Below are positions 1 through 64,000 of a DNA stretch of 64,000 nt, piece after piece; positions within the stretch are counted from its first letter, which is position 1; every line of letters begins with the position of its first letter. A model generated the notes under the pieces. The model was not told the origin of the DNA. It saw only the letters and a list, made by a program, of their open reading frames with translations, and ran no database searches. Both the position numbers and the translations under genes were made by a program. This DNA is from a virus. Its lineage: Duplodnaviria; Caudoviricetes. The DNA lies in the IMG/VR virus record IMGVR_UViG_3300027759_000043; one strand, given 5' to 3'.

Positions 1-1
1 T

Positions 2-457
2 CCGGGTGATGTAAAACGTAAACAACCTAGTGGTGAACACAATCCTTATCCTTATAGCAAGGAAGAGGATGATGATTACTTCCGTGAAATCTTCCGCAAG
101 AAACGTGAAGCCAAAGACCAAGGCATGGCGGAAGGCCACCAAGCCCCGGCACCGGGATGGTATGTTACTCACGAACTAAGATCTGGCGATCCAGATATTG
201 TCAAAGGCCCTTTTGCAAGCCAACAACAAGCACAAATGTGGATGAATGGTAACATTCCAGATGCAGATGATCCCAGCGAGCGGTATGAAATAACACAGAT
301 GTTCGAAGGCGACAACCTGGCCACATTTGAAGAGGCCCAGTGCAACCAAACCATGGAAGGTGAATACTGCCCAGAACACGGCCTGGCCGAGTGCGGCAAC
401 TACAGCATGTACGAATCAGAATTGGCAAGATTAAAATCATTGGCTTTGCTCAAATGA
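2..457 (+). CDS. 3' part of a probable head-internal/virion protein (open from the window edge)
   Basis: Frame is open from nt 2 (PGDVKRKQPSGEH...QGMAEG...), so the track ATG at 125 is internal. Acidic, with several x-x-E sites; ends ELARLKSLALLK. Confidence 0.6.
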   Translation, partial: PGDVKRKQPSGEHNPYPYSKEEDDDYFREIFRKKREAKDQGMAEGHQAPAPGWYVTHELRSGDPDIVKGPFASQQQAQMWMNGNIPDADDPSERYEITQMFEGDNLATFEEAQCNQTMEGEYCPEHGLAECGNYSMYESELARLKSLALLK

Positions 458-459
458 GA

Positions 460-497
460 TAAATAAACTTGACACAGCAGACTAAAGCGCATATACT
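460..497 (+). promoter_or_regulatory. Dual promoter for the SSB gene: late-type TAAATA plus sigma70-type TTGACA-N17-TATACT
   Basis: TAAATA 460-465; TTGACA 469-474; TATACT 492-497. Confidence 0.7.
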
Positions 498-523
498 ACT
501 ACTGTGTTTGCGCTTTTTCTTTT
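484..523 (+). terminator. Intrinsic terminator-like inverted repeat after the first ORF
   Basis: AAAGCGCA (484-491) / TGCGCTTT (509-516) followed by a T-rich run. Confidence 0.45.
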
Positions 524-596
524 GTGGCACAGGCAACAATTGATCTAAGTAATTAGATAGGCAACATACATAGGCAACTTAACAAGGAGAAAAACT

Positions 597-1598
597 ATGG
601 CATCATTATCAGAAATTCGAGCAAGACTACAGGCAGCAGAAAACAAAGGTGGGCAATCCACTGAACGCGGTGATAATTCAATTTACCCGCACTGGAACAT
701 GGAAGAAGGCCAATCGGCTACACTACGCTTCCTCCCTGATGGTAACTCTAAAAATACTTTCTTTTGGCAAGAACGAGCAATGATTCGTTTACCTTTCAAC
801 GGTATCAAAGGAGAGATGGAATCCAAACAAGTTATGGTACAAGTACCTTGCGTGGAGATGTGGCAGGAAGCCTGCCCAATCTTGGCAGAAGTACGCACCT
901 GGTTCAAGGACAAGAGCCTTGAAGACATGGGTCGTAAGTATTGGAAGAAACGCAGTTACATCTTCCAAGGTTTCGTTCGCGAAAACCCCTTGAGCGACGA
1001 CAAAACACCAGAGAATCCAATTCGCAGATTCATCATTGGTCCACAAATCTTTACAACTATCAAAGGCGCCTTGATGGATCCTGAACTGGAAGAATTGCCA
1101 ACAGACTACCTGCGTGGTCTGGACTTCCGCATTAGCAAAGGTGCCAAAGGTGGTTTTGCTGACTACAATGGTTCAAAGTGGGCACGTAAAGAGTCAGCAC
1201 TCACAGAAGCAGAACAAGCCGCAGTTGATGCACATGGTTTGTTTGACTTGAGCACATTCTTGCCCAAGAAGCCCACAGACGTTGAGTTGAAAGTTATCAA
1301 AGAGATGTTCGAAGCATCGGTTGATGGCCAACCATACGACACCGAGCGTTGGGGCCAATACTTCCGTCCTGCTGGTGTGCAAGCACCTGCTGGTGGATCC
1401 GCTCCAGCAATGGCAGTAGATGGTCATAGCGATGTTCATGAAGTAGCGGTCAAGCCTGCACTCAAAGTAGTAACACCTGCAAGTGACTTTGATGAAGATG
1501 ATGCTCCTGTGGCAACTGCTCCTGTGGCAAAACCTGCTGGTGGTGGACAAAAGGCCGAAGACATTTTGGCCATGATTCGCGCACGTCAACAGAAGTAA
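597..1598 (+). CDS. gp32: Single-stranded DNA-binding protein, T4 gp32-like
   Basis: LRFLP, CPI, KRSY/GFV and DFRISK..GGFADY..SKW core; acidic Ala/Pro-rich tail; SD AAGGAG. Confidence 0.9.
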   Translation: MASLSEIRARLQAAENKGGQSTERGDNSIYPHWNMEEGQSATLRFLPDGNSKNTFFWQERAMIRLPFNGIKGEMESKQVMVQVPCVEMWQEACPILAEVRTWFKDKSLEDMGRKYWKKRSYIFQGFVRENPLSDDKTPENPIRRFIIGPQIFTTIKGALMDPELEELPTDYLRGLDFRISKGAKGGFADYNGSKWARKESALTEAEQAAVDAHGLFDLSTFLPKKPTDVELKVIKEMFEASVDGQPYDTERWGQYFRPAGVQAPAGGSAPAMAVDGHSDVHEVAVKPALKVVTPASDFDEDDAPVATAPVAKPAGGGQKAEDILAMIRARQQK

Positions 1599-2221
1599 TG
1601 CGAACTGCTCTGGACACAGAGTTATTTCCAGATCTATGTGAAGTGGTAGAAATGCCACTTCACAATCAATGGGTTTATCTAATTCAGAAAAACGGAAACA
1701 GCAGTTTAAGACTTCAGCAGACAAGAGATAATCTTGCTGTGTTTACCAATGAAGGGATTCGGGCACTTGATTATGTGGATGTCTATATACGCAACCCCCG
1801 AGCCAGATATGTCAGTGGAGTTAACACATACCTGCAACATCTTCAACGCGATCACCCTGAGTTAGATTCTTCTACCGCATTTTGGTTTGCCAAACGATAC
1901 AAATTTTTAAACACACATTACTTGCCGCAGTTTTACTGGTTGGCAAATCTTGCCCGTTACTTGCATAGAGATGCAAAAATACGCATTAGAGATTTCAACG
2001 ATTTTAAAAAAATTACAGATTTTCAAGATCGTGCTAAAGTAGTCCCGCCCTCAAAAGAATTTGTTGACATGTTGTTGAATGGCAATGACATTGCATTATG
2101 GCTGTATTTAGACCAAATACTGCTAGATCAAGTAGGAAAACAGTTTACTTGGACAGAGTTGTTGGATCATTATCAACATAATCATAAAAATATTATAGAC
2201 CATGTATTGCCCAAGACTTGA
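1598..2221 (+). CDS. Sulfotransferase family 2-like protein
   Basis: IQKNGNSSL (5'-PSB-like), IRNPRARYVSG (3'-PB-like), THYLPQ. Confidence 0.55.
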   Translation: MRTALDTELFPDLCEVVEMPLHNQWVYLIQKNGNSSLRLQQTRDNLAVFTNEGIRALDYVDVYIRNPRARYVSGVNTYLQHLQRDHPELDSSTAFWFAKRYKFLNTHYLPQFYWLANLARYLHRDAKIRIRDFNDFKKITDFQDRAKVVPPSKEFVDMLLNGNDIALWLYLDQILLDQVGKQFTWTELLDHYQHNHKNIIDHVLPKT

Positions 2222-3167
2222 CCACTTTGTGAGATTCAATCCCAATGGCACACTTGGCCGATGCGGCCACATGGTCAACCCACCGCAGTTTAATTCAATA
2301 GAGCAAATGGATTCTAGTAACTGGCTGGCCGATATCAAAAGCAAACCGGATACTTGGCCAAAAGAATGCATACGATGTCAACAAACAGAACAAATAAACA
2401 ACACAAGTATAAGACTCAATGCTATAGAGTTTGATAAAAAACAAACACGCTCTGACTACCTAACTGTGGGCGGTGTACTAGACAACATTTGCAACAGTGC
2501 TTGCCAATCATGCAACGCACAGTTAAGTACAAAAATAGGCAGTTTGATATCTCAAAATTATCCAAATATAGATAACTCAAAGGCTTTTTGGCAATTGCCA
2601 TTGGCTCGAGTGGTGCATTTGGACATTAATGGTGGTGAACCCAGTGCCAGCAAAAACTATCGTAACATACTTAAAAATATCCCGCCATCGGTGGCTAGTG
2701 TTAGAATTAATACCAATTGTTCAATAGTCATTCCTGAAATTCAGGAACTTTTAAATCGTGGCATACACGTCATAGTTACAGTCAGCCTGGATGGAATTGG
2801 TCGCACACATGACTATGTGCGTTGGCCAATCAAGTGGAAAAACTTCGAACGCAATCTTGCTATATACAAAAGCATGGGTATCCAGGAGTTAAACACATGG
2901 ACTACAGTTAGTGCATTGAACATAGGTGATTTGAAAAATATTTTTGCATACACAAAGGATCAAGGAATTGACCATTCATGGGCCTTGTTAGAACAACCTG
3001 ATGTTTTAAACATCAAGTATAGCAATCACCTGACCAGAACAGCAGATGTTCCTAATGAACTAAATGCTATTGTGGCTCAAGATAAAGACAACACTGTAGA
3101 ACTACAGTTATGGACACACAGTCAAGATCAATTGCGTAGTATTAAACTTTGGGATTATTATAAATGA
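2202..3167 (+). CDS. Radical SAM protein with N-terminal SPASM/twitch-like Cys cluster
   Basis: CNSACQSC, INGGEP, SLDG; N-terminal CP...GRC...CIRC. Confidence 0.85.
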   Translation: MYCPRLDHFVRFNPNGTLGRCGHMVNPPQFNSIEQMDSSNWLADIKSKPDTWPKECIRCQQTEQINNTSIRLNAIEFDKKQTRSDYLTVGGVLDNICNSACQSCNAQLSTKIGSLISQNYPNIDNSKAFWQLPLARVVHLDINGGEPSASKNYRNILKNIPPSVASVRINTNCSIVIPEIQELLNRGIHVIVTVSLDGIGRTHDYVRWPIKWKNFERNLAIYKSMGIQELNTWTTVSALNIGDLKNIFAYTKDQGIDHSWALLEQPDVLNIKYSNHLTRTADVPNELNAIVAQDKDNTVELQLWTHSQDQLRSIKLWDYYK

Positions 3168-3709
3168 AAATAGCGATCACAGGCGGCACAGCCGGAATAG
3201 GACAAGCATTAGGCAATGAATACGAAAGTCGTGGACACGAGGTTTTAAGATTGAGTAGACGCACGGGGCACAATATACGCTCAATACCTAAAATTGCAGA
3301 TCAAATTGAATCTTGTGATATATTTGTCAACAATGCACAAGCAGGATTTACTCAGACTGAACTACTTTTTGAAATGGCTGGTCGTTGGGCTGATACCGGA
3401 AAGCGTATCATGGTAATCAGCACTATGATGACTCAATATCCGGTGAGTGTGTTGCCTGGATTAGACATGAATGCCTACAGAATTCAAAAGGTTGCTCTTG
3501 AAGAGGCAGTGAAACAAATACGCCATCAACAACTAGGAATCAAAATTACCATTGTGCGGCCAGGCAATATAGCCACCAGCAGTGATAAAACAGTTCCACC
3601 TGCGGCAGATGTAGATACTTGGGCCTCGGTATTAATAAAGACATTAGAAATGGCTCAAGCCAATAATTTAACTATTCCAGACATATCGTTGGGACCAGCG
3701 TTAAAATGA
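3164..3709 (+). CDS. Short-chain dehydrogenase/reductase-like protein
   Basis: ITGGTAGIG, VNNA, Y-x3-K (YRIQK), VRPG. Confidence 0.8.
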   Translation: MKIAITGGTAGIGQALGNEYESRGHEVLRLSRRTGHNIRSIPKIADQIESCDIFVNNAQAGFTQTELLFEMAGRWADTGKRIMVISTMMTQYPVSVLPGLDMNAYRIQKVALEEAVKQIRHQQLGIKITIVRPGNIATSSDKTVPPAADVDTWASVLIKTLEMAQANNLTIPDISLGPALK

Positions 3710-4857
3710 CACCCCGAGATATGTTGACCAATCCATACTTCTGTCCGATGCCTTGGACCGGACTAATGTATAACTTTGATGGCCAAGTTAAGAATTGTAT
3801 CCGTAGTGCTGGACCACTTGGTAATATCAAAGACCAACCCATTGAACAAATACTAGTTAATAACAATCAATTTAGGCAACAACAAATTGTTGATCAACAA
3901 CCTGTAGAAACTTGTCATACTTGTTACAAACTAGAACGTAGTAAAAAAGGATTTGATCATATTAGTGACCGTGTGTTTTACATACGAGAGTTAAAAAATG
4001 TACCAACGAATACATATCAAATCAATAACTTTGATTTACAAACAATTGATGTGCGTTGGTCCAATTTGTGTAATTTTGCTTGTGTATATTGCGGTCCTGA
4101 GTTTAGTAGTAAGTGGAGTGACGAATTAAAAATTCGTCACGCGGTGCCTTCGTATCAGCAGTTGACTGATTTTAAAAATTACATATATGATCACGCCGAC
4201 CAACTCAAACATGTGTATCTAGCAGGTGGCGAGCCTTTATTGATGAAAGAAAATTTAGCCTTATTGGAAAAACTAGATACCAATACAAATATCAGGATAA
4301 ACACTAATCTAAGCAAAGTTGACACTCAAGTATTTGATGCTGTTTGCAGATTTCAAAATGTACATTGGACTGTGAGTGTAGAAACTCTGGCAGAAGAATT
4401 TGAATACATACGCTATGGTGGATCTTGGATAGATTTTTTGGATAACCTAGCAATAATCAAGCAATTAAATCACAAGATATCATTTAACATGTTGCATTTC
4501 TTGTTGAACTACAACTCCATATTTGACTGTGTGGACTTTTTGAAGCAATTGGGATTTCACAACAACAGTTTTATAATTGGTGCCTTGCTATCACCTGAAT
4601 ACCTAAATATTAGACATTTGCCTGAAAATGTGTTAAACTCTGTAAAGAGTAAATTGCAGGATAGAATCAACCAAAAACCTGGTTATCTACTTGAAGACAG
4701 TTATAGAAATATGCTACACTACCTTGATATTCCGTTTGAGAAAAATATCATGCAATCAATTGATAAAATATCAGAATTGGATCGGCGTAGAGGCATAGAC
4801 AGCCGGACAATTTTTAAAGATTTATATAAGGACATAGACCATGGGAAAACCATTTGA
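3706..4857 (+). CDS. Radical SAM protein, SPASM/twitch-first architecture
   Basis: FCPMPW...GQVKNC...CHTC, then CNFACVYC, LAGGEP, NTNLS. Confidence 0.9.
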   Translation: MTPRDMLTNPYFCPMPWTGLMYNFDGQVKNCIRSAGPLGNIKDQPIEQILVNNNQFRQQQIVDQQPVETCHTCYKLERSKKGFDHISDRVFYIRELKNVPTNTYQINNFDLQTIDVRWSNLCNFACVYCGPEFSSKWSDELKIRHAVPSYQQLTDFKNYIYDHADQLKHVYLAGGEPLLMKENLALLEKLDTNTNIRINTNLSKVDTQVFDAVCRFQNVHWTVSVETLAEEFEYIRYGGSWIDFLDNLAIIKQLNHKISFNMLHFLLNYNSIFDCVDFLKQLGFHNNSFIIGALLSPEYLNIRHLPENVLNSVKSKLQDRINQKPGYLLEDSYRNMLHYLDIPFEKNIMQSIDKISELDRRRGIDSRTIFKDLYKDIDHGKTI

Positions 4858-5899
4858 CGTAAGCAAGTTCCGCAAGGAAATTACCAAAAGCATTGACGGA
4901 CTGTCAATTGGCTTTAATGATCCAACTGATTGGATCAGTACAGGCAACTACGCCTTAAACTACCTGATCTCAGGAGACTTTAATCGTGGTATTCCACTGG
5001 GCAAAGTCACTGTGTTTGCCGGTGATTCTGGAGCAGGCAAAAGTTATATATGTTCAGGAAACATTGTAAAGAATGCACAAGATCAAGGCATCTTTGTGGT
5101 ACTGATTGACAGTGAAAACGCACTTGATGAAGACTGGCTTAAAGCACTGGGAGTTGACACAAGCGATAGCAAACTGCTCAAGTTAAGTATGGCCATGATT
5201 GATGATGTGGCCAAAACAATCTCCACATTCATGAGTGACTACAAAGCACTTGCTGAGGGAGAGCGTCCCAAGGTTATGTTTGTGATTGACAGTCTAGGTA
5301 TGTTGTTGACACCCACAGACGTGAATCAATTTGATGCAGGCGAAATGAAGGGTGACTTGGGTCGTAAACCCAAAGCACTCACTGCACTGGTGCGGAATTG
5401 TGTAAACATGTTTGGTAGTTACAACGTGGGCCTGGTTTGTACCAATCACACATACGCAAGTCAGGACATGTTTGACCCTGATGACAAGATTTCGGGCGGT
5501 CAAGGCTTTATCTATGCATCAAGTATTGTGGTTGCCATGAAGAAGATGAAACTCAAAGAAGATGAAGATGGCAACAAAGTGTCAGACGTAAACGGTATTC
5601 GTGCCGGATGTAAAGTTATGAAAACACGTTATGCCAAACCCTTTGAAGGTGTGCAGGTCAAGATTCCTTACACAACAGGTATGAGCCCTTATTCTGGATT
5701 GGTTGACTTGATTGAAAAGAAAGAAATGCTCAAGCGTGAAGGCAACAGTCTAGTGTTTACCACCAGTGAGGGCGAAGTGATTAAGAAGTTCCGCAAAGCA
5801 TGGGAAAAGAACGATGATTCGTGTTTGGACAAAGTCATGGCAGACTTTGGAAATCAGAAAGCCGAGGTAAGTACTCCGGAGGAAACAACTGATGAGTGA
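4841..5899 (+). CDS. uvsX: RecA/UvsX recombinase
   Basis: STGNYALN, Walker A GDSGAGKS, IDSENA, IDSLG, NHTY, SGG, KTRY. Confidence 0.95.
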   Translation: MGKPFDVSKFRKEITKSIDGLSIGFNDPTDWISTGNYALNYLISGDFNRGIPLGKVTVFAGDSGAGKSYICSGNIVKNAQDQGIFVVLIDSENALDEDWLKALGVDTSDSKLLKLSMAMIDDVAKTISTFMSDYKALAEGERPKVMFVIDSLGMLLTPTDVNQFDAGEMKGDLGRKPKALTALVRNCVNMFGSYNVGLVCTNHTYASQDMFDPDDKISGGQGFIYASSIVVAMKKMKLKEDEDGNKVSDVNGIRAGCKVMKTRYAKPFEGVQVKIPYTTGMSPYSGLVDLIEKKEMLKREGNSLVFTTSEGEVIKKFRKAWEKNDDSCLDKVMADFGNQKAEVSTPEETTDE

Positions 5900-6155
5900 A
5901 GCAATAGCCAGTGAAATTTGGGGAGAACTCAAGCGTTTTGTAAACACGGTGGATCGTGCCGAAGCCGCAGAAACTGTGATACAAATCTTGATGGACAATG
6001 ATTCAGACGTGGAAGACATTCGCACGGCATTCAAAGGAGATACAGACATCAAACGTGCGTTGACTGCATACCTTGACAACGACAAGGACTATGTGGAAGA
6101 CGAAGAGGAAGAGTTTGACGAAGAGGAAGACGAAGACGAGGACTGGGAAAACTAA
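5892..6155 (+). CDS. Small acidic hypothetical protein
   Basis: Coupled to uvsX; poly-D/E C-terminus. Confidence 0.7.
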   Translation: MSEAIASEIWGELKRFVNTVDRAEAAETVIQILMDNDSDVEDIRTAFKGDTDIKRALTAYLDNDKDYVEDEEEEFDEEEDEDEDWEN

Positions 6156-7315
6156 TGACTGGCAAATCGACTGATTTTTATTGCAGTCAGAAGTTTACCT
6201 GGCTATCCGTAGATCTAGAAAAAAGACTAACGTATTCGTGCTGTAAAGCATACCCAGAAAAAATCAATTTATCTTGGCTTAAAAATAATCCTGGACAAAT
6301 ATTCAATACCGAATTGCTAAAGGCCGAAAGACAAAGTATGCTGGACAACATTCCAGTTGAAAGTTGTCGCACTGCATGTTGGATTCCAGAGAGCCAAGGG
6401 TTCACAAGTCGCAGACTGCAACTTGGCCAAGAAAAAACTCACAGCGGCATTGACGCTCAACCCGAAACTTTGAATATTATACTAGGATCCAGTTGTAATC
6501 TGACTTGTTCTTATTGTTGTAAACAATATAGCACTTCGTGGCTGCAAGATATAAAAAACAATGGCGCATATCTTGACTCTAATAGATTTAAACTGCTACC
6601 AATTGACCATGTATTGTTAAAAGTCAGTCAACAAGAACACGAAAATACTGATGCGTTTTTGATGCTACTGGACGAAATAAAACAATTTAACAATCTCAAA
6701 AGAGTTATTATAACCGGCGGCGAACCTTTTTTATACAATAACTTGTTTACGCTTTTGGAAAAAACACCGCCTTCGGTAGAAATTGTGTTGTACACTGGCC
6801 TAGGTGTTAATCACTCTCGATTAATCAAGCAAATCAACAAAATCAAACACATACCCAATTTAAAAATTATTGTCAGTGCAGAGAATGTTGATAATTTCTA
6901 CGAGTTCAATCGACACGGCAACACTTACCAAAATTTTGAAAGTAACTTGCAATTGCTGATTGATTCTGGGTTTATAATAACTTTTTTGTCTATAATTAGC
7001 AATCTCACTGTCTTTGGATTGACGGAATTTGCCAACAAATATGAACATTTTAATATAGATTATGATTATTGTCATGATCCAGATTATCTAGGCGTTCATG
7101 TGTTGGATGATATTAGCAAAGAAAAATTAATACAATCACTCCAGTCCAGCAACATTGCAGTCAAAAATGAAATTATTCAATCTTTGTCAATTGATTGTAC
7201 ACAAGAACAACAAAAAAATTGTTCTATATTTGTTAAAGAATTTGCTAGTCGTAGAAATTTAGATCTTAAAATTTTTCCCAACAGTATGTTACAATGGTTA
7301 GAACATGTGGTATAG
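6155..7315 (+). CDS. Radical SAM protein, SPASM/twitch-first architecture
   Basis: FYCSQKF...YSCC...CRTAC, then CNLTCSYC, ITGGEP. Confidence 0.9.
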   Translation: MTGKSTDFYCSQKFTWLSVDLEKRLTYSCCKAYPEKINLSWLKNNPGQIFNTELLKAERQSMLDNIPVESCRTACWIPESQGFTSRRLQLGQEKTHSGIDAQPETLNIILGSSCNLTCSYCCKQYSTSWLQDIKNNGAYLDSNRFKLLPIDHVLLKVSQQEHENTDAFLMLLDEIKQFNNLKRVIITGGEPFLYNNLFTLLEKTPPSVEIVLYTGLGVNHSRLIKQINKIKHIPNLKIIVSAENVDNFYEFNRHGNTYQNFESNLQLLIDSGFIITFLSIISNLTVFGLTEFANKYEHFNIDYDYCHDPDYLGVHVLDDISKEKLIQSLQSSNIAVKNEIIQSLSIDCTQEQQKNCSIFVKEFASRRNLDLKIFPNSMLQWLEHVV

Positions 7316-7757
7316 TCGCGTAGTTGCTGGCCTTGGTGCTATTCCTGATTTTATCAGTCACTATGAACGTGAACTGGAAGATGCCAAAAAAGACTGCAAA
7401 ATCTACGGCATAGTAGAAAAGAATATCACAGCCTTGCCCGGCATCACTGAACACCGTTTTAATCAGTTACAAGAGATCGAAGCGGTGTTAAATTATCTCA
7501 ACATCCAACTGCGTAAGATACGCAGAAAGCATTTTCAAAAGTATCTAGAAAACTACGCCCGCGCTCTCACAAGTAGAGATGCTGAAAAGTATGTGGACGG
7601 CGAAGACGAAGTAATTGATTATGAAACCATCATCAATGAAGTAGCATACCTACGCAATCGTTGGTTGGGTATCCTCAAAGGACTTGATACCAAACAGTGG
7701 CAAATGGGTCACGTGGTCCGCCTAAGAACAGCAGGAATGGAAGATATTCAAGTGTGA
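7305..7757 (+). CDS. uvsY: UvsY-like recombination mediator
   Basis: Helical 150-aa protein with RKHFQKYLENY...AEKYVDG; downstream of uvsX. Confidence 0.7.
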   Translation: MWYSRVVAGLGAIPDFISHYERELEDAKKDCKIYGIVEKNITALPGITEHRFNQLQEIEAVLNYLNIQLRKIRRKHFQKYLENYARALTSRDAEKYVDGEDEVIDYETIINEVAYLRNRWLGILKGLDTKQWQMGHVVRLRTAGMEDIQV

Positions 7758-7782
7758 CCTGTTGTGTGTGATACATAATAGT

Positions 7783-8772
7783 ATGAAAAAGACCGCATTT
7801 GTTACAGGCATGACCGGGCAAGATGGCCCATATCTTGCCCGATATCTAATAGAAAAAGACTACCATGTATATGGGTTAGTCAAACGCTATTCAAATCCCA
7901 ATTTGGAAAATCTCAAATGGTTGGGTATTGAAAACGACATTGAACTCATCACAGGTGACATCACCGATGAGAACAACATGAATCATATCATGCAAGGGAT
8001 CAAGCCTCAAGAAGTGTACAACTTGGCGGCTCAAAGTTTTGTTGGCATCAGTTGGGAATTGAACAAACTCACAACCGAAGTCAATTGCATGGGTCCGTTG
8101 AACTTGCTGAACTCAATACGCCAACACAATCCCAATGCAAGATTTTATCAAGCATCTACATCAGAGATGTTTGGCAATGCAACCGAACCTGGACTGCAAG
8201 GTGAAACAACCCCGTTCCGTCCACGAAGCCCATATGGTGTAAGCAAGTTGTATTCACACTGGATGACTATAAACTTCCGTGAAAGTTACAGTTTATATGC
8301 TTGCTCGGGCATTTTATTCAATCATGAATCTCCCTTGCGTGGTCGTGAATTTGTCACACGAAAGATCACAGATGCAGTGGCACGTATTAAATTAGGACTG
8401 GCAGATGATGTTACACTGGGCAATTTAGACAGTGCTAGAGATTGGGGATTCGCCGGCGACTTTGTGGAAGCCATGTGGTTGATGTTGCAACAGGAAAAAG
8501 CCAGTGACTATGTGATTGCTACTGGCGAACAGCATACCATCGGTGACTTGTGTCGTGTGGCATTTGAACATGCAGGAATTCATGAATGGAAACATTTAGT
8601 AAAAAGTGATCCGCGATTTAAACGTCCAGCAGAACTTTACAGTTTACGTGGCGATAGTGCTCGTGCTAGGGAACAGTTGGGGTGGAAACCACGTACCAAC
8701 TTTGAAACCATGATACGTGACATGGTTGATGCTGATCTAAAGAGACTGCAAATCAATCGTGGACCGTGGTAG
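7783..8772 (+). CDS. gmd: GDP-mannose 4,6-dehydratase
   Basis: TGMTGQDG, YNLAAQSFV, QASTSEMFG, SPYGVSK, NHESPLRG..FVTRKI, RDWG; start reassigned to ATG 7783. Confidence 0.95.
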   Translation: MKKTAFVTGMTGQDGPYLARYLIEKDYHVYGLVKRYSNPNLENLKWLGIENDIELITGDITDENNMNHIMQGIKPQEVYNLAAQSFVGISWELNKLTTEVNCMGPLNLLNSIRQHNPNARFYQASTSEMFGNATEPGLQGETTPFRPRSPYGVSKLYSHWMTINFRESYSLYACSGILFNHESPLRGREFVTRKITDAVARIKLGLADDVTLGNLDSARDWGFAGDFVEAMWLMLQQEKASDYVIATGEQHTIGDLCRVAFEHAGIHEWKHLVKSDPRFKRPAELYSLRGDSARAREQLGWKPRTNFETMIRDMVDADLKRLQINRGPW

Positions 8773-9423
8773 ATAGATGGTATCGCCGTCAAAATCGGCT
8801 ACTGATTCATAATCTAGTTCTTGTATCAATTCTAAATATTGATCATTGTCGTAAGTGTGTAGACTTTTAGGGTGATTGCCACCCGTGTATTCTACCATCA
8901 TCACCGGTTTATGAGTGCGTATAGTGTTCATGGCTCCTTTGAGAACTTCAAATTCCCAACCTTCCACATCAATTTTTATAAAATCAACATTGTTGAAAGT
9001 GTACTCATCTAACTTATGGCATTGGATGTCATGTAGCACAGCACAAGATTGATGTCGGCCAAAATCTTCATCAATCATCTGAAAAGTTCCAGTGTTCTTG
9101 GAGGTTCTGTAAGTGCCTTGTCTTGATCCAGTTTTGTCGCCTAGGGCAAAATTATAACATTGAACATTGGATAAATTTTTAGTGTTTTTGATCAAACATT
9201 CATAATGAGCAGGCATAGGTTCAAATGCGTGTACCTGCTGAAACAATGTTGACCAATGATCTACGCTGATTCCTACATGTGCTCCTATATCTATTACTGT
9301 ACAAAAACTATGTACATACTTTAAGGCCTCAGTCCTAGAGTTCAATCCAAATAATCTTATGTTCTGGTTGAATTTTTCAAAATAATCTTCATAAGGTAGA
9401 TTAAACCCATCGACTAAATGCAT
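8737..9423 (-). CDS. FkbM-family methyltransferase
   Basis: IDIGAHVG, FEP, FIKIDVEGWE. Confidence 0.9.
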   Translation of the reverse strand: MHLVDGFNLPYEDYFEKFNQNIRLFGLNSRTEALKYVHSFCTVIDIGAHVGISVDHWSTLFQQVHAFEPMPAHYECLIKNTKNLSNVQCYNFALGDKTGSRQGTYRTSKNTGTFQMIDEDFGRHQSCAVLHDIQCHKLDEYTFNNVDFIKIDVEGWEFEVLKGAMNTIRTHKPVMMVEYTGGNHPKSLHTYDNDQYLELIQELDYESVADFDGDTIYLPRSTIDLQSL

Positions 9424-10262
9424 TGGGTATTTAGTCTACCCAACAATCTTCCAAACGGTTGACCCGTTGCAATTTCCTCTATAGTCCATTCTGTGTGGGC
9501 TATATCTTCCAACCAAGCCGTGCGATCTGGCATCCACGGCTTTTCTATATCTGACAGATCCAAATTGGCCACCGGAGCGGCCAGACTGTCTGCACCAACA
9601 AAAGCAGGCACACCTGCTATGACGCTTTGACAACCTGGACCGGAGTTTTCGTTAATCACACACCAGGCATTGGCTAGGTCGGTATCAAAATCAAAACTAT
9701 CATATGTGTTGATTAACGGACGAGGGTTGCGTATAGAGACACCTGCTATGTTGGTGATACGTTGCCTAGGGTGTGGCCGCACAACAATAGGCCGGTCAGT
9801 AACTGATTTAATTTTTGCAACAGTTTGTTCAACCCATGTTTTTGTCTCAGGCAGCCCGGTCCATTGCTCACTATCTCCACGTTGTACAGCAATCACAATG
9901 TTTTTGCCTTGCTGCCAAGGTTGTAGATTTAAGCCCAACGTTTGTGCTCGGTTGGCTTGACTATTTTGTCCAAACCAAGCACGACGATTCACACCGTTCA
10001 GTCCCATCTTCCATGTGCGACCACGTTGCAACATTCCTACTTCTAGTACAATCACGTCACGCCCAGAGTTTCTGAATATTTTCCAGACGTCCTGATTGTG
10101 TCGCATTCGCCCAGACCAAAGATGGCTCCATATCACCGCCACATCTGCGTCTAGATCATGATTGTTGGATTGGATACCGCAAATACGTAGTCCTTGTTCA
10201 AAGGCCGTAAACACAGGCACAGAGTTTAATGCACCAAAATTATTAAATAGACTGATTTTCAT
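9414..10262 (-). CDS. KpsS/KpsC-like (capsule synthesis family) glycosyltransferase
   Basis: LEVG, VRPHPR, NENSGPG..SVIAGVP, W-x4-AHTEW GT-B-like tail. Confidence 0.55.
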   Translation of the reverse strand: MKISLFNNFGALNSVPVFTAFEQGLRICGIQSNNHDLDADVAVIWSHLWSGRMRHNQDVWKIFRNSGRDVIVLEVGMLQRGRTWKMGLNGVNRRAWFGQNSQANRAQTLGLNLQPWQQGKNIVIAVQRGDSEQWTGLPETKTWVEQTVAKIKSVTDRPIVVRPHPRQRITNIAGVSIRNPRPLINTYDSFDFDTDLANAWCVINENSGPGCQSVIAGVPAFVGADSLAAPVANLDLSDIEKPWMPDRTAWLEDIAHTEWTIEEIATGQPFGRLLGRLNTQCI

Positions 10263-10280
10263 TGGGTTAAATAGTTATAT

Positions 10281-10928
10281 ATGTATAAAATAAACTCTCT
10301 GTGGTATTCTTCAGAACCACCAAATGGATTTTTTAGTGAACGACTGCAGGAGGTAGTGGATGTACATTATCAAAATCGTTATCGTTGGTATGTGTATAAC
10401 AATATTCCTCGCAAGCGTGTGATGATTGACGTTGGTGCCAACATTGGTATATTTGCTAGACCCAGTGCAGAGCAGTTTGAACGTGTGGTATGTTTTGAAC
10501 CAGTATTTAAAAACTTTGAAGTCTTGCAAAAAAATCTAGAAAATTACAGCAATGTAGAATTGCATAACTTGGGTCTTAGCGATCGAGATCAAACAGCAAC
10601 ATTTGAATTACAAACTCTCAAGTGTGGACACACCAAACAAGTGACAGAGTTTGTGCCCAATCCAGAGTTTGAACAGCACACTGGAGAGTTAACCACACTG
10701 GATCGATTCAATTTTCAAGACATTGACTGGATCAAAATTGATGTTGAAGGTTTTGAAAATGCAGTGCTAGAAGGAAGTCGTGAAACTATAAAGCGCAATA
10801 GACCTTGGTTGTTGATTGAGGACAACGGTCAACAAGACCAACACAGACAGTGGCTCAATGATTTGTGCGGCCCATATGAGGCAGCACCAGTCAAGAGCAA
10901 GAGTAATACGATATGGATACCATTATGA
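10281..10928 (+). CDS. FkbM-family methyltransferase
   Basis: IDVGANIG, FEP, WIKIDVEGFE. Confidence 0.9.
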   Translation: MYKINSLWYSSEPPNGFFSERLQEVVDVHYQNRYRWYVYNNIPRKRVMIDVGANIGIFARPSAEQFERVVCFEPVFKNFEVLQKNLENYSNVELHNLGLSDRDQTATFELQTLKCGHTKQVTEFVPNPEFEQHTGELTTLDRFNFQDIDWIKIDVEGFENAVLEGSRETIKRNRPWLLIEDNGQQDQHRQWLNDLCGPYEAAPVKSKSNTIWIPL

Positions 10929-11641
10929 AGCATTTACCGTATGAACGACAAGGTTTTAGTCAAAATGCCGAGACCGGAATCATTGAATACATGTTGGCAG
11001 GTATCGCAAACCCGAAAAAAACTTTTGTAGAGATTGGGTTTGGTGATGGAACACAAAATATGACTCTGGATTTGCTACATCAAGGCTATTGCGGTGTTGG
11101 CATAGACGGATGGGACTGGGATCCATCTGTGACTGAGAGATGGCCGGATCAATTGATCAAAATACAACGAATGATTTCCCCCGGAGATGTTGCACAATAC
11201 ATTCCAGAACAATACTGGCAACCAGACTTTTTTAGTCTAGACATTGACAGTTTTGATTATGAAGTAGCATCAACTCTATTGCAATCGGGATTCCGCCCGG
11301 CCACAGTATGTTGCGAGATTAACAAGAATTTTGGTAACAACTGGGCTAGTTTTCCTTATGTTGAAAACCCAATAAAAAAAGTTACATACAATAGAAAATT
11401 TCATTATGGCTGTTCATTATCAAAGTACAAAGATTTGTGGTCACAGTATGGTTATGAGTTTTTTACATTTGACACCAGAGCCGTGAATGCATTTTGGTTC
11501 CATCCAGAACAAGTTAGCATAAATTTAGATGTTCCTAGAAATCAAACACTTGATGAGATAGATACTGCTATTATAAAACAACAAATTGCCGACCATCAAT
11601 ATTGGAACAATAAACAAAACGAAATCTACCAAACAATATGA
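10925..11641 (+). CDS. Class I SAM methyltransferase-like protein
   Basis: SQNAETGII, VEIGFGDG, SLDIDSFDY; ATGA overlap with the upstream stop. Confidence 0.65.
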   Translation: MKHLPYERQGFSQNAETGIIEYMLAGIANPKKTFVEIGFGDGTQNMTLDLLHQGYCGVGIDGWDWDPSVTERWPDQLIKIQRMISPGDVAQYIPEQYWQPDFFSLDIDSFDYEVASTLLQSGFRPATVCCEINKNFGNNWASFPYVENPIKKVTYNRKFHYGCSLSKYKDLWSQYGYEFFTFDTRAVNAFWFHPEQVSINLDVPRNQTLDEIDTAIIKQQIADHQYWNNKQNEIYQTI

Positions 11642-12465
11642 AATACGCAGTACTAACAACATTTCACGCTGCCGGCTATGAAAAATATGCCAGTCGCATG
11701 ATTAATACATTTTTACAAAACTGGCCAGCGGAAGTTGACCTGTATGTTTACACAGAAGATTGCACTATCACGCAGTCAGCGCCTAATCTACATGTGAGAG
11801 ACTTACACGCAGTGAGTCCGGAAATTGTGGCATTCAAGCAACGCTGGGGGTCGGACCCTAGAGCACGTGGTATGGTTGCCACAGGTCCTGTGGATCGTAA
11901 AGGCAAAGCACCAGGAATAGGTTTTCGTTGGGACGCCATACGCTTTAGCCACAAAGCATACTCAGTTGTTCATTGTGCGGCAAATTGTTCAGCAGATGTA
12001 TTATTTTGGATGGATGCGGACATGGTATGCCACACACCTATCTCCACAGAATTTATCAACAGCCAAATGCCGTCAAAAATTGGCCTAGCATATCTAGGCC
12101 GTGAAAAAAAGTTTACTGAATGTGGTCTATACGGAATGAACTTGCAGGATCCTATAACCCGAACATGGTTGAAAGAATTTCAACTGGCATATGATTCTGG
12201 TAGATTAATGACCATGAGTGAATGGAACGACTGTTGGGTGTTTGATGAAACACGCAAAGAAGTGCAAGCCGCTAACCCTGCCTGGCGTCAACTCAACTGG
12301 TCAGCAGGCCTAATCAAAGGCGAAGGGCATCCGCTAATTAACACTGCCTGGGGTGCGTATCTAGATCATCTCAAAGGCAAGCGAAAAGACACTGGGCGCA
12401 GTAATGCTAAAGATCTAATACGTCCCAGAACTGAAAGTTACTGGTCTTCTTCTGTAGTTTCCTGA
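11638..12465 (+). CDS. GT-A fold glycosyltransferase
   Basis: RFSHK, WMDAD (DxD), ECG, DHLKG. Confidence 0.7.
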   Translation: MKYAVLTTFHAAGYEKYASRMINTFLQNWPAEVDLYVYTEDCTITQSAPNLHVRDLHAVSPEIVAFKQRWGSDPRARGMVATGPVDRKGKAPGIGFRWDAIRFSHKAYSVVHCAANCSADVLFWMDADMVCHTPISTEFINSQMPSKIGLAYLGREKKFTECGLYGMNLQDPITRTWLKEFQLAYDSGRLMTMSEWNDCWVFDETRKEVQAANPAWRQLNWSAGLIKGEGHPLINTAWGAYLDHLKGKRKDTGRSNAKDLIRPRTESYWSSSVVS

Positions 12466-13172
12466 CTGTATTCCGCTTTGGAATGTTTAGCCTTGTAGTG
12501 TATCAGGTGTTCGCCCATTACTGTGTGCGGTAGTGGTGTTTTGTAAGGTTTAGTAAATCCATGACAAAGGTCATTCACCCGACATTGTTTGACCACTCCG
12601 AGCGCGGCACCAAAAACATCATTGTCATAAAATCTACGCAAGTCAGCATGGTCTCTTTTGTGATACCTTCTAATATATTCTGTTCTAAATGTTTTAAATT
12701 GCCAATGGCGGGTGTTCACGGCAAAAATTCCAGTTTCGGGCACCAGCCAGTTGCCTGTATTTCCTGCTTTGTCGGAAGTATAAGTCACTCCCATGTACAT
12801 GGACAAGCAACCAGATTTCAATATTTTTTCTAATATTTCCATCGGTAAGTCTTTGACAGTGACAACATCAGCATCCATCCAAAAAATCCAATCTGCTTCT
12901 GAATGCATGAGGGCATGCATAAAACTATAGGCCTTCTTGGCAAACTTTTTTTGACTTTGAGTTAACCCAGGCTCTTGTTGAAATTTTTCATAATCGGGAT
13001 CCAACTCGGAAAAATCTATTTGCTTAATACGGTTGTGCTCGGGTAAAACAAATTCTTCTACGTAGCAGGTTAATTTTAATTCCTCAGGCCAATATTTAAG
13101 AAAACTTTCCACACTATCTCGACCAATAAGATCATAATAGTTCTGGTTAAAACTTGTTATAACTTGTATCAT
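12438..13172 (-). CDS. GT-A fold glycosyltransferase (paralog of 11638..12465)
   Basis: KFAKK, WMDAD, ETG, HYKAK; start reassigned to MIQVITS (ATGA overlap). Confidence 0.7.
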   Translation of the reverse strand: MIQVITSFNQNYYDLIGRDSVESFLKYWPEELKLTCYVEEFVLPEHNRIKQIDFSELDPDYEKFQQEPGLTQSQKKFAKKAYSFMHALMHSEADWIFWMDADVVTVKDLPMEILEKILKSGCLSMYMGVTYTSDKAGNTGNWLVPETGIFAVNTRHWQFKTFRTEYIRRYHKRDHADLRRFYDNDVFGAALGVVKQCRVNDLCHGFTKPYKTPLPHTVMGEHLIHYKAKHSKAEYSQETTEEDQ

Positions 13173-14134
13173 TTTTTTGCCCATTTTTTCATATGCGCCC
13201 AGCATGCGCCGGATTGTAGTTCTTCGTGACTCCAGTGAAACTGTGCAATACGTTGTATCCATGACTCTCGATCAGGAGTGTGTGGTTTTTCAATTCTGTT
13301 GAGCCCAGATCCTGCTATGTCTCGTGCTTGGCTGCGATCTGGATCAGTCACAAACACTGGTATACCTTCAATGGCAGCAGCCACAGCAGGACTGGAATTA
13401 TGATTAACCACAGCCCAACAATTTTTAAAATCATGCATGAGAGTGCTGCCAGTTTTACTAAGATGCACATTTAACAATCTACGGCCAATACACAATTTAA
13501 GCAAACGCTCACAGTATTTTATTGCCCGTTTGTCCCCAGGATGGGGGCGTATTCTAATGGGACGATCGGTATATTTTCTTATCTCTGCAATGGTTTTTAC
13601 AGCCCAATCGATCACGTCCCAACCAGCCATACTCCATCCGCCGTCGCGTTGCAAGCACAACAATATATGGTCTCCTTGTGTGCGCCAGGGTTCTAACTGT
13701 ACACCTGTCTGTGCCTGTATAGTTTGCCACCGTTCAGGATCAGGAGCCTGATCACAGTATTCTCCGGTGTTGGGAAACACACCATCATAACTGTAGCGCA
13801 ACCAGTAACCAGGATTGTTGGTGTCTCTGTACAGGAACAAATTTGAATCAGCAATCACAGTTCGACCATTGTTGGCACATTGCCCGTCCACAATGTTTTG
13901 TCTCAATTGTAAATGTGCGGCTGTTTTTCCATGCTCGTGTACCCAGCCCAATATAACAGCCACTTCACTGGGTTGATACACTAGATCATCAGATATGATC
14001 CCATCATCATCGCAGGCGTTTACACCTTGGATAAAATATCTCAGGGTATTGCTCTTGTCTTGTGCCTTTTGCAAAGACTCTGCGGTGTATTGATCCTTTT
14101 TGGGCAAGGTAGCCAAATAACTTGTAACTTTCAT
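13169..14134 (-). CDS. KpsS/KpsC-like glycosyltransferase
   Basis: LQR..G, IRPHPG, NHNSSPAVAAAIEGIP, IAQFHW. Confidence 0.55.
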   Translation of the reverse strand: MKVTSYLATLPKKDQYTAESLQKAQDKSNTLRYFIQGVNACDDDGIISDDLVYQPSEVAVILGWVHEHGKTAAHLQLRQNIVDGQCANNGRTVIADSNLFLYRDTNNPGYWLRYSYDGVFPNTGEYCDQAPDPERWQTIQAQTGVQLEPWRTQGDHILLCLQRDGGWSMAGWDVIDWAVKTIAEIRKYTDRPIRIRPHPGDKRAIKYCERLLKLCIGRRLLNVHLSKTGSTLMHDFKNCWAVVNHNSSPAVAAAIEGIPVFVTDPDRSQARDIAGSGLNRIEKPHTPDRESWIQRIAQFHWSHEELQSGACWAHMKKWAKK

Positions 14135-14940
14135 TCTTGCATCATCCTAAATGCTGTGCCATTTTGCAGTTCCTTCACATGATACTGTCCATAGGCCATG
14201 CTGTGACACCAAGCATCTAATCGATCTCGATCGGACCAAACAGGATTTTCAATACTGTCTAGAGACGTGTTGGCCACTGGTGCTGCCACATGAGTCGGAG
14301 CCAGAACAAATGCAGGTACTCCTGCAAATATACTCTCCACAGCAGCCACACTGTTGAATGTGACCAAAGCGTGTACATCATTGACTAGTTCTTGACTCAA
14401 TGGCGCTGTGGCAACTCTATCTATGCGTTTGGGCGAACGTTGTCGCACCTCCACAGGCCGGTCTGTAAGTTGTTTTATTCTTGCCACAGTATCGTTTATC
14501 CATTGTGCTTGATCAATCCCGTAAAATCTACAAGGCTTTTCGTCAGGTGCCGCCACTATGATTCTTCGTCCGTGGCGTCGAGGTTGCAATGTGATTCCTA
14601 ACTTAGACCATCGATCTGCTGGACGAGGGCGAATTTCTTTGTGCTGTAAATCATTTTTTACTATCCTGTGATAGACTTTAATACCACGAGGATTAGTAGC
14701 AGTTGCATTGTTGCCTGCATAGCCTGAGTCTACATACCAAAAATCGTGACCGCCCTCCCAGCATCGGTGCATGATTTTGTGCTTGAGAATACCACGTAGT
14801 ACCAGTTTTTTATGATCTACTTCAACATCATAATGAAAGTCAAAGTAGTCACTGTCGGTGGGTTCCGCACCGGCACTGTGAGCCAACATATTGATATACT
14901 CGTCTTGATTGTTTTTGCTTAAAAAAAGAAAATCGGTCAT
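14131..14940 (-). CDS. KpsS/KpsC-like glycosyltransferase
   Basis: VDSGY, VRQRSP, TFNSVAAVESIFAGVP, MAYGQY. Confidence 0.55.
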   Translation of the reverse strand: MTDFLFLSKNNQDEYINMLAHSAGAEPTDSDYFDFHYDVEVDHKKLVLRGILKHKIMHRCWEGGHDFWYVDSGYAGNNATATNPRGIKVYHRIVKNDLQHKEIRPRPADRWSKLGITLQPRRHGRRIIVAAPDEKPCRFYGIDQAQWINDTVARIKQLTDRPVEVRQRSPKRIDRVATAPLSQELVNDVHALVTFNSVAAVESIFAGVPAFVLAPTHVAAPVANTSLDSIENPVWSDRDRLDAWCHSMAYGQYHVKELQNGTAFRMMQE

Positions 14941-15590
14941 TTTGTTACCTGTAAACTGCATTGTTGATGTTGACTGCGAAACAACGGAACAAACTCACGG
15001 TTGTGATTTACGATCCATTCTCCCAAGGCCTTAAATTCTCCTTGCGCCCAAAGATCGTATTGATTATAATCCGCCCAGGGATACATCTCGTCAAACACAA
15101 TCACAGTTCCGGGAATTATGCGATCGTTTAACAAAGTCAGTACGGTAAGAGCACTTGAATATAAATCCGAATCAATATGTAAAAAACAAATGTTGCCTGA
15201 ATTTTGTTCTAACCATGTGGGTATGGTATCATTGAACCAACCAGCAATCAATTCCACATTTGGTAAATTCACAAGTTCTTCTCCCTCAAGACTGAATTTA
15301 CCAGCCGGATGACTTGGCCCTTGTTGAGTGCTTTTTGTAAACCAGGGCTCTGGCAATCCTACAAAACTATCAAACCCCCAAACTCGTTGTTGAGAAAAAT
15401 ATTTGCCTATAAGTGATATAGTTTTTCCTTGCCATACACCAAATTCCATGACATGACCTGAAATTGTAGTAGATTTAAGTGCCCGCTGGAGGTGACGATT
15501 TCTTCTGGATTTTTTACTGGTATTTGATGATTCGGCTACAACAGCATCATGGAAACAATCTATAGTATAATTACTGCTGTTGATTATCAT
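14937..15590 (-). CDS. TylF/MycF-like O-methyltransferase
   Basis: EFGVWQG, GFDSFVGLP, GWFNDT, HIDSDLYSS, VFDE. Confidence 0.85.
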   Translation of the reverse strand: MIINSSNYTIDCFHDAVVAESSNTSKKSRRNRHLQRALKSTTISGHVMEFGVWQGKTISLIGKYFSQQRVWGFDSFVGLPEPWFTKSTQQGPSHPAGKFSLEGEELVNLPNVELIAGWFNDTIPTWLEQNSGNICFLHIDSDLYSSALTVLTLLNDRIIPGTVIVFDEMYPWADYNQYDLWAQGEFKALGEWIVNHNREFVPLFRSQHQQCSLQVTK

Positions 15591-16273
15591 AATTTATTTC
15601 TTTGCAAACAGTAGTCGGCCAAGAGATGTTCTCGATGCCACTCGTCTGCCATTGGCGTAGTAGCAAACTCATGAAAGCAAGGTGTGCCCAGTGTGTAATG
15701 CAATAACTTAGCATCTGTATTTGGCCCGTATTCATCAGGCAACCAGTTCCACGCTCGGGGCAACTCACCAATACGATCATCATCTAGCCATGTGAAGCGA
15801 TGCAGGAAACTGCCTAAGGATTGTTGAACAAAGTCGGGGGTGAGTTTCCGATTAGGAAAACTATTGCAGTTCCACAAGATAACACTGGACCAATTTTTTC
15901 GAGGATAATTTTCATTTGGTGATCCTAGATATTTTTCTGTCATTCGAGTTTGATAATCATGCTTGACCACCATCACGTCTTTGTCTAATTCTCTCAGGTC
16001 CCAAAGTTTTGTAATGTCATCACGCACGATCATATCACCATCTATAAAAATAGCCCATCCAGTGTACTCCATCAAATGTGGCACAAGAAAGCGACTGTAG
16101 ATAAACTGGTTACTACCATCAGTGTGTGTTTCTTTATAGTCATCAAACAAGTTTAGTGCCAATGGAATGACAGCAACAGGCTCCGATGCGTGTCGTATGA
16201 TTGAGTTGGCGCACACATGATATGCTACTGCTTCTCTTGGATCGTATCCGATAAAAACTGGAATTGGTTTCAC
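15587..16273 (-). CDS. GT8-like glycosyltransferase
   Basis: IGYD.RE, FIDGD, NWSSVILWN, LHYTLGTP; start reassigned to GTG 16273. Confidence 0.8.
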   Translation of the reverse strand: MKPIPVFIGYDPREAVAYHVCANSIIRHASEPVAVIPLALNLFDDYKETHTDGSNQFIYSRFLVPHLMEYTGWAIFIDGDMIVRDDITKLWDLRELDKDVMVVKHDYQTRMTEKYLGSPNENYPRKNWSSVILWNCNSFPNRKLTPDFVQQSLGSFLHRFTWLDDDRIGELPRAWNWLPDEYGPNTDAKLLHYTLGTPCFHEFATTPMADEWHREHLLADYCLQRNKL

Positions 16274-16310
16274 ATCGATATTTATAGGCATATATAACGG
16301 TAAATACAAA

Positions 16311-16904
16311 ATGGAACATTTTTATCAAGACATCAACGGCTTTATGAGTCACAAAAACACAGTGATGCTTGATATAGTGTTGGATCAGTTTCCTGAATCG
16401 GGCACCTGGGTTGAACTAGGATCCTGGACCGGACGCAGTGCGGCATACTGTGTGGTTGAATTGCTCAATAGAGAAAAGTTGGGTGAATTTTATTGTGTGG
16501 ACAGTTGGAAAGGTGAGGCTGATATAGCATATGATCCTGATACTGTGCAAGACCTTAAAAAGATTTTTAGACAAAATGTAAAACCAGTCATCAAACATAT
16601 TACCATGCTAAACATGATGAGTTGGAATGCCGCTAAAAAGTTTGAAAATGATTCTGTAGACTTTTGCTATGTAGATGCAGGACACAGTTATGAAGCAGTG
16701 ACCAAAGACCTCGAAGCATGGTGGCCAAAAATGCGACCAGGTGCTATGTTTGGCGGGGACGATTATACCAAAGGATATCCAGGAGTACAACAGGCAGTTT
16801 GGGACTTTTTTGGCCCACAAGATATAAAAGTACGCAGGGCCGGACGTTGCTGGTTGGTAACAAAATCAAACACACAACAGCAAACTGATTTAAATACCTT
16901 ATGA
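16311..16904 (+). CDS. Class I SAM methyltransferase (Methyltransf_24-like)
   Basis: VELGSWTGRS, YVDAGHSY, GGDDY. Confidence 0.85.
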   Translation: MEHFYQDINGFMSHKNTVMLDIVLDQFPESGTWVELGSWTGRSAAYCVVELLNREKLGEFYCVDSWKGEADIAYDPDTVQDLKKIFRQNVKPVIKHITMLNMMSWNAAKKFENDSVDFCYVDAGHSYEAVTKDLEAWWPKMRPGAMFGGDDYTKGYPGVQQAVWDFFGPQDIKVRRAGRCWLVTKSNTQQQTDLNTL

Positions 16905-17539
16905 ACAAATCCTGGTTAGAACACTATCGTAGTGAATACTATGAATTATTGAGCCCCGAAGTTAGTGGAGCAAAAAGACTACTAGTAGAGGGCATTTACA
17001 AACGAGCCATTGGCTTTGACATCATGTTTCGTTTGTTGTTAAATCAACGCAGAGAAAACTTTTCTATTGTTGAAACTGGCACCTTGCGCACACCGGGCAA
17101 CTGGAAAGATGGGCAAAGTGCCGCACTGTTTACAGAGTTTGTAGACTGGCACGGGGGTCAGATGCGTAGTGTAGACATTGATCCAGAAGCAGTGGCGGCC
17201 GCACGTGGACATATAACCAGCGATCGATTTAGTGTGGTATGCAGTGATAGTGTGGCCTGGTTAGAATCCTTAAATGATCGAGATCAAGTGGATCTCTACT
17301 ACTTAGACTCCTGGGATGTCAAATGGGACAACGATACAGACAGTGCTGATCATCATTTGAAAGAATTTCAAGCAATTGAATCTTATTTGAAACCAGGTTG
17401 TGTGGTGGCCATAGATGACAATAGTCGTTGGTATGCTAACAACCGCCGCACAGGTAAAGGGCGTGCCGTTGTAGAATATCTTGAAGCAAAGAATCACTTG
17501 CCCATCTACGATGAATATCAAATTATATTTCAATTCTAA
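16901..17539 (+). CDS. Class I SAM methyltransferase-like protein
   Basis: VETGT, SVDID, YLDSWD, AIDD. Confidence 0.75.
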   Translation: MNKSWLEHYRSEYYELLSPEVSGAKRLLVEGIYKRAIGFDIMFRLLLNQRRENFSIVETGTLRTPGNWKDGQSAALFTEFVDWHGGQMRSVDIDPEAVAAARGHITSDRFSVVCSDSVAWLESLNDRDQVDLYYLDSWDVKWDNDTDSADHHLKEFQAIESYLKPGCVVAIDDNSRWYANNRRTGKGRAVVEYLEAKNHLPIYDEYQIIFQF

Positions 17540-18330
17540 TGGTTATAGATACATTTTTATTCAATGACGAGTTTGACATGCTGGATATACATCTAGCAAT
17601 TACCAGTCACTATGCAGATCGTTGGATAGTGCTAGAAGCCAGCAGAACATTTAGCGGTATACCCAAGCCCTACAATTTGTCTGACAATCTAGCCCGGTAT
17701 CAAGACAAATACGGGGATAGTATTCAAGTAGTCACACTGGAATTAAATGAAGATCAAACCAACTTGATCTGTGAAACCATGATGCGACAAGGATTACAAT
17801 CTGCAATTGAACAATACAGCGCAGATGATATTGTCATACACGGCGACCTTGATGAGATTATAGATCCCACAAAATGGTCTGCCATTGTTGATCTCATGAA
17901 CACACACGATCGTCCGGTCACCTGTGGATTTGAAATGTACATGTACCGATTTGATCAAAAGGCTGATCGGAACTGGAAAGGCAGTGTGGCGGCTAGAAAA
18001 CGTATGTTTGCCACACCACATGAGTTGTACAAAGGACAAAGTACCAAACGCAAAGATCGCAGTCATTGTGTGGGACTCAAAGAAGCAGTGGGTTGGCACT
18101 GGACCTGGATTGGCACAGATGAATTGGTAAAAAACAAAGCACGAAGTTGCATTGAGAGCCAACATAGAGATCCAGACCAAATACTTGAAGCATTTAAACG
18201 TCTAGACACTATTTCAGCAATCAATCACAAATGTACCACACGCACCATTAGTACCGCATACCCTGACGAAGTACAATCAATATTGAAAAACTATCCACAA
18301 TATTGGAATCATGCTCCGACGGCTAAATGA
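17539..18330 (+). CDS. GT17 (beta-1,4-GlcNAc transferase, MGAT3)-like glycosyltransferase
   Basis: FLFNDEFDML, LEASRTFSG.PKP, GDLDEI, GWHW. Confidence 0.8.
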   Translation: MVIDTFLFNDEFDMLDIHLAITSHYADRWIVLEASRTFSGIPKPYNLSDNLARYQDKYGDSIQVVTLELNEDQTNLICETMMRQGLQSAIEQYSADDIVIHGDLDEIIDPTKWSAIVDLMNTHDRPVTCGFEMYMYRFDQKADRNWKGSVAARKRMFATPHELYKGQSTKRKDRSHCVGLKEAVGWHWTWIGTDELVKNKARSCIESQHRDPDQILEAFKRLDTISAINHKCTTRTISTAYPDEVQSILKNYPQYWNHAPTAK

Positions 18331-19139
18331 AAACTCGTGCGCAACTGAAACAAGAGCATCGTGCGGCTAGAGAAGCATACCGTGCTGCCAAGCACCAAGA
18401 CACAACAATTGAAGTAGTTGACTACAACATGCCTGTAGATTGTGCCTGTGTCATACACGGTGATGTTTATAGTTGGCAGTACGTGGACACTCTTTACAGT
18501 ATGTTGAGTCGTAATCTGTCTAGACCAATCCGTATGCATGTATACACTGAACAACACCGAGAAGTGCCGCCACACATGATCAAACATGTGTTGACCGAAT
18601 GGCCGGGCATACGAGGAAGCAAAAAATCCTGGTGGTACAAAATGCAGTTGTTTAATACCGAACACCATTTGGGGCCGTTGCTTTATCTGGATCTTGACAC
18701 AGTGATAGTAAACAATCTAGACTGGATAACACAACTCGGTCTATCGCACTTGTGGACCATACGAGATTTCAAAACACTTTGGAACCCAAGATTTCAAGGC
18801 ATTAACTCCAGCGTAATGTATTGGCACACTGAAAAGTTTGCTAAAGTATGGGCAGAATTTAGTAAACAACATATTCCTAAATTATGCAGTCAATACCACG
18901 GTGATCAGGATTACCTGTCTGTGGTATTGAAACCTAATCAGCGACGCTTCTTTCCTGAAAAATCCGCCCTGAGTTGGCGTTGGCAAGCACTAGATGGCGG
19001 TATGAATCCGTACAATCGAATCCACCGACACCCAGGACAGGGCACACAATTTGGTGCAGAGACTAGCCTGCTCATTTTTCACGGACAACCCAAGCCCGAT
19101 CAAGTGACAGATCCTGTAATAAAAAATCACTGGTGTTAG
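18327..19139 (+). CDS. GT8-like glycosyltransferase
   Basis: WWYKMQLF, YLDLD, NSSVM, GDQDY, FHGQPKP. Confidence 0.75.
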   Translation: MKTRAQLKQEHRAAREAYRAAKHQDTTIEVVDYNMPVDCACVIHGDVYSWQYVDTLYSMLSRNLSRPIRMHVYTEQHREVPPHMIKHVLTEWPGIRGSKKSWWYKMQLFNTEHHLGPLLYLDLDTVIVNNLDWITQLGLSHLWTIRDFKTLWNPRFQGINSSVMYWHTEKFAKVWAEFSKQHIPKLCSQYHGDQDYLSVVLKPNQRRFFPEKSALSWRWQALDGGMNPYNRIHRHPGQGTQFGAETSLLIFHGQPKPDQVTDPVIKNHWC

Positions 19140-19168
19140 GCTAAATACATCAAAAGGGAGATACCAGC

Positions 19169-19717
19169 ATGGGTACAAAACAAGTTCAAATGGAATTCCA
19201 GGTCGCCGCAGATGACGGAGTATCAGCACAAGTAACTATCACTGCTGGAGGTACACAAGTGTTTTCTGGTGCGTTAGGACAAACTACTAATCCTCTTCCG
19301 GGTCAAGTTTATTTTGATTCAACCCCATTTAGTTTGGTTGAATTTGATCTAAATGTAGCAGATATGCCTAGTCCTTGGGGCACCCCTGGACCATATGGTC
19401 AATGGACAACGCCAGTTGATATAACTATCTTGGTCTCGGGCGGTAGTATTTGTTTACAGGAAACGGCGGCAAATTATAGTACCTATTTGGCCGAAATTAC
19501 TCCAGCAACTACCCCGCCTACATATCATACAGCGCCAGGCAATGCCACCATATTCTCTACACTACGGTATGACACTCAGCCAGTCTGGACTCCAACTGGT
19601 ACTGATGCTGGTAGACTCAACATCGCAGATAATGTTGCTACCGGACCGGGATCGTTGTTGCTGTTAGATAACGAATCAGTCGCTTATCAAGTGGCCATGA
19701 CATTGTACAGTGCTTAA
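19169..19717 (+). CDS. Hypothetical late (probable virion) protein
   Basis: TAAATA promoter plus SD GGAG; Thr/Gly/Pro-rich beta-type composition. Confidence 0.6.
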   Translation: MGTKQVQMEFQVAADDGVSAQVTITAGGTQVFSGALGQTTNPLPGQVYFDSTPFSLVEFDLNVADMPSPWGTPGPYGQWTTPVDITILVSGGSICLQETAANYSTYLAEITPATTPPTYHTAPGNATIFSTLRYDTQPVWTPTGTDAGRLNIADNVATGPGSLLLLDNESVAYQVAMTLYSA

Positions 19718-19761
19718 AAAGTAAACCCAAAGTATTATCAGTAAAAAGTACTACTTTTGTA

Positions 19762-19790
19762 ATAACCCTGCTGTGTGCAGGGTTATCTCT
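19762..19790 (+). terminator. Intrinsic terminator
   Basis: ATAACCCTGC-tgtgt-GCAGGGTTAT. Confidence 0.7.
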
Positions 19791-19796
19791 TTGTAA

Positions 19797-19825
19797 TTGA
19801 CCAATAATCCGCAATTTGCTATAAT
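19797..19825 (+). promoter_or_regulatory. Early sigma70-type promoter
   Basis: TTGACC-N17-TATAAT. Confidence 0.85.
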
Positions 19826-19853
19826 ACGGCATAGAAACAAAAGGAAATTAAAA

Positions 19854-20075
19854 ATGACTCTAAATCAAAAAGCCGCACTTCAAACCCTTGCTATCATTGT
19901 AGCCATAGTAGGCGGATCTCTAGGTACAACTTATTTGTTATCTCTGCTAGGCCCACAGGCTCCGGCCATTGCAGGATGTGCATTATTGTTGAGCGTATTT
20001 GTATACATGACATTTGGCATAGTAAAGAACCGCTTGGAATATCAAGAAAAACTAGAAGAAATCAACAAAAAGTAA
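19854..20075 (+). CDS. Small two-TM membrane protein (early)
   Basis: SD AAGGA before ATG 19854; two hydrophobic segments. Confidence 0.7.
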   Translation: MTLNQKAALQTLAIIVAIVGGSLGTTYLLSLLGPQAPAIAGCALLLSVFVYMTFGIVKNRLEYQEKLEEINKK

Positions 20076-20089
20076 TACTTTTGTAGTAC

Positions 20090-20118
20090 TTGACCATTAA
20101 ATGGTCATTTGCTATAAT
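20090..20118 (+). promoter_or_regulatory. Early sigma70-type promoter
   Basis: TTGACC-N17-TATAAT, preceded by the palindrome AAAAGTAATACTTTT. Confidence 0.85.
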
Positions 20119-20164
20119 ATAAGCATAGACAGTTAATTTTAACCCGCACAAAAAGGAGCCAATT

Positions 20165-21187
20165 ATGAGTGCAATTCGAGTTTTACGTGGTGTGTATCGT
20201 AACCAGCCTGTACAAGACATTTCTTTTACTCTTGTAAAAGGATTTCAAACTGGTGCTAAAGGTGGCTTTGTCACTGTAAAAAATGAGGGACAATTTCCCG
20301 GTTTCGCACCTACAATCCGTATCACTGTTGACAACCCTTCAGATATCGAGTATACTAACAGCATGACAAAAGACAACACCGTACATTTTGAAAAACAAGT
20401 TTTAGTAGCAGAAACGGACGAGGATGCAATGACACGTATCCGTGAACGTTTTGACATCTTAACAGAAATGACCAAAGCAGCCACAGCCGGTGACATCCGT
20501 GCTATGATTGTTAGCGGACCTCCAGGCGTGGGCAAGAGTTACGGCGTAGAGCAAGAGATTGAAAAGGCTTGCTTGTTTGACAAAATTTCTGGCAAACGTC
20601 TACGTGCCGAAGTTGTAAAAGGTAGTGCCACCCCAATTGGCCTGTTCCAAACACTTTACAAATACTCAGACGCAAATTGTGTGTTAGTATTTGACGACTG
20701 TGATAGTATTTTGCTAGACGACGTTGCTCTTAACTTGCTGAAAGGTGCATTAGATTCGGGCAAGAAACGTACCATTAGTTGGTTGTCAGAGTCTAGTGCT
20801 TTGCGTCGTGAAGGCATTCCAGATCGTTTCGAATTCAAAGGTTCAGTAATCTTTATTACCAATCTTAAATTTGATCAAATGAAATCGCAAAAATTGCGTG
20901 ATCACTTGGACGCATTGCAATCACGCTGTCACTACCTGGACTTGACCTTGGACACCATGCGTGACAAATTGTTGCGTATCAAACAGATTGCCAAAGACGG
21001 CGTACTATTCCAAGATTACGATTTTGATGAGGCTGTGCAAGACGATATTATTGACTTCATGCACACCAACAAGGACCGTTTGCGTGAAGTATCTTTGCGC
21101 ATGGCGCTCAAGATTGCAGACTTGCGCAAGATGTCAGTGTTAAACTGGAAACGTTTGGCAGAAACAACTTGTATGAAGAGTGCCTAA
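20165..21187 (+). CDS. AAA+-type P-loop ATPase with N-terminal extension
   Basis: Walker A GPPGVGKS, Walker B VFDDCD, IFITN, SRC; SD AAGGAG. Confidence 0.8.
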   Translation: MSAIRVLRGVYRNQPVQDISFTLVKGFQTGAKGGFVTVKNEGQFPGFAPTIRITVDNPSDIEYTNSMTKDNTVHFEKQVLVAETDEDAMTRIRERFDILTEMTKAATAGDIRAMIVSGPPGVGKSYGVEQEIEKACLFDKISGKRLRAEVVKGSATPIGLFQTLYKYSDANCVLVFDDCDSILLDDVALNLLKGALDSGKKRTISWLSESSALRREGIPDRFEFKGSVIFITNLKFDQMKSQKLRDHLDALQSRCHYLDLTLDTMRDKLLRIKQIAKDGVLFQDYDFDEAVQDDIIDFMHTNKDRLREVSLRMALKIADLRKMSVLNWKRLAETTCMKSA

Positions 21188-21188
21188 T

Positions 21189-21281
21189 ATGGCTTGGATA
21201 GGTGTCTTAATGTTACTAATGTTAGGACACCTTTGGTGGGCATTGTTCCTTTCATGTATAATTTTATTTTTTGGAGATTGA
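21189..21281 (+). CDS. 30-aa hydrophobic microprotein (not in ORF track)
   Basis: MAWIGVLMLLMLGHLWWALFLSCIILFFGD fills the gap exactly between two genes. Confidence 0.5.
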   Translation: MAWIGVLMLLMLGHLWWALFLSCIILFFGD

Positions 21282-21282
21282 A

Positions 21283-21456
21283 ATGGCAGGAAAAGCAAAA
21301 TCGATTTATCTAACAATCACACTCAAAGGTGAGTACAAGGCAGTTTTTCGCAAGACGTTTTTTGATGCCAAAGCATACAATGAATACGTGAAATCGGAAG
21401 AGTTTAAAACCAAGTGGCCAGCAGAGCAATATGATTTGGTAAAGGAAACATACTGA
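21283..21456 (+). CDS. Small hypothetical protein
   Basis: SD GGAG before ATG 21283. Confidence 0.7.
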   Translation: MAGKAKSIYLTITLKGEYKAVFRKTFFDAKAYNEYVKSEEFKTKWPAEQYDLVKETY

Positions 21457-21563
21457 TGTACGAAGTTTATGAAGGTGACTTTTTGTTGTTCACAACTGAC
21501 GATATAGAAGAAGTGGAATACTATCAAATTGAAGGATACATTGTGCGAGAGATCAGCACTTAA
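21456..21563 (+). CDS. 35-aa acidic microprotein (not in ORF track)
   Basis: TGATG coupling; MYEVYEGDFLLFTTDDIEEVEYYQIEGYIVREIST. Confidence 0.55.
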   Translation: MYEVYEGDFLLFTTDDIEEVEYYQIEGYIVREIST

Positions 21564-21610
21564 GATTGACCCTTTCCCCGGGCATTGGTTGGCTCCGGCC
21601 CGGGTTTTGC

Positions 21611-21647
21611 AACAGGTACCCTTTAAAAGGTACCTGTTTTTTTTTTT
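21611..21647 (+). terminator. Strong intrinsic terminator
   Basis: AACAGGTACC-loop-GGTACCTGTT running into a long T tract. Confidence 0.9.
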
Positions 21648-21661
21648 GACGTAAATACTTT

Positions 21662-22465
21662 ATGCAAATAGTCTTTTCTAATGGTGAAACTGTAGATTTA
21701 CTAATGAACCAAACACCAGTGGCTTCTGTCTATCAAAAAATATATAAACATCTGCAAAATGTTACTATTCCTTTTCGAGACTGGGACAGCCCTTTTTATT
21801 TTTATAATCACTCCTTGCAACAAATGGTTGGCAAGTTGGCTATGTATGCAGAAAAAGTAAATGTATCAATTGATCAACAGCGTTGCTTGGCACAAGATCA
21901 ACATTATTTGAATTCTATACACGAAATTTATGAGAAAAACTACAATGGAGATCCTGCATGGTTAGACTTTCACGAACACATTCACCTATGTGAACAAGAG
22001 TATACATATAAATTAAAAATTTTTAGGATTGATTATAGAGAAAAATCTGGCCTGTTAGAAAAACCATTTGATTACGAATGGCTAGAAAACGCAACGACAA
22101 AAATCAAAGCCGGCGATGTGTTCATATCATGGAACGAATTAGGAAAAACGCCATACACCTATTGGTACCATAACGAACCTAATGACATAACTCGTATGCG
22201 CGAGTTAATTAAACCCTGGGTAAGATTAATACCTAAAATTTTCATTGCATTGGAAGATAAAGACCTAGAAAAAGATTGCACAAAACTTTTAGAATTTGAG
22301 TCCTGGTGGGCGCAATACAGTGAAAAACTTTGCCAATATTGGAATATTCCATCATGGACTTCAAATGATATGTTTAAATGTTTGATTTTGGGTAAAGTAG
22401 TGGACATTGGTACATTTATCACACTATTAAAAAACAACGTCACACCAATTAGAGTTATATTATAG
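21662..22465 (+). CDS. AT-rich hypothetical protein
   Basis: 267-aa ORF starting 4 nt after TAAATA. Confidence 0.7.
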   Translation: MQIVFSNGETVDLLMNQTPVASVYQKIYKHLQNVTIPFRDWDSPFYFYNHSLQQMVGKLAMYAEKVNVSIDQQRCLAQDQHYLNSIHEIYEKNYNGDPAWLDFHEHIHLCEQEYTYKLKIFRIDYREKSGLLEKPFDYEWLENATTKIKAGDVFISWNELGKTPYTYWYHNEPNDITRMRELIKPWVRLIPKIFIALEDKDLEKDCTKLLEFESWWAQYSEKLCQYWNIPSWTSNDMFKCLILGKVVDIGTFITLLKNNVTPIRVIL

Positions 22466-22466
22466 G

Positions 22467-22495
22467 TTGCATTTTCCAACGCAATCAATTAAAAT
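22467..22495 (+). promoter_or_regulatory. sigma70-type promoter of uvsW (leaderless spacing)
   Basis: TTGCAT-N17-TAAAAT, 7 nt before ATG 22503. Confidence 0.55.
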
Positions 22496-22502
22496 ACACA
22501 CA

Positions 22503-23972
22503 ATGAAAAGATGTACAATACAGATTAAGGACGAAGTCAACATCCGACTAGAGGGACTAGATTTAGATGTGCGTCGATCCTTGGTCACGGCTTTTAAATA
22601 TGATGTACCTTATGCTAGATATCTTCCAGCAGTTCGTTTAGGACGTTGGGACGGCAAGATCAGTTACTTCCAATTAGGCGGTAGTACTTACACAAACTTG
22701 CTACCCGAGATTATTCCCATATTAGAAAAGTTTGATTACGATATTGAACTGGATGATCAAAGAGATTACTCGACTACCTTTGCATTTGAACAAGTGCGTG
22801 AGGATTCATTTGCACATGTGAAGTGGCCCAAGGGACATCCTGCCGCAGGTGAGTCCATTATGATGCGAGACTATCAAGTTGATATTGTGAACAACTTCCT
22901 GGCCAATCCACAATGCTTGCAAGAAGTGGCCACAGGTGCAGGCAAAACTATCATGACAGCGGCGTTGTCAAATGCAGTGGCACCATATGGACGCTCAATC
23001 GTTATTGTGCCCAACAAGAGTTTGGTGACACAAACAGAAAAAGACTACATCAACATGGAGCAAGATGTGGGTGTGTTCTTTGGAGATAGAAAAGAGTATG
23101 GACGCACACATACCATTTGCACTTGGCAAAGTTTGAATGTGCTGTTAAAGAACACCAAGTCGGGTGTGGGTGACTGCACTATTGGTGAATTCTTGGAAGG
23201 TGTGGTGTGCGTTATTGTAGACGAAGTACACATGGCCAAAGCAGATGCACTCAAAACCTTGCTAACAGGCGTGATGGCTAGAGTGCCGATTCGATGGGGT
23301 TTGACTGGAACCATACCCAAGGAGAAGTTTGAGAGTCAGGCGTTGCTGGTGGGACTGGGTCCTGTTATTGGACGCTTGAGCGCCAACGAACTGCAACAGC
23401 AAGGGGTATTGGCCAACTGTCATGTGAACATTGTGCAGTTGGTTGATCACGTGGAGTATAAAGAGTATCAATCGGAACTTAAATACTTGCTTGAAGAGTC
23501 AGGCCGATTGGACACCATGGCTGAACTGATCCGTAAGGTAAATGAAACAGGTAACACACTGGTGCTTGTGGATCGAGTGGCCGCAGGACATGCTCTAGTA
23601 GAACGGCTGGGTGATCGTGCTGTTTTTGTAAGCGGTGCGACCAAAGCAAAAGATAGACAAGATGAATATGATGAAGTTGCAGACAGCGTTGATAAGATTA
23701 TTGTGGCTACCTATGGTGTTGCCGCTGTGGGTATTAATATCCCTAGGATTTTTAATTTGGTTCTTATTGAACCCGGCAAAAGTTTTGTCCGTGTTATTCA
23801 AAGTATTGGACGAGGCATAAGAAAAGCCGAAGACAAAGATCATGTGCAAATTTGGGACATTACTAGTACCTGCAAGTTTGCCAAAAGACACCTAACCAAA
23901 CGCAAACAGTTTTATAAAGAAGCCAACTATCCATTCAGTTCAGAAAAACTAGAGTGGATGAAAATCGCTTGA
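22503..23972 (+). CDS. uvsW: UvsW-like SF2 DNA helicase
   Basis: RDYQ, ATGAGKT, DEVH, GLTGT, ATYGVAAVGINIP, QSIGRGIR. Confidence 0.92.
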   Translation: MKRCTIQIKDEVNIRLEGLDLDVRRSLVTAFKYDVPYARYLPAVRLGRWDGKISYFQLGGSTYTNLLPEIIPILEKFDYDIELDDQRDYSTTFAFEQVREDSFAHVKWPKGHPAAGESIMMRDYQVDIVNNFLANPQCLQEVATGAGKTIMTAALSNAVAPYGRSIVIVPNKSLVTQTEKDYINMEQDVGVFFGDRKEYGRTHTICTWQSLNVLLKNTKSGVGDCTIGEFLEGVVCVIVDEVHMAKADALKTLLTGVMARVPIRWGLTGTIPKEKFESQALLVGLGPVIGRLSANELQQQGVLANCHVNIVQLVDHVEYKEYQSELKYLLEESGRLDTMAELIRKVNETGNTLVLVDRVAAGHALVERLGDRAVFVSGATKAKDRQDEYDEVADSVDKIIVATYGVAAVGINIPRIFNLVLIEPGKSFVRVIQSIGRGIRKAEDKDHVQIWDITSTCKFAKRHLTKRKQFYKEANYPFSSEKLEWMKIA

Positions 23973-23997
23973 CTTTTCAATATAAATCCTGTATTAT
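23969..23997 (+). promoter_or_regulatory. sigma70-type promoter (leaderless spacing)
   Basis: TTGACT-N17-TATTAT, 6 nt before ATG 24004; the -35 overlaps the uvsW stop. Confidence 0.65.
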
Positions 23998-24003
23998 TAA
24001 AAC

Positions 24004-24504
24004 ATGCGCATATTAACACTCGACAACGCTCCTTACGATCTTGATCATTTGCCTGAACAGGTAGAAGACATGAGATTTGCAATACTAGACAATTCTGATC
24101 CTGCCAATCCAGACTATCATTATATTCCATTAATTTTTCTAGAAAGTTTTAATGCACCTGCTCTAGTGCTACAGATAGGCACCAACAGAATCCGAATGCC
24201 CGTGGACTGGCAAATCCTTATTGGTGAACCTGACGTGGGCGACTTGGAAATACTGCCACTAACATCAATCAATGATCGTGGCTTTAGCGCATTTCAATTC
24301 AACCCACTTTCAAGTTTCCGTCCCTCCTTTCCTAACGTAGAGATTGTGGATGTGTATCAAGAAGTAGCATGGTACGCACCCAAACTCAAGAACGGACAGA
24401 TGTTGTGTGTACCCATAGACGACAGTTCAACTCCGGACTGTGTGTACTTTGTAAAAGACGTTAGCCGCAACTGCGAGATTGTGGACTACAATAAAGCGTG
24501 GTAG
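24004..24504 (+). CDS. Hypothetical protein (beta-rich)
   Basis: 166-aa ORF following uvsW. Confidence 0.75.
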   Translation: MRILTLDNAPYDLDHLPEQVEDMRFAILDNSDPANPDYHYIPLIFLESFNAPALVLQIGTNRIRMPVDWQILIGEPDVGDLEILPLTSINDRGFSAFQFNPLSSFRPSFPNVEIVDVYQEVAWYAPKLKNGQMLCVPIDDSSTPDCVYFVKDVSRNCEIVDYNKAW

Positions 24505-24507
24505 GCA

Positions 24508-24819
24508 ATGGGAACACTCAAACCAGGTGCCACTTACATTTACGAACGTGCCGATGGCGTAGTATATGCCAGAGAGTTTGGCGCTGATCCTAGTACCCGA
24601 AAAGTAGTAGGATACGAAAACGGTCGTGAGTATGATCCCATAAACGGACACCGTATTGACTATGACTCAAGAACCAGCGACAGAAGACCCTTGCGTGATC
24701 ATATGTTGGAAGACCAACTTTGGGGTGAGATCCGCCGAGAGGCACGGACCAATCCTACTTTACAAGATGCGCTGGAACGTGCTATAATGATCTATCAACT
24801 GAGCAAAGAACATGAGTGA
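24508..24819 (+). CDS. Hypothetical protein
   Basis: 103-aa ORF in operon. Confidence 0.7.
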   Translation: MGTLKPGATYIYERADGVVYAREFGADPSTRKVVGYENGREYDPINGHRIDYDSRTSDRRPLRDHMLEDQLWGEIRREARTNPTLQDALERAIMIYQLSKEHE

Positions 24820-25258
24820 TAAACTGAACATTGCCAACGAAATGCGTATGTTTGATCGCAAGGTCAGAACATTCTATGACGATTTAACTCCAGAAGAAAA
24901 GAAAAAGTTTTCAAACTATCTCATGATACGCTGGGGCTCCGCAGTAGAAGGATCACGTGACCTGCAAGAGTTCTATGTTATTGCTACAAATGAGAGATTG
25001 AACAAGCACTTTTTTAACGTGGGCCGGCACCCTCGACTGCAATGGCTCATGGCCACAACGGTAAGTCCCAATTTGGGTACGCCAAGACATCCGTGGATCG
25101 CACCCCGCAAGAAAGAAGCAGGACTATCGGCCAAACGCAAAGCACTTGTGGCCATGTACCCCGATTACAAAGATGATGAAATAGATGTCATGTGTGCGAT
25201 AACAACTCAAAAAGAAATTGATGCATACAATCGAGCCGCGGGCAACGACAAAAAATGA
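24812..25258 (+). CDS. gp62: Clamp-loader small subunit (gp62-like)
   Basis: Helical, F.NYLMIRW.S, NKHFF...HP.LQW; size and replication context. Confidence 0.5.
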   Translation: MSDKLNIANEMRMFDRKVRTFYDDLTPEEKKKFSNYLMIRWGSAVEGSRDLQEFYVIATNERLNKHFFNVGRHPRLQWLMATTVSPNLGTPRHPWIAPRKKEAGLSAKRKALVAMYPDYKDDEIDVMCAITTQKEIDAYNRAAGNDKK

Positions 25259-25983
25259 CACCTAATAGACTGGTTGTAAATGGTTGTAGTTATATGGCGT
25301 ACTATGACCGCGGCGGCGGTACACAAGATCTTGCCTCATGTCTAGGAATACCAACGTCAGAAAATCTTTCGATGAATTCAGCATGTAATAGTAGAATTAT
25401 AAGAACCACACTAAGAGACAGTTACAAAACATTAGTTCCTACACTTTATATAATCGGTATTACTTTTTTGACTAGGTACGAGTTGCCAACACGTTTAGAA
25501 AGAGACAATGAGGATGGTAAATGGAGGTCGTTAAATTCTGGTTTATCTTCTTCCACAACGTCAAGTTTTGAACCTGAATTTGATAAGCATTTTACAGTTC
25601 AAGACTTGATAGAGTATTCTGCTCTTTGGGATAAATTTACCACGCTGGGAATAGAGGATCTTGCGGTGAACTTGCAATATCAGTTGTTGAGCCTACGTGA
25701 TAGTCTGCACTATCGAGGACACAGATGTGTGATATTTAATACTGCTGAACATGTGTTGGATTGGGTAATTGACAACAAATCATTTGATTTATTAAAATCA
25801 AACAAACAATTTGTTCAGAGACTTAAATGGAAAAGTATACCTTGGCAATTTGAACAAGGCGCAGACTTTTATCCAGGTGACGAAAAACATCCAGCAGATT
25901 CTAGACATGTTGCATTAGGACAACATCAATGGTTGAATAAATTTTTAGTTGACTATATCAATCAAAACGGTATTTTAGAATGA
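25255..25983 (+). CDS. SGNH/GDSL-like protein
   Basis: NGCSY (block I-like), N.RIIRTT; AT-rich insert overlapping both neighbours. Confidence 0.45.
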   Translation: MTPNRLVVNGCSYMAYYDRGGGTQDLASCLGIPTSENLSMNSACNSRIIRTTLRDSYKTLVPTLYIIGITFLTRYELPTRLERDNEDGKWRSLNSGLSSSTTSSFEPEFDKHFTVQDLIEYSALWDKFTTLGIEDLAVNLQYQLLSLRDSLHYRGHRCVIFNTAEHVLDWVIDNKSFDLLKSNKQFVQRLKWKSIPWQFEQGADFYPGDEKHPADSRHVALGQHQWLNKFLVDYINQNGILE

Positions 25984-26654
25984 CATTCACGTGTGAGTAT
26001 TGTAAGAAAACATTTGCTAGAGAAACAAGCATAGCAGTTCACATGTGTGAGCCCAAGCGCAGACGTCTTAGCAAGGATGAAGCAGGTGTGCGCCTGGGAT
26101 TTCAGGCCTACATCAAGTTTTACGAAACCATGCAAGGCTCGGCAAAAAACAAAACACATGATGACTTTTGTGACTCGCCGTATTACAGAGCATTTGTCAA
26201 GTTTGGAAACTATTGTGTAAACACTCATGTGATTGCCCCGGCAAGATTCATGACATGGTTGTTAAAAGCACAAAAGAAAATTGATCACTGGTGCAGTGAC
26301 AAGATCTATACAGAATATCTCGTAGAATACCTACGTGTGGAAGCAGTGGACGATGCCTTGGCCCGTGCAATTGAACACAGCATGAGATGGGCAGAGGAAA
26401 CAGGCAATCCCGCACATGACTGGATGCGCTATGGCAATACCAATAGTCTATGTTATGCTGTCACAGCAGGACGCATTTCGCCCTGGGTGATCTACAATAG
26501 TGAATCAGGACAAAAGTTCTTGAGTGAACTCTCAACAGAACAAGTGGCCATGGTGTGGCCCTATATCGACTCAGATGCCTGGCAAAAAAAGTTTGCTAAC
26601 TATCCAGCAGATAAAGAGTATGCCAAAGAAATATTGAAACAAGCAGGATGGTAA
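25980..26654 (+). CDS. Replication-region protein with N-terminal C2H2-type Zn finger
   Basis: CEYCKKTFARETSIAVHMC. Confidence 0.65.
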   Translation: MTFTCEYCKKTFARETSIAVHMCEPKRRRLSKDEAGVRLGFQAYIKFYETMQGSAKNKTHDDFCDSPYYRAFVKFGNYCVNTHVIAPARFMTWLLKAQKKIDHWCSDKIYTEYLVEYLRVEAVDDALARAIEHSMRWAEETGNPAHDWMRYGNTNSLCYAVTAGRISPWVIYNSESGQKFLSELSTEQVAMVWPYIDSDAWQKKFANYPADKEYAKEILKQAGW

Positions 26655-26655
26655 C

Positions 26656-27012
26656 ATGATCAAAGCAATTCACACCAGTGGAAAGTACATACAAGTAATA
26701 GGCGGCAGTGCCAGCACCTATGTAAGTGCTCAACCCGGTTCACAGGGTGTTGGTAACTTACGATTCAACACCAGTGCTCAGCGTCTTGAAGTTTATGATG
26801 GTATGACTTGGTTGGAACTAAACATGCCACATACCAGTGTAGGACTCAATGGGGCGGCCGAGGAAGCCATTGATTGGGTACAACAACAAATGGCGGAAGA
26901 AAAAAGGCTTGCGGCGTTAGCAAAAGAACATCCTGCTGTGGCAGATGCACTTGAAGCAGTTGAGCAAGCACAGGAACGAGTACGTATTGTGGCCGCATTG
27001 GTGCAAGAATGA
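26656..27012 (+). CDS. Hypothetical protein
   Basis: LRFNT..RLEVYDG..W motif plus C-terminal coiled coil. Confidence 0.65.
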   Translation: MIKAIHTSGKYIQVIGGSASTYVSAQPGSQGVGNLRFNTSAQRLEVYDGMTWLELNMPHTSVGLNGAAEEAIDWVQQQMAEEKRLAALAKEHPAVADALEAVEQAQERVRIVAALVQE

Positions 27013-27569
27013 GCGCAGACATTGATTTAGATTTTGCTGACAGAGAATCAGTGCTGAAACTGATTCGGCATACTCCGGCACGGCAAAGCAATGGTAGGCG
27101 ACACAACTCGGGTGTGTACGTTACTGATATACCAAGAGATCCGTTTAATAACTGTGCGGCTTTGGATTATGAAACTGCTGAACAGCGTGGATACTTCAAA
27201 CTAGACTTCTTGAACATGAGTGTGTATCAGTTGGTTCGTGATCCCTCACACTATGAGGCAATGTTGACTGCAACACCACCTTGGGAACGACTGTGGACTG
27301 ATCGCGAGTGGGCCCGGCAGTTGGTACACGTGGGCAACTATACAGATTTACTAAAAGTAATGAAGCCAGATTCAATACCCAGGATGGCGGCTTTTATATC
27401 TATTATTCGTCCGGGCAAGGCGCATTTACAGACACGTTCATGGGCAGAAGTATTTGCTGGTGTATGGGATGGAGATGATTCACAAGGCTACACATTCAAG
27501 AAGAGTCATAGTATTTCTTATGCGGCTCTAGTGGCTTTGCATATGAATCTGCTTAATCAACCCGCCTAA
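27009..27569 (+). CDS. Miniature DnaE (C-family DNA polymerase III alpha) catalytic-core homolog
   Basis: ADIDLDF, HNSGVYV, GYFKLDFL, IIRPG and FKKSHSISY are colinear with DnaE PDxDxDF, HAxGVV, KxDFL, RPG and FNKSHAxAY. Confidence 0.8.
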   Translation: MSADIDLDFADRESVLKLIRHTPARQSNGRRHNSGVYVTDIPRDPFNNCAALDYETAEQRGYFKLDFLNMSVYQLVRDPSHYEAMLTATPPWERLWTDREWARQLVHVGNYTDLLKVMKPDSIPRMAAFISIIRPGKAHLQTRSWAEVFAGVWDGDDSQGYTFKKSHSISYAALVALHMNLLNQPA

Positions 27570-27939
27570 CGAGTGTAATACTCTTTCTTTTGCTCTTCTT
27601 GCGAGCAATGTCGTTTAAACTGCATATTGGGCCATGCAGAATCTCTAGATCTTTGTTGGCAAATGTTCGCAATGTAGGACGGAACGGATCCCATTCTCCA
27701 CGCAGGAATATATTGATGGGTATACTTCTATTGCTTTCCCACCACCAGGTGTTGGCTAAATCTATAAATCTGCGCTTGGCATCCTGGTCTGTAACAGCAC
27801 CAAAGTCGTAGATGGTGGTAATTGCATCATCACGATTTTGTACTATGCCCACATATTCGTTACTGGCATACATGCACAAGGTTATAAACGGATATTTGTC
27901 TGCTAATTTTTGAAATAAGTCACTGCCCATAAGTTTCAT
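27553..27939 (-). CDS. Hypothetical protein
   Basis: 128-aa ORF with TATAAATA 6 nt upstream. Confidence 0.75.
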   Translation of the reverse strand: MKLMGSDLFQKLADKYPFITLCMYASNEYVGIVQNRDDAITTIYDFGAVTDQDAKRRFIDLANTWWWESNRSIPINIFLRGEWDPFRPTLRTFANKDLEILHGPICSLNDIARKKSKRKSITLVRRVD

Positions 27940-27945
27940 TCGGTT

Positions 27946-27974
27946 TATTTATACACTAAACTTTTAGGTAAATA
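27946..27974. promoter_or_regulatory. Divergent pair of late promoters
   Basis: TATAAATA on the minus strand (27946-27953) and TAAATA on the plus strand (27969-27974). Confidence 0.65.
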
Positions 27975-27983
27975 TTTGGAACT

Positions 27984-29075
27984 ATGTACTCAACCACCGC
28001 CTACATTTATCAACAGATCCAGCGAATTTTATTAATAGACACTGAAGGAGTGGGTGAGGTATTTGTCCGGAGGTGGGAACCAGTGTACGCAAAAAAACTA
28101 ACAATCAACAAGGGCGTGGATAACGTGATCTTGTTTGAATTCATTAATCAAGATCAAAAGCCGGTAAACATTACCGGTAGCAATTTGATATTCAGACTAA
28201 TCAATTTGCAGGGCGATGTGCAATTGCTGGAAAAAGAAATGGTGATATTGAATGCACCATTTGGTCGTGCCAAAGTCACACTTTCGGCAGCAGATACCAC
28301 AGCACTACCTACAGAACCTGCCAGTTACTCAATAGACAGAGCAAGTGGCAATCTAACAGAAGCGGTGTTTGTGGATGCACAAGCACAGGCACGTGCTGAT
28401 GTGGATATTCAAGATAGTGTACTGCCGGAGTTTGTGCCAAGCCATACTGTGACAGTGCCTACCATATATGGTCCCGAAGTGTACATCAATCCTGTGTATG
28501 CTGGCAACTATCCTGACTGGGCTCTGAATCCACCTCCAGTGGGCAACGTACAACCCAACCCCGAACGTTACTCAAGTTTTATCCCCACAACAGGCGCCAG
28601 TTTAACCACATTCCAGTTGACCATGGACCACTACACTGGCAACATCAAAGCACAGGCAGCCGAGACTTATCAAAGTGAATGGTATGATGTCAGCAACATA
28701 TCTTCATACTATAACCGAACAGGTTCGGAATATATCAATGTACTGGGTTATCATCCATTACTGCGTCTTGCACTCAACAGTTATTCAGGCGCAGAAATTG
28801 TAGGGCCTGCCACAGCCAATGCTCAGGCTGCTAATGGAGTGATCACTGGCATCACGGTGACCAATTCAGGTAACGGTTATCTAGCACCTCCCAAAGTCAC
28901 CATCATTGGTCTGGGTGCAGGTGCAGTGGCTGAAGCAGAAATTACAGGTGGCCAAGTCAGCGCCATAAATGTTACTAACGGAGGCCAAGGCTATACTCCC
29001 TCACCAGCGCAGCCAACAGTGCCTGCCGCGGTTGTTATCACAACAGGGGCAGTTGTAGACATAATTTGTAGATGA
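27984..29075 (+). CDS. Virion structural protein (baseplate/tail-associated)
   Basis: Ig-like N-terminal region; C-terminal ITGITVTNSGNGY/VSAINVTNGGQGY repeats typical of myovirus baseplate/tail proteins. Confidence 0.6.
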   Translation: MYSTTAYIYQQIQRILLIDTEGVGEVFVRRWEPVYAKKLTINKGVDNVILFEFINQDQKPVNITGSNLIFRLINLQGDVQLLEKEMVILNAPFGRAKVTLSAADTTALPTEPASYSIDRASGNLTEAVFVDAQAQARADVDIQDSVLPEFVPSHTVTVPTIYGPEVYINPVYAGNYPDWALNPPPVGNVQPNPERYSSFIPTTGASLTTFQLTMDHYTGNIKAQAAETYQSEWYDVSNISSYYNRTGSEYINVLGYHPLLRLALNSYSGAEIVGPATANAQAANGVITGITVTNSGNGYLAPPKVTIIGLGAGAVAEAEITGGQVSAINVTNGGQGYTPSPAQPTVPAAVVITTGAVVDIICR

Positions 29076-29803
29076 CATTCAAAAAAATTGTGGGATTCGG
29101 TGACTCATGGATGTACGGTGATGAGTTACTGGATCCTGTGCTAGTTCAACAACATTCAGATGCACACAGTTGTTGGCACCAAAATGATAACTATCGTAAC
29201 AGTCACAACTTCTTGGGACTGGTAGGCAAACATTACAACGTTCCTGTGGAAAATTTTGGCATAGCCGGCGGATCCATGCAGAGTTCAATTTGGACTTTTC
29301 TTTGGTGGCTAGAGCATGAGCCCAACCTCCAAGATTGTCTAGTACTTGTGGGTCACACTGACTCAGACCGCCTGAGTTTTTACAACCCCAATCACAATCA
29401 CTATGCCAATGACCCGCCCTGGAACAAGTTTATACATTCAACTTGGGTGCAATATGGATCTAGTGTGGTACCAGAAAATTTTAGATCCATGGTCAAACAA
29501 CAATTGGTGCTGACCAATTGCTCAGAATTGGCTAGACTCAATCACATGCAAACTTTATTGTTTTTTGATGGTATAGCATCCAGAAAACACATACCCATGA
29601 TGCAGTTTCACATCATGCCAGCCGACAATCAATTGGATCTGTTAACAGAGATTTGGCCTGGATTTTCAACTACCATGTGGTTCCGTGATCATCCGGGCAA
29701 TCAAAAGCGAGAACTGATCATGCCCGGAGGTCATCCCAATGAAATTGGGCATAAAATGATTGCTGACAAGTTGATTTCTACCATAGATTCTGCTACAATG
29801 TAG
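29072..29803 (+). CDS. SGNH-hydrolase-like protein
   Basis: GFGDSW, NFGIAGGS, GHPNEIGH. Confidence 0.6.
   Translation: MTFKKIVGFGDSWMYGDELLDPVLVQQHSDAHSCWHQNDNYRNSHNFLGLVGKHYNVPVENFGIAGGSMQSSIWTFLWWLEHEPNLQDCLVLVGHTDSDRLSFYNPNHNHYANDPPWNKFIHSTWVQYGSSVVPENFRSMVKQQLVLTNCSELARLNHMQTLLFFDGIASRKHIPMMQFHIMPADNQLDLLTEIWPGFSTTMWFRDHPGNQKRELIMPGGHPNEIGHKMIADKLISTIDSATM
29771..29799 (+). promoter_or_regulatory. sigma70-type promoter of the primase gene (leaderless spacing)
   Basis: TTGATT-N17-TACAAT, 6 nt before ATG 29806. Confidence 0.55.
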
Positions 29804-29805
29804 CA

Positions 29806-30795
29806 ATGCTTGATATACTGCAATATTTGCCTGCAAAACGACGACCCAGTCCACAAGGCTGGTTGAGTTTCAATGCGGTGTGTTGCGCCCATAATGGTAA
29901 TAGTCAGGACAAGCGCGGGCGTGGTGGGATCAAGGTAACTGAACAAGATTGGAGTTATCATTGCTTCAATTGCAGTTACACAGCCAGTTTTGTTCTAGGA
30001 CGCACAGTGGGTTTCAAAGCCCGAAGATTATTGAGTTGGATGGGTGTGCCCGATAACGAGATTGAAATGCTTAATCTTGAAAGTCTGCGGCATCGTAGCA
30101 TACACGGTATACTTGAAGATAGACAACGAGTATTCAATGCACTAAGTGCTATTGAGTTTGAAGAGTCAGATGACTTCCCACCTTTCTCTGAAGTGGTTAC
30201 ACCAGAAGTTCCTTACTATTGGAACTACATTCGTCGACGCGGTGTGCCAGAAGACTTCCCCATCATGACTTCTATCAAGAACGATGGCGTTCATTGGGTT
30301 AGGCCGTTTGTGTTAGTACCGTTCACATATGACAACAAGGTAGTAGGCTGGACTGCTAGATTTTTAGATGACAAACAACCCAAGTACATCAATCACTCAC
30401 AACCCGGTTATGTATTTGGCACAGACTTGCAACATGCTGACTGGCAACATGTGCTGGTGATGGAAGGCATCTTTGATGCACTTTCAATTGGTGGGCTTGC
30501 TGTGATGCACAACACCATCAGTGACAGCCAAGCAAGATTGATTCGCAGTCTTGGACGTGAAGTAACTGTGGTACCTGATCAAGATACAGCAGGTGTGGAG
30601 TTAATTGACCGTGCTGTAGAACTGGGCTGGGCCGTGAGCATACCTGAGTGGCCAGCGGGTTGCAAAGATGTTAATGACGCTGTGATAAAACTAGGCAGAC
30701 TAGGCACCTTGCTAACTATTATGTCAGCAAGAGAAACTAGTAAGATTAAAATAGAAATAAGGAAGAAGCAACTTGTTAAAAGAATACGGACTTGA
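29806..30795 (+). CDS. gp61: DNA primase (gp61-like, Zn-binding + TOPRIM)
   Basis: CCAH...HCFNC; VMEGIFDA; VVPDQD; KDVND. Confidence 0.9.
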   Translation: MLDILQYLPAKRRPSPQGWLSFNAVCCAHNGNSQDKRGRGGIKVTEQDWSYHCFNCSYTASFVLGRTVGFKARRLLSWMGVPDNEIEMLNLESLRHRSIHGILEDRQRVFNALSAIEFEESDDFPPFSEVVTPEVPYYWNYIRRRGVPEDFPIMTSIKNDGVHWVRPFVLVPFTYDNKVVGWTARFLDDKQPKYINHSQPGYVFGTDLQHADWQHVLVMEGIFDALSIGGLAVMHNTISDSQARLIRSLGREVTVVPDQDTAGVELIDRAVELGWAVSIPEWPAGCKDVNDAVIKLGRLGTLLTIMSARETSKIKIEIRKKQLVKRIRT

Positions 30796-32218
30796 TGTCC
30801 AAAGACTATTTCTAGAAATGATGTTGGAAGACGCAACAAGTTATGTGCGTGTTCAAAACATCTATAACCCACAGAACTTTGACAAAAGTTTGAGACCTGC
30901 GGCTGAGTTCATCAAAGAACACTCAGACAAACACAAGACCATGCCTGACAGGCAGCAGATTTCAGCGACCACGGGTGTTCGACTTGCACCAGTGCCGGAT
31001 TTGAATGAAGGACACTTTGACTGGTTCATGGGCGAGTTTGAAGCATTTACCCGACGTCAAGAACTTGAACGTGCTATTTTGAAATCGGCGGACTTGCTGG
31101 AAAAGGGCGAATTTGAGCCAGTGGAGAAACTGATCAAAGATGCAGTACAGATATCACTTACTAAAGACATGGGCACGGATTACTTTGCTGATCCCAAGGC
31201 TCGCATTGAGAAATACTTTAACTCGGGCGGCCAAGTAAGCACAGGTTGGCCACAACTGGATAGATTGTTGTACGGCGGATTCAGCCGTGGCGAACTAAAC
31301 ATTTTTGCCGGCGGTTCAGGTTCTGGCAAGAGTCTCGTGATGATGAACATTGCGCTAAACTGGTTGCAACAAGGACTTAGCGGTGTTTATATTACATTAG
31401 AATTGAGTGAAGAACTTACAAGTTTGAGAACTGATGCTATGTTAACAAACATGAGCACCAAAGACATTAGACGTGACATGGACACAACTGAACTTAAGGT
31501 CAAACTAGTAGCCAAGAAGTCCGGTAACTATCAGGTCAAGGGCTTGCCAGCACAGAGCAACATCAATGACATTCGCGCTTACTTGAAAGAGTATCAAATT
31601 CAGACAGGCAAGAAAGTAGACTTTGTGATGATTGACTACTTGGACTTGCTGATGCCAGTCAGTGCCAAAGTCAGTCCCAATGACTTGTTTGTTAAAGACA
31701 AGTATGTGAGTGAAGAATTGCGTAACTTGGCCAAAGAATTAGCAGTACTGATGGTTACTGCATCACAGTTGAATAGATCGGCTGTGGAAGAAGTTGAATT
31801 TGATCACTCGCATATTTCAGGTGGTATATCCAAGATCAATACTGCTGATAACGTGTTTGGTATCTTTACTAGCAGAGCAATGAAAGAGCGTGGCAAGTAT
31901 CAAATACAATGTATGAAGTCGCGCAGTTCAACAGGTGTTGGACAAAAGATTGATCTTGAATACAACATTGAAACCATGCGTATCACAGATGAAGGTGGTG
32001 ACGAAAAAGACAACTTCCGTGGAGGTGCCAAGCCCAGTATCATGGATTCAATCAAGGCCAAGAGTCAAGTTAAAACTGCCGAAGAAGGTGAATCTAGCAC
32101 ACCACCCTGGGAACGTGCCAAGCCTCGAGAAGACTTTGATCTAGAAGCACCCAAAGTCACTGCTGATGTGCAAAGTGCAAAATTAAAACAATTGCTGGGG
32201 CAAATTAAACAATCGTAA
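30773..32218 (+). CDS. gp41: Replicative DnaB-type helicase (gp41-like)
   Basis: STGW..LD, GGSGSGKS, TLELSE, IDYLDL, TASQLNR, KSR; TTG start. Confidence 0.92.
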   Translation: MLKEYGLDVQRLFLEMMLEDATSYVRVQNIYNPQNFDKSLRPAAEFIKEHSDKHKTMPDRQQISATTGVRLAPVPDLNEGHFDWFMGEFEAFTRRQELERAILKSADLLEKGEFEPVEKLIKDAVQISLTKDMGTDYFADPKARIEKYFNSGGQVSTGWPQLDRLLYGGFSRGELNIFAGGSGSGKSLVMMNIALNWLQQGLSGVYITLELSEELTSLRTDAMLTNMSTKDIRRDMDTTELKVKLVAKKSGNYQVKGLPAQSNINDIRAYLKEYQIQTGKKVDFVMIDYLDLLMPVSAKVSPNDLFVKDKYVSEELRNLAKELAVLMVTASQLNRSAVEEVEFDHSHISGGISKINTADNVFGIFTSRAMKERGKYQIQCMKSRSSTGVGQKIDLEYNIETMRITDEGGDEKDNFRGGAKPSIMDSIKAKSQVKTAEEGESSTPPWERAKPREDFDLEAPKVTADVQSAKLKQLLGQIKQS

Positions 32219-32292
32219 TATACATTGTTAATTGTGTCAATGGTTTGTCTAAAACTAATAACCGATAAATAAATCAAAGGCCACTGATAGTA

Positions 32293-32541
32293 ATGCAAAA
32301 ACGCACCCGTAGTTTGTTAGAAGAATTAGACTCAATGTATGTTGAGCGTGAGCGCCATCTAGTGATAGAAAGCCGTGCAAGCAACGTAATAGCCAGTGCT
32401 ATCAATCTGCTGGAACAAATTGACGCCACTTTTCCGCCTGAACAAGCAGAAAATCTAACTCGTAAATTGCTCAATGCTATTCGCACTAGAGATGCTGGCC
32501 GTTTTGAAAGAACAGTGAGACGTACCCATGCAGATTCATGA
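32293..32541 (+). CDS. Small late hypothetical protein
   Basis: TAAATA upstream; heads the virion-gene operon. Confidence 0.7.
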   Translation: MQKRTRSLLEELDSMYVERERHLVIESRASNVIASAINLLEQIDATFPPEQAENLTRKLLNAIRTRDAGRFERTVRRTHADS

Positions 32542-33415
32542 ACTAACCAAACGACAACTCAACGAAGTCAACATAGCAGGCCCTGGCGGTCTGGTGAACC
32601 GAGCGCAAACTGCATATCAAGCCGCAAAACAACCGGGTGCATTGGGCAGTCTAGTTAAATCTCAGCAGGCTGCACCTCCGGGTTCTAATCTATGGCAACG
32701 TGCAAAAACAGCCCTGGCATCCAATCCGCTGACCAGTTCATCGGCCCTGGCTCGCAGCCAATTTTCACAGGCACAATATGCCCAACGTACTGCGGCACAA
32801 GGAACACAAGTTGCAAAAAATCTTCAGAACAATTGGTTACAGTGGGAACAGTATTTGGCACAGACTTCGGGCATTCCCGCATTACCTCCTGCGCAGTATC
32901 GACAAACACTAGAAGATTGGTTTAAAAAGAAGGCCGTACCTGACACATATGATGCTGAGGATTTTTTAGACCCGACTGAAAACACTTTGGCCAATGCAAT
33001 CAAACAAACATTAGATCTAATAGCCGACGCCGCAGAAAAAAGCGATGCCACGGCCATGGAGAGAGAGTTTAAAGAATTGACAACGCTAATTCAACAATCA
33101 GCACAAGGTTTAACCAGCAAAGATGAGCAAGCAAAGTTAGCGGCTAGAGCACAATACAAACAAGCACAGCGCCAGGCGCAAGCCACTGGTGCCGCACAGC
33201 CACAAACCCAACAGCCACAAACCCAACAGCCACAGCAACAGGCACCCGTGGTAACGCCTGCTACGATAACACAAACTCTACAACAGTTTGGACTCAAACC
33301 CGGAACAAACTTGCAAAATTTTATACCACAAATGGTAGGTGCTGCCACAGTAGGATCAACAGGCAATGCCAACGCTGATAATCTACTCAAAGCCTTGGGA
33401 TTACAAGTACAATGA
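32528..33415 (+). CDS. Probable head-internal protein
   Basis: N-terminus MQIHEL..QLNE; Gln/Ala-rich. Confidence 0.55.
   Translation: MQIHELTKRQLNEVNIAGPGGLVNRAQTAYQAAKQPGALGSLVKSQQAAPPGSNLWQRAKTALASNPLTSSSALARSQFSQAQYAQRTAAQGTQVAKNLQNNWLQWEQYLAQTSGIPALPPAQYRQTLEDWFKKKAVPDTYDAEDFLDPTENTLANAIKQTLDLIADAAEKSDATAMEREFKELTTLIQQSAQGLTSKDEQAKLAARAQYKQAQRQAQATGAAQPQTQQPQTQQPQQQAPVVTPATITQTLQQFGLKPGTNLQNFIPQMVGAATVGSTGNANADNLLKALGLQVQ
33197..33241 (+). repeat. 15-nt tandem repeat (QPQTQ linker)
   Basis: CAGCCACAAACCCAA x2 plus a degenerate third copy. Confidence 0.85.
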
Positions 33416-35337
33416 ACTTATTTGAAGGTGGCAACGTATTTAAAGATGCTGACGGCAAACCACTCACACAACGCATCAATCAGACTGATGTGCCCAGTAC
33501 AGTAACATGGCTGGAACAACTCACAGGTCTAGAGTTTCCACGTGAACGTTGGTTGGGATCAACAGGCAAAGCACCCACATCAGGTGACTTGGATCTAGCA
33601 GTTGATGCCAGTAAAATCTCCAAAGAACAACTGGCCGCCAAGTTAGAAGCCTGGGCTCGTAGTCACGGTGAGGATCCTAGGAACTGGGTCAAGAAGTCGG
33701 GCGAAGTACACCTGCGTACTCCCATCACCGGCAGACCTGAACTTGGCTACGTACAAACAGACTTTATGTTTTTCCCCGACCTGGATTGGGGTACATTCTA
33801 CTATAATCAAACATTCCCAAGTGCCTACAAAGGCATGCATCGTGCTGTGCTAATGAGTAGCATAGCCAAACAACTGGGTCTCAAGATAGGTGCTAATGGC
33901 ATGTTCAGTCGTGCCACTAACAAATTGGTTAGTCAAGATCCTGACTACGTTGCCAAAGCCATACTAGGACCCAAAGCCACTCGAGAAGATCTGGGCAATG
34001 TAGAAAGCATTTATGCATTCCTGGCACGTGACAAAGACCGTGATGCCAAACTCCGAGACTTCCGTGATCAATTGGCACGTGACGGACTCAAAGAACCCAC
34101 ACAATTGGAAGAAAGCGGCGACGTTTACTTCTTGGCACGCCTACGTGATCGCATTGTGAACCAAGGCATGTATGCCTTGGTAGAGGCAGCCGCACCTCCA
34201 GCCGCTGCCGCACCTGTGGGTGGCAAAGCCAAGGGCATTGAGCACCTGGAAGATTACATATTTAGAAATGGCACAGCCGGTGTCAAGACAGCCCTGGCCA
34301 TTGTGGACAACTTCAAGGAAGATCCCAAGACTGCAAGCGTCAAATGGGACGGCAAGCCTGCTGTGGTATTTGGTCGCAAGCCCAGCACAGGCGAATTTGT
34401 ACTGACAGATGGATCAGGATTTGAGGCTGTGGGCTATGATGGCTTGTTTACCAGTCCCCAGGCCATTGAGGCCAACATGGCACAACGTGATGCCAGTGCC
34501 GCTGCCAAGGGCAACGTGGCCAACAGAGTTGAAACACTGTTACCAGTGTATCAAGGCATTTGGCCCTATCTTGAAGCCGCAACCCCTGAAAACTTCCGTG
34601 GTTATGTCAAGGGCGACTTGTTGTATACTACCACACCTCCTGTGGTAGCAGGCAATGTAGAATTCAAACCCAACACAGTGGAATATCGTATTCCTGTAAA
34701 AAGCAAACTAGGCACAGCAATTGCCGACAGTGACGTTGGTGTGGCAGTACACACCATGTATGCGGATGCTGGTGCTGCCAAACAACCTCTCAGCAGAGTC
34801 AAATTTAACCCTGTGCCGGGCCTGTTGTTGATTGAACCCATCTATGCTCGACCTGTGGAAATAGAAAATCCCTACGTAAAGAAAATCAAGAGTCTATTAC
34901 GAACAATGGGTCCTGCAATTGACACATTGTTCAACCCTGCAGAACTACGTGCTGCCAAGATCACTGATTTGGCCAAATTATGCGTAGATTATATCAACAA
35001 ACGTATCAATCCCGAATACCCTGCCTACACCGGAGACTTCTCAGACTTAGTGCCGGGCTTCATGAACTACTTGAAATCCACACAAACTCCGCAAAAGTTT
35101 CGCAACATTACAGAATACCTGCGTAGTCCTACTTCAAACGAGGGCGCACTGGCCGGTGCCTTTGTGTTGTTTGAATTGTTACACGATCTCAAACTGGACT
35201 TGCTGGGTAAACTGGATGCACAAGTTCCTGGCAACGAGGGATGGGTGTTTGCAACGCCAGCAGGCTATGGTAAAGCAGTAAATCGTTTTGATTTTACAGC
35301 CAGAAACCGCCAAAGAAACAACCCCACAACCACCTAA
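33412..35337 (+). CDS. Fusion of a Pol-beta-like nucleotidyltransferase and an ATP-dependent ligase-like (KxDG) domain; probable virion protein
   Basis: GS49-50..D59xD61..D117; then SVKWDG, KGD, NEGWVF, KAVNR. Confidence 0.7.
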   Translation: MNLFEGGNVFKDADGKPLTQRINQTDVPSTVTWLEQLTGLEFPRERWLGSTGKAPTSGDLDLAVDASKISKEQLAAKLEAWARSHGEDPRNWVKKSGEVHLRTPITGRPELGYVQTDFMFFPDLDWGTFYYNQTFPSAYKGMHRAVLMSSIAKQLGLKIGANGMFSRATNKLVSQDPDYVAKAILGPKATREDLGNVESIYAFLARDKDRDAKLRDFRDQLARDGLKEPTQLEESGDVYFLARLRDRIVNQGMYALVEAAAPPAAAAPVGGKAKGIEHLEDYIFRNGTAGVKTALAIVDNFKEDPKTASVKWDGKPAVVFGRKPSTGEFVLTDGSGFEAVGYDGLFTSPQAIEANMAQRDASAAAKGNVANRVETLLPVYQGIWPYLEAATPENFRGYVKGDLLYTTTPPVVAGNVEFKPNTVEYRIPVKSKLGTAIADSDVGVAVHTMYADAGAAKQPLSRVKFNPVPGLLLIEPIYARPVEIENPYVKKIKSLLRTMGPAIDTLFNPAELRAAKITDLAKLCVDYINKRINPEYPAYTGDFSDLVPGFMNYLKSTQTPQKFRNITEYLRSPTSNEGALAGAFVLFELLHDLKLDLLGKLDAQVPGNEGWVFATPAGYGKAVNRFDFTARNRQRNNPTTT

Positions 35338-35397
35338 GATTTTGCCAATTTCATAAATAAGAGTAGGGCGAGAGCCTACTTATTAGGAGATTTTAAA

Positions 35398-35829
35398 ATG
35401 GCAGTATTTACAAAAACAAACGGTACCACCCAACCAGTATTCCACATGGACACTGGCAATGCGCAAATTGTTGGAACATCCAACATTGCGGCAACGGGTT
35501 CGGTCAACTTTCAAGGACCAAAACTAGACTTTTTCTCAGTGGTGGCCAATGGTAGTTTGACAACATCTGGTAATGTTAACGGTTACATCAACAACATTTT
35601 GCAAGCAATTCAGCAAAAAGGTACAGTTGCTATGTATCAAGTTAGCCCAGCGGCACCCACAGTGTTGAACTTGGCTATCTATCCAACTGATGCTTACACA
35701 GCAACAACGCTGTTGGCTCAGGCTAACACAAGCGCAACAGTTGCGTCTGGTGGTCAAAACTTGCAGTTGAACAGTGCAGCCGGTAACGCCGTGTTCACTT
35801 CAGCCGCAAGCAACTTCGCTCCAGTCTAA
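35398..35829 (+). CDS. Abundant small structural protein (capsid decoration/tail-like)
   Basis: TAAATA plus SD AGGAG, biased codons, Ala/Thr/Asn-rich, own terminator. Confidence 0.6.
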   Translation: MAVFTKTNGTTQPVFHMDTGNAQIVGTSNIAATGSVNFQGPKLDFFSVVANGSLTTSGNVNGYINNILQAIQQKGTVAMYQVSPAAPTVLNLAIYPTDAYTATTLLAQANTSATVASGGQNLQLNSAAGNAVFTSAASNFAPV

Positions 35830-35848
35830 TCATAGACTCTGCGATCGC

Positions 35849-35879
35849 AACCCTGGATGTAAAAAATCCAGGGTTTTTT
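35849..35879 (+). terminator. Intrinsic terminator
   Basis: AACCCTGGAT-N7-ATCCAGGGTT-TTTT. Confidence 0.9.
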
Positions 35880-35898
35880 GTTGGCTGTAAATACAGCC

Positions 35899-36312
35899 AT
35901 GCCAACAAGAATACGTGTGACTACTCAATTTGACTGCACTACCACAGGAGTCACAGGACATTTTAGAACCAATGTGTTACCATTTGATGATCGAGAAGGC
36001 CAAAGTGTGACTGATTTAGAGACCTGGACCAGATCTAGAAACCAACAACGTAACTGGGAAACCATACTACAGATCATTGGCTTGTATACACAAGCACAAG
36101 ATATCACACCCACAGAACATACTGACGGAAAATGGCAATTTGAATTCTCCACTGACTTTGATGATGTGTTCAGTTCCCAAGGTGACCCATTGGGCTTGTT
36201 AAAAACAGCCTGCCGTGGTGTACCTATGTTTTATAATCTAGACACCCAACCCAAAACTGCTCAGTTGGACCCGGATCAGAACATTGAATTCACCATAGTG
36301 GACCATAAATAA
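35899..36312 (+). CDS. Hypothetical late protein
   Basis: ATG 5 nt after TAAATA. Confidence 0.7.
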   Translation: MPTRIRVTTQFDCTTTGVTGHFRTNVLPFDDREGQSVTDLETWTRSRNQQRNWETILQIIGLYTQAQDITPTEHTDGKWQFEFSTDFDDVFSSQGDPLGLLKTACRGVPMFYNLDTQPKTAQLDPDQNIEFTIVDHK

Positions 36313-36327
36313 TAGATTGGAGCACAC

Positions 36328-36591
36328 ATGGTTGACACAACTGATATCGAAAAGAAAAGTCTTGAAGCCCACGTTGAACTATGTGCTCAACGCTATACCG
36401 CTTTAGAGCAACGTATTGACGATGTCAAACAAGACACCGCAGAATTAAAAACCACCATTCAAGAAGTACATAGATTGGTGCATAAAATGAGTGACAGTCG
36501 TAACACACAATTGATTGGCTGGGGAGTGGGAATCATTGGATTCTTGACAGCAGTCATAGGATACTTGGTCACTCACTACGTACTAAAATGA
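36328..36591 (+). CDS. Coiled-coil protein with a C-terminal TM helix (holin-like architecture)
   Basis: TAAATA plus SD GGAG; TM segment LIGWGVGIIGFLTAVIGYLV. Confidence 0.55.
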   Translation: MVDTTDIEKKSLEAHVELCAQRYTALEQRIDDVKQDTAELKTTIQEVHRLVHKMSDSRNTQLIGWGVGIIGFLTAVIGYLVTHYVLK

Positions 36592-37079
36592 AAACCAGTC
36601 AAAAACTTGCGGCACTTGCTGAGCAAGAATTGCCTAAATTACTAGATCATGTGATTGTGGCAGACGGCGAGAAATACCGTGTGTTTGGCTCATATGTGTT
36701 GCGTCAAACCGTACAGGGCTATACACTGACCTATCAAGACCGCCCAGTAGGCACATTTACCAGCACCAGAAGCGCCGTGGCCTGGTGCATAGCCGACAAA
36801 AATCGCCAATATCGCTTGGCTAACGAAATACAACACTTGGATTTTACTCTGTTAAGACTACGCAACGATATTGAAACCCGTAGCGGGCAAGCCCAAAAAA
36901 GTTATGGAAATTTTTGGGAAACAGTCAGTGCCAAAGCCGCACACAAAAGATCACAAAGCCAGCAGATAGAAAATGAATTAACAAAATGTATAAATTCGGC
37001 TAAATACTGGCAACTTCGAGGAAGCAACAATGAAACTGCAAGAACTGGCCGTAACACGCCCTACAAAACAAATCGCTAA
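36588..37079 (+). CDS. Hypothetical protein
   Basis: 163-aa ORF coupled by ATGA. Confidence 0.7.
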   Translation: MKTSQKLAALAEQELPKLLDHVIVADGEKYRVFGSYVLRQTVQGYTLTYQDRPVGTFTSTRSAVAWCIADKNRQYRLANEIQHLDFTLLRLRNDIETRSGQAQKSYGNFWETVSAKAAHKRSQSQQIENELTKCINSAKYWQLRGSNNETARTGRNTPYKTNR

Positions 37080-37917
37080 AGTATTCGAGAGTCACTTTGA
37101 CCAACGCTTATCTTTTGATTCAATGAATCGCAACCAAGTGCGTGGCATGCTCAATCGTGTGCGTGGCCTGGTCAACGAACACCGTGCAAGCCCTGCATTT
37201 CATTATAGCGAAAAGAATCCTGCCTATCTCAAACTCATGATGATGGAACAGGCTCTAACACAACAATTGCAAGAGTTTGGTGCTACTCCAGCCACTGGTG
37301 CTCCAGGCGCTCCTGGTGCTACTGCCGCTTTGTCTACTGTACAACAACAGCAGAAAAAGAAACAGATGCAGGACGAAATCAAACAAAAGCAAAAAGAAAT
37401 TCAAGACTTGCAAAAGGCCATGATGAACCCGACAATGGCAGCAGAAAACAACACAGGCAACTTCTTGCGTGAATCAGAAATTCAACAAGCACAAGTTGTG
37501 TTGGCCGCACAAGACATGGTCGACCGTGTGCAGAAAATGCTGGAAGACACAACAGAAATGCAATTTAAAGAATTACCTGCCTTGGTTGATTCTATTAAAA
37601 ATGAAGTTGGTATGGATCAAGCCGCACAGTTTAACGCAGATGCTGCCGCCGCACTGTCGGGACTTGTACAAAATCTACAGGCCAGCAAAGGTCAATTGGA
37701 AGCCGCACTGGGTGTGGTAACTGGTACCGGTGGTGGTGCTGTTGTACCTGGAGCCGAAATGGGCGCAGACATCGGTGCTGAAATGGGCGCAGACATGGGT
37801 GCCGAACTAGGCGCAGAGGCTGGGCTTGATGCCGCTGCCGCTGATGCAGGCGCTGAACTTGAACCAGAACCCGAAGCCACTACACCAGCCGCCAGTTTGG
37901 GCCGCGGACGTAGATAA
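37030..37917 (+). CDS. Probable prohead core/scaffold-like protein
   Basis: MKLQEL start, coiled coil, acidic Gly/Ala tail; TAAATA plus SD GAGG. Confidence 0.5.
   Translation: MKLQELAVTRPTKQIAKVFESHFDQRLSFDSMNRNQVRGMLNRVRGLVNEHRASPAFHYSEKNPAYLKLMMMEQALTQQLQEFGATPATGAPGAPGATAALSTVQQQQKKKQMQDEIKQKQKEIQDLQKAMMNPTMAAENNTGNFLRESEIQQAQVVLAAQDMVDRVQKMLEDTTEMQFKELPALVDSIKNEVGMDQAAQFNADAAAALSGLVQNLQASKGQLEAALGVVTGTGGGAVVPGAEMGADIGAEMGADMGAELGAEAGLDAAAADAGAELEPEPEATTPAASLGRGRR
37750..37821 (+). repeat. 24-nt degenerate tandem repeat x3 (GAEMGAD[I/M])
   Basis: GGAGCCGAAATGGGCGCAGACATC / GGTGCTGAAATGGGCGCAGACATG / GGTGCCGAACTAGGCGCAGAGGCT. Confidence 0.8.
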
Positions 37918-38255
37918 TGCGTATCGACGAAGTTGGCAACGGCCGGTCAGATGACACAGCCGCTCGACTTTTAGGCTTGGCTGAATTCCTGTTGGGTCGT
38001 GCAAAAGACACAGGTGGCCAAAAACAAATCGGCATGCAGACTTTTTTAAATCTGGCCAAAAATATGCAGATCGATCTTACGCCCGAAATTCTTCAAAACA
38101 TGGCCAGCCAGGCACCACTGAGTGGAGTGTTCATGCCCATTGAACCCAATTCCGGTGTGATCAAATTCAAAGGCAACGATTCTGGTCCTGTGCCCATGCC
38201 AGTAAACAAGGCGCAAGACATTGTTGCCTCTGCGGCAAAACGGGCAATGAAATAA
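37917..38255 (+). CDS. Probable head-internal protein
   Basis: MRIDEV start; coupled to the upstream gene. Confidence 0.55.
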   Translation: MRIDEVGNGRSDDTAARLLGLAEFLLGRAKDTGGQKQIGMQTFLNLAKNMQIDLTPEILQNMASQAPLSGVFMPIEPNSGVIKFKGNDSGPVPMPVNKAQDIVASAAKRAMK

Positions 38256-38279
38256 AACTCAAATGTAGTCAACCATTAG

Positions 38280-38308
38280 TTGACACAACCGGTTAAATAG
38301 TGTATACT
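38280..38308 (+). promoter_or_regulatory. Dual promoter of the iscU operon
   Basis: TTGACA-N17-TATACT with TAAATA (38294-38299) inside the spacer. Confidence 0.7.
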
Positions 38309-38326
38309 CAACTGTAGGAGGCATAT

Positions 38327-38458
38327 ATGAAACTGCGTAAATTAAGAGATAAATTATATCAAGCAATCTTCAAACATGATAGTGCTAAAGAAAAAAAGAT
38401 TTGGTTCAAGATTCTTCGAAAATCTACCAAACACAAACACACCGAGGACATACGATAA
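38327..38458 (+). CDS. 43-aa basic microprotein (not in ORF track)
   Basis: SD AGGAGG; MKLRKLRDKLYQAIFKH...; TAATG coupling to iscU. Confidence 0.65.
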   Translation: MKLRKLRDKLYQAIFKHDSAKEKKIWFKILRKSTKHKHTEDIR

Positions 38459-38838
38459 TGGCATATTCAGACCGAGTGATTGATCACTATGAGAATCCAC
38501 GTAACGTGGGTAAATTTGAAATTGACGACACTGTCGGTACAGGCATGGTAGGTGCACCTGCTTGCGGTGATGTTATGAAACTACAGATCAAGGTAGGCAG
38601 TGATGGCATAATCACCGATGCAAGATTCAAAACATATGGTTGTGGAAGTGCAATTGCCAGCAGTTCATTGATCACAGAGATGGTAAAAGGCATGACCCTG
38701 GACCAAGCAGGCAAGATCAAAAATAGCGACATTGCTGAAGAACTGGCTCTACCACCTGTGAAAATTCATTGTAGCATCCTGGCCGAAGACGCCATCAAAG
38801 CCGCAGTAGCAGACTATCGCAAAAAACATTTGCAGTGA
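38458..38838 (+). CDS. iscU: Fe-S cluster scaffold IscU
   Basis: YSDRVIDHYENPRNVG, PACGD, GCGSAIAS, LPPVKIHC. Confidence 0.97.
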   Translation: MAYSDRVIDHYENPRNVGKFEIDDTVGTGMVGAPACGDVMKLQIKVGSDGIITDARFKTYGCGSAIASSSLITEMVKGMTLDQAGKIKNSDIAEELALPPVKIHCSILAEDAIKAAVADYRKKHLQ

Positions 38839-39773
38839 AAAGTGTAAACTGTTGGTTCTCTGATGATCAAAAATTCCTTGCCAACTGGTTCAAACACGAT
38901 ATAACCTGCACCGAATACTGGGTTAATTTACACGAAATTAATCTTCAATGTCTTGAACAAATCACTAAATCTGCCAGTCAAATTGTGTTTTATGATTGGA
39001 CTCATGCTGATCCCAAGATGTCATCATATTGGACTAATTTGGTTGAGTACGCCAACAACAAATGCGATACTATTTGGTACACCGTAAATCAATTACCAAT
39101 AGATAATTTACCTGTTAAAAAGTTTGATTTTTATTGGAATCGTTGCAAATCTAATCATGCACATGGTCACTGGCGCTGGAGATACAAATGTACAGGTGAA
39201 GAGTTGCCGCATCATCCATTGCATTGGCAGCCGAGAACGCACAAATATCTCAGTCTAATCCGCAGACCTAACAACTATCGAGACCAATTATATAAATTTT
39301 TAGAATCTTTTAAAGGTTTTTCCAGTAACAAATCTAAAGGACATATCTTAGAATCAGATATTGGAACAGAAAAGGATGTCTTGAATGGTTTAAATGTACC
39401 ACCTGCTAAACATTATTTTGACAACAGTTATGTGAGTTGTCAGGTGGAAAGCCAACATCTCACTGGAGGATCAGTGGTATTCAGTGAAAAAACTTACGAT
39501 CATTTGATTCAGGGCCGTTTTGTTTTGAACTTTGGTCCACAACATTTTTATCGCTGTCTCGAACAACAAGGATGGAAACTCTGGCAAGGAATTGACCTTG
39601 CATGGGACTCTGTTGAGTACGATGCTGTTAGATGGCAAGGATATGTTGACACATTGAAACACATCCTTGAATTGAGTACGGCTGATTTACATGATCTTTT
39701 TTTGTTAAATAAATACAACATAGAGCACAATTGGCAAATGCTCTATGATAAACCTTATGATATCCTTAACTGA
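38835..39773 (+). CDS. GT10-like/GT-B C-terminal domain protein
   Basis: VSCQVES...FSEKTY...FVLNFG; AT-rich insert between iscU and iscA. Confidence 0.45.
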   Translation: MKSVNCWFSDDQKFLANWFKHDITCTEYWVNLHEINLQCLEQITKSASQIVFYDWTHADPKMSSYWTNLVEYANNKCDTIWYTVNQLPIDNLPVKKFDFYWNRCKSNHAHGHWRWRYKCTGEELPHHPLHWQPRTHKYLSLIRRPNNYRDQLYKFLESFKGFSSNKSKGHILESDIGTEKDVLNGLNVPPAKHYFDNSYVSCQVESQHLTGGSVVFSEKTYDHLIQGRFVLNFGPQHFYRCLEQQGWKLWQGIDLAWDSVEYDAVRWQGYVDTLKHILELSTADLHDLFLLNKYNIEHNWQMLYDKPYDILN

Positions 39774-40080
39774 CACAGCCAGAAACAAAATACAAAAATT
39801 AGTCACAGCCAAAGGTTACGCTGGTATTCGTCTTGGGGTAAAAACTACAGGTTGCAGTGGCCTTGCTTATGTGTTAGAATACGTTAAAGAATACACACCT
39901 GAACAGTATGTTATTAACTACGCACAAAATGATTTTGTGGTATTAGTAAATCAAAAAGACAATGTGTATCTTCAAAACATGACAGTAGACTATGTGCGTC
40001 AAGGCCTCAACGAAGGCTTTGACTTTTCAAATCCCAATGAACGTGATCGCTGTGGTTGCGGAGAAAGTTTTAGAGTTTAA
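39757..40080 (+). CDS. iscA: Fe-S A-type carrier IscA
   Basis: IRLGVKTTGCSGLAY, CGCGESF. Confidence 0.95.
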   Translation: MISLTDTARNKIQKLVTAKGYAGIRLGVKTTGCSGLAYVLEYVKEYTPEQYVINYAQNDFVVLVNQKDNVYLQNMTVDYVRQGLNEGFDFSNPNERDRCGCGESFRV

Positions 40081-40081
40081 T

Positions 40082-40798
40082 TTGTACAATCCAAAATTTG
40101 ATTATCAACCAATTCCTCGCGTGACAATAGAGGGTAAGCGTTACTATGCCACCCCAGATGGCAACAACTTACCCAGTGTGACCACAATCCTGGACCGAAC
40201 AAAACCCCCAGAAAAAGTTGAAGCACTTGCTCAATGGCGACGTCGTGTGGGCGCAGAAAAAGCACAACAAATCACAACCGAAGCCGCCAATCGTGGCACA
40301 CGTATGCATACCTATCTTGAACAGTATGTCAAGGAGGGAGCGATCAAAGAGCGCGGATCAAATCCTTTCTCCTGGCCCAGCCATGTGATGGCAGAAACTG
40401 TGATCAGAGATGGACTTAAAAATGTTACAGAATTTTGGGGTATTGAAGTTCCCTTATACTTTCCCTCCATTTACGCAGGCACAACAGATGGTGCAGGTAT
40501 ACACTTAAATGAAGAAAGCATATTAGATTACAAGCAAACCAACAAGCCCAAAAAGCGTGAATGGATTGACGATTATTTTGTACAACTGTGCGCCTACGCA
40601 GAAGCACACAATGAATTACACGGCACAAAAATACGCAAAGGTGTTATTTTGATGTGTGTCAAACCCGATCTAGATGAGCAACACAATATCATTGGAAAAC
40701 CCGAATACCAGGAATTTGTGTTAGAAGGTGCAGAATTTGATCGTTACCGAGATCTATGGTGGCGAAAGGTCGAGCAGTACTACATGCTAAATACATGA
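40082..40798 (+). CDS. PD-(D/E)XK exonuclease
   Basis: LPSVTTIL, RGTRMH, YAGTTD, LDYKQ, QLCAY; probable TTG start. Confidence 0.85.
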   Translation: MYNPKFDYQPIPRVTIEGKRYYATPDGNNLPSVTTILDRTKPPEKVEALAQWRRRVGAEKAQQITTEAANRGTRMHTYLEQYVKEGAIKERGSNPFSWPSHVMAETVIRDGLKNVTEFWGIEVPLYFPSIYAGTTDGAGIHLNEESILDYKQTNKPKKREWIDDYFVQLCAYAEAHNELHGTKIRKGVILMCVKPDLDEQHNIIGKPEYQEFVLEGAEFDRYRDLWWRKVEQYYMLNT

Positions 40799-40817
40799 TA
40801 GCAAGAGGACAACCACT

Positions 40818-41306
40818 GTGGCAATTGTACAAGTATCCCGAATAACAAACCGTAAAGGCCTAGAAGAAAATCTACCGCAATTGGCCGGAGCCGAACTAGG
40901 TTGGGCAACAGATGCCCGCAAATTATACATTGGTAATGGCACACTCGAGGACGGCGCTCCTGTGATTGGTAATACTGAAATTCTTACTGAATTCAGCGCA
41001 GTGCCTTTTCCAACTGCTGTGACTCTAGCAGATAATACAGCATCGGCCACCACAGCATTCAGTCTTGCGGCCAACACCGCAGTGATCGCTTATACCATCA
41101 TTAGAAACACTGCACTCAGCGCAGGAACTATTTTGGTGGCCGCTTCAGGTGCTGGGGTAGCATTTAATGCCACTGCACAAACAGTTGGTACTACCGGCAT
41201 AGTCTTGAGTGCAATCTATGCTGATGATCTAATTCAAATACAGTATACCAGTACCTCCACTGGGTCAAGTGCCCAACTAACATACGCAGTTACAATCTCA
41301 TCCTAA
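40818..41306 (+). CDS. Virion structural protein (fibre/tropism-determinant-like N-terminus)
   Basis: LPQLAGAELGWATD.RKLYIGNG; TAAATA plus SD GAGG, GTG start. Confidence 0.6.
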   Translation: MAIVQVSRITNRKGLEENLPQLAGAELGWATDARKLYIGNGTLEDGAPVIGNTEILTEFSAVPFPTAVTLADNTASATTAFSLAANTAVIAYTIIRNTALSAGTILVAASGAGVAFNATAQTVGTTGIVLSAIYADDLIQIQYTSTSTGSSAQLTYAVTISS

Positions 41307-41731
41307 TGTGGCCTGCTACCTTTGAACAGCGCCTGCATGCGTGGGGTGTTCTTCGTGAATCAATCCGATACGCACCATTACCACAAGCACTTGCGGACAT
41401 CAATGCCTGGTGGTTTCACGCACCCTGGCGAGCCTATCATTTGCACTGGGATGATCAGGTCGTTTGGCCAGATCCCTGGCAATTATTGAGTGATAATCTC
41501 TATTGTGATCTTGCTCGAGGGCTGGGAATCCTGTATACTATTACTATGTTAGATCGACCTGATCTGCAGGATTTGTTATTGGCCGAGACTGAACAGGGGA
41601 ATTTAGTCCTGGACCAGGATCGGAAATATATACTGAATTGGGACTCAGAGCAGGTGTTAAATATCAATCCGGGGCAGATCAATGTCCGTCACAGCATTAC
41701 GCAAGAGCAAATAAAACAACAAATTAGGTAA
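41306..41731 (+). CDS. Transglutaminase-like cysteine-protease-fold protein (BTLCP-like)
   Basis: INAW...WPDPWQLL..NLYCDLA resembles the W-x-P...CxDxA pattern. Confidence 0.35.
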   Translation: MWPATFEQRLHAWGVLRESIRYAPLPQALADINAWWFHAPWRAYHLHWDDQVVWPDPWQLLSDNLYCDLARGLGILYTITMLDRPDLQDLLLAETEQGNLVLDQDRKYILNWDSEQVLNINPGQINVRHSITQEQIKQQIR

Positions 41732-41733
41732 CA

Positions 41734-44049
41734 ATGAAGCAAATTACAGTACAAAAACGCAGTGGTCGCCGCGAGCCGCTAGCGTTGGAAAAATGGCAGG
41801 CACAGATAGCCAAGGTATGTGCAGGCATAGCAGACGTGAGCCAGAGCATGATTGAGATCAAGGCACAACTGCATTTTTATGATGGCATTACAACTAACGA
41901 AATTGATGGTATCACATTACGAGCAATAGTGGACTTGATTGACGTAGAATCAAATCCCGACGTTGGACACACCAACTATCAATATGTAGCAGGCAAACAA
42001 CGACTATCAATGTTGCGTAAAGATGTCTACGGATCATATGATCCTCCCCACTTGTATGAGATTGTAAAGAAGAATGTGGCCACTGGCCTATACACTCCTG
42101 AACTGCTGGAGTGGTACAGTGAAGACGACTGGAATCGTATGGAAGACATGATTGATCATGCCAAGGACGAACAGTACTCATATGCGGCGGTGGAACAACT
42201 GATTGAAAAGTATCTTGTGCGTAACAGAAGCACAAAAGAAATTTATGAAACGCCACAAGTGCGTTACATGATTGCGGCTGCTACGGTGTTCCACAAGGAA
42301 GAACCCAACACAGCCCGTATGCGTTACATAAAGGAATACTACAATGCCGCAAGTGATGGATTGTTTACCCTTGCTACTCCCGTCCTTGCTGGTCTCGGTA
42401 CCCCTACTAAGCAATTCAGTTCGTGCGTACTCATTCGCAGTGATGATGACCTGGATAGTATTTTTGCTAGTGGCGAGATGATGGCCAAGTATGCCAGCAA
42501 GCGAGCAGGCATTGGTTTAGAAATTGGACGCTTACGTCCGCTAGGTTCGCCCATACGTGGCGGCGAAATCATGCACACCGGCATGATACCATTTTTAAAG
42601 AAGTGGTTCGGAGATTTACGCTCATGCTCACAAGGAGGTATTCGCAATGCAAGTGCTACTGTATTTTATCCCATTTGGCATCATCAGTTTGATGATCTTA
42701 TCGTTCTTAAGAACAATCAAGGAACAGAAGAAACCCGTGTCCGGCACATGGACTATGGGGTTGTTCTTTCCGCATTTTTCTGGAGGCGATTCAAGAATAA
42801 AGAAAACATAACTTTCTTTGATCCCAACCAAGTACCTGAACTGTACGAAGCGTTCTATGCCAACACCGAACGTTTTGAAAAACTCTATGTGGAATACGAA
42901 AAGCGTCGGGACCTGCGCACTAAGACCATGAGTGCTGAAGAAGTATTCAAGTCAGGCATACTCAAAGAGCGCACTGACACAGGACGTATCTATCTTGTGT
43001 TTATTGACAATGTTCAGAATCAAGGACCGTTTGATACTGAATATCACACCATTTACCAGAGTAACCTTTGCTGTGAAATCTTACTTCCTACAAAACCTTT
43101 TAAACGCTTGGACGACGCCGAAGGCCGAATCGCTTTATGTACTCTTGGATCGATCAACTGGGGTGCGTTTCGCAATCCTGAAGACATGCGTCGTGCTTGC
43201 AGAATTCTGCAACGCAGTCTCTGTAACATTCTCGACTACCAAGACTTCCTGTCGATCCAGAGTCAGTTATCAAATGACGAAATTCAGCCGCTTGGTATCG
43301 GCATTACTAACCTTGCTTACTGGCATGCCAAGCGAGGACTGCAATATGGTAACAAAGACGCTCTTGGAGAGGTCAAATCTTGGATGGAACACCAGGCCTT
43401 CTATCTTACCGAAGCAACAGTTGAACTTGCTAAAGAAAGAGGCCGTTGCAAAGATTCTGACCGCACCTGGTACGGTCGTGGTATTTTTCCTTGGGAACGC
43501 CGTGCCAAAGGCGTAAATGAATTAACGGACTTCTCTCCTGAACTAAACTGGGAAGGCCTACGTGCCGAAATGAGATCATATGGTGTTCGTAATGCTACCT
43601 TGATGGCTATTGCACCTGTTGAAAGTTCTAGTGTAGTAATCAATTCAACCAATGGCATTGAAATGCCTATGTCACTTATTTCAGTTAAGGAAAGCAAAGC
43701 AGGTTCCCTTACACAAGTTGTCCCTGAGTATCATAAACTCAAGAACAAGTATCAAATGATGTGGGCGCAGAAAGACTGTGATGGTTATTTAAAAACAGCG
43801 GCTGTATTAGCGGCCTACGTTGATCAGAGTATCAGTACTAACACATTCTATAATCCAGCACACTTTGCTGATCGTAAAGTTCCCACAACATTGATTGCTC
43901 GGAACTTGATGCAAGCACACCACTGGGGATTGAAAACATTCTACTACAGCCTGATCAACAAAGCAGGATCAAAACAAACTGCCGAAGCGGCACCTCTTGA
44001 GGTCATTGACTTTGATCTTGAGGAAGACTGCGAAGCCTGCAAGTTATGA
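41734..44049 (+). CDS. nrdA: Ribonucleotide reductase class Ia alpha subunit
   Basis: ATP cone, FSSC, SNLCCE, ALCTL, LGIG, APVESSS, TFYY, terminal CEAC. Confidence 0.97.
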   Translation: MKQITVQKRSGRREPLALEKWQAQIAKVCAGIADVSQSMIEIKAQLHFYDGITTNEIDGITLRAIVDLIDVESNPDVGHTNYQYVAGKQRLSMLRKDVYGSYDPPHLYEIVKKNVATGLYTPELLEWYSEDDWNRMEDMIDHAKDEQYSYAAVEQLIEKYLVRNRSTKEIYETPQVRYMIAAATVFHKEEPNTARMRYIKEYYNAASDGLFTLATPVLAGLGTPTKQFSSCVLIRSDDDLDSIFASGEMMAKYASKRAGIGLEIGRLRPLGSPIRGGEIMHTGMIPFLKKWFGDLRSCSQGGIRNASATVFYPIWHHQFDDLIVLKNNQGTEETRVRHMDYGVVLSAFFWRRFKNKENITFFDPNQVPELYEAFYANTERFEKLYVEYEKRRDLRTKTMSAEEVFKSGILKERTDTGRIYLVFIDNVQNQGPFDTEYHTIYQSNLCCEILLPTKPFKRLDDAEGRIALCTLGSINWGAFRNPEDMRRACRILQRSLCNILDYQDFLSIQSQLSNDEIQPLGIGITNLAYWHAKRGLQYGNKDALGEVKSWMEHQAFYLTEATVELAKERGRCKDSDRTWYGRGIFPWERRAKGVNELTDFSPELNWEGLRAEMRSYGVRNATLMAIAPVESSSVVINSTNGIEMPMSLISVKESKAGSLTQVVPEYHKLKNKYQMMWAQKDCDGYLKTAAVLAAYVDQSISTNTFYNPAHFADRKVPTTLIARNLMQAHHWGLKTFYYSLINKAGSKQTAEAAPLEVIDFDLEEDCEACKL

Positions 44050-44243
44050 ACAGTTTAGAAAAGATCTGGGCCCGGGCCACCGGGCACTTGATGGGCGAGA
44101 GTGACCATGATCGCCCGGATGTACCTATACTGACCTTGCGAGAAGCCCGAATAGCACTATTTTTCAAAACGTTCTGGGTTATAATACATGTTATAACTTG
44201 TGGCTTTATCATAGCCAACACAATTAGACACTGGAACAATTAA
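44046..44243 (+). CDS. Small membrane protein
   Basis: 65 aa, C-terminal TM, ATGA-coupled. Confidence 0.65.
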   Translation: MNSLEKIWARATGHLMGESDHDRPDVPILTLREARIALFFKTFWVIIHVITCGFIIANTIRHWNN

Positions 44244-44248
44244 ATTCA

Positions 44249-45394
44249 ATGAATTCAAAAACTTTTTGTTTAGCCCCTTGGGTTAGTACCTGTGTATTAC
44301 CAACTGGAAAATTGGCACCCTGTTGCCAATGGACAGGAATGTCGGACATTAATTTTCAAGAGTTTGATTCTTGGATAAATTCAGATTATCTCCAAAATAT
44401 TAGAAAACGCATGTATGAAGGAGAACAAATTTCAGAGTGTAACAAGTGCTGGAAGGATGAAAGTGTTGGCAAACAAAGTTTAAGAGAGATTTATAATCGT
44501 GAGTTTTCTAAATTTTCGATTCGAGACAGTATTAATAAAACTTGGCAAGTAAAAGACAGTGTATGTGCCTTGGATCTTAAACTTGGAAATTTGTGCAATT
44601 TAAAATGTGTCATGTGTAACCCATTTTCAAGTAGCCAATTATTAACTGAATACAAAACACATTCAGAACAATTTGACAATTTAAAAACTTATTCAATAGA
44701 GTTCTTAGAGGAAGATTTTTCATGGCCGCTGACGGAGGCTTTTAAGATGTTTCTAAGTAAGTTTCAAAATCAAATTAAATGGATTAAATTTACTGGCGGC
44801 GAACCAACAATCATTCCGCATGTGTTGGATGTACTAGATAATATAAATTGTGCCTCAGAGACAACAGTAAGTTTTACTACCAATGCTACAAAACTTGACC
44901 AAAAATTTATCGACAAAATTAAAAAATTTAATACAGTCTGGTTAAGTGTCAGTCTTGAAGGAATAGAAGAACATAACGATCAGATTAGATTTTTATCCAA
45001 CTGGAATGAAGTAGAAAAAAATATCTTGAGAGTTTGTAATTTACCAAACGTATATTTTAATATTAATTATGTTTTGCAATGCTTTAGTGTGTCTACTTTT
45101 ATACCTCTATTAAAGTGGTGTGAAAAACATCAAATTACACTATGTATTCTAAAATTATCAAACCCGGACTATTTGAGTATAGACGGAGTAGACATAAATA
45201 TCATAAACAAATTTGCAGATAGTCTTAGCGAATTAAATTTAACTAAAAATCAAAATGTAATATTGCAAGTGCTGGGCCACCTGCAAACACACAAATACAG
45301 TAAAGACCTTGCCCGACAACGGCATGAATATTTACAACTAATAGATTCTATTAGATCAACAAAAACAGATCAAATTATTCAGGAAATGACATGA
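44249..45394 (+). CDS. Radical SAM protein, SPASM/twitch-first architecture
   Basis: FCLAPW...LAPCC...CNKC, then CNLKCVMC, FTGGEP, SLEG. Confidence 0.9.
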   Translation: MNSKTFCLAPWVSTCVLPTGKLAPCCQWTGMSDINFQEFDSWINSDYLQNIRKRMYEGEQISECNKCWKDESVGKQSLREIYNREFSKFSIRDSINKTWQVKDSVCALDLKLGNLCNLKCVMCNPFSSSQLLTEYKTHSEQFDNLKTYSIEFLEEDFSWPLTEAFKMFLSKFQNQIKWIKFTGGEPTIIPHVLDVLDNINCASETTVSFTTNATKLDQKFIDKIKKFNTVWLSVSLEGIEEHNDQIRFLSNWNEVEKNILRVCNLPNVYFNINYVLQCFSVSTFIPLLKWCEKHQITLCILKLSNPDYLSIDGVDINIINKFADSLSELNLTKNQNVILQVLGHLQTHKYSKDLARQRHEYLQLIDSIRSTKTDQIIQEMT

Positions 45395-46491
45395 GTCAAG
45401 CACAATACAATTTAAAAACAAAAACAGATTATCTCAGTCGCAAGATGTTCTTGGATCCAGCAGGGCCTGTGACCGTACAACGATTTGAAGAAGTCAAATA
45501 TAACAAACTGGTCAAGTACGAACAAGAAGCACGTGGTTTCTTTTGGGTGCCAGAGGAAATATCTTTGACCAAAGACGCACAAGACTTCAAAGACGCCAGT
45601 GACACTGTCAAGCATATCTTTACATCAAACTTGCTACGTCAAACAGCACTAGACAGTTTGCAAGGTCGTGGTCCTAGTCAAATTTTTACGCCGGTAGTGT
45701 CAATCCCAGAACTAGAAGCACTAGTATACAACTGGACATTCTTTGAAACAAACATTCACTCACGCAGTTATAGTCATATCATTCGCAACATCTACAACGT
45801 GCCCAAGGATGTGTTCAACACAATTCATGATACACAAGAGATTGTGGACATGGCATCAAGTGTTGGCAACTACTACGACCGACTACACATGATCAACTGT
45901 CGCAAAGAACTGTTAGAAGAATTTCCTGAGCGTGAACATATCAAAGCCGTCTGGTTGGCACTCAATGCCAGTTATGCGTTAGAAGCATTCCGCTTTATGG
46001 TATCATTTGCCACAAGCCTAGCCATGGTAGAGAACAAGATCTTTATCGGCAACGGCAACATTATTCAGTTGATCCTGCAAGATGAAATGCTACACAAAGA
46101 GTGGACAGCATGGTTGATCAATCAAGTGATCAAAGAGGATGCACGTTTTGCCGCTGTCAAAACTGAATGTGAAGCAGAAGTATACCAAATGTATCTAGAT
46201 GTTATTCGTGAAGAAAAAGCCTGGGCTGACTACTTGTTTAACAAAGGTCCGGTGATTGGTCTTAATGCAAACATTCTTAAAGACTTTGTGGACTTCACAG
46301 CATTCAATGCACTCAAAGAAATTGGCATCAAGTACACAGAAGATCATCCACGTTCAACACCCATTCCTTGGTTTACCAAGCACGTGGACACCAGCAAGAA
46401 ACAAACTGCACTGCAAGAGAACGAATCAACTAACTATGTTATTGGAGTCATGAGTGACAGCATTGATTACGACGAATTACCAGAATTATAA
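45391..46491 (+). CDS. nrdB: Ribonucleotide reductase class Ia beta subunit
   Basis: FFWVPEE, LDSLQGR, E.NIHSRSY (radical Tyr), LEAFRF, DEMLH, QE.E...Y. Confidence 0.97.
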   Translation: MSQAQYNLKTKTDYLSRKMFLDPAGPVTVQRFEEVKYNKLVKYEQEARGFFWVPEEISLTKDAQDFKDASDTVKHIFTSNLLRQTALDSLQGRGPSQIFTPVVSIPELEALVYNWTFFETNIHSRSYSHIIRNIYNVPKDVFNTIHDTQEIVDMASSVGNYYDRLHMINCRKELLEEFPEREHIKAVWLALNASYALEAFRFMVSFATSLAMVENKIFIGNGNIIQLILQDEMLHKEWTAWLINQVIKEDARFAAVKTECEAEVYQMYLDVIREEKAWADYLFNKGPVIGLNANILKDFVDFTAFNALKEIGIKYTEDHPRSTPIPWFTKHVDTSKKQTALQENESTNYVIGVMSDSIDYDELPEL

Positions 46492-46505
46492 CAAGGAAAA
46501 TAAAA

Positions 46506-46736
46506 ATGAAAGCAATTGTATGGTCAAAAGACCAGTGCCCTTATTGCACTCAAGCAAAGGCATTGTTAGAAAGCCGAGGTATCGAGTATGAAGAACGCAA
46601 TATCAATAACGGTTGGGACAAAGAAGATTTACTGGCGGCAGTACCAACGGCTAGAACATTACCACAAATTTTCCTAGATGAAGAATTAGTGGGCGGATTC
46701 ACAGAACTTAGACAAAGGTTAACACATGCTACTTGA
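46506..46736 (+). CDS. Glutaredoxin
   Basis: CPYC, TLPQIF, VGGF. Confidence 0.95.
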   Translation: MKAIVWSKDQCPYCTQAKALLESRGIEYEERNINNGWDKEDLLAAVPTARTLPQIFLDEELVGGFTELRQRLTHAT

Positions 46737-47022
46737 AATTGACAAAGGACTCGCCGAAGGCGACGTGGTTACACTCAAACTCACATCAGGTGAGGAGATT
46801 GTGGCACGATTGGACAAAGAGACTGACACACACTACAGACTAACCAAGCCCATGGTGATTGCCATGGGACCGAACGGTCCAGGGTTGTTGCCTTACTTGT
46901 TTACAGTGAGTCCGGACAAGACTATTGGCCTATCCAAAGGTACCGTGACTGTGGCTGTGACTTCGGACAAACAGTTTGCAAGTCAATACATGCAGAGCAC
47001 AACCAACATACAAATGGTTTAA
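46726..47022 (+). CDS. Small beta-barrel (Sm-like) hypothetical protein
   Basis: VVTLKLTSGEEIVARL. Confidence 0.55.
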   Translation: MLLEIDKGLAEGDVVTLKLTSGEEIVARLDKETDTHYRLTKPMVIAMGPNGPGLLPYLFTVSPDKTIGLSKGTVTVAVTSDKQFASQYMQSTTNIQMV

Positions 47023-47053
47023 CGCACCAGATTTCTACTTCCATAAATAATCA

Positions 47054-47269
47054 ATGGGACATCGCTTTGTAATCATGCACAACGAACAGTTGTCGGAATA
47101 CACCGAGTACGAGCAAATTCCCAGTGAATTTGATCACGTGATAGAGTTTGCTCCTGAAATCCCGCCAGGACCGCACACTGATCAAGATCATGAAGAAATT
47201 GATCAGTGGCAGACTAAATTTGAAAGATTAATGGAAATAGAATATGCCAGCAGCCGCAAGAAAGAGTGA
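47054..47269 (+). CDS. Small acidic late protein
   Basis: ATG 4 nt after TAAATA. Confidence 0.7.
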   Translation: MGHRFVIMHNEQLSEYTEYEQIPSEFDHVIEFAPEIPPGPHTDQDHEEIDQWQTKFERLMEIEYASSRKKE

Positions 47270-47627
47270 TAAGTGTGTGCCACATTGCTCGCCTTTTACC
47301 GTGGCAAAGGGCAGTGCCGATGTGTTTACTGATGGCAAAGCGGCATCTCGCGTGGGCGACACAGTTACCTCTCACAAAACACCCGGTGGCGGTGCGGCAG
47401 CGGGACAAGCAGCCAGCATAGGAGCAAAGTTTGCTCCACCTCCTTACAGTTTTGCTTTGATGGCCGTGGGCTTTGTGATGAAAAAATGTACTGACCATGC
47501 GCCGGCAATTGCCACAGGTTCCAGTAGTGTTTTTATAAATGGCAAGCCAGCCGCCTTTGTTGGTAGTAGTATAACTGGATGTACCAGTGTGTCTGCTGGC
47601 AGTCAAACTGTGTTTATTGGTAGATAA
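47244..47627 (+). CDS. PAAR spike-tip protein (gp5.4-like) with an internal insert
   Basis: PAAAR, GKAASRVGD, GKPAAFVG; His/Cys ligands. Confidence 0.85.
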   Translation: MPAAARKSDKCVPHCSPFTVAKGSADVFTDGKAASRVGDTVTSHKTPGGGAAAGQAASIGAKFAPPPYSFALMAVGFVMKKCTDHAPAIATGSSSVFINGKPAAFVGSSITGCTSVSAGSQTVFIGR

Positions 47628-47628
47628 C

Positions 47629-48918
47629 GTGCCTTCAATTTTGACCCCATTACAAATGATCGCGGGTGCCACACTCAGCAACAATCAAGGTGTGGCCATT
47701 GCTACCAATTTTACCAACGCCATCTCTTCTTATACCGGCACCACGTTACTTGCACCATTGTTTGTGGCCTTGGGCAACAGCGCCAATGCCAACTTGAGCG
47801 TGACTACTCTCAACAGTCTTGAGGTCATGGCCGCCAACAGTTGTCCTGCATTGGCAGACAGCACACCTGTATCATATGCCAGCAACATAGGCAACATACT
47901 AGGTCCACGAATACAAACAACATTCACCACAAACTATACCACATTCAGCGGAAATATTAACGGTAATGTATTGACTGTGACCAGTACGCCGGCACCAAAT
48001 CTCATATACGTGGGATTACAAATAGGTGCTGTGGGGACCAGTGCCAACACTTTTATCACAGCCGACATCAGCGGTGGTGGCGGCGCAGGCGATTATGAAA
48101 TAACTCCTGACCAAGATGTTCCTGATACCACAATAGCCGCCAATCCATCATATGCCTCTTATGGCAATAGTATTGCAGGATTTACTGGAGTCATAACTGA
48201 CATTGGTAATACCTATCTTGGTCAAGGCAATACTACAGTTTTTGCACAGGTGTTTTCAGCCGCACAAGGTTACATAAATCAAAACAATGATTTTATCAAC
48301 ACTGCCTACAACAGTCAAACCTATCTAGGCAGTACGTTTACTTCCATGAACAGTTTGATAACTGGTAACTTGACCGATGTCAACCTGGCCTTGCCTTCTT
48401 TTGGTAGTGATCTAGCAAGACTTGGATATTTGATTGATCTAGCCAACCTGGGCAACTTTGGATTACCTAGTACTGTGTTCCGGCAGTTGGCCACAGTGAC
48501 CAACCTAACTCCCAGAATCACCATAGCACTCAAACAGGTGGGATTCACTACCATACAAATTGAACGCATTACTGACCCTGACGCCACACTGACTGATACT
48601 GAAGAAGCCAAACTATATCGAGCCATGTTGTTGGTAACTGATGTGGCACTACAACAGGTATGTGACATTCTCAGAATCACTTTGCCAGTGGCAGGTGTGA
48701 ACACAACTCAACCACAGAATCCTGGACTGACCTCCATGGCCGACTTGTTGAATCCTGTAAAAATCTTTCCTACCAGTTATGCCAGCCTCACAGTGAGAAC
48801 TTACAATCAAAATACCACCAGTGAGTTGCGAGCCATCTATCTAGATGCAACTGGTAATGTCAACAGCAATTTGTTACAGTACCTGCCAAGGTATGTATTA
48901 ACGGTGGTGCCAGCATGA
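47629..48918 (+). CDS. Baseplate/tail-associated structural protein
   Basis: Follows PAAR; Thr/Asn/Ala-rich; GTG start. Confidence 0.55.
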   Translation: MPSILTPLQMIAGATLSNNQGVAIATNFTNAISSYTGTTLLAPLFVALGNSANANLSVTTLNSLEVMAANSCPALADSTPVSYASNIGNILGPRIQTTFTTNYTTFSGNINGNVLTVTSTPAPNLIYVGLQIGAVGTSANTFITADISGGGGAGDYEITPDQDVPDTTIAANPSYASYGNSIAGFTGVITDIGNTYLGQGNTTVFAQVFSAAQGYINQNNDFINTAYNSQTYLGSTFTSMNSLITGNLTDVNLALPSFGSDLARLGYLIDLANLGNFGLPSTVFRQLATVTNLTPRITIALKQVGFTTIQIERITDPDATLTDTEEAKLYRAMLLVTDVALQQVCDILRITLPVAGVNTTQPQNPGLTSMADLLNPVKIFPTSYASLTVRTYNQNTTSELRAIYLDATGNVNSNLLQYLPRYVLTVVPA

Positions 48919-49862
48919 TTACCTATGAACGATTGAGCAAAATTATACCTGCTGACCAAGCCTTGGCCTGCAAGGCTGTAAGTGTGAGCCTGCAACAAAT
49001 AAAAAATGTCAGCACACTGTCATCGCCGCAGTTGGCTGTGGCCTTTGTGGCCACTGTGACCACCAAGGATCTTGATCAAATCAATGCACTCACAGTGGCA
49101 GTACCAGCCAACGTGGCTGCCTACTATACTGACACCTACGCCACAGGCACCGGCACAGGTAACACCTTGGTACTGACAGACTTGCTGGGTGCCGCTGTGG
49201 GTATAACCTATATAGATCAATTGAACAATGTGGTGACCACACTGAACTCAGTTGGTAACGTGGGCGGCTTATCTAATCTAACAACCATTTACACCAGAAT
49301 GGAAAACACAGTAAACGGTGTTTATGGCAATGCTGTGTCGGGTCCGGTTACCATCCCTGCAGGTTATGCCGCGGGTACCTATGCCAATGCAGATGTGGCA
49401 TTTAGTACAGCACTGATTCCCAATGCTGTGGTTGAAATTGGCAATGTTGTCACAGCATACCCAACCGAAACCACATCAATGAATACAGAGTTTGATACCA
49501 TGGCACAAAAGGTTCTAACTGAAAGCAACAACTTGACCTTGGCCACTATAAACATAGCCGAACTAACCACTACTGATCGTGGTCCGGTCATGAGTTTTGT
49601 TGAAAGCCTGCCCACATATGGCGTCAACCGAGAGCAAAATGGGCCCACCTGGTTCCTGGAGCAAGTGGCAGATTTAACCACACTGGGCGGGCAAGCAATT
49701 GTGGGCTGTTTGCGTGAGGGGCAAAATCTTGTGATTCTTAATAATGCGGGAATTGGGGTAGATACCAATATCCCCAGCCAGCCCAGTTCGCCCAATCCGG
49801 TTGCAAATCTTATCCCAGCCACGTATACTGAAGCACAAGCAGCCAATTTAGTGGTAAAATAA
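48915..49862 (+). CDS. Baseplate/tail-associated structural protein
   Basis: ATGA-coupled; composition similar to the upstream gene. Confidence 0.55.
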   Translation: MITYERLSKIIPADQALACKAVSVSLQQIKNVSTLSSPQLAVAFVATVTTKDLDQINALTVAVPANVAAYYTDTYATGTGTGNTLVLTDLLGAAVGITYIDQLNNVVTTLNSVGNVGGLSNLTTIYTRMENTVNGVYGNAVSGPVTIPAGYAAGTYANADVAFSTALIPNAVVEIGNVVTAYPTETTSMNTEFDTMAQKVLTESNNLTLATINIAELTTTDRGPVMSFVESLPTYGVNREQNGPTWFLEQVADLTTLGGQAIVGCLREGQNLVILNNAGIGVDTNIPSQPSSPNPVANLIPATYTEAQAANLVVK

Positions 49863-49938
49863 ACATCTAATACGTGTTTCTACTAAATATTATTCTGTGT
49901 TTATAACTGAACACAATCTTTTTAAAAGGAAAAACTAA

Positions 49939-50478
49939 ATGAAGAAAATCTTCGCAATCTTGGCTTTGGCCATCACAGGTACTGCATTTGCAGCCGACAG
50001 TTTCACTGTCGAAGGTCAGCACATCAACAACGCAGGTGCTGCCGCTCAACAACAATATGTTTTGGGTGTAAAGAAAGAGTTCAACGGCTTCGCTGGTGAC
50101 TTGGCAGTGTCTAATGCACAAACTGAAGGTACCAACGCTTTGAGCACACGCCTTGAAGCCGGTGCTACAGTACCCGGTCCAGTTGGATTGTATGCTCGTG
50201 CCGCAATTGGTCAAAAGTATAGCAACACCACAGACTTCTCATACTACTCAGTTGAGCCAGGCATTGCCGCTCCAATTGGTTATGGGTTGACTGCTAAGTT
50301 TGGATATCGTTTCCGTAGTGCTTTTGATGGCTCACAGAACAATGACCAAACACAAACAGCACGTTACTCATTGGCTTATGCTTTGAGTAAAGACGATACT
50401 GTTGCTGTCAAGTATGACCGTGTCAAAGGCGACAGCAATCAAAAGGTTGTTAGTGTAGCATACACACGTGGTTTCTAA
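49939..50478 (+). CDS. Outer-membrane beta-barrel (porin-like) protein
   Basis: Sec signal MKKIFAILALAITGTAFA, alternating strands, C-terminal YTRGF; TAAATA plus SD. Confidence 0.8.
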   Translation: MKKIFAILALAITGTAFAADSFTVEGQHINNAGAAAQQQYVLGVKKEFNGFAGDLAVSNAQTEGTNALSTRLEAGATVPGPVGLYARAAIGQKYSNTTDFSYYSVEPGIAAPIGYGLTAKFGYRFRSAFDGSQNNDQTQTARYSLAYALSKDDTVAVKYDRVKGDSNQKVVSVAYTRGF

Positions 50479-50525
50479 AAAGTAACACTTTTTATTACCC
50501 CGAAAAGGTAATACTCAAGTACTAC

Positions 50526-50555
50526 AAAACCCTGCCCAGTGCAGGGTTTTCTTTT
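50526..50555 (+). terminator. Intrinsic terminator
   Basis: AAAACCCTGC-ccagt-GCAGGGTTTT. Confidence 0.85.
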
Positions 50556-50558
50556 GAT

Positions 50559-50587
50559 TTGACCAAATATTCAAGATCGGTTATAAT
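50559..50587 (+). promoter_or_regulatory. Early sigma70-type promoter
   Basis: TTGACC-N17-TATAAT, 6 nt before ATG 50594. Confidence 0.85.
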
Positions 50588-50593
50588 AATAAC

Positions 50594-50827
50594 ATGAAGT
50601 TAGAAATCAATGAAATACTACAGTGGGCCGGAGCGGTGTTTATCATCGCGGGACACAGTCTTAATGCTGTAGGCCCTAGTGCTTACCCCTATAACATACT
50701 TGCCTTCTTTTTAGGCACAATTTTGTTTATGGCCTGGACCATACGTGTTGCAAATAAGCCACAGTTGATGGTGAACATTGTGGCATTGTGCATTGGAGCA
50801 TCGGGACTGGTAAAAGCATTTGGTTGA
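50594..50827 (+). CDS. Small three-TM membrane protein
   Basis: Three hydrophobic segments in 77 aa. Confidence 0.7.
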   Translation: MKLEINEILQWAGAVFIIAGHSLNAVGPSAYPYNILAFFLGTILFMAWTIRVANKPQLMVNIVALCIGASGLVKAFG

Positions 50828-50852
50828 CTCAAAATTGTCTATTTGCTATAAT
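50824..50852 (+). promoter_or_regulatory. Early sigma70-type promoter
   Basis: TTGACT-N17-TATAAT overlapping the upstream stop. Confidence 0.85.
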
Positions 50853-50882
50853 ATACACATAAAGAAACAAAAGGAACTCAAA

Positions 50883-51023
50883 ATGACCGTAGCAGACTTT
50901 ATTGAAATTCTCCGCACCATGCCCGCAGACGCTCGTGTGGTTGCACATGACAGCGACTGGGGTTACACCACTCCTCTTGTGGAAGTGGATGACGACGGCG
51001 AAGTTGTAATCTCCGCAGGTTGA
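50883..51023 (+). CDS. Small early hypothetical protein
   Basis: SD AAGGA before ATG 50883. Confidence 0.65.
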   Translation: MTVADFIEILRTMPADARVVAHDSDWGYTTPLVEVDDDGEVVISAG

Positions 51024-51048
51024 CCCAAAATTACCATTTTGTTATAAT
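51020..51048 (+). promoter_or_regulatory. Early sigma70-type promoter
   Basis: TTGACC-N17-TATAAT overlapping the upstream stop. Confidence 0.85.
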
Positions 51049-51078
51049 ACTTGTATAGAAACTAAAAAGGAGCCTAAG

Positions 51079-51339
51079 ATGACAGAACAACAAAATCGCG
51101 AAATTAAAATGTACGGCACCACCGAATCCGCATTGCGTGAAAGTATTGAGCGTTCAATGACTTTCAAGGTCTCTGGGCCTGCAATGATTGTGGCTGGCAT
51201 GTTGAGCGACGTGCAAGAAATGATGGCGTATGGCCCTTATGACAGCGACACACTTGCTGTGATTCAAGAAGACCAGCGTCAACAACTCAATCGTGCCAAG
51301 TGGGTTTTATTTGAATACATGAGCGAGGAAAGAGTATGA
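51079..51339 (+). CDS. Small early hypothetical protein
   Basis: SD AAGGAG. Confidence 0.75.
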   Translation: MTEQQNREIKMYGTTESALRESIERSMTFKVSGPAMIVAGMLSDVQEMMAYGPYDSDTLAVIQEDQRQQLNRAKWVLFEYMSEERV

Positions 51340-51533
51340 GCAAAATGAGTGACATTAGCACAATGGTAGATGCCATTTGTGAAGACCGTGGCTATGACAG
51401 CCTTAAAGAATTTGACTACAGTGACGTTGAGTATCTTGCACAAGAACTTGGCATGTCGGTGGTGGCTGTGTGTGCAATCGTGCGCATTGAGGTTCCAGAA
51501 AACTGTAGTCCTTTTGCAACAGTCAACAGTTGA
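51336..51533 (+). CDS. Small acidic early protein
   Basis: ATGA-coupled; ends SPFATVNS. Confidence 0.65.
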   Translation: MSKMSDISTMVDAICEDRGYDSLKEFDYSDVEYLAQELGMSVVAVCAIVRIEVPENCSPFATVNS

Positions 51534-51558
51534 CCAAAAATTCGTTTTCGGTTACAAT
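51530..51558 (+). promoter_or_regulatory. Early sigma70-type promoter
   Basis: TTGACC-N17-TACAAT overlapping the upstream stop. Confidence 0.75.
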
Positions 51559-51588
51559 ACAATTTTAATCACTAACAAAGGAAATTTT

Positions 51589-51957
51589 ATGAGTTATACA
51601 TTTGCAGGTACCAGTGTTACCAAAGGTGTTCTTAAAGTTCGTTTTGCCAACTCAGATGCTCGTGCAAAACAGTTGGCCAAATTAGGTGACACAGACGTAA
51701 ACATTGTGCCCTTGCCCCATGTCATGGACAAGATTGCGGCAGTGGCACACTTGCTAAACTCCGACTTTGCCAAGGATATCTTGGTTCGTGCTGTGCTAGA
51801 AGCAGAGATTGCACCCAAGGCAAAAGTCAAAGCACCTCGCACTGTCAAGGTGCGTGTGAAGTCAGCCCGGCCCAAGGCAAAGGCAAAGACAAAGTCTACA
51901 GATGCAACTGAGGCTGAAGTTGATGCGTTGTATGCGGCAGTTTACGGCAACAAATAA
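51589..51957 (+). CDS. Early protein with a Lys/Ala-rich histone-H1-like segment
   Basis: SD AAGGA; PKAKVKAPRTVKVRVKSARPKAKAKTK. Confidence 0.7.
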   Translation: MSYTFAGTSVTKGVLKVRFANSDARAKQLAKLGDTDVNIVPLPHVMDKIAAVAHLLNSDFAKDILVRAVLEAEIAPKAKVKAPRTVKVRVKSARPKAKAKTKSTDATEAEVDALYAAVYGNK

Positions 51958-52103
51958 TGATAGTCAACGCCTTTTTTGTTTGGCTCAATTGGCGCATTGC
52001 TGATTGGTGCTTTGAAAACAACAGCCCCGGTTGGGGCTGGGCAAACATTTTCTTCAGCGCCTACAACGGTGCTATTATTGCATTTCAGTTATTCGGAGGT
52101 TAA
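51957..52103 (+). CDS. 48-aa membrane microprotein (not in ORF track)
   Basis: TAATG coupling; MIVNAFFVWLNWRIADW...FQLFGG. Confidence 0.55.
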   Translation: MIVNAFFVWLNWRIADWCFENNSPGWGWANIFFSAYNGAIIAFQLFGG

Positions 52104-52104
52104 C

Positions 52105-52461
52105 ATGGGATTGGACATGTATGCATACACTGCCGCTAAAGAACAAGCGGACTCGGAAACTAGCCAGCGTGAAATTGCCTACTGGCGTAAGCATCCTAAT
52201 CTGCATGGCTGGATGGAACGACTTGCTGAATCAAAAAATGTAGAGTACAGCACATTTAACGGCGTTGAATTGGAACTTACTTGGCAGGATCTAGACGATC
52301 TAGAACGTGCAATAACACATGGCCAATTGCCCTCCACATCGGGATTCTTTTTTGGCAACGAAGCAGATGACTTTTACAAAGAACAAGATCTTGAATTTGT
52401 TCGCAAGGCCCGAGCAGAATTGTTCTTGGGACTAAAAGTATTTTATAACTCTTCATGGTAA
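52105..52461 (+). CDS. Phage hypothetical protein (MGLDMY/YWRK type)
   Basis: SD GGAGG; MGLDMY...AYWRKHPNLHGWM...YNSSW. Confidence 0.8.
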   Translation: MGLDMYAYTAAKEQADSETSQREIAYWRKHPNLHGWMERLAESKNVEYSTFNGVELELTWQDLDDLERAITHGQLPSTSGFFFGNEADDFYKEQDLEFVRKARAELFLGLKVFYNSSW

Positions 52462-52472
52462 GGCTGTAAATA

Positions 52473-53846
52473 ATGAATGAAACTGATTTCTCCAACGAAA
52501 GGTTTGACGGTGTAATGGCCGCAGGCTGGATACGTGATCTAGAAAGTTCAGACAGTCGCATACACAAAGAAAAAACAATTGAAAAAGCACTAATGGCCGC
52601 CAAGTTGGGCAGTGCCGATGCACAATGTTTTCTCTTTAACTGCTACCAGGCTTACAATCCTTTCTATACTTTTAATATCCGTCAAGTGCCTGAAACAGAG
52701 GGCTTAACCGGACGGCCTAACCCTTGGGTAAGTTTTTGGGCCTTGCTAGAAGCCCTGCGTACCCGATACATCACAGGTAATCGTGCCAGGGAAGCCATTG
52801 AACAAATGAGCCAAGAGTTTGACAGTGACGAGTGGAACAACTTGGCTCGTAGAGTCATGATCAAAGATCTGCGTTGTGGCATTTCAGAAAAAACACTAAA
52901 CAAAGTCTTGGGCAAAACCGAATACCGGATTCCTGTGTTTACTTGTCAGTTGGCACAGGACTCCACAGACCAACCCAAGAAACTCAAAGGCATCAAGCGC
53001 CTAGAAGTCAAACTGGATGGTGTACGTGTGTTGGCAGTAATTGATGGCGACAATATTACCCTGTTCAGTCGCAATGGCAAAGAGTTTGAGAACTTTCCAC
53101 AGATTGCAGATGCCATTGAAGATGCCCGCAAGCACTTTCAATTTGGACGTGGCACAGGCGGTCGCTTTGTGTTAGATGGTGAGATTGTGGGTGAAAGTTT
53201 CCAGAAACTCATGAAGCAGGCACATCGCAAGAGTGATGCTAAGACTGAAGGCATGGTATATCATATTTTTGATATACTTCCATTAGAGTCATTGCAAGAA
53301 GGCCATTGTAACATACAACAGTACAAACGTATTGAGTGGATTGAGAGTGCAAAAGATCGTCTTAAAGATACACCTTGTCTGCGAATCATGAATGGCTTGG
53401 AAGTAGACCTAGATACCGCTGAAGGGCATGACATCATGCAACGATTTGCCGAAGCGTCGGTAGCAGAAGGCTTTGAAGGCATCATGATCAAGAGTATGGA
53501 CGCACCTTATGAGTGCAAACGCTCAGACTTCTGGATGAAATGGAAACCCACTATTAGTGTTGATCTCAATATTGTGGGTTTTGAACAAGGTACTGGTCGC
53601 AATGCAGACCGGTTGGGTGCTATAATTTGTGAAGGAACAGATAATGACCGTAGAATTCGTGTTAATGTTGGTAGTGGGTTTAGTGATACTCTTCGTGATG
53701 AGTATTGGGCCAATAGGGATCAGTTACTTGGTCACTTGGTTGAAGTCCAAGCGGACGCAGTTACCCAAAACCAAGACGGAACCTACAGTCTCCGATTCCC
53801 AAGGTTCTTGAGATTTAGAGATTTTGAGGCCGGAGAAAAAGTTTGA
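52473..53846 (+). CDS. lig: ATP-dependent DNA ligase
   Basis: EVKLDGVR, LDGE, FDI, EGIMIK, WMKWKP, SLRFPRF. Confidence 0.95.
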   Translation: MNETDFSNERFDGVMAAGWIRDLESSDSRIHKEKTIEKALMAAKLGSADAQCFLFNCYQAYNPFYTFNIRQVPETEGLTGRPNPWVSFWALLEALRTRYITGNRAREAIEQMSQEFDSDEWNNLARRVMIKDLRCGISEKTLNKVLGKTEYRIPVFTCQLAQDSTDQPKKLKGIKRLEVKLDGVRVLAVIDGDNITLFSRNGKEFENFPQIADAIEDARKHFQFGRGTGGRFVLDGEIVGESFQKLMKQAHRKSDAKTEGMVYHIFDILPLESLQEGHCNIQQYKRIEWIESAKDRLKDTPCLRIMNGLEVDLDTAEGHDIMQRFAEASVAEGFEGIMIKSMDAPYECKRSDFWMKWKPTISVDLNIVGFEQGTGRNADRLGAIICEGTDNDRRIRVNVGSGFSDTLRDEYWANRDQLLGHLVEVQADAVTQNQDGTYSLRFPRFLRFRDFEAGEKV

Positions 53847-54049
53847 TGATCCCCTTGTATGAAATAGTGTTGGTGGCTGTGATGGTAACTCAAGGTCCTG
53901 CAGGCGGACCGTTGACGTTGGAGTACCAGCCACTGGACTACTACACGTCTTGGAGTACCTGTTTAAAAGAGGAACGTAAACTACAGGCACGACTCAAGGA
54001 ACGAGAAAGAATCAAAGCCTATATTTGTTTAAAAGTTGATAGAGTATAA
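53843..54049 (+). CDS. Small hypothetical protein
   Basis: 68 aa; hydrophobic N-terminus, two Cys. Confidence 0.55.
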   Translation: MMIPLYEIVLVAVMVTQGPAGGPLTLEYQPLDYYTSWSTCLKEERKLQARLKERERIKAYICLKVDRV

Positions 54050-54053
54050 CGCA

Positions 54054-54281
54054 ATGACAGCAAAATCAGCCAATGGTGTTCGTGGACACCTATTAAATTT
54101 AATTGACGGAACAGTTGTTTTTCGTGTGTACGATGCGGAGCACAACTTTATAGACTATGACTTGCATCATAGTGATTTGTGTGTTACAATTACAGATCCT
54201 GATGCATATTTTTATCATCAAGGTGGCCAAGACATACTGGATCACGCACCTATGACATTGGGAATTAAAAATGATACTTGA
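54054..54281 (+). CDS. Small hypothetical protein
   Basis: In-operon ORF. Confidence 0.6.
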   Translation: MTAKSANGVRGHLLNLIDGTVVFRVYDAEHNFIDYDLHHSDLCVTITDPDAYFYHQGGQDILDHAPMTLGIKNDT

Positions 54282-54390
54282 AATATTTGTAGCAGGAATG
54301 ATCACGGCCTTTGGTTGGTGGACTAGCACACACTACATAATCGAACCTTACTTCCCACCACCTATCGAAAAGAAAGTGGAACAAAAATGA
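54271..54390 (+). CDS. 39-aa membrane microprotein (not in ORF track)
   Basis: MILEIFVAGMITAFGWW...; ATGA coupling to the next gene. Confidence 0.55.
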   Translation: MILEIFVAGMITAFGWWTSTHYIIEPYFPPPIEKKVEQK

Positions 54391-54827
54391 AAATTGGACT
54401 CAGTTACAGTCGTTGTGTTCGTGACATTGTAGACGGTGTAGTGGACATTGATGATGTATTGGTGCTGATCACTCGTACAGATTTTGATCCGCACAATGAT
54501 GAACAGTGGCAGAGTATTTGGATTGGTTATGGCGGCGGTACAGAAAATGTCTATAGCCGTGGATTCTTCAGTCACAGCAATCCTGAATGGGCTGGATATC
54601 ATGACGAGGATCAATTCCGTAGTGTCAGTATTGAACTTTGGGAAACTGGCAAGTTACATCAGCCACGCAAGTTTGGTGTAAAGCCTGCTCGTCGTCCTGA
54701 AATATGGTTGGAAACTGTGCTACCAGATTCAGAGTTAGAATCTCGTCCGGCAGTAAAAGAGGCTTGGGATCAGTTCCAGACCCTTGCAGGCTTGACCAAT
54801 ACCCGACTAGACAAGAGTTACAGATGA
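54387..54827 (+). CDS. Hypothetical protein
   Basis: 146-aa ORF. Confidence 0.7.
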   Translation: MKIGLSYSRCVRDIVDGVVDIDDVLVLITRTDFDPHNDEQWQSIWIGYGGGTENVYSRGFFSHSNPEWAGYHDEDQFRSVSIELWETGKLHQPRKFGVKPARRPEIWLETVLPDSELESRPAVKEAWDQFQTLAGLTNTRLDKSYR

Positions 54828-54839
54828 AGGAGAACAAGC

Positions 54840-56078
54840 GTGCCTAAAAAAATCAAAACAGCAGAAGTAGAAACTGTAAATCCCGAGTATGACAAACTCT
54901 TAGAGGTGTTAAAGTTCACACCACGCACCTACAAGATTAGTATGTGGGGGTATGGTGGTGAAAAGGTCATGGGCACAGTAGACCGTGCGGTCTGGGACTA
55001 TTGCATGGAGAACCAAGTTGACTTGTCTGAAATTGCGTGGAGTGATGAAGAAACAGTGCAAGATGAAATGGGTCTTGATATCGATATGCTACCATTTACT
55101 CCTGGTAGTTGGTATGAATGTGATGACATGGTACACACTAACGGTGTTAGTCGTAATGCCGGAACACTACAAATCGAAGATGAAAATGGCACAGTAGTGT
55201 TTGAAAAATCCTTAGACGATTGTGACGGCAGTAGTGAAGACAGCCCAGTATGGAGTTGTAATGATGAAGCATGGGTTGGTAGTAAGCCTGCAGGTACTGT
55301 GGTGTTCATTGGCACCAGTAATGAAAAAGGCACATTCTTTGAAGGTGAGATTGAACTTACACAACCATTTGACATTGAAAAGTTGGTGCTGGGTTACGAT
55401 GACATCGACGGTGAAGAACTAGTTAATAGTGTTGAATACGATGGTGAAGATATTGATAACTGGGGTGGTAGCACAGACGGTAAGAGCAGTGACTTTGGAA
55501 TGTATCTTGTGAAAGACAGCAACACCTGGGAAACTTATGCTCCTGAAGAAAAAGACTGGGGTCATCCCCCGCATGGCACCAGTCCCGCCACTTGGGAACG
55601 ATCCGAGACATTCAAGTTTGATAAAGTCAAACCCACCTTGCCCGGTTACTATAGTTGTACCTGGAAGCATTTTGGAACCACATATGGGTCGGCCTACTGG
55701 GATGGCACACAGTTTGGTGAATGGGAATACGGCAAGTTCACGCCCATCACCGGAGAGATTGTGACTTGGTCAGGATACAACTGGGACACCACATCATGGG
55801 TTAATCAACCACCAGAACCTGTAGATGTTGCCTGTGACAACAAAAAGTGCGGTTGGATAGGAATGGCTGAAGAGCGTCGTACCGATGATGACTATAACGA
55901 CCATTGTCCCGAGTGTGATGGCACCGAGTTTACTTATATTGACTATGACCCAGACTCGGCAGTTGGACGTAAGAATCGTGCTAAGTACTGCAAAGAGTGG
56001 GATCCAGCAGTGGCACTAGATCGAATCGTAGCATCTGCAGATGAAGAACCGGCCAAGTGGCCAGCAACAAGACCTTAA
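54840..56078 (+). CDS. Acidic multi-domain hypothetical protein with a Zn ribbon
   Basis: SD AAGGAG; CDNKKC...HCPECD near the C-terminus. Confidence 0.75.
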   Translation: MPKKIKTAEVETVNPEYDKLLEVLKFTPRTYKISMWGYGGEKVMGTVDRAVWDYCMENQVDLSEIAWSDEETVQDEMGLDIDMLPFTPGSWYECDDMVHTNGVSRNAGTLQIEDENGTVVFEKSLDDCDGSSEDSPVWSCNDEAWVGSKPAGTVVFIGTSNEKGTFFEGEIELTQPFDIEKLVLGYDDIDGEELVNSVEYDGEDIDNWGGSTDGKSSDFGMYLVKDSNTWETYAPEEKDWGHPPHGTSPATWERSETFKFDKVKPTLPGYYSCTWKHFGTTYGSAYWDGTQFGEWEYGKFTPITGEIVTWSGYNWDTTSWVNQPPEPVDVACDNKKCGWIGMAEERRTDDDYNDHCPECDGTEFTYIDYDPDSAVGRKNRAKYCKEWDPAVALDRIVASADEEPAKWPATRP

Positions 56079-56089
56079 AGGAGAAAACT

Positions 56090-56779
56090 ATGAATGATAC
56101 ACTTATATTTAATGATGAACAATATCGTTCAGCCGAACAAATCAACTCGGCCATGGGCCGTGTTTACGGACATATGAGTTTAGCAGTGATTGTGAGTATG
56201 CTGATCAGTTACTGGGTAGGAACCACACCTGAGTTACTACAGTTCTTTTTTACTGGCATAACAAAATGGATTGTAATCTTTGCACCGCTAGCGGCAATAT
56301 TTGGTGTGAGCATGGTACTGGGTAACAATCCAAGTAAATCTGTAGCACAGTTGTGTTTGCATGGTTTCGCGGCCCTGATGGGGCTGAGTTTTTCAATGAT
56401 CTTTGCTGTGTTTGCTATGGGATCGATTGTTAGTGCATTTATGGGTGCGGCAATCTTGTTTGGTGTAATGAGTGGCTATGGCTACTTTACCAAGCGCAGT
56501 TTAGACAGTGTTGGTAAGTTTATGTTTGTAGGATTGATCGCCATCTGTATTGCCAGTATTGTGAACATCTTTATTGGCAGCACCGTGATGCAGATGGTGA
56601 TCTCCGCATTGGCTATCATTATCTTCTTGGGCCTTACTGCCTATGACACACAACAGATCCGCGAAGAACTTAGTGTGGAGACTACCGATGCCGCAGAAGT
56701 ACGTGGTGCGTTGACACTCTATATGGACTTTATCAACTTGTTCTTGAACTTATTGCAATTGTTTGGCGATAGAAAATAA
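56090..56779 (+). CDS. yccA: Bax inhibitor-1/YccA family membrane protein
   Basis: Seven hydrophobic segments; AYDTQ; ALTLYMDFINLF; SD AAGGAG. Confidence 0.92.
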   Translation: MNDTLIFNDEQYRSAEQINSAMGRVYGHMSLAVIVSMLISYWVGTTPELLQFFFTGITKWIVIFAPLAAIFGVSMVLGNNPSKSVAQLCLHGFAALMGLSFSMIFAVFAMGSIVSAFMGAAILFGVMSGYGYFTKRSLDSVGKFMFVGLIAICIASIVNIFIGSTVMQMVISALAIIIFLGLTAYDTQQIREELSVETTDAAEVRGALTLYMDFINLFLNLLQLFGDRK

Positions 56780-56807
56780 ACATTACTGATTTTAGAACAA
56801 CAATAAG

Positions 56808-56837
56808 TTGACACCGCCACCTGATTCCTTGTATAAT
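56808..56837 (+). promoter_or_regulatory. sigma70-type promoter
   Basis: TTGACA-N18-TATAAT. Confidence 0.7.
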
Positions 56838-56842
56838 GTACG

Positions 56843-57030
56843 TGTGCATGAGCAAGGAGATGGTGGCGATCTAATGGCATGAGCGGGGTGATTGAACGCC
56901 CGGGCCCGACATAGCCGTGGCAGGTAGATATAATGCCCACGAGGTTGAGACACTGACCAAGACTCAGAAATGAGTCAAAACCGACTGATACTCGGTGTAT
57001 GCTCAAGTTGGAATTATCAGTGAAAGGAAG
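56843..57030 (+). ncRNA. Candidate structured leader/ncRNA carrying micro-ORFs
   Basis: ~190 nt between the promoter and the next gene; stems GACTCA-GAAA-TGAGTC, ACCGA/TCGGT, CGTGG/CCACG. Confidence 0.4.
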
Positions 57031-57035
57031 TTTAA

Positions 57036-57353
57036 ATGTCTGTTAAAATAGAAGCCCCTGACGCCATGCTTCCGTCCCTTGACTCTCTTAAAACAACGGC
57101 TTTGCCCATGCACAAATTATATTTCGAATTGTCAAGTGTGGACACATGGTATGCTATCATGCGAGAAGCACGGGCACAGTTTGGCAAAAACTGGCGTAGT
57201 CAAAGTCATGTTAGACGCAGACTAGAACATGCCAGCCTATGGACCATAGGTGGTTGTTCAGAACGTGTGTGGTTTGAAGTACCAGATCCCAAGTTTGGTA
57301 CCTGGATAGCAATTAAACATGCTGTTAGACAGGTCGAACCATCCGGTAAATAA
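57036..57353 (+). CDS. Hypothetical protein
   Basis: SD AAGGA; 105 aa. Confidence 0.7.
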   Translation: MSVKIEAPDAMLPSLDSLKTTALPMHKLYFELSSVDTWYAIMREARAQFGKNWRSQSHVRRRLEHASLWTIGGCSERVWFEVPDPKFGTWIAIKHAVRQVEPSGK

Positions 57354-57359
57354 TACTCT

Positions 57360-58931
57360 ATGATATTTGGTTTCAGCATCCTGGCCACAGCAATCTTACT
57401 CAGTTGTGTGGCCGCTTATTACTCTGTGGCAGGTCTTACCGCCATCTTCTCCGCGGCAACCATCCCTGTGATCATCATGGGTGGCAGCCTCGAACTTGGC
57501 AAGATTGTGGCCACTGTTTGGTTGCACAACAATTGGCGACGTGCTGGATTCCTGTTCAAAGCATATCTAGTGCCTGCGGTGGCATTCCTAATGTTACTGA
57601 CATCAATGGGAATTTTTGGCTATCTCTCCAAGGCCCATTCAGATCAAAGTCTAGTTTCAGGCGATGCAGTAGCAAAAGTAGCAATCTATGATGAAAAGAT
57701 CAAAATATCTCGTGACAATATTGAAGCCGACCGCAAGGCACTTAAACAGATGGATGAGGCTGTGGACCAAGTTATGGGCCGATCAGCAGATGAAAAAGGT
57801 GCCGACAAAGCAGTTGCAATACGAAGAGGCCAGCAACGAGAACGGGCTAGGATACTTGCTGACATCGAAACCGAACAGAAAAAGATTACTAATCTTAATG
57901 AAGAGCGGGCACCACTAGCGGCCGAGTTCCGCAAGGTTGAAAGCGAAGTTGGGCCTATCAAATACATTGCCGCACTTGTATATGGAGACAATCCTGACTC
58001 TAATGTGCTAGAGCGAGCAGTACGTTTAGTAATCATTATGATTGTGTTGGTATTTGACCCACTGGCCTTGACTTTGATCCTGGCAGCCAACAAACAATTT
58101 CAATGGGCCAGAGAAGGCACCGGAGGCTTTGTGCATGACGAGCCCCGGTACGAGCCTGATAATGGTCCGCTAACTGAAAATCAAATTGAACAACTAAAAG
58201 AATCAGTGCCAGAGCCGCCTGATGATCCTATACCTTGTTACAAGTGTGGTACCTCGTTAGTTGACGCTCCGGGTATTGGACTGTTCTGCCCCAACAAAGA
58301 ATGTGACGTTATAGATAATGTCAAAGGTGAGGAACCTGTTGAATTTGAATCAATTGAAATTGAATACAAGTTTTTAGACGAACATCATGAACCTGATCTC
58401 CATGTATACGATGATGAACGCTTGGTATCAAAATTTGACAAGATGCAAAATTTAGAACGACCAGGAGACTACATAACACCACCTGACGAGACTGATGCAG
58501 AAAAAGAAGCCAAGCGGCTGTGGAAAGCCGAACACCCTGATGGAACTGTAAAAGAACAAAGAAGATTGCACGAAGTAGGCGCCATAGACACATTACCGTG
58601 GCAGGGCTATATCAATCTTCAAGCAGACAATGATGGTAGTATTTCAAGTACCGGTCGATTGCTGGGCTTTGGTATCAAGTTCCCAGAGAATCCAGCCAAA
58701 GGTGATTCATTTATTAGGGTAGATCAAATGCCCAGTGCCCTGTACAAATACAATGGCACCAAGTGGATTGAGGTTGACAAAGGGCTCAGTGACCAGTATG
58801 CTTATGACACGGCCTATATTGATCATTTGATTGAAAAACTCACTACCGGTGAGTATGATCCTGAATTATTAAACGAAGCAGAAAGAGAACAAGTGGCACA
58901 ACGCTTACAAACCAACACAAAAGGTGCATGA
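57360..58931 (+). CDS. Membrane-anchored coiled-coil protein with a Zn ribbon and acidic C-terminal region
   Basis: N-terminal TMs, long heptads, further TM, CYKC...CPNKEC. Confidence 0.75.
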   Translation: MIFGFSILATAILLSCVAAYYSVAGLTAIFSAATIPVIIMGGSLELGKIVATVWLHNNWRRAGFLFKAYLVPAVAFLMLLTSMGIFGYLSKAHSDQSLVSGDAVAKVAIYDEKIKISRDNIEADRKALKQMDEAVDQVMGRSADEKGADKAVAIRRGQQRERARILADIETEQKKITNLNEERAPLAAEFRKVESEVGPIKYIAALVYGDNPDSNVLERAVRLVIIMIVLVFDPLALTLILAANKQFQWAREGTGGFVHDEPRYEPDNGPLTENQIEQLKESVPEPPDDPIPCYKCGTSLVDAPGIGLFCPNKECDVIDNVKGEEPVEFESIEIEYKFLDEHHEPDLHVYDDERLVSKFDKMQNLERPGDYITPPDETDAEKEAKRLWKAEHPDGTVKEQRRLHEVGAIDTLPWQGYINLQADNDGSISSTGRLLGFGIKFPENPAKGDSFIRVDQMPSALYKYNGTKWIEVDKGLSDQYAYDTAYIDHLIEKLTTGEYDPELLNEAEREQVAQRLQTNTKGA

Positions 58932-60139
58932 TGGCATCAGATTTACACAACACCTGCAGTTTCTGCGGCAAGCACAAAGACTCGGTAAAAAAACTCATAG
59001 TAGGCGAAAAAGTAGGCATTTGTAATGAGTGCGTGGATTTTTGTCAAGGCTTGTTAATTGACGAAACCCCTCAAGACAGCACAACTGCTCCAGTAACCCC
59101 TAGAAAACTAGATCCTGTTGTACTCAAAGAATATTTAGATCAGTACGTGATTGGACAAGACTCGGCCAAGATCATGTTGAGTGTGGCCATTGTGAATCAC
59201 TACAAACGTATCAACAAGACCACAAACGAACCTGAACTAGAAAAAGCCAATGTGCTTATGTTGGGGCCTACAGGTTCGGGCAAGACCTTGTTGGCCAAGA
59301 GTGTGGCACGTTATCTTGATGTACCATTTGCTATTGCTGATGCCACTAGTATTACAGAAGCAGGCTATGTGGGCGATGATGTGGAAAGTCTTATCACAAG
59401 ATTGTATACTGCGGCTGATGGTGACATAAACAGAACACAACGTGGCATTATTTTTGTGGACGAGATTGACAAAATTGCTCGCAAAGGTGAGAGTGCCAGT
59501 ATCACTAGAGATGTGTCAGGTGAAGGAGTACAACAGGCCTTGCTCAAGATGGTAGAAGGTACTGTGTGTCGTATACCAGCAGGTGGCGGCCGGAAACACC
59601 CATCAGGGGACATGATTGAAATCAACACACGCAACATCTTGTTTATTGCAGGTGGTGCATTTGTGGGCCTGGATTCAATTGTTAAAAATCGTGTGCAAGG
59701 TACCAGTATCGGCTTTGGTGCCAAGGTAGAAAGCGATGCAGACACTAACCTTGCACTTACCACACCTGACGACTTGGTCAAGTATGGAATGATTCCAGAA
59801 TTTGTGGGACGTTTTCCTAACTGGGTTGGTCTACAAGAACTTTCTAAATCAGATCTAGTACACATTCTTACTGGTGTAAAAAACAACTTTGTTGATCAAT
59901 ATAAATGGTTGTTTGCTGAAGATGGTGTAGAGTTACAGTTTACAGACCCAGCATTGGATACTATTGCTGAACGAACTCTACTTAGCAAAACAGGTGCTCG
60001 AGGACTGCACAGCGAACTAGAACGTGTGCTGATGCCACACATGTACAACCTCAAACGCTACCCTGGCATGGGAATAAAGTGCGTGGAAATTGGCCCTGCT
60101 TTGGTAAATATTCCTATAGCACTAGAGGGCACAAATTGA
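58928..60139 (+). CDS. clpX: ClpX AAA+ unfoldase
   Basis: CSFCGK...CNEC Zn domain, [20 protein letters not shown] loop, GARGL. Confidence 0.97.
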
Positions 60140-60357
60140 AATTACACGGAAGATCAGTATTGGTAACAGATGGCAACGTTGAGCGAGCACTGCGCAAATT
60201 CAAAAAGAAAATTGCAGAATCTAATCTTTTAAATGATCTCCGTGACCGTGAATTTTACGAAAAACCCACTACTGAACGCAAACGCAAAAAGTCTGCAGCC
60301 AAGAATCGTTGGCGCAAGAAACTAGCGGCGCAACAACTGCCCCAAAAACTCTACTGA
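60136..60357 (+). CDS. rpsU: Ribosomal protein bS21
   Basis: [11 protein letters not shown]...[15 protein letters not shown]; TTG start with SD GAGG and TAAATA upstream. Confidence 0.92.
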
Positions 60358-60599
60358 TGTTTATCGAATTCCAATTGCTGGATCAACCAGGAATGGCATT
60401 ACATCTGATAGAACAAGAACTAGACCAATGGGGCGAACGTTATAATATTCCCTACACCAGCAAAACAGTCAAGTACACACATCGAGTGTGTTTTGAAGAA
60501 GACAAACTGTATGATTTTTTTGTAATGAGTTGGAATCCTCGAGGAATTGATTACCTAAATCGGTACGTGGTTGTATCTGACCGAAATAATAGACAATAA
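60357..60599 (+). CDS. Small hypothetical protein
   Basis: TGATG-coupled to rpsU. Confidence 0.6.
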   Translation: MFIEFQLLDQPGMALHLIEQELDQWGERYNIPYTSKTVKYTHRVCFEEDKLYDFFVMSWNPRGIDYLNRYVVVSDRNNRQ

Positions 60600-60678
60600 A
60601 TAAGATTTCGTGTATAAATACACATGTAGTGCCGATGGTCGGGCTACAAGTCATAACTTGCTTAATAGGAGAAAAAAC

Positions 60679-61110
60679 ATGACAAAAATCACATCTTTAG
60701 ATCTCACCCCCTTCTACCGTAACACAATTGGCATGGACCGCCTGTTTGACAGGATTGTCAGTCAATTTGATCATGCTACGCAGACCAACTATCCACCCTA
60801 TGACATTGTCAAAACAGCCGAAGATAGTTACGAAATTCGTGTGGCAGTGGCCGGCTTTGGCCAAGGTGAAGTTGACGTGACTTTCCATGAAGGTCAGTTG
60901 GTTATCACAGGCGAAAAGCACACGGAAGAAAACGTGAATTATCTACATCACGGCATCAGTGCTCGTAAATTTACACGCAGTTTCCAACTGGCGGAGTATG
61001 TGGAAGTGAAGTCAGCAATTGCCCAGGATGGCATTCTCACAGTATGCTTGGAGCGTACTGTGCCAGAAACAGCCAAGCCAAAGACTATTGCTATCACCTA
61101 CACTTCCTAA
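60679..61110 (+). CDS. ibpA: Small heat-shock protein (HSP20/IbpA-like)
   Basis: IGMDRLFD, YPPYDI, AVAGF, HGISARKFTRSFQL, DGIL. Confidence 0.95.
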   Translation: MTKITSLDLTPFYRNTIGMDRLFDRIVSQFDHATQTNYPPYDIVKTAEDSYEIRVAVAGFGQGEVDVTFHEGQLVITGEKHTEENVNYLHHGISARKFTRSFQLAEYVEVKSAIAQDGILTVCLERTVPETAKPKTIAITYTS

Positions 61111-61169
61111 TATAATAGTGTAAATACAGTAGCGGGATGGTCCCGCTACTGAACAAACAAGGACTCGAA

Positions 61170-61478
61170 ATGTCGCAAGCAGAAACTATTGTAGCAACAA
61201 GAACAAAAACCGCCGTCAAAGAACCAAGTCTGTATCGGGTAATTTACCTCAACGACAACACAACCACAATGGAATTTGTTGTGGAAACCTTGATAGAATT
61301 CTTTGGCTATACAGAAGAAACAGCCGCACAAATTACTGTGGACATACATGACGCAGGATCAGCCACAGTGGCAGTATTGCCATTTGAAATTGCCGAACAA
61401 AAGGGCGGTGAAGTCACGCTGAGTGCTAGAGCACAGAATTTCCCACTACAGGTCAGAATTGAACCTGATGTGACCTAA
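61170..61478 (+). CDS. clpS: ClpS N-degron adaptor
   Basis: YRVIYLNDNTTTMEFV, IHDAG, FPL. Confidence 0.9.
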   Translation: MSQAETIVATRTKTAVKEPSLYRVIYLNDNTTTMEFVVETLIEFFGYTEETAAQITVDIHDAGSATVAVLPFEIAEQKGGEVTLSARAQNFPLQVRIEPDVT

Positions 61479-62282
61479 TCACCAATTAATTTCAATACGT
61501 TTGGGATAATACACATGAGTGCGATGCAGAGTATCGCCTCGTCCACGACAGTTGTTGACATAACGTATGCCATTTAGAATTCTGTCAACTGTGCCGTGAT
61601 AATGGCCGAAACACCAGGTGTGTATTTTGTGTTCAGTATCATTGGTGTGTACTAGATGCATGAGTCTGTTGCCCATGACATTGAAATGATATTGCCCGTC
61701 TAGATCAATATCGTGTTTGATAAGTTCTGCTTCGGGCACAGTATGAGTAACAATTACAATTTTCTTTACATCTTGATGAGTTTGTAATCGTTGTACACTA
61801 CTCACTAGATATGCCGCATCTGTTCTACTGGCATCCAGAATCATTTGCGTATCCACTACAACTTCTGGATGTCGTTCTTCGTAACGATCCTTCATCCATT
61901 GCTTGGAGCCTTCTGTATCTAAATTTTCGTCTAGATCAAAACCCCACCATCCATTGGTGCCCAAGATAGCCACACCATCAATCACAACAACATTGTCCTG
62001 TAAATAGGTCACACGTGGGATTCTGCGTATGGCCTGATTTAATTTTGAGTAACTGGCACCCAGATCACCCAGTTGAAAACGATGTTCGTCATTGCCATCT
62101 ATGTAAAACACAGCGGCATAGCATTCTGATAGATGCTTTAGAAACTTTTTGACCATGTTATGATCTCTAGAGACGTCGCCTGCTACTACACATACTGGGC
62201 TCGTGGCTTGCCCACTAAAGTTCAGCGGCTCATCCCAGGTTTCTAAATGCAAGTCAGAAATTAAATCAAATGTCATTGTCAT
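61479..62282 (-). CDS. Calcineurin-like metallophosphoesterase
   Basis: SDLHLE, AGD, GNDEH, THT, GHYH. Confidence 0.9.
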   Translation of the reverse strand: MTMTFDLISDLHLETWDEPLNFSGQATSPVCVVAGDVSRDHNMVKKFLKHLSECYAAVFYIDGNDEHRFQLGDLGASYSKLNQAIRRIPRVTYLQDNVVVIDGVAILGTNGWWGFDLDENLDTEGSKQWMKDRYEERHPEVVVDTQMILDASRTDAAYLVSSVQRLQTHQDVKKIVIVTHTVPEAELIKHDIDLDGQYHFNVMGNRLMHLVHTNDTEHKIHTWCFGHYHGTVDRILNGIRYVNNCRGRGDTLHRTHVYYPKRIEINW

Positions 62283-62306
62283 GATACATATTTAAAAGGA
62301 AACGCA

Positions 62307-62675
62307 ATGAACATAATATTTGGAACAGAAATGGCCAAGCAAGCACAGGAACGCTATACGGTACTTGAACTAGACACATTTAACTTGTTGCCCACAGATG
62401 AAATAGTCACCGCCTATTGCATTGTTGAAACTATACCCTTTGAAGAAATGGCTGCTGTAGAGAGTCTCAAAGATCTTCACATAAATCTCATGGCAGAATA
62501 CAGAAAACGCAACTGGAAATATTGCGAAGATGCTATTGCACACCTAACTGGAAAATGGCATGGAGAGTTAAACAGTTTCTATACCGAACTATATCAACGA
62601 ATTTCCAAACTCAAACAAGAGGATCTTCCCCAGGAGTGGACGGGTCGACTTGACAAGACTGTCGAAGTTGTCTAA
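62307..62675 (+). CDS. Protein resembling the C-terminal tail of class III adenylate/guanylate cyclases
   Basis: ELDTF...EYRKRNW...FYTEL..RI..L....P.EWTG; no catalytic cyclase core. Confidence 0.45.
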   Translation: MNIIFGTEMAKQAQERYTVLELDTFNLLPTDEIVTAYCIVETIPFEEMAAVESLKDLHINLMAEYRKRNWKYCEDAIAHLTGKWHGELNSFYTELYQRISKLKQEDLPQEWTGRLDKTVEVV

Positions 62676-63999
62676 GACGCCTAGTGGATATTCTACGAGA
62701 AACTATGCCCATATCTAGCATGTTGTGTTCTCTGAGTATTGTTAACCATCCAAAATAATATTTGCCTCGTGACTTTGCCACTTGTTGCATGGCTGATTTT
62801 AGATTGTCTTTTAATTCATTTTCAATTTGATAGGAGAAATCGGCACTGAAAAAATGTTTTTTATTAAATTGTGCAATAGATTGAATTTTTTGGAAAAATT
62901 CTTTACGATCTTGTCCTTGAAGATTTTGTATTTGTTTCATTGACTCAATGATTTTTTCCATTCTAGTGAGACTGTCAGATTCGTGATCATACGATTCATC
63001 TATCCATGGACTAAATGTTTGGAAGCCATAACTCTTTAAGTACTGCAATGCGCCAGGTCCTGCTGCCAATATAAATGGATGTCCACAAGCAATGGGTTTT
63101 AATATTTTTTCTGTCAAATGTATTCTACTGTCATCGAACACTGTTTCTAAAACTACACTGATCTGTGTTGAAACAAAATCGTTATAACTGTAATCTGCGC
63201 TTGCTGTACTAGAAAAATTGTTGTTGGGTATCTGGCCTAAGAGTTGTGGATTATTGAGTTTAAATTTTGGATTTACAAATTCATAGTTTGCAAAATGCAC
63301 ATTGTCGGTGTTGGTGTGCATTACACTTGTTTGGCATATGTGATCAAGATTGTTCTCTATCAGTAATTCTAAAAACTTCAATCTATATTCTCTACGATGA
63401 CTCCAGTCTCTACAGTAGATTAAAAATATGTTTTCGGGTAGATCATGATGTACAGTGAGCCTGGAGTCATGTTCTGCAAATCTAAACCAATCTCTAGCAA
63501 TAACTGCATGTGCCCAATAATGAACACAAATAAATTCATTACTTTCATATTTTAATAAATCCTGAGAGTTTTTTTCTGAATGTATCAAAATAGTTTTATC
63601 ATAGATCAGGGCATTTTTACGAAGAACCTCAGATCTCAAATTGAATTTAGAACAATATTTAAATCTTAAATCAAAAAACTCTGGAGAAAAAACAATCCAA
63701 TCCGAGTCATTGGTACTGATTTCTTTTTCAAAGTCTGCTTGGGATTCAAATTTTTCTTTCCAACGCGACTGTCGAGTTAGTGTACTCCAAAATTGTTGCC
63801 ATTGTTTGGAATCGTTGTAAAGATCCCAGTCCAGTGGTTCCTGATCATGCATGATTACAGCAGGCATTTGCCATTTTTCTCTAAGATTATAATCTTTTAA
63901 CCAACGTAAATTGGAAATATTTTTACTACCATGTGGATGGAATACATATACACATGCTGGTGCAGGCAACAACCCGTCTACCCAGTTATAAAGATTATC
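62611..63999 (-). CDS. GT10-like C-terminal domain protein (5' end beyond the window)
   Basis: ISVVLET...LTEKILKPI..GHPFI..AGPG....LKSYGF; frame stays open to the window edge. Confidence 0.55.
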   Translation of the reverse strand, partial: DNLYNWVDGLLPAPACVYVFHPHGSKNISNLRWLKDYNLREKWQMPAVIMHDQEPLDWDLYNDSKQWQQFWSTLTRQSRWKEKFESQADFEKEISTNDSDWIVFSPEFFDLRFKYCSKFNLRSEVLRKNALIYDKTILIHSEKNSQDLLKYESNEFICVHYWAHAVIARDWFRFAEHDSRLTVHHDLPENIFLIYCRDWSHRREYRLKFLELLIENNLDHICQTSVMHTNTDNVHFANYEFVNPKFKLNNPQLLGQIPNNNFSSTASADYSYNDFVSTQISVVLETVFDDSRIHLTEKILKPIACGHPFILAAGPGALQYLKSYGFQTFSPWIDESYDHESDSLTRMEKIIESMKQIQNLQGQDRKEFFQKIQSIAQFNKKHFFSADFSYQIENELKDNLKSAMQQVAKSRGKYYFGWLTILREHNMLDMGIVSRRISTRRLRQLRQSCQVDPSTPGEDPLV

Positions 64000-64000
64000 T

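Follow-up and report, generated by a model that had tools for sequence, protein, structure and literature searches.

The window analyzed here is a 64-kb stretch of DNA from a caudoviricete virus (IMG/VR record IMGVR_UViG_3300027759_000043). On its plus strand, 27009..27569 is occupied by an ORF of 186 aa with an ATG start and a TAA stop, the ATG of which overlaps the TGA of the preceding ORF (26656..27012) in an ATGA at 27009-27012. Its product is probably the C-terminal, Mg2+/template-binding unit (C-unit) of a split minimal DNA polymerase III (Pol III) alpha, the other half of which (N-unit) would be encoded by a separate gene. The gene and its surroundings are as follows:

22467..23972 (+), UvsW-like SF2 helicase, start of the conserved syntenic block (Pfam ResIII/Helicase_C/UvsW_N; phrog_16)
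25980..26654 (+), 224-aa neighbour of family phrog_11058 (PHROG E 6e-55) with a weak N-terminal C2H2-like zinc finger
26656..27012 (+), 118-aa lineage-specific ORF immediately upstream, ATGA-coupled to the C-unit gene (weak PHROG matches only)
27009..27569 (+), putative C-unit of a split minimal Pol III alpha (phrog_11778, fold and dN/dS)
27553..27939 (-), convergent 128-aa ORF of family phrog_11637 (PHROG E 2e-32)
29806..30795 (+), DnaG/T4 gp61-like primase with a Toprim domain (Pfam Toprim_2; phrog_47, E 3e-32)
30773..32218 (+), DnaB-like replicative helicase (Pfam DnaB_C, E 4e-22; phrog_19, E 8e-71)

The intact start and stop codons and the ATGA coupling agree with the initial annotation of this DNA, in which the upstream gene had also been taken for a gp62-like subunit. 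The latter assignment could not be retained, because ORF 26656..27012 has no Pfam match and only weak PHROG matches, all to families of unknown function, and a homologue at the same position was found in none of six related genomes. The 224-aa protein adjoins the C-unit in all six genomes compared (its Pfam zf-C2H2 match, E 0.003, falls below the cut-off), and the convergent ORF, the 3' end of which overlaps that of the C-unit gene by 17 nt, keeps its position and orientation in 6/6. These two flanking proteins could be accessory factors of the mini-polymerase. The primase and helicase genes, previously described as neighbours, are real, but they are separated from the C-unit gene, on its downstream side, by 2.2 kb and three ORFs. 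The syntenic order of the whole block is UvsW-like helicase, small ORFs, 224-aa protein, C-unit, convergent small ORF, structural gene, primase, and DnaB, and the order of UvsW-like helicase, primase, and DnaB matches that in Phosso, Paride, and PBECO4. With its T4-like replication genes in conserved synteny, the genomic context of the C-unit fits a group 2.2 jumbo phage.

Several other features of the region were also observed. Genes for the large subunit of a class I ribonucleotide reductase with an ATP-cone (41734-44049), an ATP-dependent DNA ligase (52473-53846), and a ClpX-like AAA+ ATPase (58928-60139) belong to the nucleotide metabolism and replication genes that T4-like jumbo phages typically carry. 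About 6 kb from the C-unit, a gene at 33412-35337 (+) encodes a 641-aa protein, the C-terminal 360 residues of which match Pfam DUF6267 (E 1e-26). Throughout its length the window is matched in colinear order by a 130-kb IMG/VR contig, G001, with nucleotide identities of 80-89%. The primase and DnaB genes overlap in the window, unlike in G001, where an additional ~1.8 kb (minus strand of L096:12927-14796, corresponding to ~30770-30790 in the window) separates them and contains three ORFs of 282, 191, and 167 aa without Pfam matches. In a 334.9-kb relative, two radical-SAM genes are located directly 3' of DnaB (L006:15214-17418), and none is present at ~32218-32293 of the window.

Family, selection, and catalytic core

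The C-unit matched the PHROG family phrog_11778 ('DNA polymerase', 197 positions) with an E value of 7.1e-51 (residues 3-183 versus profile positions 7-192) and, weakly, positions 579-694 of the 1190-position DnaE-like profile phrog_405. By tblastn, it was detected in 96 phage records, all of which are Rak2/PA5oct/Atu_ph07-type jumbo phages and all at less than 60% identity; the top match was Sinorhizobium phage Phosso (42.5%, annotated as 'DnaE-like DNA polymerase III alpha'), and other identities were 40% for PA5oct-like phages, 39% for Atu_ph07, and 38% for PBECO4/121Q-like phages. No match of the window to known phages was found at the nucleotide level. Metagenomic C-units fall into 5,993 clusters at 90% identity and 362 clusters at 50% identity, and IMG/VR contains 80 contigs with copies 82-92% identical to that of the window; one close relative is carried by a 334.9-kb contig. 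In all of these 80 close relatives the C-unit ORF is intact from ATG to stop (183-192 aa), and dN/dS against the window copy has a median of 0.074 and a maximum of 0.14, which rules out a decayed fragment, as the initial annotation had already argued.

Thus, the C-unit gene is real, intact, and strongly conserved, and it is a divergent member of an already described family. The novelty implied earlier is lost: in 2021, Iyer et al. (PMC7824862) described by computation a minimal Pol III alpha split in this way, which occurs in group 2.2 (Rak2/PBECO4/PA5oct/Atu_ph07-like) jumbo phages alongside a family B polymerase, and proposed it as a model of an ancestral Pol III module; in addition, 'DnaE-like DNA polymerase III alpha' is the name given to the C-unit family in several GenBank records. 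In the Atu_ph07 paper, a 'Pol III alpha' (gp316) is listed beside the B-family polymerases gp276/gp277. We found no experimental or biochemical report on either the N-unit or the C-unit in the literature.

No Pfam family, and hence no DnaE domain, was detected in the C-unit at E <= 1, and a PDB search with its single sequence returned only noise. Because both searches were uninformative, a family profile was needed, and alignment A1 of 77 sequences (the query and 76 clusters) was used. Against the PDB, this profile retrieved Pol III alpha chains only (E. coli 2HNH, E 3e-6; Thermus 2HPI; M. tuberculosis 5LEW), with profile positions 54-140 corresponding to E. coli 538-641 and positions 151-182 to 739-771. 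The following elements of the C-unit could be mapped onto E. coli DnaE:

27018..27032 (+), D4-I-D6-L-D8, first catalytic strand, equivalent to E. coli D401/D403 (Mg2+ ligands) and D405 (motif alignment)
27102..27116 (+), H32-N-S-G35-V36, equivalent to E. coli HAGGV 511-515 (motif positions)
27198..27206 (+), K64-L-D66, equivalent to E. coli K553-F-D555 with the third catalytic Asp (HMMER profile alignment to 2HNH, E. coli DnaE)
27408..27416 (+), R134-P135-G136, equivalent to E. coli R639-P640-G641 in the fingers (profile alignment)
27495..27509 (+), F163-K-K-S166-H167, equivalent to E. coli F756-N-K-S759-H760, steric-gate helix (profile alignment)

All five motifs are arranged in DnaE order, as they had been listed in the initial annotation, which took D6, D8, and D66 for the catalytic aspartates. 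D6 and D66 are upheld, whereas D8 is not: when A3-D4-I-D6-L-D8-F9 is aligned with the E. coli motif PDFDVDF (400-406, P400 first), the pair becomes D4/D6 and D8 falls on the DnaE-specific D405. In E. coli, D401, D403, and D555 are Mg2+ ligands that are conserved throughout the C-family, and the Asp at 405 is a conserved feature of DnaE, PolC having Asn there (PMC3919608). The Asp found at this position (D8) marks the C-unit, at the sequence level, as DnaE-like and not PolC-like. In A1, K64, D66, R134, and P135 are invariant and D4, D6, D8, H32, G35, K164, and H167 are each at least 90% conserved; since this conservation extends over 76 clusters that are only 27-65% identical to the query, the motifs are not a matter of chance. 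Among the 81 close copies, D4, D6, D8, K64, D66, R134, G136, and H167 are all retained in 81/81. E. coli H760 is the steric gate that excludes rNTPs, with a role for S759/H760 (PMC8485763), and its counterpart H167, present in every close relative, points to the use of dNTPs.

Considering the extreme reduction of the protein, and that the clamp- and tau-binding regions are absent so that any interaction surface would be novel, the C-unit might be regarded as a catalytically inert remnant with a structural or regulatory function, acting, for example, as an adaptor in the replisome or as a decoy that engages partners of the host Pol III. We find this scarcely credible, since a pseudo-enzyme is unlikely to keep all catalytic ligands and the steric gate invariant in hundreds of clusters at a dN/dS of 0.07.

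The reduction itself can be localized by the same alignment. Only 23 residues separate D8 from H32, compared with 105 between the E. coli equivalents, and because of this difference the approximately 82 residues missing between D405 and H511 are identified with a deleted thumb; a further ~88 residues are missing between G641 and F756, and everything after ~781 is absent, the C-unit ending 19 residues past the steric-gate His. Spanning only E. coli ~399-781, it is devoid of PHP, thumb, most of the fingers, clamp-binding, and OB regions, which is in accordance with the original reading.

Structure comparison placed the C-unit among the same enzymes. Its AlphaFold (AF2) model has a pLDDT of 96 and a pTM of 0.88, and the top 14 PDB matches in Foldseek are all Pol III alpha. 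With VIA-align, a Foldseek-independent aligner, the top seven of 48,161 chains are all C-family polymerases (Z 9.8-7.4, with 180-183 of 186 residues aligned), including PolC 3F2B (Z 9.8, 183 residues), 5LEW (9.3), 2HPI (9.1), and E. coli 5M1S (7.4, residues 399-781). The next-best chain has a Z of 4.2; above this value the model matches C-family polymerases only, consistent with the DnaE palm suspected in the initial annotation. The confident AlphaFold prediction for the C-unit alone is compatible with autonomous folding.

The N-terminal unit and a natural fusion

Atu_ph07 gp316 (177 aa, phrog_11127) terminates in the DnaE 'GRGS...ERFL' segment and matches positions 361-435 of the DnaE-like profile. 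When an HMM was built from 125 N-units, its match in E. coli DnaE covered residues 320-392 (E 2e-10), with G361-R-G-S364 among them, and in E. coli numbering the C-unit begins seven residues past the end of the N-unit. At least 7,290 proteins of approximately 170-180 aa belong to the N-unit family, with PF07733 in every member among those listed; the family carries the GRGS triphosphate-binding motif that is absent from the C-unit. When organism counts for both units were compared among phage records, they proved nearly identical: 34/34 for Escherichia, 11/11 for Pseudomonas, 11/10 for Klebsiella, 8/8 for Salmonella, 8/8 for Erwinia, and 4/4 for Xanthomonas. In each of three complete uncultured genomes (328-360 kb), a single N-unit and a single C-unit occur beside one full-length family B polymerase, and no full-length DnaE was found. 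The 1:1 ratio holds for cultured jumbo phages as well, and a family B polymerase always accompanies the pair. The two genes are ~32-98 kb apart in these three genomes; the spacing is ~32-44 kb in most relatives, ~98 kb in G004, and ~182 kb in Atu_ph07, and among the first 80 IMG/VR N-unit loci, no C-unit was seen in flanking DNA of up to 10 kb. As a separate observation, the N-unit is located among late/structural genes and the C-unit among replication genes; in PA5oct, CBB, 121Q, and Vibrio phage 2.275.O (L089-L092) its conserved neighbourhood has a small ORF on either side of the N-unit, preceded by the gene for a large structural protein and followed by that for a GroES-like co-chaperonin.

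A word-based search for longer relatives yielded no fused or full-length ones, and an exhaustive search recovered a sole fusion, P0184, which is seen on a single 2.4-kb contig only. In this 375-aa protein, residues 8-180 match the N-unit HMM (E 3e-38) and are followed by a linker of ~10 residues and then the C-unit; PF07733 runs unbroken over the junction (residues 97-207), covering only the first ~20 residues of the C-part. The model of the fusion (pLDDT 90, pTM 0.86) matches DnaE/PolC structures with Z scores of 21.7 (5LEW, 327 residues), 19.2, 18.0, and 15.6, ranging down to 12.2, and its top 19 Foldseek matches are all C-family. Thus, the presence of the N-unit approximately doubles the DnaE match, from Z 9.8 for the C-unit to 21.7 for the fusion. 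A second tier (Z <=4.5) comprises ANT(2''), CCA-adding enzymes, MenT, poly(A) polymerase, and Pol beta, and these Pol-beta-superfamily nucleotidyltransferases align to residues ~105-280 of the model, straddling the junction at 180-190. Because nucleotidyltransferase folds align across the N/C junction, the split cuts through the minimal catalytic fold. The natural fusion provides structural evidence that the two genes may rebuild one active site, and its model suggests that one DnaE palm is reconstituted from the two units; we regard this evidence as supportive rather than decisive.

The partner gene of the window lineage was sought in the window and in related contigs. The N-unit HMM had no match in the 64-kb window or in the colinear 130-kb G001, whose sequence reaches 51 kb to the upstream side of the C-unit and 78 kb to the downstream side. 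G001, which covers the window, also gave no match to a family B polymerase (PF00136) and has no GroES neighbourhood. Of 156 IMG/VR N-unit loci obtained in two scans, none could be tied to the window lineage by nucleotide overlap, synteny, or composition, the best correlation of tetranucleotide composition being r 0.855 versus 0.90-0.97 within G001. Judging from G001, the partner N-unit gene would be at a distance from the C-unit of over 78 kb if downstream and over 51 kb if upstream, farther than in most relatives.

The initial annotation had favoured a stand-alone minimal nucleotidyltransferase or polymerase, in which the 186-aa protein extends primers or adds nucleotides by itself. The C-unit does keep the three Mg2+-ligand aspartates and the steric-gate helix, is modelled at pLDDT 96 on its own, and has no partner gene in the 130-kb colinear relative of this lineage. 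However, the GRGS loop, the first strand, and the helix of the Pol-beta-like core are found in the co-occurring N-unit, which is encoded by a separate gene; matches to generic nucleotidyltransferase folds are confined to the part of the fusion that spans the N/C junction; the DnaE match stays at Z 9.8 without the N-unit, compared with 21.7 with it; and the two units occur 1:1 in all complete genomes examined. An enzyme acting alone is therefore very unlikely, and what fits the separate, co-occurring N-unit family is the alternative that the annotation had listed last, namely one piece of a split polymerase.

Proposed assembly and function

We consider it likely that the C-unit is one half of a two-gene minimal Pol III alpha, both as regards its identity and its assembly from two subunits; a specific role, such as short distributive synthesis or primer extension, is proposed with less confidence. 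In this two-gene enzyme, the C-unit would supply the second half of a Pol-beta-like palm, with the D4/D6 strand and the K64/D66 strand, together with a shortened fingers module that includes RPG and the steric-gate helix (S166-H167). The first strand of the palm, the GRGS loop, and the helix after it would come from the N-unit (~170-180 aa, encoded far away in the genome). The two units probably assemble non-covalently, without splicing, into one active site of ~355 aa. Most likely, the enzyme would assist the family B replicase by template-directed DNA synthesis over short stretches and in a distributive manner, for example, extending primase-made primers or filling gaps. Such an auxiliary role is suggested because the Mg2+ ligands and the dNTP-selecting His have been kept while the thumb, PHP, (HhH)2, clamp-binding, and OB parts are absent, and the idea of primer extension is based solely on the neighbourhood, that is, on the conserved place of the gene in the helicase-primase block. 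Given the absence of thumb and DNA-binding modules, it is uncertain whether the two units together have polymerase activity.

It might also be that the pair is a template-independent nucleotidyltransferase, either a terminal transferase or an enzyme of nucleotide signalling or counter-defence. The loss of all the DNA-binding modules (thumb, (HhH)2, clamp-binding, and OB) would be in line with such an activity, relatives already possess a full family B replicase, and the second-tier structural neighbours are non-templated nucleotidyltransferases. However, the fingers segments that have been retained position the incoming dNTP in DnaE (PMC8485763) and H167 is nearly invariant, the closest folds are, by a wide margin, replicative C-family polymerases, and the gene has its conserved place among helicase and primase genes. 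We thus regard non-templated synthesis as improbable and prefer the two-gene Pol III alpha engaged in auxiliary, template-directed synthesis.

A more far-reaching form of the two-gene reading is that the N- and C-units constitute an active, non-covalent C-family polymerase of ~355 aa, by far the smallest known, which performs Pol alpha-like primer extension and hands off to the family B replicase. This form is rather doubtful. If true, it would represent a Pol alpha-like division of labour that arose from a bacterial-type catalytic core beside a primase-helicase. In any case, the family illustrates the limit to which a C-family core can be reduced, even split through its catalytic fold, under strong selection, and both unit families are very abundant in metagenomes (~6,000 C-unit and >7,000 N-unit clusters at 90% identity).

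Comparison with known systems

The finding in this window brings no new kind of system. The C-units of Phosso (XYS97594.1), PBECO4 (YP_009150802.1), and Paride (WPK40247.1) share with it the length class, the DxD start, the motifs, and the synteny, and its 186 aa fit a family defined by ~180-220 aa, a DxD start, and three Mg2+-ligand aspartates. The window copy is merely 38-43% identical to the C-unit of any cultured phage; it comes from an abundant uncultured lineage and adds to the family a well-sampled freshwater-type lineage as well as the residue-level map onto E. coli DnaE.

Compared with E. coli DnaE1 (1160 aa; 2HNH, 5M1S), the C-unit has about one sixth of the length and shares the palm/fingers core at ~399-781, from which fingers residues 642-738 are absent together with the PHP and thumb domains and the parts following ~781, namely (HhH)2, clamp-binding, OB, and tau-binding. 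The first half of the palm, with GRGS, belongs to the same polypeptide in E. coli but to a separate one in the phage. With respect to canonical C-family replicases in general (DnaE/PolC), the C-unit shares the catalytic triad (D4/D6/D66) and the steric gate (H167) and differs in the absence of PHP, thumb, (HhH)2, the clamp motif, and the OB domain, with neither Pfam DNA_pol3_alpha (PF07733) nor any other DnaE domain above threshold. PolC of Firmicutes, which also has a reduced thumb (PMC3919608), is the best structural match of the C-unit alone (3F2B, Z 9.8, 183 residues). It has Asn at the equivalent of E. coli D405, where the phage C-unit has the DnaE signature Asp (D8).

A C-family polymerase encoded by two distant genes is also found in cyanobacteria, whose DnaE-n and DnaE-c are split by an intein and joined by protein trans-splicing. 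For the phage proteins, intein trans-splicing can be ruled out, as only three residues precede the DxD strand of the C-unit and N-units end with EFL(K/R)-stop. Unlike the cyanobacterial halves, the phage units are without an intein, their natural fusion is colinear with a linker of ~10 residues, and the break lies inside the palm. Because joining through an intein is not possible, the two phage units would have to assemble non-covalently, in contrast to the spliced DnaE of cyanobacteria.

Follow-up and report, generated by a model that had tools for sequence, protein, structure and literature searches.

A single open reading frame in the 64,000-nucleotide window (the whole stretch of DNA analyzed here) links two catalytic domains, an N-terminal domain with the predicted fold of a minimal family X polymerase (PolX) and a C-terminal DUF6267 domain with a predicted ligase-type fold. 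The predicted folds, the motifs with their conservation, and the linkage of the two domains are established. From them we infer the enzymatic activities and the substrate. Taken as a whole, the protein is read with slightly better than even confidence as a two-enzyme fill-and-seal protein that mends broken nucleic acid, and DNA is a rather likelier substrate than RNA. The source phage is very large and of freshwater origin.

Two domains in one polypeptide

The ORF is genuine, with an uninterrupted frame that begins with ATG and encodes 641 amino acids. More than 3900 metagenomic homologues matched the 641-amino-acid query, and the full-length ones are 68-95% identical and lie on contigs of up to 358 kb. 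A sequence-only reading of this DNA had proposed two catalytic domains for the product, which is borne out, and every motif that it listed was found where it had been placed and is conserved. The ORF and its catalytic parts are as follows.

33412..35337, plus strand: the whole fusion ORF, composed of a PolX-like domain, a linker, and a DUF6267 ligase-fold domain (641 amino acids)
33412..34005, plus strand: minimal family-X-polymerase-like core, palm and C-terminal subdomain (residues 1-198)
33556..33594, plus strand: Pol beta-type nucleotide- and metal-binding motif, G49-S50...S57-G58-D59-L-D61
33760..33762, plus strand: D117, candidate third catalytic carboxylate, in the VQTDFMF strand
34237..35307, plus strand: DUF6267 domain, ligase-type covalent nucleotidyltransferase fold with a helical insert of about 120 residues and no OB domain (residues 276-632)
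34342..34353, plus strand: motif I, K311-W-D313-G314, with the candidate nucleotidylated lysine
35236..35286, plus strand: motif IV, E609-G610-W-V-F, and the motif V-like K621-A-V-N-R625

The fold assignments of both halves (PolX-like and ligase-type) come from structural models and are very probably correct. The N-terminal domain model has a pLDDT of 91.6. Foldseek matched it to Thermus PolX and Pol lambda with an E-value of 4e-5 and a probability of 1.00. The best 10 rows of the VIA structure search are family X polymerases only, with Z of 7.8-10.8 over 153-181 aligned residues. Pol beta aligns over 163 residues (Z 10.8, rmsd 3.2 Å) and ASFV Pol X over 156 of 176 residues (Z 9.3). The predicted structure places the C-terminal subdomain against the palm, the arrangement known from Pol beta, Pol lambda, and ASFV Pol X. 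The catalytic signature of L48-G49-S50, D59-L-D61, and D117 was confirmed, and the domain has the hG[GS]...DxD pattern and third carboxylate of a Pol beta-type palm. D61 never varies among the 57 diverse N-domain sequences compared, in which G49, G58, D59, and D117 are conserved to at least 90%.

Below the PolX rows the VIA score drops markedly, and other nucleotidyltransferases align over the palm of about 84 residues only. The CCA-adding enzyme appears at rank 50 with a Z of 4.3 (against 10.8 for Pol beta and 9.3 for ASFV Pol X) and only its palm aligned, and the N-domain has no Pfam match. The sequence-only reading had seen a Pol-beta/CCA-type signature in the domain; on these VIA scores a minimal family-X-polymerase-like fold is far better supported than a CCA-type one, which points to templated gap filling and not untemplated repair of tRNA 3' ends. 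RlaP was rejected on the lack of a PF10127 match and on a second subdomain that is PolX-type and not helical like that of PfRlaP. The 8-kDa dRP-lyase domain and the helix-hairpin-helix subdomain are absent from the modeled domain of about 200 residues, and its alignments begin at about residue 98-102 of Pol beta. A canonical Pol beta/lambda type is thereby ruled out, whereas a minimal one stays compatible, since ASFV Pol X is also without them. Residues 1-275 have no Pfam or NCBIfam match, and the N-domain has no PDB sequence or profile match. Of the profile and structure hits expected for this half, the structural one was found and the Pfam and NCBIfam profile searches were empty.

The C-terminal half matches Pfam PF19782 (DUF6267) with an E-value of 1.1e-26 and 94.5 bits against a cut-off of 27, and residues 276-632 cover profile positions 4-371 of 376. 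For this half the sequence-only reading had predicted a ligase fold and a DUF6267 match; the VIA structure search gave the former and Pfam the latter. Pfam gives DUF6267 alone for this half at E-values up to 10, with Rnl1 (PF09511) and Rnl2 (PF09414) unmatched, and the Pfam, NCBIfam, and PDB sequence searches link no profile to the ligase fold. DUF6267 is not mentioned in the literature searched. The family is present in about 290 cyanophage records of the phage collection.

The C-domain model has a pLDDT of 92.4, and the best 33 VIA rows are ligases or capping enzymes only (Z 4.8-8.0, 139-198 residues aligned). RNA ligases narrowly lead, with NgrRnl at 8.0, Trl1 and REL1 at 7.3, Rnl2 at 6.8, and Rnl1 at 6.7. 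The ASFV ligase scores 6.2 and the LigD ligase domain 5.7, so that RNA and DNA ligases differ by less than 2 in Z. Foldseek rows are weak and nearly all ligases. Since the Z values are middling, at most 8, support for the fold of this domain is moderate and not strong.

The ligase motifs SVK311-W-D313-G314, VKGD402LLY, NE609-G610-WVF, and GK621-AVN-R625 were confirmed. Comparison of 67 diverse C-domain sequences showed no variation at K311, D313, G314, E609, G610, or R625 and at least 90% conservation at D402 and K621. Motifs III (GD402LLY), IIIa (F-x-P-N, residues 418-421), IV, and V occur in order, are conserved, and lie on strands of the model, with IV and V on adjacent strands. Motif III carries Asp in place of the Glu that is usual in ligases, and motif V reads K-x3-R and not K-x-K. 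Between motifs IIIa and IV the modeled chain is helical. The absence of an OB fold also holds: the protein stops 16 residues past motif V, and the model contains no beta-barrel. One relative carries a split intein inserted immediately past the KWDG motif, a position typical of insertion at an essential active-site motif.

Genomic neighborhood and domain linkage

Three features outside the ORF bear on its role.

32293..33415, plus strand: two overlapping upstream ORFs of 82 and 295 amino acids, translationally coupled to the fusion gene
32265..32275, plus strand: GATAAATAAAT, a T4-late-type promoter-like motif, 21 nucleotides before ORF 32293
52473..53846, plus strand: canonical ATP-dependent DNA ligase, distinct from the fusion (PF01068, E 1.4e-20, with OB domain PF14743)

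The ATG of the fusion gene overlaps the stop codon of the upstream ORF 32528-33415 in an ATGA junction. That 295-amino-acid ORF begins MQIHE. Homologues of the 82-amino-acid ORF occupy the same relative position in Phosso and PA5oct, and the gene order of the coupled unit is repeated in a 331-kb metagenomic contig. The placement of the gene in a late operon held in part: the ATAAATA late-type motif before 32293 agrees with it, while the immediate upstream genes encode a primase and a DnaB helicase. TAAATA sites number 32 on the fusion-gene strand, 17 of them at most 40 nucleotides upstream of a gene start. They precede the ordinary DNA ligase gene as well, so the motif is not specific to virion genes.

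The fusion gene shares its strand with the primase and DnaB genes and lies directly downstream of them, no intervening terminator having been found, and the same placement after primase/helicase genes is seen in Phosso, Atu_ph07, HTVC008M, S-WAM1, and the 331-kb contig. This argues for an ordinary cytoplasmic replication or repair factor of the same chemistry, neither packaged nor cleaved, which might finish Okazaki fragments or patch nicks during infection and in which [LI]-x-E sites (see below) would be structural residues. Such a factor is a serious contender that falls short of an even chance. Against it stands the canonical DNA ligase that this phage can already use for replication. That ligase, at 52473-53846, was confirmed as the sequence-only reading had it, and an additional ligase beside it probably has a specialized task.

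PolX-like and DUF6267 domains are fused N-to-C, fused C-to-N, or found alone among 150 representatives. PA5oct has them as separate genes, a DUF6267-like one located three genes upstream of the PolX-like one. The PolX-like gene of Atu_ph07 adjoins a different, RNA_ligase-like gene (PF09414, E 0.002), and that of Phosso probably does so too, on a weak match (E 0.085) and a KLDG motif. The additional domains of longer fusions are HAD phosphatases (NT5C, DUF2608) and a HIGH-type nucleotidyltransferase. HTVC008M and S-WAM1, the two T4-like marine phages checked, have no PF01068 or PF01653 ligase, and DUF6267 is the sole ligase-fold gene found in them. Relatives with the PolX-DUF6267 pair also encode canonical Rnl1 and Rnl2 elsewhere in the genome. 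The earlier argument that a separate DNA ligase implies an RNA role fails for this reason.

Candidate protease sites and possible packaging

In T4, IPI-III and Alt have short N-terminal leaders that end in [LI]-x-E and are processed by gp21. Sites of this type occur in the fusion protein at the N-terminus and in the linker.

33418..33426, plus strand: L3-F-E5, candidate T4-type prohead-protease site abutting the invariant G6-G7-N
34006..34221, plus strand: helical extension and Ala/Pro linker with LKE (226), LEE (232), the conserved helix FLARLRDRIVNQGM, and LVE (256) (residues 199-270)

The M-N-L-F-E start and the L-E-E and L-V-E sites noticed earlier are present, together with an additional L-K-E, and the linker sites lie in a region of low model confidence (residues 199-270, pLDDT 58-79). 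As candidate T4-type sites they are well conserved. [LI]xEGG is found inside the first 30 residues in 120 of 120 close homologues, and [LI]xE follows the VNQGM helix in 116 of 116, as well as in most distant ones. Of the 64 ORFs, 4 have starts of the form M-x-[IL]-x-E, where 0.57 were expected (for the count, P about 0.003). All four are inside 8 consecutive genes (P about 0.003 for the clustering), and the pattern is retained in the 331-kb relative. Leaders are also found on standalone DUF6267 proteins (MKIKDLLVE and MRFRDLITE, for example), set off from the domain by spacers of varying length. A gp21-type protease (PF03420, Peptidase_S77) was found in five of the five relatives searched, four cultured (PA5oct, Phosso, Atu_ph07, and HTVC008M) and one metagenomic (IMG/VR contig G001). 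The PA5oct proteins EST35_0231 (PolX-like) and EST35_0237 (a homologue of ORF 37030) are both annotated "structural protein, ESI-MS/MS". The PA5oct virion list holds 93 proteins, 7 of which its authors call "virion-unrelated enzymes".

From the [LI]-x-E sites before each domain and the block of M-x-[IL]-x-E genes, we infer packaging and cleavage: the protein may enter the prohead and be trimmed or cut there by a T4 gp21-type protease, so that the enzyme would be at hand when the genome enters. The improbable clustering of the starts and its conservation in a relative, the leaders with variable spacers, and the two mass-spectrometry annotations in the PA5oct syntenic block all count against a purely cytoplasmic factor. 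Pointing the other way, [LI]xE is retained directly before GGN or ARIxHxED even where the domains are internal, so the motif may simply belong to the fold. The S-WAM1 DUF6267 protein has no leader, and the DUF6267-like gp228 is absent from the mass-spectrometry detections of the PA5oct virion. The likeness to T4 capsid-targeted proteins lies in the [LI]-x-E leader and in the gp21-type protease of the relatives; compared with T4 leaders, however, the candidate leader has only 5 residues and abuts a conserved fold. Judged on these circumstantial patterns, packaging of the fusion protein in the phage head is somewhat less than an even prospect. More doubtful is the fuller picture of an injected repair kit, in which a leader-targeted protein would be cut to free a mini-PolX and a free DUF6267 ligase, both ejected with the genome, so that nicks, gaps, and damaged ends of the entering DNA would be mended before phage gene expression.

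Proposed function and its alternatives

In the fill-and-seal reading, residues 1-198 would act as a stripped-down PolX with a GS...DxD...D metal site and a C-terminal subdomain closing on the nascent base pair. This domain would fill a short gap or extend a 3'-OH on a templated substrate, and the DUF6267 domain would seal the nick left behind. K311 of KxDG would take up AMP and transfer it to the 5'-phosphate before the nick is sealed. The favored substrate would be DNA, or DNA with a ribonucleotide at its 3' end, over RNA. This preference rests on the PolX C-terminal subdomain, the primase/helicase context, the ligase-less HTVC008M and S-WAM1, and the precedent of PgVPolX.

PgVPolX of Phaeocystis globosa virus 16T is the closest published precedent, a proven PolX-ligase fusion in which gap filling and nick sealing are concerted in base excision repair (PMC5537341). 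It couples a full Pol beta-like core, which has dRP/AP lyase activity, to an NAD+-dependent LigA-type ligase, whereas the present protein has a minimal polymerase, without the 8-kDa and helix-hairpin-helix parts, and an OB-less DUF6267 domain in a phage of a bacterial host. ASFV Pol X shares the minimal layout of palm and C-terminal subdomain. In ASFV, however, polymerase and ligase are separate genes, the ligase has OB and N-terminal DNA-binding domains, and PDB sequence and profile searches detected no sequence similarity between either enzyme and the fusion protein. Both ASFV Pol X and the ASFV DNA ligase are found in the virion. Bacterial LigD likewise joins a polymerase and a ligase, sometimes with an end-cleaning phosphoesterase, in one polypeptide. 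Ribonucleotides are what its polymerase adds, and a 3' ribonucleotide is the end preferred by its ligase. The LigD polymerase, unlike the domain described here, has the archaeo-eukaryotic primase fold, the LigD ligase has an OB domain, and LigD works with Ku.

A rather unlikely alternative is an RNA repair kit, in which the polymerase-like domain would restore one or a few 3' nucleotides, as RlaP does, to RNA cut by host anticodon nucleases and DUF6267 would reseal the tRNA; apart from the CCA-type label, this is what the sequence-only reading proposed. RNA ligases give the best structural rows for the C-domain (NgrRnl, Z 8.0), yet the RNA and DNA ligase values are less than 2 apart. RNA ligases typically lack an OB domain too, the ligases that adjoin the PolX-like genes of Atu_ph07 and Phosso match Pfam RNA_ligase weakly, HTVC008M encodes an AAA_33/Pnk-type kinase two genes downstream of DUF6267, and the longer fusions include HAD phosphatases. 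A grouping of ligase, nucleotidyltransferase, kinase, and phosphatase has been published for RNA repair. RlaP, a Pol beta-superfamily nucleotidyltransferase, adds one or two NMP to damaged RNA, and its pairing with RNA ligase is published in jumbo phages; in these modules of bacteria and jumbo phages the nucleotidyltransferase is likewise genomically tied to a ligase, kinases and phosphatases are nearby, and the 3' end is extended before sealing (PMC7824862, PMC12776372). RlaP is nevertheless a PF10127 protein with a helical second domain that works template-free on RNA, and the N-domain here is PolX-like including its C-terminal subdomain. The gene is located in replication modules, the relatives with the pair already own Rnl1 and Rnl2, and the two marine phages that lack a DNA ligase yielded no ligase-fold gene besides DUF6267.

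A non-repair role, with the KxDG domain and a HIGH-type (NMNAT/PPAT-like) partner in nucleotide- or NAD-linked chemistry or in end capping or modification, is very unlikely: 7 of 10 long fusions contain a CTP_transf_like domain, which is fused or adjacent to DUF6267 also in S-PM2, S-WAM1, and HTVC008M, capping enzymes have the same fold, and one fusion has an NT5C-type nucleotidase domain, but ligases outscore capping enzymes (Z 6-8 against about 5), capping enzymes carry the OB domain that is absent here, a PolX-like partner is sensible only at a primer terminus, and Pfam finds no CTP_transf_like domain in the 641-amino-acid protein.

DUF6267 is a large orphan family, and its placement in the ligase fold together with the invariant lysine of KxDG makes the proposal directly testable. 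An OB-less ligase joined to a small polymerase may also have practical value as a reagent. A 2022 review of phage DNA polymerases does not list family X polymerases, and a widespread minimal PolX-like domain in jumbo phages would add a class of repair polymerase to phage biology. Located in the replication module, DUF6267 is a candidate for the long-noted DNA ligase gap of T4-like marine phages. Packaging, if real, would make the protein a case of DNA-repair enzymes that travel with a phage genome. Should the injected repair kit prove true, the ligase missing from T4-like cyanophages and pelagiphages would be DUF6267, and the fusion protein would parallel, in a phage, the repair enzymes that have been reported from ASFV particles.

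Domain composition and fold of the fusion protein

The fusion protein (P0001) is composed of an N-domain, a linker, and a C-domain, and is encoded by a single gene:

33412-35337, plus strand, open reading frame of 641 residues

The residues named in the sequence-only reading, which proposed a CCA-type nucleotidyltransferase fused to an RNA-ligase-like domain, are all in place. These are G49-S50, D59-x-D61, and D117 in the N-domain, and K311-W-D-G, G-D402, E609-G-W-V-F, and K621-A-V-N-R625 in the C-domain. An exhaustive HMMER search supplied the sequences for two alignments, one of 57 diverse N-domains and one of 67 diverse C-domains, from which conservation was read. D61 is invariant in the N-domain set, with G49, G58, D59, and D117 at least 90% conserved. 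The C-domain set keeps K311, D313, G314, E609, G610, and R625 without exception and shows conservation of at least 90% at D402 and K621.

The only family recognised by sequence libraries in the protein is Pfam PF19782 (DUF6267), which covers residues 276-632 with an E value of 1.1e-26. Residues 1-275 have no real match in Pfam or NCBIfam, and phmmer and profile searches of either part against PDB sequences returned only chance-level rows. Profile and structure searches had been expected to identify both halves. The C-domain was identified as DUF6267 and the N-domain, by structure, as a Pol-beta-superfamily fold; a sequence profile for the N-domain was not found.

The N-domain model built from its alignment has a pLDDT of 91.6. 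Foldseek places Thermus PolX and Pol lambda first (E 4e-5, probability 1.00), and the ten best rows of VIA-align, a wide structure search that does not use Foldseek, are all PolX enzymes. Pol beta aligns over 163 residues with a Z of 10.8, and ASFV Pol X over 156 of its 176 residues with a Z of 9.3. Nucleotidyltransferases outside PolX reach a Z of 7 at most and align only over the palm of about 84 residues. Because PolX rows lead both searches and the other nucleotidyltransferases match in the palm only, the modelled N-domain is called a minimal PolX-like unit, composed of the palm and the C-terminal subdomain without the 8-kDa lyase or helix-hairpin-helix part. The CCA-type label was judged wrong, with the CCA-adding enzyme at rank 50 and a Z of 4.3. 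RlaP was also considered and was rejected on structure comparison.

The C-domain model built from its alignment has a pLDDT of 92.4. Almost all Foldseek rows against PDB and Swiss-Prot models are ligases, with E values of 0.01 or worse, so the fold call rests on VIA-align and the motifs. The top 33 VIA-align rows are all covalent nucleotidyltransferases, with Z values of 8.0 for NgrRnl, 7.3 for Trl1, 7.3 for REL1, 6.8 for Rnl2, 6.7 for Rnl1, 6 to 6.8 for DNA ligases, and about 5 for capping enzymes. Together with the invariant KxDG and EG and the motif V lysine (K621), these rows place DUF6267, at the level of predicted structure, in the ligase fold. The Z values of RNA and DNA ligases in this model comparison are too close for choosing a substrate. 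The model contains a helical module of about 120 residues between motifs IIIa and IV and no OB domain, in line with the earlier remark that the C-terminal domain has none. The two-enzyme architecture and the ligase fold also hold in the predicted models and invariant motifs. The separate canonical DNA ligase was likewise borne out (52473-53846, PF01068 and an OB domain); hhalign gave no signal between it and the C-domain profile.

A strongly conserved amphipathic helix, FLARLRDRIVNQGM, lies at residues 238-252 of P0001 and in homologues, just ahead of the linker [LI]-x-E site. Some standalone DUF6267 proteins (P0162 and P0187) carry this helix at their N-terminus; it thus goes with the ligase domain, and may serve in docking or targeting.

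Arrangements in related phages

The fusion is abundant in metagenomes, where a search returned more than 3900 matches to the protein, with full-length copies at 68-95% identity on contigs of up to 358 kb. Among 150 representatives (50% clustering), the PolX-like domain and DUF6267 are found fused as here, fused in reverse order, and each alone. Longer fusions also contain HAD phosphatases (NT5C, DUF2608) and DUF5661, and 7 of the 10 examined have a HIGH-type nucleotidyltransferase (CTP_transf_like).

Judged from gene order, a PolX-like domain and a ligase stay associated in cultured phages, although the ligase gene is not always the same. The gene just before the PolX-like gene has a weak Pfam RNA_ligase match in Atu_ph07 (E 0.002), and in Phosso a chance-level one (E 0.085) and a KLDG motif seen by eye. 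PA5oct has a DUF6267-like gene (gp228) three genes before its PolX-like gene (gp231). DUF6267 is directly followed by a "cytitidyltransferase" (CTP_transf_like) gene in cyanophage S-WAM1, and the two are fused in S-PM2. The order in pelagiphage HTVC008M is DUF6267, a 170-residue ORF, an AAA_33/Zeta-type kinase, and a CTP_transf_like protein three genes downstream. The papers searched contain no mention of DUF6267 and nothing on "cytitidyltransferase".

The IMG/VR contig G001 (sequences L024 and L025) was reached by an exact 26-mer. At 39% and 33% identity it is a distant relative and is ruled out as the same phage. Its homologue is divided:

L024 1474-3993 and L025 1-2478 (about 16.3-19.4 kb of G001), split PolX-DUF6267 gene, broken directly after motif I (KWDG, then CIAGDS...)

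The first ORF contains an intein N-half (PF14890, E 9e-7). The second starts with an intein C-half ending in ...LIHN, after which SPAIVFGR begins the rest of DUF6267. Between them is a free-standing 257-residue ORF with a weak HNH match. The arrangement resembles a split intein, in which case trans-splicing would be required to restore the fusion. Inteins favour essential active-site motifs, and insertion directly after KWDG, which is such a motif, fits this preference.

Genomic context and candidate marks of packaging

Two replication genes precede the fusion gene:

29806-30795, primase
30773-32218, DnaB-type helicase

The ATG of the fusion ORF overlaps the stop codon of a 295-residue ORF (ATGA junction), which in turn overlaps an 82-residue ORF starting at 32293. 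These successive overlaps make the three ORFs one coupled unit. The 82-residue ORF (32293-32541) has homologues at the same relative position in Phosso (46% identity) and PA5oct (42%). Downstream are several small genes without known function, followed by ribonucleotide reductase (RNR), a radical SAM enzyme, and the DNA ligase. The order primase, helicase, small ORFs, fusion, small ORFs, and RNR is kept in the 331-kb metagenomic relative, and placement after the helicase is also seen in Phosso, Atu_ph07, HTVC008M, and S-WAM1.

The gene had been assigned to a late operon. A late-type ATAAATA motif does lie 21 nucleotides before ORF 32293, but the neighbours (primase, helicase, RNR, and DNA ligase) make the label not obvious. 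Further TAAATA cores precede ORFs 35398, 35899, 36328, and 37030. The plus strand of the window contains 32 of these T4-late-like cores, 17 of them within 40 nucleotides upstream of a start codon and often 4-10 nucleotides before the ATG. This positional bias is seen only for the shorter core, and not for the full T4 late consensus TATAAATA, which is not enriched in the window (3 sites against 2.5 expected). The core also precedes the DNA ligase gene and is thus no specific mark of virion genes. Neither the sigma-70 nor the terminator scan counted more sites than were obtained with shuffled sequence.

ORF 35398-35829 (143 residues, no family match) has a CATAAATA motif of its own, together with an AGGAG ribosome-binding site (region 35352-35875). 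The strongest hairpin of terminator type in the region comes after it (35849-35875, a 10-base-pair stem and a T-run). These signals suggest that the small protein is expressed separately and probably at a high level. By eye, its N-terminus is similar to those of PA5oct 0233/0234 and Phosso 450, with no BLAST match. BLAST of ORFs 32528, 35398, 35899, 36588, and 37917 against the PA5oct, Phosso, Atu_ph07, HTVC008M, and S-WAM1 neighbourhoods found no homologues and one chance-level row. Elsewhere the window encodes a 268-residue ORF with a weak PD-(D/E)XK nuclease match (39992-40798, about 4.7 kb downstream of the fusion; E 4e-4, below cut-off), a Bax inhibitor-1 family membrane protein (56057-56779, PF01027, E 1e-52), and a ClpX-type AAA+ unfoldase with a zinc finger (58928-60139, PF07724 and PF06689).

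Several independent observations fit the idea that the protein is packaged and cut. Four genes on the plus strand, between 32528 and 38255, start with M-x-[IL]-x-E, which contains [LI]-x-E, a candidate T4-type prohead-protease site:

32528, plus strand, MQIHE
33412, plus strand, MNLFE (the fusion)
37030, plus strand, MKLQE
37917, plus strand, MRIDE

Such starts occur in 4 of the 64 plus-strand ORFs against 0.57 expected (Poisson P 0.003), and all four lie within eight consecutive genes (P 0.003 given four); the pattern was defined post hoc and both values are indicative only. The 331-kb relative has the same starts; its fusion begins MKTLRILLE-GGN, a longer leader with the same end point. In most homologues both domains have [LI]-x-E immediately ahead of their first invariant residues, GGN and ARIxHxED, and 116 of 116 close homologues have it after the conserved helix of the linker. 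MKIKDLLVE, MRFRDLITE, and MNIFEILTE are examples of the leaders on standalone DUF6267 proteins, and the spacers behind them vary in length. From these sequences the leader looks separable and not part of the fold.

A gp21-type (T4 prohead) protease gene was found in 5 of 5 relatives searched. The PA5oct PolX-like protein (EST35_0231) and the homologue of ORF 37030 (EST35_0237) are annotated as virion-detected by ESI-MS/MS, as are most genes of the syntenic block; ORF 37030 also matches a PHROG "virion structural protein" family. Against packaging, the PA5oct virion list of 93 proteins includes, according to its authors, virion-unrelated enzymes, and the DUF6267-like gp228 was not detected. The S-WAM1 DUF6267 protein lacks the leader. 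The [LI]-x-E sites may instead be structural, since they are conserved even where the domains are internal. Virion delivery of the fusion protein is plausible. Packaging in the head is a tentative reading that we hold slightly more doubtful than its opposite, and cleavage into two enzymes is unlikely.

Substrate and relation to known systems

Of the two candidate substrates DNA is the more probable, perhaps with ribonucleotides at its ends, as in LigD-type repair. In known members the second subdomain of PolX reads a templated base pair, and its presence in the N-domain favours DNA, as does the placement of the gene in replication modules. No PF01068 or PF01653 DNA ligase was found in the T4-like marine phages HTVC008M and S-WAM1, in both of which DUF6267 lies in the replication module. 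No Rnl1 or Rnl2 was found in HTVC008M either, so that DUF6267 is the only ligase-fold gene found there. DUF6267 is a candidate for the missing ligase of both phages, and its presence in these two genomes argues for DNA. So does the published viral PolX-ligase fusion PgVPolX, which does base excision repair.

The RNA target of the sequence-only reading is not favoured on these grounds and is the less probable substrate. It draws on the OB-less, RNA-ligase-like fold of the C-domain, the weak RNA_ligase matches that the Atu_ph07 and Phosso partner genes give, the kinase and phosphatase domains nearby, which fit an RNA-repair set, and the documented pairing of the RlaP nucleotidyltransferase with an RNA ligase in jumbo-phage RNA repair. 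However, G001, Phosso, and Atu_ph07, which have the PolX-linked ligase, already carry canonical Rnl1 and Rnl2 elsewhere in the genome. The PolX-linked ligase is therefore an extra one beside the DNA and RNA ligases, and the earlier argument that a separate DNA ligase frees the domain for RNA fails.

PgVPolX, in which a PolX is joined to an NAD+-dependent ligase (PMC5537341), is the nearest published case. For the minimal polymerase layout the nearest structure is ASFV Pol X, LigD is a bacterial polymerase-ligase polypeptide, and RlaP with RNA ligase (PMC7824862, PMC12776372) is the RNA-side analogue. The fusion differs from all four: its minimal PolX-like domain is a sequence orphan, and the ligase-fold family joined to it is OB-less. 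It occurs in phages and carries candidate head-targeting marks. Pfam lists DUF6267 as a family of unknown function, and family X is absent from the phage enzymes covered by a 2022 review of phage polymerases. The original observation is confirmed and its interpretation partly supported. Based on the predicted models, the protein is probably a viral polymerase-ligase repair fusion.

What the first reader, a model, noticed from the sequence alone, without database searches (positions are those of the whole stretch)
56838..57038. Relay of five coupled micro-ORFs inside a structured 190-nt leader
Seen: after TTGACA-N18-TATAAT the gap is tiled almost without interruption by MSKEMVAI* (56848-56874), MA* (56874-56882, TAATG overlap), MSGVIERPGPT* (56879-56914, ATGA overlap), GTG-AGRYNAHEVETLTKTQK* (56917-56973, 2-nt gap) and MSQNRLILGVCSSWNYQ* (56970-57023, ATGA overlap), ending just before the SD of 57036. 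The same stretch folds locally: GACTCA-GAAA-TGAGTC, ACCGA-N7-TCGGT, CGTGG..CCACG, GGGTG/CGCCC. GCATGAGC occurs twice (56846, 56877) and either copy can pair with TGCTCA near 57000. Known: lambda bar minigenes and attenuator uORFs act through ribosome/peptidyl-tRNA effects. Inference: a ribosome-relay sensor or RNA switch upstream of the ClpX/bS21 block, or a stand-alone ncRNA. Chance tiling cannot be excluded by eye.
Basis: partly seen in the sequence, partly recalled or inferred. Interest (0 to 1): 0.68.

Follow-up and report, generated by a model that had tools for sequence, protein, structure and literature searches.

The report
Large self-pairing jumbo phage RNA
The five tiny reading frames are a coincidence; what is really there is an uncatalogued, intricately folded RNA of about 266 bases in giant lake phages that covers the start of the next gene, seems to build up as a free RNA, and probably pairs with copies of itself.

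Summary
The five micro-ORFs exist as written but are chance: all five survive in 1 of 15 homologs at 85% identity or more and in 0 of 62 more distant ones, and shuffles give five-ORF chains 6% of the time. The real feature is a structured RNA longer than the finding, 56846-57111, behind a conserved sigma70 promoter in freshwater jumbo phages. It has 12 helices including a pseudoknot; 49 of 66 pairs show double changes. It encloses the Shine-Dalgarno site and first 25 codons of a 105-aa gene heading the ClpX/bS21 operon. No Rfam match. This scan already reported the family on other genomes as a translational leader. New here: (1) a loop hexamer stays self-complementary while switching sequence, including at adjacent bases, the signature of RNA-RNA kissing between molecules; (2) in one lake metatranscriptome a deep contig ends in sequencing adapter at 57105, suggesting a discrete RNA; (3) the RNA was lost at least twice while the operon stayed. 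Best reading (0.5): a stable, dimerising RNA cut from the operon's 5' end, whose folding competes with translation of the first gene. Partner and function are untested.

The parts
56808..56837 (+). sigma70-type promoter
   Evidence: 12/12 consensus; a -10 box lies just before the RNA in every homolog checked
56846..57111 (+). Whole structured RNA (pairing can extend to 56844/57113)
   Evidence: Covariation; model R2 built on the short class finds the long class at 56-102 bits
56844..56857 (+). P1 5' strand; pairs with 57100-57113 and closes the RNA
   Evidence: 9 of 12 pairs with double changes; pair 56851:57106 exceeds the whole tree-based null
56863..56873 (+). 5' strands of helix A (with 56934-56940, one bulged pyrimidine at 56936) and helix B (with 56925-56929)
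   Evidence: B: 5 of 5 pairs with double changes; 56867:56935 and 56872:56926 exceed the null
56874..56918 (+). Hairpin C with a large loop
56899..56904 (+). Self-complementary hexamer in the loop of hairpin C; predicted intermolecular kissing site
   Evidence: Palindromic hexamer in the loop of 55/79 homologs, 11.7 expected; adjacent central bases CG 27, UA 6, UG 3, other 2; the UA form arose 6 times on the RNA tree
56919..56922 (+). Pseudoknot strand; pairs with 57000-57003
   Evidence: three pairs 100% paired, fourth AU/UA change
56947..56950 (+). Helix G; pairs with 57084-57087 in the coding region
   Evidence: 100% paired in 79 sequences; 56948:57086 is CG, AU or UA
56951..57022 (+). Helix D arm enclosing hairpin E (56961-56976), conserved A4 (56977-56980), hairpin F (56980-56996) and the pseudoknot 3' strand
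57026..57041 (+). Helix H: pairs the Shine-Dalgarno GGA with codon 2; start codon 57036-57038 in its loop
   Evidence: 100% paired, AU/UA and GC/AU changes
57042..57083 (+). Helix I (57042-57046 with 57079-57083) and hairpin K (57051-57072), which holds the second in-frame ATG at 57066 and a conserved C-N-C-U loop
57036..57353 (+). 105-aa protein of no named family; codons 1-25 lie inside the RNA; residues 26-100 form a small alpha/beta domain rich in Trp, Arg and Lys
   Evidence: No Pfam or PHROG hit for the window protein; model pLDDT 80, N-terminus below 50; only generic ferredoxin/ACT-like matches, Z up to 6.9
57360..61478 (+). Downstream block: 523-aa unknown protein, ClpX, bS21, 96-aa ORF, Hsp20, ClpS
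   Evidence: Pfam; the 523-aa gene follows the 105-aa gene in all loci with enough flank

Best explanation
One promoter makes a transcript with two fates. If a ribosome loads on the start site inside the RNA before the last third is transcribed, it melts helices H, I, K, G and P1 and the transcript serves as mRNA for the 105-aa gene and the ClpX/bS21 operon. If the RNA folds first, the ribosome-binding site and 25 codons are locked away, the untranslated tail is removed, and a stable ~266-nt RNA closed by P1 remains. That RNA pairs with a second copy through the palindromic loop of hairpin C and most likely acts as a dimeric scaffold for an operon product (first guess the 105-aa protein, second bS21), which would give feedback control of the operon. 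Shown: the fold, its overlap with a retained start codon, the palindrome covariation. Hinted: the discrete RNA. Inferred: dimer, trimming route, partner, feedback.
For: Fold: 91.5% of cells paired, 49/66 pairs with double changes, slid controls 30-43%; holds across both classes. Translation starts inside the RNA: an in-frame ATG is kept in 121/121; the second ATG is lost in 17, always where an upstream one exists, and kept in all 37 without one. Codon choice is frozen in the overlap (top-codon share 0.83 vs 0.58). Kissing loop; the same adjacent-base criterion supports cross-chain pairs in OLE and GOLLD (10.1101/2024.12.08.627333). Discrete RNA: in run X6 a contig stops at 57105 and goes on as Illumina adapter, and the single contig over 57057-57063 has depth 320. 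39 positions are at least 95% conserved over 79 sequences, about half of them unpaired.
Against: The RNA end rests on assembled contigs of one study; in runs X4 and X7 low-depth contigs run from the RNA on to about 57225. About 30% of homologs lack the palindrome. The RNA always sits on the same gene, as a pure cis element would. The protein keeps its conserved residues, and bS21 is kept, in phages without the RNA, so neither needs it. No binding or regulation was tested.
Confidence: 0.5

Rival explanations
1. A purely cis-acting translational operator or riboswitch. A protein (the 105-aa product, bS21) or a small ligand stabilises the fold and shuts off initiation; the free fragment is only a decay product and the palindrome is secondary.
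For: Strict 5' linkage to one gene in scans that did not use the gene; SD and start codons lie in covarying helices; lineages without the RNA mostly have the -10 box directly before the ATG and keep the operon. Known models: E. coli alpha-operon/S4 and rpsO/S15 operators, T4 gene 32 leader (own knowledge).
Against: Does not explain a self-complementary loop that switched sequence repeatedly, nor a long stem joining both ends; far larger than these operators' binding sites (own knowledge).
Confidence: 0.3
2. A ribozyme or other trans-acting RNA machine whose overlap with the gene only ties RNA and protein supply together (for example self-processing near P1, or action on host RNA).
For: Size, pseudoknot, four-way junction, a bulged-pyrimidine helix and many invariant unpaired bases; possible discrete RNA.
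Against: No match to any Rfam ribozyme even at E 10; helix order does not fit RNase P or group I cores (sequence inspection); lost repeatedly without a copy elsewhere in a 91% complete genome.
Confidence: 0.12
3. The first reader's ribosome relay of five coupled micro-ORFs.
For: The ORFs are there; a chain this long and this complete occurs in 1.7% of shuffles.
Against: All five kept in 1/15 close and 0/62 distant homologs; one-base insertions break ORF1 and ORF3 in near-identical relatives; ORF5's start is kept in 3/77. The ATG/GTG triplets that persist lie in helices P1, C and PK.
Confidence: 0.02
4. The palindrome is a DNA site (protein binding or methylation) or a tiny intramolecular loop, not an RNA-RNA contact.
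For: Six-base palindromes are typical DNA recognition sites (own knowledge); outer positions could pair within one molecule.
Against: The sequence changes among at least five hexamers and only symmetry is kept; intermediates are U-G wobbles, which suit RNA; the two central bases are adjacent.
Confidence: 0.06

Closest known systems
OLE, GOLLD and ROOL RNAs (large ornate homo-oligomeric RNAs; 10.1101/2024.12.08.627333)
   Same: Complex covarying fold with pseudoknot; GOLLD and ROOL are phage-borne; palindromic loops that covary at adjacent bases (OLE L9.3, GOLLD L21a). OLE binds bS21 (PMC12054373), and this RNA heads a bS21 operon.
   Different: About 266 nt against 600-800; no Rfam match; overlaps a ribosome-binding site and 25 codons; no tRNA genes in the window.
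raiA motif / ModT RNA (PMC11706538)
   Same: Mid-sized, highly structured RNA next to a translation-related gene that proved to be an abundant, stable, trans-acting RNA.
   Different: No Rfam match; raiA is a monomer with variable distance and orientation to its neighbours, whereas this RNA is fused into one gene.
Autogenous translational operators overlapping the initiation region (E. coli alpha-operon/S4, rpsO/S15, T4 gene 32)
   Same: Fold includes SD, start codon and early codons of the first gene of an operon with a ribosomal protein.
   Different: Larger, ends joined by a 12-14 bp stem, carries a probable kissing loop; no repressor shown; no Rfam match.
phi29 prohead RNA and retroviral dimer-initiation loops
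   Same: Viral RNAs that join copies through loop-loop pairing; the long-class loop is a purine-flanked hexamer palindrome like the HIV-1 site (own knowledge).
   Different: No sequence or model match; no link to packaging genes seen here.
6S RNA (ssrS-ygfA transcript)
   Same: Stable RNA processed from the 5' end of an mRNA (own knowledge).
   Different: Multi-branched with pseudoknot, not a rod with central bubble; overlaps the coding region.

Membership tests
Any Rfam 15 family (riboswitches, ribozymes, RNase P, SRP, 6S, tmRNA, OLE, ROOL, GOLLD, raiA, pRNA, r-leaders) | Score at or near the family's covariance model cut-off | tested here: not met
   No hit at gathering level in the window; only chance hits at E up to 10 on the full RNA and on divergent homologs
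Translationally coupled uORF relay / attenuator peptides / lambda bar minigenes | Conserved start, stop and junction geometry | tested here: not met
Translationally coupled uORF relay / attenuator peptides / lambda bar minigenes | Ribosome occupancy and start-codon-dependent effect | not testable with these tools
   needs Ribo-seq or reporters
Homo-oligomeric ornate RNAs (OLE/GOLLD/ROOL-like kind) | Extensive covarying multi-helix fold with pseudoknot | tested here: met
Homo-oligomeric ornate RNAs (OLE/GOLLD/ROOL-like kind) | Palindromic loop covarying at adjacent bases | tested here: met
   (about 70% of homologs)
Homo-oligomeric ornate RNAs (OLE/GOLLD/ROOL-like kind) | Accumulates as a discrete RNA | tested here: inconclusive
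   adapter-ended contig at 57105 in one run; read-through contigs in two others
Homo-oligomeric ornate RNAs (OLE/GOLLD/ROOL-like kind) | Measured oligomer | not testable with these tools
   needs mass photometry or cryo-EM
Autogenous translational operator | Always 5' of the same gene, fold covers SD and start codon | tested here: met
Autogenous translational operator | Operon product binds the leader and represses | not testable with these tools
   protein is basic with a generic ferredoxin-like fold, which shows no function
bS21-binding RNA of the OLE P6 type | Conserved SD/anti-SD mimic duplex | tested here: inconclusive
   K loop has an anti-SD-like C-N-C-U with three conserved bases but no conserved partner strand; bS21 occurs with and without the RNA
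RNase P RNA | P4 pseudoknot with CR I before CR V, plus P2/P3 | tested here: not met
   helix A has a similar bulged-U sequence but reversed strand order and no P2/P3 equivalent; no Rfam hit
tmRNA / tRNA-like | Acceptor stem, T arm, CCA | tested here: not met
   ARAGORN finds none

The most novel reading that the evidence does not exclude
A new class of homo-oligomeric phage RNA that is carved out of the first 25 codons of its own operon's mRNA, so that every transcript becomes either message or RNA particle, and that captures an operon product (the 105-aa protein or phage bS21) to steer host translation or proteolysis during infection.
Probability: 0.3. Interest if true: 0.9.

Novelty: new variant of a known kind. 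Interest (0 to 1): 0.74.

Why it matters
Large, ornate RNA classes are rare, and those known from phages (GOLLD, ROOL) have no assigned function. This one is small enough to make and solve, comes with more than 120 natural variants, ready-made compensatory mutations, a predicted dimer site and a genetic neighbourhood (ClpX, bS21, Hsp20, ClpS) that suggests what to test. If it is both a translational gate and a stable oligomer it joins two kinds of RNA usually treated apart, and it offers a handle on the open question of how phages control and use their own ribosomal protein bS21 (PMC9723584).

Tried and rejected
Rfam at gathering and E-value level on the window and 11 homolog loci: nothing. 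BLAST of RNA and protein against 50,697 GenBank phages: no match, so no cultured model was found. Single-sequence folding is uninformative (z -0.18 for 191 nt, -1.67 for 270 nt) and its MFE differs from the comparative fold. Recalled resemblances to the M-box J1/2 module, RNase P P4, group I P7, SRP Alu and cobalamin B12 box were dropped: the bases concerned pair in other helices and no model scores. One exact-pattern scan of 185,579 prokaryote genomes gave 65 hits, 64 chance; the one real hit (L316, a Haliscomenobacter MAG contig) is the same phage gene block, so no cellular copy was seen, but one pattern is a weak search. Fold searches of the protein gave only generic matches. Model R1 was built with a mistyped structure and not used; R2 replaced it. 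The protein tree is the quick one and poorly resolved. A weak covariation 57062:57099 has no neighbours and was rejected. Literature searches found no description; the 29-151 nt candidates of PMC10690425 could include a fragment, but its supplements are not held. No complex prediction was run, as RNA is not accepted.

Full report
Setting. The window is part of a large freshwater phage genome: DNA ligase, Bax1-I, ClpX, bS21, Hsp20 and ClpS genes; close relatives in IMG/VR reach 316-364 kb. The finding lies between the Bax1-I gene (ends 56779) and a 105-aa ORF (57036-57353), behind a perfect sigma70 promoter at 56808-56837.

Observation. They are not a conserved feature. Among 15 homologs at 85% identity or more only one keeps all five with the same stops; among 62 more distant ones none keeps more than two; ORF5's start is kept in 3 of 77. 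One-base insertions in near-identical relatives shift ORF1 and ORF3. Dinucleotide shuffles give chains of five in 6.4% and chains that are also this complete in 1.7%, unremarkable for a feature picked from 64 kb. The triplets that do persist sit in helices.

What is conserved. Loci fetched with the 105-aa protein carry a related sequence right after a -10 box. Mutual-information analysis of 86 homologs showed that the strongest partner of the 5' end lies inside the coding region (56851 with 57106), so the RNA spans about 56846-57111. A 66-pair structure on a plain MAFFT alignment of 45 sequences gives 91.5% paired cells, 49 pairs with changes on both sides, 0 of 500 shuffles as high, and 30-43% paired when partners are slid. 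My own tree-based null (substitutions reshuffled within branches) is exceeded outright by pairs in helices G, P1, B and A. A covariance model from the short class finds a longer class (about 290-305 nt) at 56-102 bits end to end, and the pairs hold over all 79 (that alignment is fitted to the model). The fold: P1 joins both ends; helices A, B and hairpin C form a first domain; a four-way junction (G, D, H, I) forms a second, with hairpins E, F and K; a 4-bp pseudoknot (56919-56922 with 57000-57003) links the domains. Thirty-nine positions are at least 95% conserved across both classes, about half unpaired. Nothing in Rfam 15 matches.

Relation to the gene. In two pattern scans that ignored the gene, the genuine RNA hits I inspected all had this gene directly downstream (output partly cut). 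Translation starts inside the RNA: all 121 full-length homologs keep an in-frame ATG there; the second ATG (57066) is lost in 17, always where the upstream one exists, and is kept in all 37 that lack it. In the long class the codon at the RNA's 3' end is not ATG, so there is no alternative start outside. The SD is paired with codon 2 in helix H. Synonymous choice is frozen in codons 1-25, and this part of the protein is predicted unfolded. Inference: fold and translation exclude each other. Fourteen gene homologs lack the RNA; most start about 20 codons later, directly behind a -10 box, and keep the downstream gene order. Two sit inside RNA-bearing clades, so the RNA was lost at least twice (quick tree). 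A 91% complete genome of this type has no copy elsewhere. The gene is single-copy, and bS21 is present with and without the RNA.

Signs that it is more than a leader. First, the loop of hairpin C holds a Watson-Crick palindromic hexamer in 55 of 79 homologs against 11.7 expected from loop shuffles; loops E, F and H show no such excess, and K a smaller one (23 vs 13). The hexamer switches among CCCGGG, CCUAGG, ACCGGU, UCCGGA and CUCGAG. Its two central, adjacent bases are CG 27, UA 6, UG 3, other 2; the UA form arises six separate times on the RNA tree. Adjacent bases cannot pair within one chain; the same argument supports cross-chain kissing loops seen by cryo-EM in OLE and GOLLD (10.1101/2024.12.08.627333). 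Many short-class loops carry a second, also variable palindrome. Second, of four freshwater metatranscriptomes laid on the region, run X6 has a contig that stops at 57105 and continues as Illumina adapter, six bases inside the P1 3' strand, and the one contig covering 57057-57063 has depth 320. That fits a discrete RNA ending at P1, but it is one study and assembled contigs; X4 and X7 have low-depth contigs that continue to about 57225, as expected for read-through mRNA or DNA. There is no U-tract after P1, so a 3' end there would come from trimming (inference).

Mechanism. Best supported (0.5): a transcript with two fates, message if a ribosome loads first, stable dimerising RNA if it folds first, with an operon product as likely partner and feedback on the operon as likely outcome. 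The 105-aa protein is basic and aromatic with a generic ferredoxin/ACT-like fold, compatible with RNA binding but no proof; its core residues persist without the RNA. bS21 is the second candidate because OLE binds it through an SD/anti-SD mimic (PMC12054373), but here only an anti-SD-like loop is conserved. Rivals: a pure cis operator or riboswitch (0.3), a ribozyme or trans-acting machine (0.12), a non-RNA role for the palindrome (0.06), the micro-ORF relay (0.02).

Comparison and novelty. It works like the ornate oligomeric RNAs in fold and loop symmetry and like the alpha-operon and S15 operators in covering the initiation region, but it belongs to none of these families by model search. 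No paper describing it was found. Earlier agents of this scan reported the same family on other genomes as a translational leader of about 270 nt, looked up after I had reached the same extent; their notes as shown do not mention the palindrome, the transcript end or the losses. Verdict: micro-ORF relay not real; uncatalogued structured RNA real beyond reasonable doubt; function open but directly testable. Interest 0.74.

Noticed in passing
window 60623-60684 (+); also L049 6089-6155, L053 6066-6133: ROSE_3-like hairpins ending at the Hsp20 start codon (60679): E 0.00029 in a 161-nt search, 27.9 bits, below the gathering score of 43. Possible phage RNA thermometer.
   Followed up: partly
window 58774-58802 and 58831-58859 (+): Two promoter-like sites (10/12) inside the 523-aa gene just ahead of clpX; clpX and bS21 may have their own promoter, which would limit the RNA's control over them.
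   Followed up: no
L316 (NZ_JBBAKG010000057.1): The whole phage block with the RNA lies in a Haliscomenobacter MAG contig; probably mis-binned phage DNA, at most a weak host lead.
   Followed up: partly
window 57360-58931: 523-aa protein with hydrophobic N-terminus and coiled-coil-like middle; only a weak PHROG hit (phrog_11591, virion structural protein, residues 416-480). Always follows the 105-aa gene.
   Followed up: partly
L101, L107, L108, L110, L237: These RNAs carry an extra 13-14 nt hairpin inserted just after P1.
   Followed up: no
L056, L065, L103, L106, L167, L277: A reduced form of the RNA (226-240 nt) with a short hairpin C and no palindrome; a natural control for the dimer test.
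   Followed up: partly
L133, L140, L141, L143, L145, L146, L251: Gene homologs without the RNA look leaderless: start codon about 6-8 nt after the -10 box.
   Followed up: partly
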